Below, piece by piece: positions 1 to 32,000 of a stretch of 32,000 nucleotides of DNA. The notes below the pieces were generated by a model, which was not told the DNA's origin, did no database searches, and was given only the letters and a program-made list of their open reading frames with translations. The stretch comes from Zymomonas mobilis subsp. mobilis ATCC 10988 (GTDB lineage: Bacteria > Pseudomonadota > Alphaproteobacteria > Sphingomonadales > Sphingomonadaceae). The DNA lies in the NCBI RefSeq assembly GCF_000175255.2, contig NC_017262.1, forward strand, positions 300,001 through 332,000, written 5' to 3'. Positions within the stretch are counted from its first letter, which is position 1. Every line of letters starts with the position of its first letter. Both the position numbers and the translations under genes were made by a program.

Positions 1-59
1 ATAACAAGGGTCATAACGGATAAAGATAAATTTTTAATTAAAAAACAAAGCCCTATCTA

Positions 60-2306
60 TCATGAAAAACGGTTATTTTTCGGGAAACCAACCGGCGGTA
101 AACGCCCGCTAGCACCGCGGGCAACGACCCAAGTTTTCATATCGGTTTCGGTTCTTATTCGACCAGATTCGCCGCCCATTGGCCAACTCAATCCCTCTTC
201 AAGGGTAAAAGTCGTAGCATCTGACAGATGTCCGCCCCGATAACGTTGTAATTGAACACCACTTCCCTTTGCCAATTCAGGAATCTGGGACAGTGGGAAA
301 GCCAATAATTTTCGATTTTCGCCGATAAGGGCAATATGGTCATGATCTTCTTCGATGACTTTTAAAACCATCAAATATTCGTCTTTTTTAACCCTAACAA
401 TTTGTTTTCCCTTACGAGTTTCTGCAACCAGATTGGTCATCTGGGTAATAAAACCACGACCGCTCGAAGAAACGACCAACAATTTTCCTTCGGGATTAAG
501 CGGTAATAAGGCCATTATCTTGGTGTCATTACTGATGTCCAACATTAACCGCACAGGTTCACCAAAACCGCGCCCACCGGGTAATCGGTCGGCAAGCAAA
601 GTATAAAATCGACCATCTTCTGTCGCGATCAACAAGCGATCGGTGGTATAAGCATGGCAGATGAAATCAGCTTCATCGCCTTCCTTAAAGCGCATGGCTT
701 CGGTCGATTTCAGATCAACATGCCCCTTTAGCCCCCGAATCCAGCCGCGTTTTGACAACACAACGGTCATGGGTTCCCGTTCGATCATCGCATCTAACGG
801 AATAGCTTTTGCAGGCGTTTGTTCTTCAATCAGCGTTTGGCGTGCGCCTAATTTACTTTTTAGGCTATAGCGCTTCCGCAAAGCGGACAAATCGGATTTC
901 AGCTTTTTACTTTGCAAAGCATCGCTTTCAATCAAAGCTTGAAGTCCAGCTCGTTCTTCTTTTAAGCTATCACGCTCTGCGGTAATTTCAGCTTCTTCTA
1001 GGCGCTTTAACGCTCTAAGCCGCATATTCAGAATCGCTTCGGCCTGACGATCACTTAACTTAAATTCAGCGATCATTACCGATTTGGGATCGTCTTCATT
1101 TCTGATGATTTCGATCACCCGATCAAGATTGAGATAAGCAGCTAGATAGCCTTCCAGTAATTCAACTCGGTCATCAATACGCTGTAAACGATGGCGACAA
1201 CGCCGCTGTAACATCGCAAATTGATGCGCCAACCACTCTTTCAAAACCGTATGGAGTGGTAAAACCGCAGGCGTATGATGGCTATCCAGCACATTCATAT
1301 TAAGCGAAATACGCGTTTCAAGACTGGTCAGATGGAATAAACCATCCATCAAAAGCTGGGGATCAACTGTTCTGCTTTTGGGTTCTAGGACAATCCTGAT
1401 ATTTTCATCAGATTCGTCGCGTATATCGCTAAGAATAGGCAGCTTTTTCTCGTTTATCAAAGCCGCTATTTCTTCAATTAAACGCGATTTCGGTATCTGC
1501 CACGGTATTTCATGAATAACAATAATCCAGCCGCCGCGACCGATATCTTCGACCTCATAACGCGCTCTAACTCTGAAAGATCCCCGTCCTGTCTCATAGG
1601 CGTGGCGGATAGTATCGACAGAATCAACGATCTGGCCGCCGGTCGGAAAATCTGGGCCTTTGACAAAACGCAATAATTCTTTGGTTTCGGCTTCGGGATG
1701 GTCAATTAAATGACAGATAGCATCTATCAATTCAGCGACATTATGAGGCGGAATAGAGGTCGCCATACCGACGGCAATACCGCTCGAACCATTAGCTAAA
1801 AGATTAGGGAAAAGACCGGAAAAAAATTCTGGCTCTTCTTCTTCGCTATTATAGGTAGGTCGAAAATCAACCGCGCCCTCTTCCATGCCTTCCATCAGGT
1901 CATAAGCGGCTGTGGTCAGGCGGGCTTCGGTATAACGCATAGCGGCGGCATTATCGCCGTCAATATTACCAAAATTACCCTGCCCATCGACCAAGGGATA
2001 ACGGAGGGCAAAATCTTGGGCAAGGCGCACCATCGCGTCATAAACAGATTGGTCGCCATGCGGATGGTATTTACCAATCACATCGCCAACAACGCGGGCG
2101 CATTTTTTATAAGCCGAGGCCGGATCAAGTTTTAACAGCCGCATCGCCCATAATAACCGCCGTTGCACTGGCTTTAACCCGTCTCTGATATCGGGCAAAG
2201 AACGGGAGGTTATGGTTGATAAAGCATAAGCGAGATAGCGTTCTGATAACGCCTTATCAAAGGCTGTTTCGGAAATATTTTCAATGTCGGAAGAAAGGCT
2301 GGTCAT
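60..2306 (-). CDS. parC: DNA topoisomerase IV subunit A
   Basis: 748-aa ORF. The N-terminus carries the GyrA/ParC signature ...[22 protein letters not shown].... A length of about 750 aa fits ParC better than the longer GyrA. Confidence 0.85.
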
Positions 2307-2573
2307 AAAAATGGAATAACAGAATCCTGTTTATAAATAAGGGTTTAAAATGGTAAAAATGCAGAATTTTTATATCGAGATCGCTGGGTCTTTTTTTGTT
2401 TCACGATGACTCCAGTACCGCATTTCGCTGGACTACGCCAAGGTTCGACACAGCAGGTTTATCAATCACTTAGGCGAGTTCAACATATGCCGGTGCTTTC
2501 CGAAACTTGACCCGGTTTCCCCTCGCGTGGCTCCCATGCGGCTCTTGGAAACCGGGCTTTCCGAGGAGTCATC

Positions 2574-2621
2574 ATGGCGAAGATCAAGCTCACCAAGTCC
2601 GCAGTCGATGCGGCACAACCA
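2574..2621 (+). pseudogene. Tyrosine integrase gene fragment (first 16 codons only)
   Basis: ATG preceded by GAGGAG. The peptide MAKIKLTKSAVDAAQP then leaves the integrase-like sequence and stops after 31 codons. Only 16 residues support the call. Confidence 0.35.
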
Positions 2622-2836
2622 AGAAACTGCGACTGGGGCCGTTGCCCAAGACCGAGAGCGTCAAGCTGACCTTCGCTTGCCCGGCCAGCTTGAAAGCCGA
2701 CCTCGACCGCTATGCCGCGCTGCACGCGCAGGCGTATGGCGAAGCAGTCGATGCCACAACGCTGATCCCGCACATGCTGGAAGCCTTCCTGGCGGGGGAT
2801 CGGGGGTTTAGGAAAGAGAAGACAAATAAAAACTAG
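2618..2836 (+). pseudogene. DUF2274-like ICE gene lacking its own start codon
   Basis: Frame of the 2507..2836 ORF. About 70 residues resemble DUF2274 (xKLRLGPLP...VKLT...L..YA......G......LI..ML..F...DR.F). No ATG lies at the expected N-terminus, because the sequence is joined to the integrase 5' fragment. Confidence 0.5.
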
Positions 2837-2958
2837 AGCGACTTGTTTTATCCTAAAAACTATCTTTGTGCGAAAGAATTTTAATTGAAACTGTTTTGTG
2901 CGATAATTTCCTTGTTTTTTTTGAAATATATCGTGACGTCTTTTAAGTGGAGGTCTTA

Positions 2959-3912
2959 ATGGGAGTTGTGCCCTCGAATATCCCTGAAAAATTAAAAGGA
3001 CGATATCCAGAGGTTGAGTGCGAGTCATCCAAGAGTTTTTTACTGGCTCATAGCATTAATGAGCTAAATAAAATGCCAATCCAAACATCTGAGGCGAGCA
3101 CCAGTTCATTTAAGGTCTTTGCACATGAGTTTAACTCAGTAATGTTAACTGCGCATCTTTTTGAAAATCTCTTGATGCTAGAGGATGTTCGGCATGAAAA
3201 TAATGGGCATGATTGGTTTCAAATAGAAATTCCGGAAGAGTATTTTAGATATCCCGCTGAGAATGATCCGAGAAACTATGGTGGCCAGGACACTCCAAGA
3301 ATGAGTGATGAGGACAGGAGAGCTATATCTGCAGTTGTTCGAAAATCTAAAGAAATGGCGAACTATGCCAATGATGAGAATTTTGCAAAAAATAATCTTC
3401 ACAAACTTGAGTTTATTTCTATATTTTCGTTCTTAGAGTCATTCATTGAGAATGTGCAGGTGGAGGTTTTGGGTGTTTCTCGTGAGGATGCATCAAAATC
3501 CGTAAGATACGCCTCACTGCCAAATGCTATGGAAGATACATTCGAAAAAATAGATCCCGATATAAATATTTTCATAAAAAATATTTTATATGACTTCTAT
3601 GATTTCATGAAATTCTCGTATCTACTTAGAAATCTTCATAGCCATAATCTAGGCAGGGTCACACAAAGATTTTTTGATATGTGTGAAAAAGAAGGGCTTT
3701 TGAAAGATGACTATGGAATAAAAGAAGATGGAGAAAAAATTTTCTTTGGAAAAATTGTTCGTTTCACAGGCTATAGCAGAACAATTGAATTAGATAAATA
3801 CATTAATTTATCTGATATTAGTTTTGTTTTCAGGAATTATGCACGGGAGTGTATTTTTATTGCAGAACAGTACATAGAAGCGAGAGTACAGGTTAATTCG
3901 TCTCAGCACTAG
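2959..3912 (+). CDS. Orphan hypothetical protein (317 aa) with a HEPN-like Rx4H motif; candidate toxin/abortive-infection RNase
   Basis: The ORF track starts at GTG 2947. The ATG at 2959 is preceded by GGAGG (2949-2953) with a 5-nt spacer, so 2959 is preferred. The gene is very AT-rich compared with its neighbours. There is no signal peptide or TM segment. The C-terminal half reads as helical, with FLESFIENV (about aa 162-170) and YLLRNLHSHNLGR (R228-H233 in ORF-track numbering, nt 3628-3645), which fits the R[N]xxxH HEPN active-site pattern. I recognise no family beyond that. Confidence 0.6.
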   Translation: MGVVPSNIPEKLKGRYPEVECESSKSFLLAHSINELNKMPIQTSEASTSSFKVFAHEFNSVMLTAHLFENLLMLEDVRHENNGHDWFQIEIPEEYFRYPAENDPRNYGGQDTPRMSDEDRRAISAVVRKSKEMANYANDENFAKNNLHKLEFISIFSFLESFIENVQVEVLGVSREDASKSVRYASLPNAMEDTFEKIDPDINIFIKNILYDFYDFMKFSYLLRNLHSHNLGRVTQRFFDMCEKEGLLKDDYGIKEDGEKIFFGKIVRFTGYSRTIELDKYINLSDISFVFRNYARECIFIAEQYIEARVQVNSSQH

Positions 3913-4534
3913 CGAGAGGCTGGAGTTAATCCACAGTGGTGGATAAGTATTCTGCAATCGACCAAGAATGAGAGCACCTCCCAGCCTCGTGCGGTGCCTA
4001 CCTTTGATATGAATGGTCGCGAGGGAATGAGTCGTGTTGGCACAATGCTGCTACATGGTTATCACCATCACGACCTAGCTTGCTCTTCCAAGGCTCTTAT
4101 ATGACTCCCAGCCCACAACTTCGCATCCCCTGCAAGCGACATGAAACAGAGCTAACCTATTGCCGCGTATATGATTTCAAGCTACACGTGATTTGTACGA
4201 AAGGCTTGACACCGGCCCTTTTTTGAGACCTCATTCTAGAAAGGGAAAAGCTACCCTCGATATTCAACATAAAAGTGATTTTACATTATCTCTTCTGATG
4301 CCTCAATGACATCAGGCAGAAAGTCAACTGCGTCAGAAAATCCAATGTTATTCCAAGCCACCCACAGACGGCGTCATTCTGGCGGCAAGATAAAGATCAA
4401 TTCTTTGGAAAAGTTTAGCCCCATTATAACGGGCTAAGAGATCAAAAAGCGCAGTTATAGGCGCGCCTAATAGAAGGATCAGCCATGCCACGGATAGAAT
4501 AAGATATATTCCATCCGCAGCAGGCTTTTATTTT

Positions 4535-5314
4535 TTATAAACCGCGATTTTTGCGATGGGATTCCAGATCCAGAACTTCGGTATCTGGTTCAACTGGCAA
4601 TAATCCTAAGCGGCGAGCAATTTCCTGATAGGCTTCGACTTCGCCACCCAAATCCTGACGGAAACGGTCTTTATCCAATTTTTCATTGGTAACCATATCC
4701 CACAAACGGCAACCGTCAGGACTAATTTCATCAGCCAGCAAGACGCGGCTATAGTCATTTTCCCAAACGCGACCGAATTCGAGTTTGAAATCGACCAAAC
4801 GAATATTGATGGCCGCAAAAAGACCACTCATGAAGTCATTCACACGGATCGCCATGTCAGCGATATCATGCATTTCTTCCTGCGTAGCCCAACCAAAACA
4901 GGCAATATGCTCATCTGCAACCATCGGGTCATTGAGGGCGTCATCTTTATAATAATATTCGATGATTGTCCGAGGCAGCGGGGTGCCTTCTTCAATGCCT
5001 AACCGCTTGCTCAAAGAACCGGCGGCAACATTTCTGATTACCACTTCGATCGGGATGATTTCGACCTGTTTGACCAATTGTTCGCGCATATTGAGGCGAC
5101 GAATGAAATGGGTCGGAATACCGATTCCTGCTAACAGGGTAAAAATATGCTCGGAAACCCGATTATTGATAACGCCCTTACCGCTAATCATGCCTTTTTT
5201 CTGGGCATTAAAAGCAGTCGCATCATCCTTGAAATACTGGATAATGGTGCCGGGTTCTGGGCCTTCATAAAGAATTTTGGCTTTGCCTTCGTAAATTTGG
5301 CGACGACGGGACAT
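4535..5314 (-). CDS. purC: Phosphoribosylaminoimidazole-succinocarboxamide (SAICAR) synthase
   Basis: 259-aa ORF. The N-terminus [23 protein letters not shown]... and overall sequence are typical of alphaproteobacterial PurC. Confidence 0.9.
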
Positions 5315-5648
5315 GAATTAGCTTCTCCGAAAAAGGAACAGGACAGATCCTGTGCCGAAAAAGGCAAGGCGCTTAATAAACGCTTTCTTATTTTGAGCGC
5401 TTTTATAACTGAAAATATGTCTGGCGCAAACAGCCGGATAGAAAGTTTATCATTTTTATGAAGGCAAGATAAAAGTTAAAAAAAGGCTTTTATAATGATT
5501 ATAAACAGCCAGAATATTTTATTTCATATCAATATAAAATATGCTGTTCTTAATAAAAATTAGCCAACCCCAGCCCAAAAATTCAGATATAATTGATCTG
5601 CCTATTCGAGAGGGATTGGCTGTTTATTTTTACAGAAAAAACGCTAAT

Positions 5649-6521
5649 TTATCCAAATCGTCCCGTTAAATAGTCACGGGCGCGACGGGTCTTTGGACGC
5701 GCAAACAAACGATCGGTTGAACAAAACTCGATCATATTACCCAAATACATAAAGCCGGTATAATCAGAAATACGGGCGGCCTGCTGCAAGTTATGCGTAA
5801 CGATAACGATGCTCAGGTCTTTCTTTAATTCCATCAAGGTTTCTTCCAACCTTGCCGTTGAAACCGGATCAAGCGCAGAAGCTGGCTCATCCAGCAAAAG
5901 AACTTCTGGTTCAACCGCAAGCCCACGGGCAACACAAAGACGCTGCTGTTGTCCACCAGAAAGGCTAAGGCCGGATTCTTTTAATTTATCTTTTACTTCA
6001 TCCCAAAGAGCGGCGCGATGCAAGGATCGTTCAACAATATGATCTAATTCCTGACGCGATTTATTAAAATGAAGACGAACGCCATAGGCGACATTGTCAT
6101 AAATCGACATTGGGAACGGCGTTGGTTTTTGGAAAACCATGCCAATCCGCGCTCTGATTTGAGAAATATCATCACCCAATGGATCAAGGGTAACGTTATC
6201 GCCCCGTTCTTTTAAACGGGTAAGCGTGTCATGGTCGGTCAGAATATCTTTTCCATCCAACAACACGCGACCAACTGCATATTGCTGGGGATAAAGAGCG
6301 TATATCCGGTTTAAAATCCGTAAAAGCGTCGATTTTCCACATCCGGAGGGGCCAATAAGCGCCGTAATTTTATTCCGCTCAACAGGTAAGCTGACATTAA
6401 ATAAAGTCTGATGCGTCCCATAATAGAAATCGAGGTTGCGCGCTTCCAGATTGAGATTTTCTGCTGCTGGGGGCGCAATAAACTGTTCGAGGTCTTCGAC
6501 CGTGTTATCTTTATTCGTCAT
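5649..6521 (-). CDS. pstB: Phosphate ABC transporter ATP-binding protein
   Basis: Walker [10 protein letters not shown], signature LSGGQQQRL, Walker B LLLDEP. The preferred start is the ATG at 6521 (MTNKDN...), which overlaps the pstA stop codon by 1 nt (TAATG coupling). The longer 318-aa ORF would overlap pstA. Confidence 0.9.
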
Positions 6522-7357
6522 TAGCGTTTTCCCCCTCTGGTCATAACGCGTCCTAAAATATTGATGGTTAGAACCGCCATAGCAATTAGCAAGGCACCAA
6601 CCCATGCTAAATTACGCCAATCGTCATAAGCGCTCATGGCGAATTGGAAGATGGTCGTTGGCAAACTGCCCATGGGTTCGGTCATATTGAGAGTCAGGAA
6701 TTGATTACCCAGAGCGGTGAAAAGTAGCGGTGCCGTTTCGCCGCTGATACGGGCAAATCCAAGTAAACCACCGGTTAACAGTCCGGGGGCTGCTGCTTTC
6801 CAAATAATCGAACGGATAACCAGACCCTGAGAAGCCCCCAGCCCCATACCGGCTTCTCTTAGCGTATTGGGCTGCAACTGTAGCATGTCATAGGTTGTTC
6901 TAGTCACAATCGGCATAGCCAGCAAAGCCAGAGAGACGGCACCTGCAAAGGCCGAAAATCCGTGGAATGGCCGCACCATAATTTCATAAACGAAAAGACC
7001 AACCAGAATAGACGGCACAGAAAGCAAGACATCATTCAAGAAATGGATTGCTTGGCCATATTTCGAATTACGACTATATTCAGAAAGCCATGTGCCAGCC
7101 ATAATGCCCAAAACCACGGCAATAATCATGGCCACCACACACATGGCAATAGAACCGATTATGGCATTTCTTAAACCACCTGACATTCCAGGCGATGGCT
7201 GATCTTGAGTAAAGACCGAAAGATGCAAGCCTCCGGCACCATTGATTATAAGAGACCCCAAAATAAGGGCGAGCATCCCGACAGCCAATAAAGTCGACAA
7301 GCTGCACAAGGCGACAAAAACTTTATTGATAAAGCGGCGTTTTAAATTGCTACTCAT
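6521..7357 (-). CDS. pstA: Phosphate ABC transporter permease PstA
   Basis: 278-aa polytopic membrane protein. Second permease in a pstS-C-A-B gene order, with the typical EAxxxLGAS binding-protein-dependent permease loop ([10 protein letters not shown]). Confidence 0.88.
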
Positions 7358-7365
7358 AAAAATGC

Positions 7366-8325
7366 CTAACTCCGTTTACCAATAAGAAGCCGTGCCATAA
7401 TCAAAACCATAAAGGTGATCATAAACAGAACCAGCCCCAAAGCCGTTAAGGCTGCACTATGCATTTCGCTAGTGGCTTCGGTAAATTCATTGGCAATCGT
7501 TGATGCAATAGTTGAACCGGAATCAAAGAGAGAATGTGGCAGGCTGTGGGTATTACCGATGATAAAGGTTACGGCCATGGTTTCACCCAAGGCGCGCCCT
7601 AAGCCCAACATGATGACCCCGATCAATCCTCTTTTGACATAGGGGATAATGACAGAGCAGACGACTTCAAAAGGCGTTGCTCCCAAGCCATAGGCTGCTT
7701 CTCTCACCTGTGCAGGCACGGTCAGGAATAACTCCCGAAAAACCGATGCCATATAAGGCAAAATCATAATAGCAAGGATCAAAGAGGCTGTCAGAATATT
7801 GGCACCATTCGGTACCCCCGCGACCATTCTACCTAACCATGAATCCGGTGAAACATGAATCAAAAGCGGGAATTGGATATAATGGGCAAACCAAGGCGCT
7901 AAAACAAATAGCCCCCACATACCGTAAACAATGGAAGGAATACCGGCCAACAATTCAACCGCAACCGCTATAGGTCTGGCCAAAATTCTGGGGCAGAATT
8001 CTACCAAGAAAACGGAAATCCCGATAGCAAGCGGCAAAGCCAGCAATAGCGCCAAAAAGGCGGTAATCAATGTCCCTATAATCGGGCCCGCTGCACCATA
8101 TACTTCCGAAACAGGATTCCATTCGCTGGACAGAAAAAAGTTAAATCCGAAAGCCCTAAAGGCTGGCCAGCCACCGATAGCCAAAGCCACGATGATGCCA
8201 GCCATAGCAACAAGGGTCAGCGTTGCAGCCGAAAAGCACAGGGAACGGAAAATCATTTCTCCGAAAGACCCTGAAGGAAAAAGACGATTTAATCGAGAAG
8301 GCTGGGACAAGGCAGAATCACTCAT
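7366..8325 (-). CDS. pstC: Phosphate ABC transporter permease PstC
   Basis: 319-aa polytopic membrane protein directly downstream of pstS. Permease loop REAAYGLGAT. Confidence 0.88.
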   Translation of the reverse strand: MSDSALSQPSRLNRLFPSGSFGEMIFRSLCFSAATLTLVAMAGIIVALAIGGWPAFRAFGFNFFLSSEWNPVSEVYGAAGPIIGTLITAFLALLLALPLAIGISVFLVEFCPRILARPIAVAVELLAGIPSIVYGMWGLFVLAPWFAHYIQFPLLIHVSPDSWLGRMVAGVPNGANILTASLILAIMILPYMASVFRELFLTVPAQVREAAYGLGATPFEVVCSVIIPYVKRGLIGVIMLGLGRALGETMAVTFIIGNTHSLPHSLFDSGSTIASTIANEFTEATSEMHSAALTALGLVLFMITFMVLIMARLLIGKRS

Positions 8326-8419
8326 AAAATTTATCCGACTCTCTTCTGACAGCTATCATCTTTTTCCTCATATCTGTTTAGGCTGATGTAGAATATTACA
8401 ACAAACAGCCAAAATATAC

Positions 8420-9460
8420 CTAGCGGGCAGCGTTATAGACGGCTTTCCCGTTAACTTGAATGTTCGATCCCCATTGCTGGCGGATGAACGTCTTCACTTC
8501 TTTCGGTAATGGCGCATAGTCAAGAGATAAAGCATCCTGATCGCCATTCTGATATCCCCAATCAAAGAATTTTAGGATTTCAGCCGTGGTTTCAGGTTTG
8601 CTGGGGGTGCGATGTAAAAGAATATAGGTCGTTGAAACGATTGGCCAGCTTTCTGCGCCCTTCTGATCCAGAAGGGAAATATTATTCCCAGCTGCATGCG
8701 TCCAATCCGCAGAAGCCGAGGCGGCTTTGAAACTTTCAGTGGAAGGATGCGGGAAGCGACCATCACGATTGGCAATCAAAGCATAAGGCACCGTGCTTTG
8801 ACGGGTATAGGCATATTCGACATAGCCGATTGAACCGATTGTCTGTTTAACAAAGGCGGCTACCCCATCATTGCCTTTACCACCAAGACCAATCGGCCAT
8901 TGCACGGCATCGCTGGCACCGACACGGGAGGCCCATTCAGGACTTTTCAGCGACAGATAAGACGTAAACTGGAAGGACGTGCCGGAACCATCCGCGCGAT
9001 GCACCACCGTAATCGGTACTGGCGGTAATTTTAACCACGGGTTGATGGACGCGATCCGCGGGTCATTCCAACGGGTAATTTTACCAAGATAAATATCGGC
9101 AAGAATACTGCCTGTTAAATGCAAGCGACCTGACCGCAAACCCGGCAAGTTAATGATAGGCACAATGCCTCCCATCACGGTCGGGAACTGATAAAGACCA
9201 TCTTTTGAAAGCTCTTCGGTTTTCAAAGGCTTGTCAGACGCTCCGAAATCAACGGTAGAGGCTTTAATTTGCTTAATACCGCCACCGGAACCAATAGGCT
9301 GATAATTGATAACAGCACCCGTCTGGTTGCGATAGGAATTGGCCCATTTTCCATAAACAGGTGCTGGGAATGTCGCGCCTGCACCGGAAATAGTCGTTGC
9401 ATAGGCCGTGCTGCCAAAAAGGCTGACGAAACCAACAAGGGCAGCTATTTTCTTAACCAT
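8420..9460 (-). CDS. pstS: Phosphate-binding periplasmic protein PstS
   Basis: PstS-like sequence (ISGAGATFPAPVY..W). The preferred start is the ATG at 9460, giving the signal peptide MVKKIAALVGFVSLFGSTAYA. The upstream extension to 9535 is not signal-peptide-like. Confidence 0.88.
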   Translation of the reverse strand: MVKKIAALVGFVSLFGSTAYATTISGAGATFPAPVYGKWANSYRNQTGAVINYQPIGSGGGIKQIKASTVDFGASDKPLKTEELSKDGLYQFPTVMGGIVPIINLPGLRSGRLHLTGSILADIYLGKITRWNDPRIASINPWLKLPPVPITVVHRADGSGTSFQFTSYLSLKSPEWASRVGASDAVQWPIGLGGKGNDGVAAFVKQTIGSIGYVEYAYTRQSTVPYALIANRDGRFPHPSTESFKAASASADWTHAAGNNISLLDQKGAESWPIVSTTYILLHRTPSKPETTAEILKFFDWGYQNGDQDALSLDYAPLPKEVKTFIRQQWGSNIQVNGKAVYNAAR

Positions 9461-9611
9461 AACAGCGCTTCTTTCTTTTAATGCCGAATAGTAAGGTGTT
9501 TTATGCCTTCGAGCTGTAATCATGGCATATTGCACAAAAATGACAGAAATCTGTTTTTTATAAATTTTTTAAAAAACATCTCCGCCTTTTTACGCTGGAA
9601 ACGAAGACATT

Positions 9612-9697
9612 CTGTCATATTTCTATCATAAAACTGCCTCCAAATTGTCATCAAATTGATAGAAAAACTGTCATAAGTGCCATTTATGAACTGTCCT
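9612..9697 (+). promoter_or_regulatory. Array of phased Pho-box half-sites (PhoB operator) upstream of the porin gene
   Basis: The half-sites are CTGTCAT(9612) attt CTATCAT aaaa CTGCCTC caaa TTGTCAT caaa TTGATAG aaaaa CTGTCAT(9668) aagt GCCATTT atgaa CTGTCCT. These are 7-nt repeats at 11-12 bp phase, matching the E. coli-type consensus CTGTCAT-N4-CTGTCAT. A possible -10 TATGAA lies at 9684-9689. Confidence 0.7.
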
Positions 9698-9725
9698 GCC
9701 GGAAAAGAATGTGCAGGAGCCTTTA

Positions 9726-11312
9726 ATGCAGCCTTTTTTTCAATCATTAAAAAGAAATAGCGCGCTCATACCCGCTTTAAGCATTTTAGCGTCTATTCCT
9801 GTGTTAGCGTCTCCTGCTCATGCCGTGATACCTTCTAAGAAGTTGAAATCAGGTCGTTTCTCGACACAGGCTGAAATCGCAAGACAAGCTGAAGAAATCC
9901 GGCAGCTTCATGCTGAAATTAAAGCTTTGGCGATGAAGCTGGATACCCAGAATAATGCCAAGACAACAGAATCAACCGCATTAGCACAGGCGCAAATACC
10001 GGCAGGCAGCTCATCCGCTGCCACAACGACGGCGCCTGACCAAAAAGCAGTCCCATCAGATGCCCAGTTAAAATTGGCAGCGGCGATTGATTCTATTCCA
10101 GATCAAGTTAATAAAGCCGTCGATAAACAGGTCGATAAGTCGCTTTCTCAACGACTGAATAAAAATCTAAAATTTGGCGACTGGTTCGCGAAAACCCATA
10201 TCGGGATGAGAATGTATTCCAATGCCAGCTGGGCGACCTATCGTTCTGATGGAAAGGCTGCGGCATGGATGCCGGCCCGAAATTCAGCGGCAACCTCGAT
10301 CAATACGCCCGCTGGTAATATTGGCTATGATACTAAAAATCGGCCAGTCGGAGATTCAATCGGCTTTGACCTGAAACGCTTTTATTTGATGGTTGACCAT
10401 AAATTTAATGACAACTGGGCTGCCCGTTTAACAACAGATGCCTCTTATATTTCTGGGGTGGGCGAAGCCATTTACATTAAACATGCTTATTTAGAAGGGA
10501 AGCAATCTGACGCGTTCTCGGTGCGTTTCGGTGCCGCTGACCTCCCATGGTTACCTTTTGTCGAAAATCTCTATGGGTATCGCTGGGTTGAAAATACCAC
10601 TTCAGAAAGAGCCAATTTCGCCACTTCGGCAGATTGGGGTATTTTTGCCATGGGTAAATTATGGAATGGCTTGGTCGAATATAATATGGCGGTTGTGGAC
10701 GGCTCCGGTTATCGTTCGCCTTTCCGTTCAAAAAATCCTGATTTTGAAGGTCGTATTAACGTCAATTATGCCGGATTTACCGTCGGCGGTGGGGCGCATA
10801 TCGGGCATCAAGGTCAAGAACGTGGCCAGATGGGCGAATATGTTTATAATGCCGCACAACGTTATAATGCGATTATCGCTTATGTGCATGGCCGTTTCCG
10901 TTTCGGTGCAGAATATTTCTATGCCAAGGATTTCACCAGCTCAGCCTTGGATTGTAATTTGAATGCCTGTGCATCCTCCAGTGATCTTTACAAAAAAGAT
11001 GCCGGTCAAGGCGCTGCTGGATGGGGGTCAGTTCGTATTTTTGATAAAGTCTCGCTATTCGGGCGCTATGACTGGGCGCAACCTTATATGAAAAGCGATT
11101 CTCATTTCAAAGATCACTATTTCAATGCGGGTATTGATTGGCAGCCCATTAACAATATTGATGTTGGCCTTGTCTATAAACAGGAAAATGTTACCAATCA
11201 CGGTTACACGGGCAGCGTGCCTATCTACATCAACACAACCAATGGCGCGCTGGGTGGTATGAGAAGTGCCTCTTACAAAGAATTAGGTATATTTACGAAT
11301 TTCAACTTCTAA
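9726..11312 (+). CDS. Outer-membrane porin, probably Pho-regulated phosphate-selective (OprO/OprP-like)
   Basis: The ATG at 9726 is preceded by AGGAG (9715-9719). Signal peptide ...VLASPAHA, an N-terminal coiled-coil-like segment, alternating beta-strand-like sequence, and a C-terminal ...TNFNF aromatic terminus. Divergent from pstS and directly behind the Pho-box array. The family assignment is contextual. Confidence 0.55.
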   Translation: MQPFFQSLKRNSALIPALSILASIPVLASPAHAVIPSKKLKSGRFSTQAEIARQAEEIRQLHAEIKALAMKLDTQNNAKTTESTALAQAQIPAGSSSAATTTAPDQKAVPSDAQLKLAAAIDSIPDQVNKAVDKQVDKSLSQRLNKNLKFGDWFAKTHIGMRMYSNASWATYRSDGKAAAWMPARNSAATSINTPAGNIGYDTKNRPVGDSIGFDLKRFYLMVDHKFNDNWAARLTTDASYISGVGEAIYIKHAYLEGKQSDAFSVRFGAADLPWLPFVENLYGYRWVENTTSERANFATSADWGIFAMGKLWNGLVEYNMAVVDGSGYRSPFRSKNPDFEGRINVNYAGFTVGGGAHIGHQGQERGQMGEYVYNAAQRYNAIIAYVHGRFRFGAEYFYAKDFTSSALDCNLNACASSSDLYKKDAGQGAAGWGSVRIFDKVSLFGRYDWAQPYMKSDSHFKDHYFNAGIDWQPINNIDVGLVYKQENVTNHGYTGSVPIYINTTNGALGGMRSASYKELGIFTNFNF

Positions 11313-11334
11313 TCGGGCATTATCTTATCGTTAT

Positions 11335-11372
11335 AAAAAAGAAGGCATCTTTTCGGGATGCCTTCTTTCTTT
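11335..11372. terminator. Bidirectional rho-independent terminator between the porin gene and mscL
   Basis: Perfect 9-bp stem GAAGGCATC (11341-11349) / GATGCCTTC (11357-11365), flanked by an A-run on the 5' side and a T-rich run on the 3' side. Confidence 0.8.
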
Positions 11373-11397
11373 AAATTGCCGAAAATTGTCGATAGAT

Positions 11398-11862
11398 TTA
11401 TTTTTTACCGCGTAATTCGTCGCGAATTTCACGCAGCAAGACAATATCTTCCGGCGTAGGTGCGGCTTCGGCAATTTTTTCTTCTTTTTTAGCTTCGGTT
11501 TTATCCAGCTCTTTTTGTAATTTAGCGGCAAGTTTCATAATCATGAACAAAATGAAAGCAACAATGACGAAATTGACAACAACCGTCAAAAATTGTCCAT
11601 AGCCGAAAAGCGGCACCCCGGCTTTTTTCAGATCATTATAGCTGGTTAATGATCCGGTATAACCGGCGGGGACAGCGCCCAAACGGATAAAAAATCCAGA
11701 GAAATCAACACCGCCAAAGACAGCACCGATGATCGGCATCAACAAATCGCCCGTTACAGAACTGATGATTTTGTTGAAAGCATCGCCCATAATGACCGCG
11801 ATACCTAAACCGAGCACATTGCCTTTGCTGATAAAATTCTTAAAATCAGTGAGTATTGACAT
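11398..11862 (-). CDS. mscL: Large-conductance mechanosensitive channel
   Basis: The start ATG at 11862 is preceded by AAGGAAG. MSILTDFKNFISKGNVLGLGIAVIMGDAFNKII... is the canonical MscL N-terminus and TM1. About 154 aa. Confidence 0.9.
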   Translation of the reverse strand: MSILTDFKNFISKGNVLGLGIAVIMGDAFNKIISSVTGDLLMPIIGAVFGGVDFSGFFIRLGAVPAGYTGSLTSYNDLKKAGVPLFGYGQFLTVVVNFVIVAFILFMIMKLAAKLQKELDKTEAKKEEKIAEAAPTPEDIVLLREIRDELRGKK

Positions 11863-12092
11863 AATCTTCCTTTTGCGATTCTGGAGATTTATCCTATCTT
11901 TAAAAGAGCGGATTCCCAAAATAAAATACGGGTCTCAAAAGCCGCTAAATAGTCCAAAACCGTGATTTTTGAATATAAAAAAGGCCATGATATTAAATAT
12001 TTTTTTCTGATATAGTAAATATGAAACATGGTCTGGATTTCATTTGTTCAATAACAAAATATATTGCATCCATCACTAACCGGAGATTTTTT

Positions 12093-12719
12093 ATGTCTTT
12101 GTTACGCCGAGCTTCTCCTTTTTTGCTTGCTCCGGTCGCCATCGTTTCTCTTTCAAGCTGCGGTATTAACCAGATACCCGCCGCCGAAGAAAACGCCAAA
12201 GCCCGCTGGGCAGATGTCCAGAATGAATATCAGCGCCGCGCTGATCTTATTCCCAATTTGGTGGCGACCGTAAAAGGCTATGCCAGCCATGAAAAAGATG
12301 TGCTGACCGCCGTGACCGAAGCCCGTGCGAAAGCAACGGCGATCAATGTAAAAGTTGATAACCCAGATTCTATGAAGCAATTTGCCGAGGCTCAAGGTCA
12401 TTTAAGCATGGCTTTGGGGCGGTTGATGTCTGTTCGGGAACAATATCCCCAGTTGCAGGCCGATCAGAATTTTCTGGCACTTCAGGCGCAATTAGAAGGC
12501 ACGGAAAACCGGATTACGATTGCCAGACGCGACTATAACGAAGCTGTCCAGCAGTATAATACCTTGGTCAGGACTTTCCCGAATGCCATTGGTGCCAAAA
12601 TATTCTATGGCGCGAAACCAATGACGCCTTACGAAGCGACAGCTACCAATGCCCAAGCAGCGCCTACCGTCAATTTTGACACGCCTGCCCCAACAACCCC
12701 GTCTAACAGCCAGAATTAA
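12093..12719 (+). CDS. lemA: LemA family lipoprotein
   Basis: The ATG at 12093 is preceded by GGAG. Lipobox LSSC. LemA-like core (RWADVQNEYQRRADLIPNLV...YPQLQA...L.G.ENRI...R..YN). Confidence 0.8.
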   Translation: MSLLRRASPFLLAPVAIVSLSSCGINQIPAAEENAKARWADVQNEYQRRADLIPNLVATVKGYASHEKDVLTAVTEARAKATAINVKVDNPDSMKQFAEAQGHLSMALGRLMSVREQYPQLQADQNFLALQAQLEGTENRITIARRDYNEAVQQYNTLVRTFPNAIGAKIFYGAKPMTPYEATATNAQAAPTVNFDTPAPTTPSNSQN

Positions 12720-12723
12720 TAAG

Positions 12724-13779
12724 ATGATGAAGCCGGTAGCTATGCATTCCCCCAGAAAAAATTTATCCTCCGGTTACCGGCTTTTCGGGCTGTTGCTGTT
12801 ATTTGTTTTTTTGGTTTTTGCCAAAAATGCTTCGGCTTTTGCCCAAAATTTTCCGGAACTTGGTGACCAATATGTGGTCGATGATGCTCAAATTCTGACT
12901 CCAGCTGACAAAACACAGCTCAATTCAGACTTGGCTATGATCGAAGCCAAAAGCGGACATCAAATGGTCGTAGTGACCTTAAGTGATCTTCAAGGATATG
13001 ACATCCGTGACTATGGCTATCGCTTAGGACGCTATTGGAAAATCGGTCATGCCAAAATCAATGATGGTCTGATCTTTTTAGTTTATACTAATCATAACCA
13101 AGATCATGGCCGGAAAGTCAGCGTCGAAGTCGGCTATGGATTAGAGGGGCAGATTCCTGATGCCTTGGCCTTTACCCTTCTTCATCAGAAGGTAACGCCC
13201 ATTATGAAAAAAGATCCCCGAAAAGGCATCAAAACGGCCGTGCAAATTTTCGGTGACCTTCTGACAGACCCCAATGACGAGTTGAGAAGTAAATCTCTAG
13301 CTGCAGAGCAAACTTACCAAAGTAAAAGAGCCACTGCTCCCCTACCCTCTGATGTAAAACCGCTACCGCCTATTCATCCTCTTTTCTGGATTATTTTGTT
13401 CTGTGGCGGCGGTTTGGTGATTATTGCTATGGTCAGTGAAGGCCAATATCGCTCACAAAAGAAACCACAAACTTTGTCGAGTAATCATGGGGTTTTGCCT
13501 CCTAGAACGCGGCTCCAGATATTCTTTGCGACTTTGTGGTCAGTTATTAAAACAATTTTTTCAGCCATTTATGCCGTTCTAAAATTCTTTTTGGCTGTTC
13601 TCTCCATTTTCTCGATCCTCTCTATGCTGTTTAACCGACGCGGCGGCGGTGGGGGCGGATCTTCCTCTGGCGGTGGTTTCTGGGGCGGTGGTAACGACGA
13701 TTCCGGCGGCAGTGACGATTCTTTCGGGGGGGGCGATGGTGGTTCTTTTGGCGGCGGTGGTGCCTCTGATGATTACTAA
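12724..13779 (+). CDS. TPM-domain (YgcG-like) membrane protein with a Gly-rich C-terminal tail
   Basis: Starts 5 nt after the lemA stop. Signal peptide/TM, a TPM-like core (VVDDAQILT...QMVVVTL..L.G.DI..Y...L...W.IG......G....), TM segments, and a GGGGGGSSSGGGFWGGG...GGGGASDDY tail. The lemA-TPM pairing is a known conserved arrangement. Confidence 0.7.
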   Translation: MMKPVAMHSPRKNLSSGYRLFGLLLLFVFLVFAKNASAFAQNFPELGDQYVVDDAQILTPADKTQLNSDLAMIEAKSGHQMVVVTLSDLQGYDIRDYGYRLGRYWKIGHAKINDGLIFLVYTNHNQDHGRKVSVEVGYGLEGQIPDALAFTLLHQKVTPIMKKDPRKGIKTAVQIFGDLLTDPNDELRSKSLAAEQTYQSKRATAPLPSDVKPLPPIHPLFWIILFCGGGLVIIAMVSEGQYRSQKKPQTLSSNHGVLPPRTRLQIFFATLWSVIKTIFSAIYAVLKFFLAVLSIFSILSMLFNRRGGGGGGSSSGGGFWGGGNDDSGGSDDSFGGGDGGSFGGGGASDDY

Positions 13780-13863
13780 AAATCACCGTTTTTTTGATGG
13801 GCTATTGCTTTAACCTATCAATAGTCCGTTACAGCCAGATTATGACTTTTTGAATAGGCGGAA

Positions 13864-14421
13864 ATGATGCCACATAACTCAAAATCCACATCCCAGCCTG
13901 AAACTGAAATACTTTATTCCGGCAAATTCATTATTCTAAAACGGCGCGGAACATGGGAATATGCCAGCCGTCCCCATAACATGGGAGCGGCTGTTATCCT
14001 CGCTCTCGATGGGGAATATGTTATTCTTGTCGAACAACCTCGTATCCCTTTTGGGGCGCATACGATTGAATTGCCTGCAGGTTTGATTGGGGATACCGAT
14101 TCACATGAATCGGTCGAAACCGCTGCCGCCCGTGAATTAATCGAAGAAACCGGATATAAAGCTGATATCATCGAAAATTTGGGTCAATTCGCCTCTTCCC
14201 CTGGCATGACATCAGAAAGCTTTTTTCTGGTGCGTGCCCAAAATCTTACCCGCATTTCAGAAGGTGGTGGCGTCGATGATGAAGAGATCACCGTCCATCG
14301 GGTGAAATTATCAGAATTACCGGATTTTCTGGAACAGAAACGACAGCAAGGTCTCGTCATTGACGCCAAATTGTTATTACTTTTGGGGTCAAATTTTCTG
14401 GGATTGTCTGTTTCTAAATAG
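13864..14421 (+). CDS. NUDIX hydrolase (ADP-ribose pyrophosphatase-like)
   Basis: Nudix box GLIGDTDSHESVETAAARELIEETGY (GX5EX7REUXEEXGU). 185 aa. Confidence 0.8.
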   Translation: MMPHNSKSTSQPETEILYSGKFIILKRRGTWEYASRPHNMGAAVILALDGEYVILVEQPRIPFGAHTIELPAGLIGDTDSHESVETAAARELIEETGYKADIIENLGQFASSPGMTSESFFLVRAQNLTRISEGGGVDDEEITVHRVKLSELPDFLEQKRQQGLVIDAKLLLLLGSNFLGLSVSK

Positions 14422-14433
14422 AAAATAAAAAGA

Positions 14434-14510
14434 TGGTGACCCCGGCGTGACTCGAACACGCAACATCCTGCTTAGAAGGCAGGTGCTCTATCCGGTTGAG
14501 CTACGGGGCC
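14434..14510 (-). tRNA. tRNA-Arg (anticodon TCT)
   Basis: The reverse complement folds as a 77-nt cloverleaf: acceptor GGCCCCG/CGGGGTC, D arm GCTC..GAGC, anticodon arm CCTGC-CTTCTAA-GCAGG, T arm GCGTG-TTCGAGT-CACGC, encoded CCA. Confidence 0.9.
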
Positions 14511-14614
14511 ACTAGCGCCATGCTCTATACGCATTTAATCGCAATTTTCAACCATTTAATATTTTTAGACGCTTTAATCTTTTAAAAATGCCTTTTCTGA
14601 TCGGACATCAGGCA

Positions 14615-14656
14615 CAAAAAATCCCCTTCTCTTCCAAAAGACAAGGGGATTTTTTT
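14615..14656 (-). terminator. Rho-independent terminator downstream of the TonB-dependent receptor gene
   Basis: 8-bp stem ATCCCCTT (14621-14628) / AAGGGGAT (14643-14650), with A/T runs on both sides (T-run on the minus strand). Confidence 0.75.
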
Positions 14657-14660
14657 GTTT

Positions 14661-17600
14661 TTAGAAATGGACTCCAACGGACATTTTAAAGGAACGTCCC
14701 ATCAGGCTTTCATAATAGCGTGTCACACTGATAGATCCCGGATATTTCGGAAGCGCATCCGTGATGTTGTTAACTATCAGGCTAGCATCAATATGGTCCG
14801 TAATTCTGTATCCTACCGTCATATTGAAATAGGCAAAATCAGGCCGTCTATTATTTTCATATGTTTTATCCGAAACCTGAACCGCATAACGCGCCTTACC
14901 ATACCAGATGGTCTGCCACTGGAAGGATAATCTATCACGGGTATAATTCATATTGATCGTGAAATTATCCTGCGGCTGCGTTGTGGTGCCGAACATGTCA
15001 TAAGTGCTTGTTAAGATTTTCTGCTCATTTTTGACATAATGAATGTAATTACCCGTTAACTCCACCGTTCCGGCTGAATCAGGCAACCCTAAACGACGCA
15101 GGGGAAGAACATAATTAATTTTGCCTTGAACAGCCTGCATATGTTGACTGGCAACATTGTAATATCCTTCGGCAAAATCAGTGACCTGATGCGTGGAAGG
15201 ATCACGGGTAAAGGCACCGCAATAACTACTGTTAGGATAAGATGAAGAGTCATAGCAGGCACTCATCAAATCACCGAGGCCAAGAGAGGTAATCTCGTTA
15301 TTGATTTTGACATCAATATAGGCGCCGTTGATGGTCAATCCCGGAACAAAATGGGGCGTAAAATCAACCGCTGCTGTAAAGCTGTGCGATGTCTCATTTT
15401 TCAAATGCGTGTTACCGCCACTCGTCCCCGGCATCGTCTGGTTAACGATCTGAGACTGGAAGTTGGTCGGGATACCTGCTGCTGCACAATTCGCCCGTCT
15501 CGTAGCCGGATTAGGGCCTGAATCCAAAAATTCATATGAGCAAGGATCATTTGCCGAACCATAAACAGTAGATTTTGTCGCGAATAATTCGGTCACCGAA
15601 GGATTCCGCACTGATTGGGCATAGTTGCCACTAAATCCGAAATCGCGCGTTGGCCACCATGTGCCGCCGAACATATAAGTCCAATAGCTTCCGGTCATAC
15701 TGTTATTGATATACCGACCATTGGCAGTCACCGAAAGATTATAGGCACCCGCCATATGCATATTGGGTGAAATCAGCGGGATATCCAATTCCCCAAAGGC
15801 TTCATGGGTATGATAAGCCCCGCTAACGGCTGTAATCGGTGCGGAATTACCATAGCGCCGCCTTGTTCCATCCGATAACAGTTCACCTTCGGCAAAACTT
15901 CCCGGATTGAAATTATAACTTTCACGGCGATGTTCGTAACCAATATCCCAGCGGATATCGCCTGCTGGAAGTTTGGCAATAGTGCTGTTGATTTCAGCCT
16001 GAATATCGCGCTGGGAATTGCGGTTTTTGCTATGCACATCAGAAATGACATAGTCTTTCGCAGCTTGCGACATCTGGTTAAATCCAAATGGATTCAACGG
16101 CGAACAGGTCGAACTTCTGGTGGCTGCTGTTGAATTCACATATCCGGCGGCACAAACAATATTGCCGGCGGCATCGGTTGTTGCATTCAAAGCATTGATG
16201 AAATTTTGGGTGTTGATCGAAGGCTGCCAAGTATTATTGAAATATTGGCTATATTCCCCCGCTATTTTCCAGTTAAAATGCCGTCCAAAAGCATTAAAAT
16301 CACCATCAAGACCACCTTGTAACCGATACATTTGGTCTTTGGTTCTGAACATACCCGCATCCAGATCCTGATTAAGCCTTTCCATATAAAAAGTATCAGT
16401 GGGCTGACCGGCGGCCTTCAAGGCATTGACAATAGTTGTGCGTTCTGCCGCTGTCAGGAAGGGATTATTCGTGCTTAAAGTTAACGGGCCATTGACATCG
16501 GTATAACCCGTATAGGAATCTCCGTTTAAATAGCTATCCATGGTCATGGGGCCTTGGAAGCCCGTATCCTGCCACGTGCCTTGCCCTACCTGACTTTTGG
16601 CTTCACCGCGCTGATACCATCCTTGCCATGTGGCATGGATATGGTCGCTCAAATCATAATGGCCAAGGGTTGTCAGATTGAGGGTCTTAGATGGAGTATA
16701 TATCTGGCTGTAATCACTAAGCGCGATACCATTACCCCCTAATCCATAATAATTATCACGAATTAAGGTATCAGCCGTCAATGGGACGAGGGATTTACCA
16801 TCCTGACTGAACATCGCGGCTTGATTGCCATTCCCTGACGGTACACCCAGATCAATCTGATTGAGATAGGTCGGATAAGATCCCATAGTGCCGGCCGTAA
16901 GCGGCATACCTGTCACCGAACTTTGGATATAACGCCGTCCCTTGGTAAAGACATAAGAATAAGGTGACGTGCTGCCTACAGGCCGATGGGAATAAGAGGT
17001 CTTTTCCGAACCAAATACATTATTTCTGTCTTTGGCAAGGACACCGCCACTATGACGATATTCAACGTCAAAGACGATACCGCCCCGCCCTTCATTGAAT
17101 TCAGTGCCCCCTTTAAAATAGATTTTTTCCTGAGGCGCTTTTAATCTTTGGGTAAAGCCGCCTTGCGCATTAAAATCGATGCCCTTGAAGTGATCATCCA
17201 ATTGATAATTGACCACACCGGCAACCGCATCGGCACCATAGCTCGCGCCCGCACCACCGTATTTGGTATCAATCTTTTTAATCAAAGAAGTCGGAATGGT
17301 GCCAACATCTACCTGCGAACCGGAACCGGCACCAAAAATCGAGGCAGTCGCCCCGCCAACCATTCTCATACCATTAATCAATGTCAGGGTGCGCTGGTCA
17401 CCCAAATTGAAAAGAGAAACGAAAGATTGTCCTGCGCCATAGCTACTTTGTGACCCGATAGGGCTATTATTGGGGACTGAAAAAGCCGGATTTTCACGCA
17501 ACAAAGCCAATCCTATATCGCTATAGCCGCGCGTTTTAATCTGTTCTTCGCCCAAGGTTGAACCCGCCATCACATTGGAAAGGCGAGATTTCGACAAACG

Positions 17601-17837
17601 CGTTCCCGTAACCGTGATGGTATTGGTATCACTTGTCGAATTATGGTCTTTATCCTTGGTTTTATCTGTTTTTTTATCTGTAGATGACGCCTTGGGTGCA
17701 TCCGATAGATTGATGACGGATGGTATATTATCCGACAAAACAGGGCTTTGAACCTGTTCATTGTCCGCCTGAGCCGCCAAAGCTGGTGCAACAAAAGAAG
17801 AAATGCTGGCTAACAAGCCGAGACGGAATAAAGGCAC
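14661..17837 (-). CDS. TonB-dependent outer-membrane receptor (large, 1058 aa)
   Basis: Signal peptide ...APALAAQA, plug-domain start ...NTITVTGTRL, long beta-barrel-like sequence, and a C-terminal ...FKMSVGVHF terminal Phe. The start is a GTG, and an upstream in-frame ATG is separated from it by a TGA (see findings). Confidence 0.85.
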   Translation of the reverse strand: MPLFRLGLLASISSFVAPALAAQADNEQVQSPVLSDNIPSVINLSDAPKASSTDKKTDKTKDKDHNSTSDTNTITVTGTRLSKSRLSNVMAGSTLGEEQIKTRGYSDIGLALLRENPAFSVPNNSPIGSQSSYGAGQSFVSLFNLGDQRTLTLINGMRMVGGATASIFGAGSGSQVDVGTIPTSLIKKIDTKYGGAGASYGADAVAGVVNYQLDDHFKGIDFNAQGGFTQRLKAPQEKIYFKGGTEFNEGRGGIVFDVEYRHSGGVLAKDRNNVFGSEKTSYSHRPVGSTSPYSYVFTKGRRYIQSSVTGMPLTAGTMGSYPTYLNQIDLGVPSGNGNQAAMFSQDGKSLVPLTADTLIRDNYYGLGGNGIALSDYSQIYTPSKTLNLTTLGHYDLSDHIHATWQGWYQRGEAKSQVGQGTWQDTGFQGPMTMDSYLNGDSYTGYTDVNGPLTLSTNNPFLTAAERTTIVNALKAAGQPTDTFYMERLNQDLDAGMFRTKDQMYRLQGGLDGDFNAFGRHFNWKIAGEYSQYFNNTWQPSINTQNFINALNATTDAAGNIVCAAGYVNSTAATRSSTCSPLNPFGFNQMSQAAKDYVISDVHSKNRNSQRDIQAEINSTIAKLPAGDIRWDIGYEHRRESYNFNPGSFAEGELLSDGTRRRYGNSAPITAVSGAYHTHEAFGELDIPLISPNMHMAGAYNLSVTANGRYINNSMTGSYWTYMFGGTWWPTRDFGFSGNYAQSVRNPSVTELFATKSTVYGSANDPCSYEFLDSGPNPATRRANCAAAGIPTNFQSQIVNQTMPGTSGGNTHLKNETSHSFTAAVDFTPHFVPGLTINGAYIDVKINNEITSLGLGDLMSACYDSSSYPNSSYCGAFTRDPSTHQVTDFAEGYYNVASQHMQAVQGKINYVLPLRRLGLPDSAGTVELTGNYIHYVKNEQKILTSTYDMFGTTTQPQDNFTINMNYTRDRLSFQWQTIWYGKARYAVQVSDKTYENNRRPDFAYFNMTVGYRITDHIDASLIVNNITDALPKYPGSISVTRYYESLMGRSFKMSVGVHF

Positions 17838-18416
17838 GGGTCATCTTGAAGAAAGCCCATAACGATTTTTCATAGATTGTACCCCCCCATTGGTAAAATC
17901 GTGAAATTTTCAATTATGCTCGCTTCATTTTTGTAACATGATAATATTTATTAGCAATAGTATTGTTGTTAAATTTCTCAAAATAATTTATTTATAGTGA
18001 TATAAAATAACTTTATAAGTTTAATTCATTTTAAAACGAATAAAGTTAACATTTAAATTACTAATTTGTATTTTTTAATTAAAATAAATTAGCTTTTTAA
18101 GAACAAAAATATCATTAAAAATACCTTTTAAGTAAATTTATTCCAAAATGCTGAATGAAAATATTTTATTAAAATAAAAATTTTATTTTTATAATAGCTT
18201 TATTCTATAAAACTTTGATGCAAAAGCCCTCTAAAATGGATCGAAAATTGAGCGTTTTTGTAAATTTTTTTTTCAAAAAACGACGATCATCCAAGGATTT
18301 TTATCATTAAAAAATTTCATTTTATGATTTAAAAAATCTATAACCCCGACAAATCAACCGTTTGAACGGATTCGAACCCGCCTCCAAGCAGAATTTTCAC
18401 CCCTTATGCTAAAATA

Positions 18417-18432
18417 ATACTGTATCTAGTGG
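18417..18432. promoter_or_regulatory. Candidate NrdR box upstream of the class I RNR gene
   Basis: ATACTGTATCTAGTGG matches 12/16 positions of the remembered NrdR consensus acaCwAtATaTwGtgt. A weaker second site (10/16) lies at 18477-18492, at non-canonical spacing. Confidence 0.3.
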
Positions 18433-18620
18433 GCTGATGAAAATATCATATACCAGATAATGATTTTACTACGCCTCCAAAATGTATATGGATGCGGCAA
18501 ATAGAATGGCTCTTTCGCATTTTTCGAAAGGAATCATCCCTTCGATTAGAGGATAAGACCCTTCGGAAAATCGCTTTTCATTTTAACGGTTAGAATTTTC
18601 GGGCATTAGGAAATAAAGCT

Positions 18621-20462
18621 ATGACACTTTCTTCGGAAAGCAAAAAAGACGAGACGAAAAAAGCCAATCAAAGACGCTTTACTATCATCACTGACCCAAG
18701 TCGGGACGCTTTGCTGACGGCCTTTGGTAAAGCGACGTTAGATGATCGTTATCTTTTACCCGGAGAAAGCTATCAGGATTTATTCGCGCGGGTAGCTGAT
18801 GCCTATGCTGATGACGAAGCGCATGCCCAACGTCTCTATGATTATATTTCTCGTTTGTGGTTCATGCCCGCAACGCCAGTTTTATCAAATGGCGGTACCA
18901 AGCGTGGTCTGCCGATTTCTTGCTATCTCAATGCCGTGCCAGATAGTTTGCAGGGCATTGTCGATATCTGGAATGAAAATGTCTGGTTGGCCTCCCGTGG
19001 CGGCGGTATCGGTACTTATTGGGGCAATGTGCGCGGCATTGGCGAACCTGTTGGCCTAAATGGTAAAACCAGCGGCATTATTCCTTTTGTTCGTGTGATG
19101 GATTCATTAACGCTCGCGATCAGCCAAGGCTCTTTGAGGCGTGGTTCAGCCGCCTGCTATATTGATATTTCACATCCTGAAATTGAAGAATTTCTTGAAA
19201 TAAGAAAACCATCAGGTGACTTTAACCGTAAGGCCTTGAATCTCCATCACGGCGTTTTAGTAACAGATGCCTTTATGGAAGCCGTACGTGATGGCCGATC
19301 TTTTGATCTGGTTTCGCCTCGTGATGGCACCAAACGTGGCGAAGTCGATGCCCGTAGCCTATTCCAAAAGCTGGTTGAAACCCGTCTTCAGACCGGTGAA
19401 CCTTATATTGTGTTCATAGATCACGTGAACAACAATATGCCCCGCCATCATCAGGCCTTGGGCTTAAAGGTCTCTAGCTCCAATCTCTGTTCTGAAATCA
19501 CCCTCCCTACCGGACAAGACCATCTCGGCAATCAGAGAACCGCTGTTTGCTGCTTGTCTTCGCTTAATCTAGTGACATGGGATCAATGGCATGACAACAA
19601 ACGCTTTATTGAGGATGTTATGCGTTTCCTTGATAACGTTTTGCAGAGCTATATCGACAATGCGCCGGATGAAATGTCTCACGCCCGATATGCCGCCATG
19701 CGGGAAAGATCGGTTGGCTTGGGCGTTATGGGCTTCCACAGCTTTTTACAGGCACGCAAAATACCCTTTGAGGGGGCTTTAGCCAAAAGTTGGAATCTCA
19801 AAATTTTCCGCCATATCAACACAAAGGCGAATGAAGCCTCAATGATGCTCGCGAAAGAACGGGGGGCTTGCCCTGATGCCGCTGACATGGGCGTTATGGA
19901 GCGTTTCTCTTGCAAAATGGCGATTGCGCCTACCGCCTCTATCAGCATCATCGCTGGCGGTGCTTCGGCCTGTATCGAGCCTATTCCAGCCAATATCTAT
20001 ACGCATAAGACGCTGTCTGGCAGTTTCGTCGTCAAAAATCCCTATTTGCAAAAACTCTTGCAAGACAAATCCAAGGATTCCGATACCGTCTGGAATTCCA
20101 TTCTCGAAAAGAACGGCTCTGTCCAACATCTTGATTGTTTGACAGCCGAAGAAAAAGACACTTTCAAAACCAGCTTTGAAATTGACCAGCGTTGGTTATT
20201 GGAAATGGCGGCGGATCGGACGCCTTATATCGATCAGGCACAATCCCTGAATCTGTTTATTCCGGCAGATGTTGAAAAATGGGACTTGCTCATGCTGCAT
20301 TTCCGCGCATGGGAATTGGGCATCAAGTCGCTTTATTATCTCCGCTCGAAATCCTTACAACGCGCAGGCTTTGCAGGCGGTGTCGAGGCCGATAACACTC
20401 CTCAGATGAGACAGATTGAAGTCGAAATGCGAAATTACGATGAATGTCTCGCCTGCCAGTAG
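18621..20462 (+). CDS. nrdA: Ribonucleoside-diphosphate reductase large (alpha) subunit, class I-like, no ATP-cone
   Basis: 613 aa. Active-site SSNLCSEITLP (the NLCxEI motif), FMPATPVLSNGGT, and a C-terminal redox tail ...DECLACQ (CxxC, as in eukaryotic-type R1). There is no VxKRDG-type ATP-cone at the N-terminus. Confidence 0.8.
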   Translation: MTLSSESKKDETKKANQRRFTIITDPSRDALLTAFGKATLDDRYLLPGESYQDLFARVADAYADDEAHAQRLYDYISRLWFMPATPVLSNGGTKRGLPISCYLNAVPDSLQGIVDIWNENVWLASRGGGIGTYWGNVRGIGEPVGLNGKTSGIIPFVRVMDSLTLAISQGSLRRGSAACYIDISHPEIEEFLEIRKPSGDFNRKALNLHHGVLVTDAFMEAVRDGRSFDLVSPRDGTKRGEVDARSLFQKLVETRLQTGEPYIVFIDHVNNNMPRHHQALGLKVSSSNLCSEITLPTGQDHLGNQRTAVCCLSSLNLVTWDQWHDNKRFIEDVMRFLDNVLQSYIDNAPDEMSHARYAAMRERSVGLGVMGFHSFLQARKIPFEGALAKSWNLKIFRHINTKANEASMMLAKERGACPDAADMGVMERFSCKMAIAPTASISIIAGGASACIEPIPANIYTHKTLSGSFVVKNPYLQKLLQDKSKDSDTVWNSILEKNGSVQHLDCLTAEEKDTFKTSFEIDQRWLLEMAADRTPYIDQAQSLNLFIPADVEKWDLLMLHFRAWELGIKSLYYLRSKSLQRAGFAGGVEADNTPQMRQIEVEMRNYDECLACQ

Positions 20463-20488
20463 GCTCTAATTAAAATTTGATGGATAAG

Positions 20489-20535
20489 AATCCTATCGCA
20501 TGAGCGGGTTGCCGTTAATGCGATAGGATTTTTTA
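20489..20535 (+). terminator. Rho-independent terminator of nrdA
   Basis: 13-bp perfect stem AATCCTATCGCAT (20489-20501) / ATGCGATAGGATT (20518-20530) followed by TTTTT. Confidence 0.85.
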
Positions 20536-20543
20536 TAAGCGCG

Positions 20544-20672
20544 TTAGGCTTGCGGGGTTTCTTCTTCGCTAAGCGCTTTTTTTTGCTGATTTTGCCTTTT
20601 TCGCAAACGCAGATTTTGACGCAGCGCCTCGGCTAATAGCTTTTTTTTGTTATCTGATTGATTTTGATGCAT
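20544..20672 (-). CDS. Small basic protein (42 aa), below the ORF-track cutoff
   Basis: Hand translation gives MHQNQSDNKKKLLAEALRQNLRLRKRQNQQKKALSEEETPQA*. The LAEALRxNLRxRK motif resembles, from memory, a small protein conserved in alphaproteobacteria. There is no clear SD. Confidence 0.35.
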   Translation of the reverse strand: MHQNQSDNKKKLLAEALRQNLRLRKRQNQQKKALSEEETPQA

Positions 20673-20773
20673 TTTTTCGAAGAATCTCTATTTTTTAAAG
20701 AAAAGTTCATATCGTCCTTGACTAATGGAAATACTTCCTTCATATGAGCGCCTCACCACAAAAAAGTGGTTGT

Positions 20774-20848
<75 letters not shown>

Positions 20849-20940
20849 TCTTTCTTCTCCCCTTAAAAACTATTTTCCTAAAAATATCAGTCAGAATAGA
20901 CGATATCATCCTATTTTTCGTCTGATTTTTATCAAAAAAA

Positions 20941-20964
20941 CCCGCTTACCGATAAGCAAGCGGG
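20941..20964. terminator. Bidirectional terminator between tRNA-Thr and argG
   Basis: Stem CCCGCTT (20941-20947) / AAGCGGG (20958-20964), flanked by an A-run upstream and TTCTTT downstream. Confidence 0.65.
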
Positions 20965-20976
20965 TTCTTTGGAAAA

Positions 20977-22203
20977 TTAAAGGCCTTTAGCGTTACGTTC
21001 ACCGAGTAAACGCAAACGCAAAGCATTGAGCTTGATAAAGCCAGCTGCATCCTGCTGGTTATAAGCACCGGCATCATCTTCAAAGGTCACGACCTTTTCG
21101 GAATAGAGCGAATTCGGCGATTTACGGCCGATAACATTCACACTGCCCTTATAGAGCTTCAGACGAACCGTGCCGCTGACTCTGGCCTGACTATGGTCAA
21201 TAGCGGCCTGCAACATTTCACGTTCTGGAGAATACCAGAAACCGTTATAGATCAGCTCGGCATAGCGCGGCATCAATTCATCTTTCAGATGCATGGCGCC
21301 ACCATCCAAGGTCAGCTGTTCGATACCGCGATGAGCCTGAATCAGAATCGTGCCGCCCGGGGTTTCATACATGCCGCGTGATTTCATGCCGATATAACGG
21401 TTTTCGACCAGATCAAGACGACCGATACCATGCTTGCGACCCAGTTCGTTGAGCTTGGTCAGCAATTCTGCCGGTGACAAGGCTTCGCCGTTAATGGCGA
21501 TGGCATCACCGCGTTCGAAATCAATGGTGATGATTTCCGGCGTATTTGGAGCCTCTTCGGGGTTAACCGTGCGGGAATAGACATAATCCGGCACTTCCTG
21601 CCACGGATCTTCGAGAATTTTACCTTCTGAAGAGGTGTGGAGCAAATTGGAATCGACCGAGAAAGGCGATTCGCCGCGTTTATCTTTCGGAACCGCGATC
21701 TGACGGGATTCAGCATAAGCAATCAATTTGCTACGGCTATTCAGATCCCATTCGCGCCAAGGAGCGATAACCTTAATATCCGGTGCCAAGGCATAATAAC
21801 CGAGTTCAAAACGAATCTGGTCATTTCCTTTTCCGGTTGCACCATGCGCCACGGCATCGGCACCGACCTGACGCGCGATTTCAATCTGGCGTTTGGCGAT
21901 TAACGGTCTCGCGATCGAGGTGCCGAGCAAATACTGACCTTCATAAAGGGCATTGGCACGCATCATTGGGAAAACAAAATCGCGAACAAATTCTTCGCGG
22001 AGATCGTCCATAAAAATATGTTCAGGCTTAATGCCCATCATTTCGGCTTTTTTACGGGCGGGTTCAAGCTCTTCGCCTTGACCGAGGTCAGCCGTAAAAG
22101 TGACGACTTCACAGCCATAATGTTCTTGTAACCATTTTAAAATAACGCTGGTATCAAGTCCACCTGAATAGGCGAGCACGACGCGTTTTACTTTTTCGGT
22201 CAT
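20977..22203 (-). CDS. argG: Argininosuccinate synthase
   Basis: 408 aa. N-terminal [16 protein letters not shown]-binding motif and a typical ArgG sequence throughout. Confidence 0.92.
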
Positions 22204-22462
22204 GAAACTCTCCGGAATAGAATTATCAATGCGGCAATATTTTTACCGTATAGCCGCCGCTTGCCATGCTTATCATGGCGTTTCAAGCGCCATCCTGCTT
22301 AAAAATTTTGTGACCCGTCTTATAAAAAAGACAAGGCGTCTTATTATAGGATAATCAGACAATATTCATAAACTGCCTGATACCCATCATCTTAGAGAAA
22401 ATATTGGGATCATATCACTGTAAAACAGTTTTCCACTTCTCTCTTGGAGTAAGGTCAAAATA

Positions 22463-23080
22463 ATGAAAAAGAAAAATTTTCTTTTGCGTAGTCTGTCCTT
22501 GGCGTCAGGTCTGTTTTTAGCGGCAACCCCCCTCATGCAGGCTTCCGCCCAACAGGCCGCTGAACAGGTTCCGCCCTATATCCTGCCGATCACTCGCGCA
22601 GAAACGCAGGCGCAGGTAAAACAAAATTTCGATAAATTTGATCTTGACCATAATGGCGTGGTGACGAAATCGGAATTTCAGACGGCCTTGGCTAATGAAA
22701 AAAACCAATGTCAGGCTATGATGGCCAAATTCAAGGATGCGAAGAACAGCGGTAAGACCAAAACCCCGCCGCCGCCCCCGCCGACTGGTGATGGTAATAC
22801 GCCGCCACCTCCTCCTCCAGAAGACGGTAAAGGTGGTCATCATCACGGCCATCATGGTATGTGCGATCATATGGACAGAGGGCCCATCTCTCACTGGTTC
22901 GAACGCGCTGACACCAATCATGATGGTCAGGTGACCTATGATGAAGCCAGCAGCCAGATTCTCGCCGCTTATGATGCCGTTGATACCAATCATGATGGCA
23001 TCATTACTCCGGAAGAACGGAAAGCCGCCTTTGAGAAATGGAAACAGACCCATCCATTTCCTAAACCTTCTTCCAAATAA
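22463..23080 (+). CDS. Secreted EF-hand calcium/metal-binding protein with poly-Pro and His-rich linker
   Basis: Signal peptide ...LMQASAQQ. Three EF-hand loops: DLDHNGVVTKSE, DTNHDGQVTYDE and DTNHDGIITPEE. Central PPPPPPTGDGNTPPPPPPEDGKGGHHHGHHGMCDHMD segment. Confidence 0.75.
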   Translation: MKKKNFLLRSLSLASGLFLAATPLMQASAQQAAEQVPPYILPITRAETQAQVKQNFDKFDLDHNGVVTKSEFQTALANEKNQCQAMMAKFKDAKNSGKTKTPPPPPPTGDGNTPPPPPPEDGKGGHHHGHHGMCDHMDRGPISHWFERADTNHDGQVTYDEASSQILAAYDAVDTNHDGIITPEERKAAFEKWKQTHPFPKPSSK

Positions 23081-23100
23081 CCCTACCCTCCCTTGAAAAA

Positions 23101-23131
23101 AGCCTCCTGTTTTCGGACAGGAGGCTTTTTA
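23101..23131. terminator. Bidirectional terminator between the EF-hand gene and cfa
   Basis: 10-bp perfect stem AGCCTCCTGT (23101-23110) / ACAGGAGGCT (23117-23126), with an A-run before and a T-run after. Confidence 0.85.
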
Positions 23132-23200
23132 TTATCTCAAAATGATGGGCTTCTTTGCTCATGCCTTTGGTCTAGCTCAAAAAGCTCTCTTTAAAGCGCT

Positions 23201-24448
23201 TTATTCGGGGCTAGAGAGGTTTTTTGCCTGTTCTCTTAACAAGGCCTCACTCTCAAACATATAATCCCGTGTAAGAGGCAGACTATCTCGCTTGCGAATA
23301 TATTGAAGCTGGTAATTACACATCTGGCCGTATTGGAAGGCCGCAGAAGCACCTGCGAGATAGAAAGTCCACATCCGATAAAAACGGACATCATAGAGTT
23401 TGATAATCTCAGCACGGGCAGCCAAAACATTTTTATACCACTGATTCAGGGTATACATGTAATGCAGCCTTAAATTCTCGACATCGGAAAGGATAAGGCC
23501 GCTCTGCTCGCTGGCAGACACAATTTCCGATAAAGCCGGACAATATCCACCGGGGAAAATATATTTATTTGTCCATGGATCGGTGGTGCCGGGCAATCCC
23601 AGCCGTCCAATCGTATGCAACAACAATACACCATCATCGGTCAGAAGATCGCGACAATGATTGAAGAAATTTTTGTAGTAAGGCGGGCCCACATGCTCAA
23701 ACATGCCGACCGAAACAATACGATCAAAACGGCCTTTGACTTCGCGATAATCAATGAGCTGAAATTTTACCCGATCATCAAGACCCGCTTCTTTGGCGCG
23801 TTTACGGGCAATTTTTAATTGTTCTTCGGATAAGGTCACGCCCAAAACTTCGACATCGGCGATTTGACCAAGGAAGAGCGCCATACCGCCCCATCCACAA
23901 CCGATATCCAATATTCTCTGCCCCGATTTCAGATCCAGCTTGGATGCGATGTGAATCTTTTTATCAAGCTGCGCCTGATCCAGACTGTTATGAATATCGG
24001 TAAAATAACCGCAGCTATATTGTCGATCCTTGTCAAGAAAAAGATCATATAAACGGCCATCCAGATCATAATGATGGGCGACATTTTGTTTGGATCGTTT
24101 TTCCCAATTCAACCGCTGGAAACGATTGGTCAGATGCTGGATGGTGCGGGGGATAATGCCGCCTTCCAGCATATTGGCATTATCCCTGACAGTATTCTTA
24201 AGGATAAGGCGGATAAGCCCCATGATGTCTTCATCATCAACGGACATTCGGCCATCCATATAGGCCTCACCCGATCCCATATAAGGATGGATCGCCACGA
24301 AATCAGGGGCTTCCGGATCATGGAAGCGCACCGTCACGGGGGCTTCGCCTTCTGACACACCGTAAGAATGACGATGGCCATTTGATTCAACAATGATCAA
24401 TTGTCCTTGTCGAACCAGCTTTTTCAAGAATCTATCAAGTAGCCACAT
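23201..24448 (-). CDS. cfa: Cyclopropane-fatty-acyl-phospholipid synthase family SAM methyltransferase
   Basis: 415 aa. SAM-binding motif ILDIGCGWGG and CFA-synthase-like flanking sequence (YDL..D.FL.LFLD....YSC.YF). Confidence 0.85.
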   Translation of the reverse strand: MWLLDRFLKKLVRQGQLIIVESNGHRHSYGVSEGEAPVTVRFHDPEAPDFVAIHPYMGSGEAYMDGRMSVDDEDIMGLIRLILKNTVRDNANMLEGGIIPRTIQHLTNRFQRLNWEKRSKQNVAHHYDLDGRLYDLFLDKDRQYSCGYFTDIHNSLDQAQLDKKIHIASKLDLKSGQRILDIGCGWGGMALFLGQIADVEVLGVTLSEEQLKIARKRAKEAGLDDRVKFQLIDYREVKGRFDRIVSVGMFEHVGPPYYKNFFNHCRDLLTDDGVLLLHTIGRLGLPGTTDPWTNKYIFPGGYCPALSEIVSASEQSGLILSDVENLRLHYMYTLNQWYKNVLAARAEIIKLYDVRFYRMWTFYLAGASAAFQYGQMCNYQLQYIRKRDSLPLTRDYMFESEALLREQAKNLSSPE

Positions 24449-24503
24449 GGTCAGAGTTTACATGCTTTAACTTGATAGAAAAAGGCAGAAATACCCCAAG
24501 CCG

Positions 24504-25679
24504 CTATGACAATGTTATCATTGAATCCCGCTTGGATTGTCTTTCTGCCGCTGATTTTAACTGACCACAAGCGGCCATGATATCCTGACCTCTTGTCCGG
24601 CGGACGGGGGCTGAAATACCAGCGTTAAAGACAATCTCGGAAAAACGGGCAATCCGCTCCGGTGTTGAACATTCATAAGGTGAATTTGGCCAAGGATTAA
24701 AAGGAATCAGATTCACTTTTGCGGGTAAACGGTAATATTGTAATAACCGAACAAGCTCATGCGCATCTTCTTCGCTGTCATTCTTATCTTTTAACATCAC
24801 ATATTCAAAAGTGATCCGGCGGGCATTATTGACCCCGGGATAGGCGGCACAAGCAGCCAGTAATTCGTCGATTCCGTATTTTTTGTTAATCGGAACGATT
24901 TCATCGCGAACGGCTTTGGTAACCGCATGAAGGGATACGGCAAGGTTAACACCAATTTCCTCCCCTGCCCGTGCCATCATCGGCACCACGCCCGAAGTAG
25001 AAAGGGTGATCCGGCGGCGTGACAAAGCGATACCGTCACCATCCATAACCAATTTCAAGGCATCGCGAACATTATCAAAGTTATAAAGCGGCTCGCCCAT
25101 GCCCATCATCACGACATTGGTTAACAGCCGACCTTCCGGCTTAGACGGCCATTCATCAAGGCTGTCACGGGCAAGCATGATCTGACCCACAATTTCACCA
25201 ACAGTCAGATTTCGCACCAAACGCATCGTGCCAGTATTGCAAAAACGACAATTCAGGGTGCAACCGATCTGACTGGAAATGCACAAAGTGCCGCGGTCAG
25301 CATCAGGAATAAAGACCATTTCATAATCATAGCCGTCATCAGTCTTTAACAGCCATTTACGGGTGCCATCGGTCGATATCTGCATAGTAACGACTTCGGG
25401 ACGCGAAATGGCAAAATGTTCGGCCAGCCAAGGGCGCATGGTCTTGGCAATATCGGTCATACCATCAAAAGCAACCGCACCACGATTATACATCCAATGC
25501 CATAGCTGTTTGGTGCGTAATTTTGCCTGTTTTTCGTCCAATCCCTTGGATTTTAACGCCGCGCGTATGTCTTCACGGGACAAGCCTAAAAGGTCAATGC
25601 GACCATCCTTTCGGATAGCAATAGGCTTCTGGGAATCAGTCTTGGTTTCTGTCAGGCTATCGGCAACTACAGAAGTCAT
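24504..25679 (-). CDS. rlmN: 23S rRNA/tRNA adenine-C2 methyltransferase, radical SAM
   Basis: 391 aa. Radical-SAM cluster motif [12 protein letters not shown], and a sequence typical of RlmN (...MGMGEPL.N...V..A......D.G...S.R.IT.STSG). Confidence 0.9.
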
Positions 25680-25750
25680 AAATATGCAAACTCACAAACA
25701 AGGCAAAAGCCGTTAAGGGCATCAAAAACAAAATGGCGGATGTAAAAATT

Positions 25751-25787
25751 AAGCCGCTTTTCCCCGTTATTATCCGAAAAAGCGGCT
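25751..25787. terminator. Hairpin terminator between the ABC permease gene and rlmN
   Basis: 11-bp stem AAGCCGCTTTT (25751-25761) / AAAAGCGGCTT (25777-25787), with T-runs on either strand. Confidence 0.65.
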
Positions 25788-25838
25788 TTTTTCTACTGGC
25801 CAGATTCTGGCTATCCATGCGACCATAAAATTGAATAT

Positions 25839-26639
25839 CTAATGGATATCACGCTGTTTCAAAACAACCGTCACCGCAGCCGAGGCGACCAGAAAAAGAA
25901 TAAACGCAAAAGCAAGAAAACTACCTTGAGAAACGGGGAATATTTTTTCTCCCATCTTAAGGTCTAAGGTATCATGCACAAAACGAAGACCATAATCCCA
26001 AGGATATAAAAGCCAGCCTTTATCTTGGAAATAACTGCTCACGGGAAGACTGGCAAGACTACAGATATTCCCGAAAATAACCGGAAATCGGGTATTGGTC
26101 AGAAACCAGCTCAAGGCATGCTGAATCAAAAGCACGGGAAGCATCACAAAAGGCAATAGGAAGAAAGACTTCACCAGAGCCATGTCAAAGCCATAGCCTG
26201 TCATAGAACTATGAGAGCTAACCAGAAACGCCAAACTATAGACCAAAATCATCATGATATTGGCGAAAAACAGTAATCCCCATTCAAGAGACAGTTTTGC
26301 AAAAAACAGATGATAAGGCCGTAACGGCAAGGTCAGCATCATCCGCCAACTATTATTGCTATGCTCTATCCCGTTAAGACGGGCCGCTAAAACCGCAATA
26401 AAAAAGGAGAAAGCAAAACAACTCCAAAAGAAAAGGATTGTCTGCCAAACTTCCTGCCACGCGGCTATATCCAGAAAAATACCGTCATGATGACCGGCAA
26501 ACCATCCGATAAAGGCCGTCACCAAAGCAGGCGATAGCATCAATAACAACAAGCGACGGGGATGTTCGATTTTGAACCATTCGGCTGTGATAAGCCGGAT
26601 CATCAACAAGAATGATCCTTGCGTTTTTGGCACAGTCAT
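25839..26639 (-). CDS. ABC-2 type transporter permease (about 6 TM)
   Basis: 266-aa hydrophobic protein. It starts 8 nt after the stop of an ABC ATPase gene. No more specific family was recognised. Confidence 0.65.
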   Translation of the reverse strand: MTVPKTQGSFLLMIRLITAEWFKIEHPRRLLLLMLSPALVTAFIGWFAGHHDGIFLDIAAWQEVWQTILFFWSCFAFSFFIAVLAARLNGIEHSNNSWRMMLTLPLRPYHLFFAKLSLEWGLLFFANIMMILVYSLAFLVSSHSSMTGYGFDMALVKSFFLLPFVMLPVLLIQHALSWFLTNTRFPVIFGNICSLASLPVSSYFQDKGWLLYPWDYGLRFVHDTLDLKMGEKIFPVSQGSFLAFAFILFLVASAAVTVVLKQRDIH

Positions 26640-26647
26640 AAAATACG

Positions 26648-27565
26648 TTACGCCTTATTTCTGGAAGTAGCCATTTGCTGCGAAAACCATTCTTCCAAAG
26701 AGGGTTTTTCTAAAATAGCCTGATAAAAGTCGATATCCGCCGCTACAAGCTGACGATAAAGCGCGCTGGCTTCTTCTCGGGTCATATTATCGACAAGTAA
26801 GCGATGATCGCCGTAATGGCTGACTTGATAGGATGACTGCGACAAAAAGGCGAAAGCCTTTTCAACATCCGTCACATTCAATCTCAAAGCTGATCGGCCT
26901 GCGGCTCTGATCTCTTCCAATTCCCCTTGAAACAGAATGGTTCCTTGATCGAGCAAGGCCAAATGGCTGGCTGTTTTTTCGACTTCTTCCAATTGATGGC
27001 TGGAAAAGAAAACGGTGCAACCTGTTTTTTCAGGCAGGCTAATCAGCAATTCTCTGATTTCTTTAATGCCTTCAGGATCAAGCCCATTGGTAGGCTCATC
27101 CAGAACCAGCAATTCGGGATTGCCTAACAACGCATGTGCCAAAGCCAATCTTTGCCGCATCCCCAAGGAATAAAGGGCGATTTTTAAACGGGGTTCCGTA
27201 TGGAGATTAACAATCGCCAAAACCCGATCAATATCTTGATAGGGAATATCTTTAACCACACAGCCTATTTTTAAAAATTCGCGGGCTGTCATATGGTTAT
27301 ATAGGCTTGGGGAATCCACTAAACACCCCATCCGTGCCAAAGCCGGTATCGGGTTTTTCTGCATATCCTGACCCAAAACCGTTACCTTGCCGGATGTAAT
27401 CCGATAAAGACCGGTAATAATGCGGATTGTAGTAGATTTTCCCTGACCGTTATTGCCCAAAAAAGCAAAGAGGCTGCCTTTAGGAACCGTCAGATTGATC
27501 TCTTTTAAGACAGGGCGAGTGCCGAAATTTTTGGAAAGATGGGCAAGCTGAATAGCTGCGGACAA
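26648..27565 (-). CDS. ABC transporter ATP-binding protein (ABC-2/DrrA-like)
   Basis: Walker A GNNGQGKST, signature SLGMRQRL, Walker B LLVLDEP. The TTG start at 27565 is preceded by GGGAG with a 5-nt spacer. Confidence 0.85.
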   Translation of the reverse strand: MSAAIQLAHLSKNFGTRPVLKEINLTVPKGSLFAFLGNNGQGKSTTIRIITGLYRITSGKVTVLGQDMQKNPIPALARMGCLVDSPSLYNHMTAREFLKIGCVVKDIPYQDIDRVLAIVNLHTEPRLKIALYSLGMRQRLALAHALLGNPELLVLDEPTNGLDPEGIKEIRELLISLPEKTGCTVFFSSHQLEEVEKTASHLALLDQGTILFQGELEEIRAAGRSALRLNVTDVEKAFAFLSQSSYQVSHYGDHRLLVDNMTREEASALYRQLVAADIDFYQAILEKPSLEEWFSQQMATSRNKA

Positions 27566-27645
27566 AATTTTCTCCCTTTGAACCGGAAAACAGAAAAGAC
27601 GTCAGGGTTATTGGCTATTCAGCACAAAATAAGAGGAACAGGAAA

Positions 27646-28287
27646 TTAGACTTCCCGATAAGTCTGCAAAGTATACTCACTTATGCCGAAAGCCGCTAGG
27701 TCTGTTTTCATCTCGGCCAAGGCTGCGTCATCCAAGATTGCAGGATAAACGGTGGTGCGTATCTGATATTCGACGCCGCTTTCCAAAAGATAGCTGAGGC
27801 TGGTTTTTACCTTTTCGGCGGTATTCGGAATACGGGTAATCGCATCATATTGAGAAAAAGGCGCTTTGATATCAAAGCCTACCCAAGTAACCAAAGGCAA
27901 TAAAGGCCGGAAACGCTCCGGCTTCATTCCCGCCGTATGAAGCCCTATCTTAAGCCCCATATCGCGGACAATTTGCATCGCTTCAGGAAGAGCTGCTTGT
28001 AAAGTTGGCTCACCCCCTGAAAAAACTACGCCATCCAAAAGACCGCGTCGCTGTTCCAGAAAGTCCAGCACGTCTTCCCAAGGAATACGATTCCCTGAAT
28101 TGTCTATTGCAGGCCGTAACGACTGGTTATGACAATAAGGACAGTCCCAGCTACAGCCCTGACAAAAGACAGTAGCGACCAGCTCCCCTGGCCAGTCGCA
28201 ACTGGACATGGGAGCCAATCCACCGATCCTAAGATCAGTTGCAGCCACAACGACCCTCTTCGAAATAACGACGCTGGCCGAATTCAC
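27646..28287 (-). CDS. nrdG: Anaerobic ribonucleoside-triphosphate reductase activating protein (radical SAM)
   Basis: Cluster motif CQGCSWDCPYCHN preceded by ...SSCDWPGELVATVF, as in NrdG. The start is uncertain: GTG 28287 overlaps the upstream small ORF by 53 nt, and GTG 28248 overlaps it by 14 nt. Confidence 0.85.
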   Translation of the reverse strand: MNSASVVISKRVVVAATDLRIGGLAPMSSCDWPGELVATVFCQGCSWDCPYCHNQSLRPAIDNSGNRIPWEDVLDFLEQRRGLLDGVVFSGGEPTLQAALPEAMQIVRDMGLKIGLHTAGMKPERFRPLLPLVTWVGFDIKAPFSQYDAITRIPNTAEKVKTSLSYLLESGVEYQIRTTVYPAILDDAALAEMKTDLAAFGISEYTLQTYREV

Positions 28288-28423
28288 CCTGCTTGCCGAT
28301 ATTGAAAGAGGAAACCGGACGATGATACCCCATAACCCGCGTCCAAATTTCGCAAGGCTGACGTTCTTCGTCTTTCAATTCTATTTTGGCAAAATCTTGG
28401 GTGTCTTTTTTCATCTCGGTCAT
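28235..28423 (-). CDS. Stand-alone glycyl-radical C-terminal module of class III RNR (62 aa)
   Basis: The ATG at 28423 is preceded by AAGGAG (28436-28431) with a 7-nt spacer. It contains CEIWTRVMGYHRPVSSFNIGKQGEFGQRRYF. This corresponds to the RVxGY glycyl-radical loop plus the WN/FN.GK..EF segment that normally ends NrdD. Confidence 0.7.
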   Translation of the reverse strand: MTEMKKDTQDFAKIELKDEERQPCEIWTRVMGYHRPVSSFNIGKQGEFGQRRYFEEGRCGCN

Positions 28424-28459
28424 GATTTTTCTCCTTAAAATTTTGAATATCTAAAATTC

Positions 28460-30481
28460 TTAAGCCGCCTTATTGTTGCACTTGGCCGCGATCAGTTCTG
28501 CATCGCATTTGGGGCAGAATTTATGCTCGCCTTCCAGATAGCCATGTTTCGGGCAAATCGAGAAAGTCGGCGTGATCGTGATATAAGGCAGTCTGAAATT
28601 CTCCAGCGCGCGGCGCACCAGCTTTTTACAAGCCTCGGCATCCGACATCCGTGAACCCATATAAAGGTGAAGCACCGTGCCGCCGGTATATTTGCTCTGC
28701 AAAATTTCCTGACGCTGCAAGGCTTCAAAAGGATCATCCGTGAAATCAACCGGAAGCTGACTGGAATTGGTATAATAGGGGTTCGTTTCGCTACCGGCCT
28801 GCAACATGTCGGGGAAACGCTTTTTATCTTCGCGCGCGAAACGATAGGTCGCCCCTTCGGCAGGCGTGGCTTCCAGATTATAAAGATGGCCAGTTTCTTC
28901 TTGGAAAGAAACGATTTTAGCGCGGATATGGTCGAGGAAGCGAACCGCAAAGGTTGCACCCCATTCGCTCGTAATATCCTCTTTATCCTCGGTAAAATTA
29001 CGGATCATCTCATTGACGCCGTTAATGCCCAAGGTCGAGAAATGATTCCGCAAAGTGCCAAGATAACGCTTGGTATAGGGGAACAGACCGTTATCAATAT
29101 GCTTCTGGATAACTTTCCGTTTAATTTCGAGACTGGTGCGGCCAATATTCAGCATCGTATCAAGACGATCGAACAGACCTTTTTCATTCCCGCGATACAT
29201 CCGACCAAGGCGGGCGCAGTTGATCGTTACAACCCCCAAAGAACCCGTCTGTTCAGCACTTCCAAAAAGACCATTACCGCGTTTTAACAGTTCGGTCAGA
29301 TCAAGCTGAAGGCGACAACACATGGAACGCACCATATGCGGCTTCAAATCGGAATTCAGGAAGTTCTGGAAATAAGGCAGCCCATATTTAGCCGTCATTT
29401 CAAAAAGACGGGTAGCGTTTTCGCTTTCCCAAGGAAATTCCGGCGTAATATTATAGGTCGGAATCGGGAAGGTAAAGACGCGACCTTTGGCATCGCCCTC
29501 GGTCATGACTTCCATATAAGCACGGTTAATCATGTCCATTTCAGGCTGAAGATCGCCATAGGTAAAGGGCATATCTTCGCCGCCGATCACTGGAATCTGG
29601 TCTTTCAAATCGTCTGGGCAAGTCCAGTCAAAAGTCAGATTGGTAAAGGGCGTCTGGGTGCCCCAACGGGATGGCACATTCAGATTATAGATCAATTCCT
29701 GAATATACTGACGAACCTGCTTATAACTTAAGCCATCTTTTCTGATGAAAGCGGCCATATAGGTGTCAAAGGAACTGAAAGCCTGCGCCCCTGCCCATTC
29801 ATTCTGCAAAGTGCCAAGAAAATTGACAATCTGGCCAATGGCGCTCGACATATGTTTCGGCGGGCGGGCTTCTACTTTACCCGGAACACCATTTAAACCT
29901 TCGGTTAAAAGCGTTCTTAAAGACCAACCGGCACAATAACCGGACAGCATATCTAAATCATGAATATGAAGATCACCGGCACGATGGGCTTCACCGACTT
30001 CCGGCGGATAAATATGGGACAACCAGTAATTGGCAACCACTTTACCGGACACATTCAGAATAAGACCGCCCAAAGAATAACCTTGGTTGGCATTGGCATT
30101 CACGCGCCAATCGGCCTGTTCCAAATATTCATTGATCGAGGATTCAACCTTGACGATAGTTTCCTGATCTTTGCGAGATTTTGATCTTTGTTCACGATAG
30201 ACAATATAAGCACGCGCTGTGGCAAAATAGTCGGAAGAGACTAAAACCTGCTCAACAATATCCTGAATCTGTTCGATTTCTGGTGCGTGATCAGCAAAGC
30301 GATGCAGGATCACTTTCTGCGCCTGTTTCGCTAAGCGAGCGGCTTCGGCATGATCGAACTCACCACTAGCAGCGCCCGCTTTTTCAATCGCAATTCTGAT
30401 CTTGTCGTTATCAAACAGAACTTTATTGCCATTCCGTTTGATAACAAAAGCTGGGAAAGTCGGTGCTGCACGAGCCATCAA
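28460..30481 (-). CDS. nrdD: Anaerobic ribonucleoside-triphosphate reductase, large fragment lacking the glycyl-radical loop
   Basis: 673 aa. N-terminal ATP-cone (VIKRNGNKVLFDNDKIRIAIEKA), a class III RNR core, and a C-terminal Zn site ...TFSICPKHGYLEGEHKFCPKCDAE. It then ends (..NNKAA*) before any RVxGY motif. Confidence 0.88.
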   Translation of the reverse strand: MMARAAPTFPAFVIKRNGNKVLFDNDKIRIAIEKAGAASGEFDHAEAARLAKQAQKVILHRFADHAPEIEQIQDIVEQVLVSSDYFATARAYIVYREQRSKSRKDQETIVKVESSINEYLEQADWRVNANANQGYSLGGLILNVSGKVVANYWLSHIYPPEVGEAHRAGDLHIHDLDMLSGYCAGWSLRTLLTEGLNGVPGKVEARPPKHMSSAIGQIVNFLGTLQNEWAGAQAFSSFDTYMAAFIRKDGLSYKQVRQYIQELIYNLNVPSRWGTQTPFTNLTFDWTCPDDLKDQIPVIGGEDMPFTYGDLQPEMDMINRAYMEVMTEGDAKGRVFTFPIPTYNITPEFPWESENATRLFEMTAKYGLPYFQNFLNSDLKPHMVRSMCCRLQLDLTELLKRGNGLFGSAEQTGSLGVVTINCARLGRMYRGNEKGLFDRLDTMLNIGRTSLEIKRKVIQKHIDNGLFPYTKRYLGTLRNHFSTLGINGVNEMIRNFTEDKEDITSEWGATFAVRFLDHIRAKIVSFQEETGHLYNLEATPAEGATYRFAREDKKRFPDMLQAGSETNPYYTNSSQLPVDFTDDPFEALQRQEILQSKYTGGTVLHLYMGSRMSDAEACKKLVRRALENFRLPYITITPTFSICPKHGYLEGEHKFCPKCDAELIAAKCNNKAA

Positions 30482-30574
30482 TATACCCTCAATTTATCCG
30501 ATAAAATCACAGCAAAAACGGTCGTTTTTTCCTAAAAAAGGCTAAATATCGCCTATGGCTACAGAAAGATTGTA

Positions 30575-30622
30575 ACCATATATGCTGTGTGATTCTGATT
30601 TGGTGATTACTAAATGTTGTAT
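30575..30622 (-). promoter_or_regulatory. Tandem candidate NrdR boxes upstream of nrdD
   Basis: ACCATATATGCTGTGT (30575-30590, 12/16 to acaCwAtATaTwGtgt) and TTACTAAATGTTGTAT (30607-30622, 11/16). The centre-to-centre distance is 32 bp, about three helical turns, as described for NrdR tandem sites. They lie about 95-140 nt upstream of the nrdD ATG. Confidence 0.5.
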
Positions 30623-30674
30623 AAAGCTCTAAATCAACCGAGTATTTTTCGTCAAGCAAAGAGATGGTATTGAC

Positions 30675-30704
30675 AAAAAAGAATGCGCCAAAATAGGCGC
30701 ATTC
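30675..30704 (-). terminator. Rho-independent terminator downstream of queC
   Basis: 9-bp stem GAATGCGCC (30681-30689) / GGCGCATTC (30696-30704), followed on the minus strand by TTTTTT (30680-30675). Confidence 0.75.
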
Positions 30705-30826
30705 GATCTTATGAAAAAAAACGCTTGTCTTTGAATAACAACTTTTTCAAAAAACTCTGTAGGAACGCATAACAGGATGGCACCATCCTTGCTATTTTAA
30801 CAAGAGCCTTACAGAAAAACGGGTTA

Positions 30827-31591
30827 TCAAGAACGGCTTTTCTGATAGCTTTCCCATCCGGCAGCGCGCAATTCACAAGCTGGACAATGACCGCAACCAT
30901 AGCCCCAATCGTGAAGAATTTCTCGCTCACCTAAATAGCAACTGTGGCTTTCCTGCCGAATAATTTCGACCAGCTCTTTACCACCGACTTCTTCGGCCAT
31001 CTGCCAAGTCGAAGCCTTATCAAGCCACATCAACGGCGTATGCAGCACCAACCGCCTTTCGAGACCGAGATTGATCGCTACCTGTAAAGCCTTAATCGTA
31101 TCATCACGACAGTCAGGATAACCGGAATAATCCGTCTCGCACATGCCGCCAACAATATGGCGCAGGCCACGCCGATAAGCGATCGTCGCTGCAAAAGTAA
31201 AGAAGAGCAGATTCCGACCGGGAACAAAACTATTCGGGATTCCGTCTTCACCAAAGGCAATCTCGGTTTCTCGCGTCAAAGCGCAGTCGCTCACCTGATG
31301 AAGCACAGCCAGATCAAGCATATGGTCTTCACCGAGATGGGCTGCCCAATCAGGAAAATTCTGAATCAGCTTTTGTTTCAGATTCTCACGACATTCCAGT
31401 TCGATTTTATGCCGCTGTCCATAATCAAAGCCGATAGTTTCTACCCGATCAAAATGCTCCAAAGCCCAAGCGAGACAGGTCGCGGAATCCTGACCACCGG
31501 AATAAAGAACCAGACATCCTTCATTACTGACTCCTTGACGAATATCGCTCGTAAAAGAAGGCACTGATTTCTTAGTCTGATTCGCAGTCAT
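30827..31591 (-). CDS. queC: 7-cyano-7-deazaguanine synthase
   Basis: 254 aa. PP-loop [11 protein letters not shown] and the C-terminal Zn-binding [10 protein letters not shown], typical of QueC. Confidence 0.9.
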
Positions 31592-31642
31592 GTATAAACT
31601 TCCTCGAAGGCTTCAATATTCCGGTAAACAAGGCTCAAGCGG

Positions 31643-32000
31643 TCAGGCTTTTTTGCGTTGCTCGGCAATCTGGCGCCATATTTTTATAAATTGGTCAATA
31701 TCGGATTCAGTTGTTTCTCGGCCAAAACTGACTCGGATCACTTCCTGTGCTTCCTTATCTCCCCAACCCATCGCTTTTAAAACTGGACTGGATTTCAGGC
31801 TGCCTGAAGAGCAAGCGCTACCGGCTGATATTGAGATACCGGCCATATCGAACAGAATAAGCTGGGTTTTCGCTACCATATCCGGCATCCGGTAAGATGC
31901 AATAGTGGGTATCCGCTCCGATTGATAGGCGACTACTTCGCCACCAGAAGCGATAATAGCCTGATCGAGTTTTTCTCGCAAAGTGGCTGCTTTTTCAAAC
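31643..32000 (-). CDS. Cysteine desulfurase (class V aminotransferase), 3' part; gene continues beyond the window
   Basis: Active-site loop SAGSACSSGSLKSSPVLKAMG, resembling IscS/NifS. The reading frame stays open to the window edge, so the TTG start in the ORF track is an artefact. Confidence 0.8.
   Translation of the reverse strand, partial: FEKAATLREKLDQAIIASGGEVVAYQSERIPTIASYRMPDMVAKTQLILFDMAGISISAGSACSSGSLKSSPVLKAMGWGDKEAQEVIRVSFGRETTESDIDQFIKIWRQIAEQRKKA

Follow-up and report, generated by a model that had tools for sequence, protein, structure and literature searches.

A rare, solitary gene family with an invariant RNx3H motif: a probable HEPN-type defence or toxin RNase within an ICE remnant of Zymomonas mobilis

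In the genome of Zymomonas mobilis subsp. mobilis ATCC 10988, one gene stands apart from its neighbours; it is strongly AT-rich and belongs to no named family. The question that it raises is what its product does. The original prediction, made from the letters alone, took the protein for a candidate stand-alone HEPN RNase acting in defence or as a toxin, and allowed that the HEPN assignment might be due to chance. The window analysed here is a stretch of 32,000 nucleotides (contig NC_017262.1, positions 300,001 to 332,000), and all coordinates count from its first letter (Table 1). Judged from its sequence, the protein probably works on its own as a candidate RNase, either in defence against phages or as a toxin. 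The best reading is that of a new family of an already known kind, namely the stand-alone RNases of the abortive-infection-type HEPN group.

Table 1. Features of the gene and of the surrounding ICE remnant (positions within the window).
Feature	Positions	Strand	Basis
ICE left end and start of the ICE tyrosine integrase gene (~12 codons from ATG 2576, MAKIKLTKSAVDA...), cut short by deletion	2383..2612	+	DNA homology
Left 8-bp direct repeat (att-type), TTTTTTGT	2392..2399	+	Sequence; homology from ~2383; PMC2789088
DUF2274 gene remnant, fused to integrase stub	2613..2836	+	Pfam DUF2274, E 2.5e-24
AT-rich cargo, 1,263 bp	2815..4077	+	BLAST break points, GC profile
Two TTTGTGCGA copies (2865-2873 and 2895-2903) in AT-rich leader	2865..2903	+	Read from sequence
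Shine-Dalgarno GGAGG, 6 nt 5' of ATG 2959	2948..2952	+	Sequence
Protein-coding gene, 317 aa (WP_014500416.1)	2959..3912	+	ORF call, identity, dN/dS
N-terminal conserved region, aa 1-134	2959..3360	+	Family alignments; HLFENLLMLED (N70 invariant), FQIEIPxEYFRYPA
C-terminal HEPN-like domain, aa 135-317	3361..3909	+	AlphaFold2 models; weak collinear Pfam HEPN_RiboL-PSP matches
Glu160 codon (FLESFIEN helix), invariant; candidate active-site acidic residue	3436..3438	+	Alignments
R224-N225-L226-H227-S228-H229 codons, Rx4H motif	3628..3645	+	Sequence; R, N and H229 invariant
Imperfect long hairpin across stop codon	3906..3997	+	DNA fold -19.5 kcal/mol, z -3.6
ICE right end, closing in TTTTTTGA (4219-4226), right direct-repeat copy	4078..4226	+	DNA homology

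The open reading frame on the plus strand begins at 2947 or 2959 and ends at 3912. ATG 2959 is the likely start, because it follows the GGAGG at 2948-2952 and the initial Met of homologues is aligned with it. The protein is therefore 317 aa long, and the proposed catalytic pair, first numbered R228 and H233 from a GTG start, becomes R224 and H229. The same protein, without a single difference, is recorded for the strain as WP_014500416.1. The frame is a real gene under purifying selection, with dN/dS values of 0.037 and 0.093 between two pairs of homologues. The mean Kyte-Doolittle hydropathy over 19 residues reaches a maximum of 1.17, so that there is no TM-like segment; the frame, its Shine-Dalgarno sequence and the lack of a membrane segment are all as originally described. 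The same is true of the base composition, with a GC content of 0.357 for the gene versus 0.452 for flanks of 0.5-8 kb. Upstream, the TTTGTGCGA pair is a possible promoter or operator; no promoter-like match was found within 2865-2903. The hairpin across the stop codon may be a terminator or a decayed recombination site, and it lacks correctly ordered R''/R' core sites.

The family is unnamed, rare, and absent from Pfam, PADLOC and PHROGs. It comprises about 30 clusters among billions of proteins. When 1.84 billion representatives were searched exhaustively with a HMMER profile, 29 proteins came back, all from this same family and none bridging to another, and a profile of the C-terminal domain added no outside families at E<=10. 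Three loci with members were found in a scan of species-representative genomes, while tblastn recovered no homologues from 72,556 plasmids or 50,697 phage genomes. In every host the gene is foreign in base composition, being far more AT-rich than its surroundings (GC 0.23-0.39, also in hosts at 0.64-0.70); the AT-rich islets that hold it measure only 1.05-1.25 kb. It is also always solitary. Across 12 loci, 2.5 kb on each side contained no common partner ORF and no antitoxin-like neighbour, the window included; the earlier observation that no antitoxin gene is adjacent thus extends to the 11 other loci. Flanking DNA common to the lineages, such as inverted repeats or att sites, was not found.

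The proposed activity hinges on a short motif. The helix segment FISIFSFLESFIENV (aa 152-166) and the segment YLLRNLHSHNLGR (aa 221-233, codons 3619-3657), which includes RNLHSH, are both present as first reported. By itself, one occurrence of R[NDH]x3-5H is weak evidence; the other 22 long ORFs of the window contain two in 8,593 aa, or about 0.07 per 317 aa. Among 25 sequences reaching down to 20% identity, just eight of the 317 columns are invariant, and these include R224, N225 and H229 together with E160, G232 and R292. Because the three motif residues are invariant at such distances, the motif is non-random. Conservation of RNLHSH had been suggested as a check; the Arg, the Asn and the second His pass it in full, and H227, conserved at about 96%, forms an HxH pair with H229. 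In the closer set, the Rx4H pair R224 and H229 is kept in 30 of 31 members, and E164 is at least 90% conserved. Alignment of the C-terminal domain alone also gave invariant motif residues. A second Rx5H, VRHENNGH, does occur (aa 77-84); R78 and H84 vary freely in the alignments, and this candidate catalytic motif is ruled out.

HEPN domains are defined by a conserved Rx4-6H motif with a polar residue (N, D or H) directly after the Arg (PMC3710099). The fold is a four-helix up-down bundle, in which an insert separates helix 2 from helix 3; the motif closes helix 3 and leads into the loop toward helix 4, and a second conserved acidic residue, upstream of the motif, is placed in helix 2 (PMC3710099). 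Metal-independent RNase activity that relies on the Arg and the His is a further hallmark (PMC3710099). In the present protein, R224 and H229 provide the Rx4H pair and N225 the polar residue. In AlphaFold2 models, the motif closes a helix (213-229) and a loop follows. Upstream lie a long helix (139-171) and three shorter ones (175-184, 187-198 and 200-209). E160, in the first long helix, would correspond to the published acidic residue of helix 2, with the equivalence of the two helices assumed. Downstream are an insert composed of a helix and a beta-hairpin (236-267) and a long final helix (284-315) that carries R292; the 55-residue insert separating the motif from this last helix is atypical for HEPN. 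Modelled alone, the C-terminal domain has a pLDDT of 92.8. Both the Asn after the Arg and the predicted position of the motif, at a helix end leading into a loop, agree with the published definition.

Membership of the 317-aa protein in the HEPN superfamily is probable rather than proven, because all direct matches to HEPN families are sub-threshold; no significant resemblance to an established HEPN family was found, in profile or in structure. The sole recurrent Pfam match is HEPN_RiboL-PSP (PF18735), seen for 8 of 31 members at 12-20 bits (best E 6.8e-4), and every family member falls under its gathering threshold of 28.4 bits. These matches are collinear and cover helix 1 up to and including the motif (in P0006, for instance, residues 120-258 align with positions 5-143 of the 191 in the profile). 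For the window protein, HEPN_RiboL-PSP gives no match even at E<=10; scans against Pfam, PADLOC, NCBIfam and PHROGs gave nothing usable, with 0 matches to the defence models of PADLOC-DB 2.0. A single PADLOC match was obtained among 25 members, to the HEPN model RTasHEPN (E 0.025, sub-threshold), and UniRef labels one member 'Cthe-2314-like HEPN domain-containing protein'. When the PDB was searched with sequence profiles, both the full family and the C-terminal domain gave matches at chance level only (a NatC subunit, CysRS, DDB2). Foldseek returned nothing at E<=0.001, whether the full and domain models were compared with the PDB or the search was made against BFVD. For the full-length model, the top PDB match is the Cas13-type riboendonuclease 8h4u, and Csx1 (6qzt) is in the top six; neither is significant (E 0.42-4.7, TM-score 0.16 or less).

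That the fold and profile matches are all non-significant would also suit a protein that is not a catalytic HEPN RNase. Its E...RNxHxH...R residues could instead bind a ligand, a metal or nucleic acid, by means of the H-x-H pair to which the near-invariant H227 contributes and a winged-helix-like insert; the product would then be a regulator or another effector, still mobile. HEPN domains that have lost catalysis do exist (PMC3710099), and the best Foldseek matches of the C-terminal domain are PadR/LmrR-type winged-helix regulators, which cover the part that follows the motif (helix, beta-hairpin and long helix). However, the TM-scores of these matches are 0.13-0.26 and their probabilities 0.25 or less, and two members (P0054 and P0058) have the motif without the hairpin insert. 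The combination of exact R-[N]-x3-H spacing, an invariant Asn, an invariant upstream Glu and a helix-end position is the specific signature of HEPN, and recurrent profile matches are to HEPN models only. A non-RNase function is considered unlikely.

The surroundings of the gene tell how it may have reached Z. mobilis. It had been described as lying directly behind an ICE scar; the scar is real, with its DUF2274 match and both ends, and the gene is located inside it. The remnant is Tn4371-like, 1.8 kb long (2392-4226), and holds the gene between DUF2274 and the right end. Its left end (2383-2612) is 97% identical to pTTS12 of P. putida S12, and many conjugative plasmids match it at 85-89%; these matches lie over the starts of 'site-specific integrase' genes. 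DUF2274 closes the trb transfer module of the ICE and follows trbF-G-I in the reference ICE copy (L010); 2613-2814 is 87% identical to L010 at the DNA level, and the final ~7 codons of the remnant derive from the AT-rich cargo segment. This cargo (2815-4077) stands in for 187 bp of the reference (L010 3203-3389). The right end has 74% identity to L010 3390-3538, whose end is likewise ...CTTTTTTGA. Both TTTTTTGT and TTTTTTGA match the list of 8-bp direct repeats, TTTTTYRT-type, of the Tn4371 family (PMC2789088). The integrase end, the trb end with DUF2274 and the 8-bp repeats of such an ICE are therefore all present, and the core of the element is deleted. Around the gene, a search for long att-like direct repeats found short chance matches only. 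No attC was found beside the window copy; the pattern scan gave one chance-level match, inside the ORF, with a scanner of limited sensitivity that missed one true Vibrio site. The copy would have been right-end cargo of the ICE, with everything between the integrase start and DUF2274 lost later.

Homologues occupy Vibrio and Photobacterium integron cassettes, the variable slot of a cfPICI-like satellite, or short islets. In V. parahaemolyticus (locus L019), an array contains 35 attC-like repeats of 124-130 nt, and the family ORF fills one cassette, between attC sites 9837-9961 and 10938-11062. Because this single ORF fills the space, the cassette has no room for a partner protein; ~40 nt remain 5' of the ORF. 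Four further loci (L004, L016, L020 and L022) are cassettes of the same type, with a single ORF between attC sites. A Shedu-domain cassette adjoins the family cassette in an integron array. The Aeromonas copy, at a non-integron site, retains the GTTATGT 5' boundary and the 3' half of a Vibrio-type attC, and another homologue adjoins an integrase and a prophage. The Aeromonas, Azospirillum and Burkholderia loci have housekeeping genes around them and are not defence islands. Together with the ICE remnant, the integron, satellite and prophage settings bear out the expected association of homologues with mobile or defence loci.

A gene kept with both ICE ends while the entire core was lost is the outcome expected from selection against loss. 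This would be in keeping with the toxin of an addiction (TA-like) module, stabilising its carrier element rather than acting against phages, with either a cis-encoded small RNA or its own N-terminal domain as antitoxin. HEPN toxins are common in TA modules, TA cassettes stabilise chromosomal integrons (10.1101/2024.07.02.601686), and the conserved N-terminal half could act as an intramolecular inhibitor. Yet an MNT or other partner is conserved in none of the 12 loci, and without a labile antidote a toxin is not addictive. As to a small RNA, the cassette offers just the ~40 nt 5' of the ORF; the lineages share no conserved flanking DNA and therefore no conserved RNA gene, and antisense promoter or terminator signals do not exceed shuffle expectation. 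Addiction is, on this evidence, improbable.

The satellite copy (L027) raises a different point. Here, the D5-type primase lies on one side of the gene and the HK97 capsid on the other; in related E. coli elements, this slot is filled by different genes. Published cfPICIs encode a primase, capsid, prohead protease, portal, head-tail connectors, HNH and terminases, and are without tail or lysis genes (PMC10085698). L027 has Pfam matches to D5 primase, Phage_capsid, Peptidase_S78, Phage_portal, Phage_HCP and HNH; the related E. coli elements end in TerS/TerL adjoining fis and are without tail genes. In these genes, the locus agrees with the cfPICI description. Such an accessory slot, and the ICE cargo position of the window copy, would fit conflict between elements: a weapon of satellites or ICEs against helper or competitor phages or plasmids, or an anti-defence factor, rather than abortive infection that benefits the host. 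In BFVD, the best fold match (E 0.06, probability 1.0, target TM-score 0.61) is to an uncharacterised protein from Myoviridae. However, none of the phage and plasmid records searched contains a sequence homologue, and the majority of copies persist on chromosomes, as cassettes or islets, with no functional carrier. Inter-element conflict, which overlaps mechanistically with the abortive-infection reading, is given very little weight.

Comparison with known systems helps to place the family. With the stand-alone HEPN proteins of the Abi type (AbiD/F, AbiJ, AbiU2, AbiV; PF18735; Cthe_2314-like) it has in common the Rx4H motif, the Asn after the Arg, the helix-end position, a conserved upstream Glu in a long amphipathic helix, the all-alpha composition and the single-gene unit on mobile DNA. 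Its profile similarity to PF18735 is collinear but weak, at 20 bits or less versus 28.4. It differs in having no PADLOC match to Abi models, a family-specific, strongly conserved 134-aa N-terminal region without known relatives, and the 55-residue helix/beta-hairpin insert. Esos and Taranis are anti-phage, single-gene HEPN cassettes of the V. cholerae N16961 chromosomal integron, and in bacteria other than Vibrio, homologues of the two occur on other mobile elements (bioRxiv 10.1101/2024.07.02.601686). The present family likewise has one ORF per Vibrio integron cassette, a HEPN-like domain as its only recognisable feature, and non-Vibrio homologues on other mobile elements. Compared by description only, it is probably distinct from both, because no V. 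cholerae protein is among the named members looked up. HEPN-MNT pairs (type II/VII TA) also have a HEPN Rx4H toxin domain on mobile DNA; in contrast, the present gene has no adjacent MNT nucleotidyltransferase or conserved neighbour in 12 loci, and its product is about twice the size of such HEPN toxins. PDB 3jrt is an integron cassette protein with a HEPN motif (PMC3710099). It too is carried in gammaproteobacteria, but it is absent among the listed Foldseek PDB matches of both models and gives no sequence-profile match. Finally, Cas13, Csx1 and Csm6 have the same Rx4-6H catalytic logic, and 8h4u and 6qzt are among the top, non-significant full-length matches; unlike these, the present protein lacks a CARF domain, is encoded outside any CRISPR context and has a single HEPN motif per chain.

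The N-terminal half had been overlooked. Most of the invariant positions among the 31 closer homologues are found there, and aa 1-134 have no match in Pfam, NCBIfam, PADLOC or PHROGs; the region is proposed to be a family-specific regulatory or sensor domain. A duplicated HEPN pair formed by the two halves was rejected (hhalign probability 0.2%, no detectable similarity). For the original interpretation as a whole, motif conservation and mobile association speak in its favour, and the second motif, the position behind the scar, the numbering and the neglect of the N-terminal half are corrected.

The explanation preferred here, with moderate confidence, is a stand-alone abortive-infection-type HEPN RNase joined to a conserved N-terminal regulatory domain and moving as a single-gene unit; it draws on sequence, model and analogy. 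The protein would be cytoplasmic, all-alpha and in two parts. In its C-terminal half it would carry an RNase domain of divergent HEPN type, whose active site may involve Glu160, Arg224-Asn225-x3-His229 and Arg292. If it behaves like characterised HEPN RNases, the protein would form dimers in which the two Rx4H motifs make up a metal-independent RNase site. The RNase would stay inactive before a trigger arrives. This trigger, most plausibly phage infection, would be sensed via the N-terminal region, and RNA cleavage would then lead to growth arrest, as in abortive infection. The whole system would be one gene that spreads as a ~1.1-kb AT-rich unit, travelling as a Vibrionaceae integron cassette, phage-satellite cargo, solitary islet or ICE cargo.

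A bolder possibility, entertained tentatively and on balance doubtful, is an undescribed one-protein immune system. In it, a new and strongly conserved N-terminal domain would directly sense a phage cue, with the FENLL helix and the FQIEIPxEYFRYP loop as sensor, and would unlock a minimal, divergent HEPN RNase. Such a sensor-effector would fit the ~1.1-kb limit of an integron cassette, and its compact size would permit jumps among integrons, satellites, ICEs and bare sites across alpha-, beta-, gamma- and epsilon-proteobacteria.

Should the prediction be true, a compact sensor-plus-RNase in a single polypeptide would join the known anti-phage systems. It would also give a clear case of one small gene that moves among integron cassettes, a capsid-forming phage satellite and an ICE, and would back a recent view in which chromosomal integrons serve as banks of streamlined defence genes for reuse by other mobile elements. 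E160, R224, N225, H229 and R292 are a mutagenesis set ready for testing. Z. mobilis is used industrially to make ethanol, and both its phage robustness and its genetic tractability could be influenced by a strain-specific gene for abortive infection or for a toxin.

The AT-rich gene (window 2959–3912, +) encodes a product identical to WP_014500416.1/AEH62115.1, a 'hypothetical protein' of Z. mobilis subsp. mobilis ATCC 10988. The open reading frame is listed as 2947–3912, beginning at a GTG; to judge from the sequence, ATG 2959 is the likely start, because GGAGG lies at 2948–2952 and the initiator methionine of homologues aligns with this ATG. The protein therefore has 317 residues, and R228 and H233 of the original prediction, which had been counted from the GTG, become R224 and H229. 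It is acidic (pI 5.2) and, as had been stated, devoid of TM-like segments; both sequence features quoted at the time, FISIFSFLESFIENV and YLLRNLHSHNLGR, are present. Low dN/dS ratios (0.037 for two Vibrio genes, 0.093 for Aeromonas versus Photobacterium), taken only for pairs with unsaturated synonymous sites, mean that the gene is real and constrained. Its GC content is 0.357 versus 0.452 in the flanks, in line with the AT-richness first reported. Elsewhere in the window, a far more AT-rich intergenic tract (GC 0.244 in 18001–18500) separates divergent long ORFs, 14661–17837 (−) and 18621–20462 (+). The AT-rich leader of the gene contains a 9-bp direct repeat, TTTGTGCGA, with 30 bp spacing, a possible operator or promoter, around which no sigma-70-like match is reported.

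A word-indexed search returned 31 clusters of homologues, and a full HMMER profile scan found only 29 proteins among 1.84 billion representatives; the family is therefore tiny and isolated. It occurs sporadically, with members in Zymomonas, Azospirillum, Burkholderia, Klebsiella michiganensis, Pseudomonas sichuanensis, Aeromonas, Vibrio, Photobacterium, Methylococcaceae and Aliarcobacter. The genes have a GC content of 0.23–0.39 in every host, also where that of the genome is 0.64–0.70; there, the AT-rich tract spans only 1.05–1.25 kb, equivalent to one gene.

Among the 22 other long ORFs of the window (8,593 residues in total), R[NDH]x3-5H turns up two times, or about 0.07 times per 317 residues. 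In a single sequence the motif is thus barely beyond chance, and the real evidence is conservation in the family. RNLH(S/T)H(N/K)LG is nearly fixed across 31 sequences of 37–70% identity. With the most divergent members included, in a set of 25 sequences that reaches down to 20% identity, the invariant columns shrink to eight: M1, N70, E160, R224, N225, H229, G232 and R292. Three of these belong to the hexapeptide RNLHSH, whose conservation had been proposed as a check; a further two are a glutamate in the preceding long helix and an arginine in the final one. An active site would be expected to show such a pattern, as far as an alignment can indicate; that the conserved residues have a non-catalytic, binding role instead seems unlikely. 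VRHENNGH, once put forward as a second motif, is not conserved, R78 and H84 being freely variable.

HEPN domains are defined as four-helix up-down bundles, often with an insert that separates helix 2 from helix 3. An Rx4-6H motif closes helix 3 and leads into a loop, the arginine is followed by a polar residue (N, D or H) and, in many cases, there is an upstream conserved acidic residue (PMC3710099). The secondary structure predicted by AlphaFold2 (pLDDT 85.9 and pTM 0.83 for the whole protein; pLDDT 92.8 for the C-terminal domain alone) is compatible with this definition. A 55-residue insert (helix plus β-hairpin) separates the motif from the last helix and is missing from the divergent members P0054 and P0058. 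The sole recurrent Pfam family is HEPN_RiboL-PSP, matched collinearly from the first helix to the motif by 8/31 members (best E 6.8e-4) with 12–20 bits, below the 28.4-bit cut-off. Pfam's own criterion does not place the protein in PF18735. PADLOC, run on 25 members, gave a single match, to the HEPN model RTasHEPN (E 0.025), and Foldseek with the full-length model listed a Cas13-type riboendonuclease and Csx1 among its top matches (E 0.4–1.4). One member is named 'Cthe-2314-like HEPN domain-containing protein' in UniRef, a name that the Pfam scan did not reproduce. For the confident C-terminal domain model, Foldseek gave no PDB match of significance; PadR/LmrR winged-helix proteins rank highest among the non-significant ones and cover the insert and last helix. 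In the viral library, the best structural neighbour is BFVD A0A8S5LJP3, an uncharacterised 215-residue protein of Myoviridae sp. ct6F13 (E 0.06, probability 1.0, TM-score 0.61 on target). The similarities to known HEPN proteins, in sequence and predicted structure, all point in the same direction and all lie below threshold, and for this reason HEPN membership is considered probable rather than established.

The original prediction overlooked the conserved N-terminal half. Residues 1–134 hold most of the positions invariant among the 31 closer homologues, including the stretches HLFENLLMLED, FQIEIPxEYFRYPA and KDENxxKxNLHKLEF, and N70 is invariant family-wide. This half has no match in any library; duplication of the C-terminal half was ruled out (hhalign probability 0.2%). 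It may be a regulatory or sensor part, or contribute to the active site.

Features of the window and of the encoded protein
Feature	Position	Remarks
parC (−)	60–2306	
ICE left end and first ~12 integrase codons	2383–2612	97% to P. putida pTTS12, 85–89% to many conjugative plasmids
8-bp repeats TTTTTTGT and TTTTTTGA	2392–2399 and 4219–4226	match reported direct repeats (PMC2789088)
11-bp repeat GCAGTCGATGC	2601–2611 and 2744–2754	
DUF2274 gene, closing trb module	2613–2814	87% to reference ICE copy (L010); Pfam E 2.5e-24
AT-rich segment	2815–4077	
9-bp repeat TTTGTGCGA	2865–2873 and 2895–2903	
ICE right end	4078–4226	74% identity; closes ...CCTTTTTTGA like reference
purC (−)	4535–5314	
AT-rich intergenic tract	17900–18330	
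Long helix	aa 139–171	carries E160; AlphaFold2
FISIFSFLESFIENV	aa 152–166	
Three shorter helices	aa 175–184, 187–198, 200–209	AlphaFold2
Helix	aa 213–229	RNLHSH at its exact end, then loop; AlphaFold2
YLLRNLHSHNLGR	aa 221–233	
Long final helix	aa 284–315	carries R292; AlphaFold2

Between parC and purC lies a decayed Tn4371-like ICE, bounded by 8-bp repeats like those reported for this family (PMC2789088). Everything from integrase codon ~12 to DUF2274 has been deleted. An exact 11-bp repeat, GCAGTCGATGC, occurs at this junction (~2612) and inside DUF2274; it may be linked to the deletion or be due to chance. The interval from DUF2274 to the right end is 187 bp in the reference element versus 1,263 bp here, consisting of a 144-bp leader, the ORF and 165 bp with an imperfect hairpin (z −3.6). 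The gene is therefore cargo at the ICE right end that has outlasted the element's decay. The scar noticed at first is real; the gene lies inside it, not behind it.

The predicted association with mobile loci holds elsewhere too, in integron cassettes and a cfPICI-like satellite; tblastn found no homologues in plasmid and phage collections. In V. parahaemolyticus (L019), the gene forms a cassette in a chromosomal integron array (35 attC-type repeats in 21 kb), between attC sites 9837–9961 and 10938–11062, with a Shedu-domain cassette (SduA_C, 4233–5156) nearby. Further cassettes of the array are nucleotidyltransferase-like (16683–17240) and Ribonuc_L-PSP (17390–17761), which places the member among other defence/toxin-type cassettes. 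attC sites likewise flank the copies in Vibrio sp. VNB-15, Photobacterium damselae and an ENA MAG. The Aeromonas hydrophila copy has kept a GTTATGT cassette boundary and a Vibrio-type attC 3′ half, even though its neighbours on both sides are housekeeping genes, which suggests that a cassette has integrated at a secondary site.

On an IMG/VR contig (L027), the member fills an AT-rich slot that has a D5-type primase on one side and a block of HK97 capsid, protease, portal, head-completion and HNH genes on the other. Elements related to it are present in 1,016 E. coli genomes; the primase and packaging genes are shared, tail genes absent, the TerS/TerL end lies beside fis, and the slot holds different hypothetical genes. 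This architecture is that of a cfPICI satellite as defined in PMC10085698. The slot content differs by E. coli strain (hypothetical proteins in L028, 5157–7013, and L029, 5151–6364, beside fis/dusB); this accessory hotspot is variable and deserves mining for other defence candidates. A second AT-rich ORF on the contig (391–930, 179 aa, GC 0.34) has no Pfam match and contains another R-N-x3-H motif (LNKIRNKFSHD); it is a possible second accessory gene of HEPN-like type.

In Klebsiella michiganensis (L023–L025, 9249–12700), the member sits at a fixed site, flanked by fragments of IclR_C (66–96 aa) and MR_MLE_N (156 aa) and by unannotated ORFs of 81 aa upstream and 213 aa downstream, the latter on the opposite strand, which suggests an older insertion disrupting local genes. 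In Aliarcobacter butzleri (L007–L009), a 64-aa DprA (DNA_processg_A) fragment (9430–9624) immediately upstream suggests insertion into or beside dprA; downstream are a variable region and an IS110 transposase. That the protein acts in conflicts among mobile elements themselves is improbable, the least likely of the alternatives.

Across 12 loci, no ORF is shared within 2.5 kb on either side, and the integron cassette is too small to encode another protein. The unit consists of a single gene and, as first noticed, has no adjacent antitoxin partner. An addiction toxin would need a non-protein or intramolecular antidote, and is judged about as doubtful as the binding role. The favoured proposal is a stand-alone HEPN RNase. 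A homodimer would bring two R224-N225-x3-H229 motifs together, assisted by E160 and R292, forming a metal-independent site by analogy with HEPN RNases (PMC3710099). The conserved N-terminal region would suppress activity up to the arrival of a signal, for which phage infection is the most plausible candidate; RNA cleavage would then halt growth in abortive-infection style. The closest functional precedents, likened by description, are Esos and Taranis, single-gene HEPN cassettes of the V. cholerae integron; these confer phage protection, the cells ceasing to grow or dying, and homologues in hosts other than Vibrio are carried on other mobile elements (bioRxiv 10.1101/2024.07.02.601686). The initial defence/toxin reading is partly supported, by conservation and by mobility. 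The family is uncharacterised and best filed as a single-protein, HEPN-type candidate defence or toxin system, with a neat and unusually well documented record of mobility.
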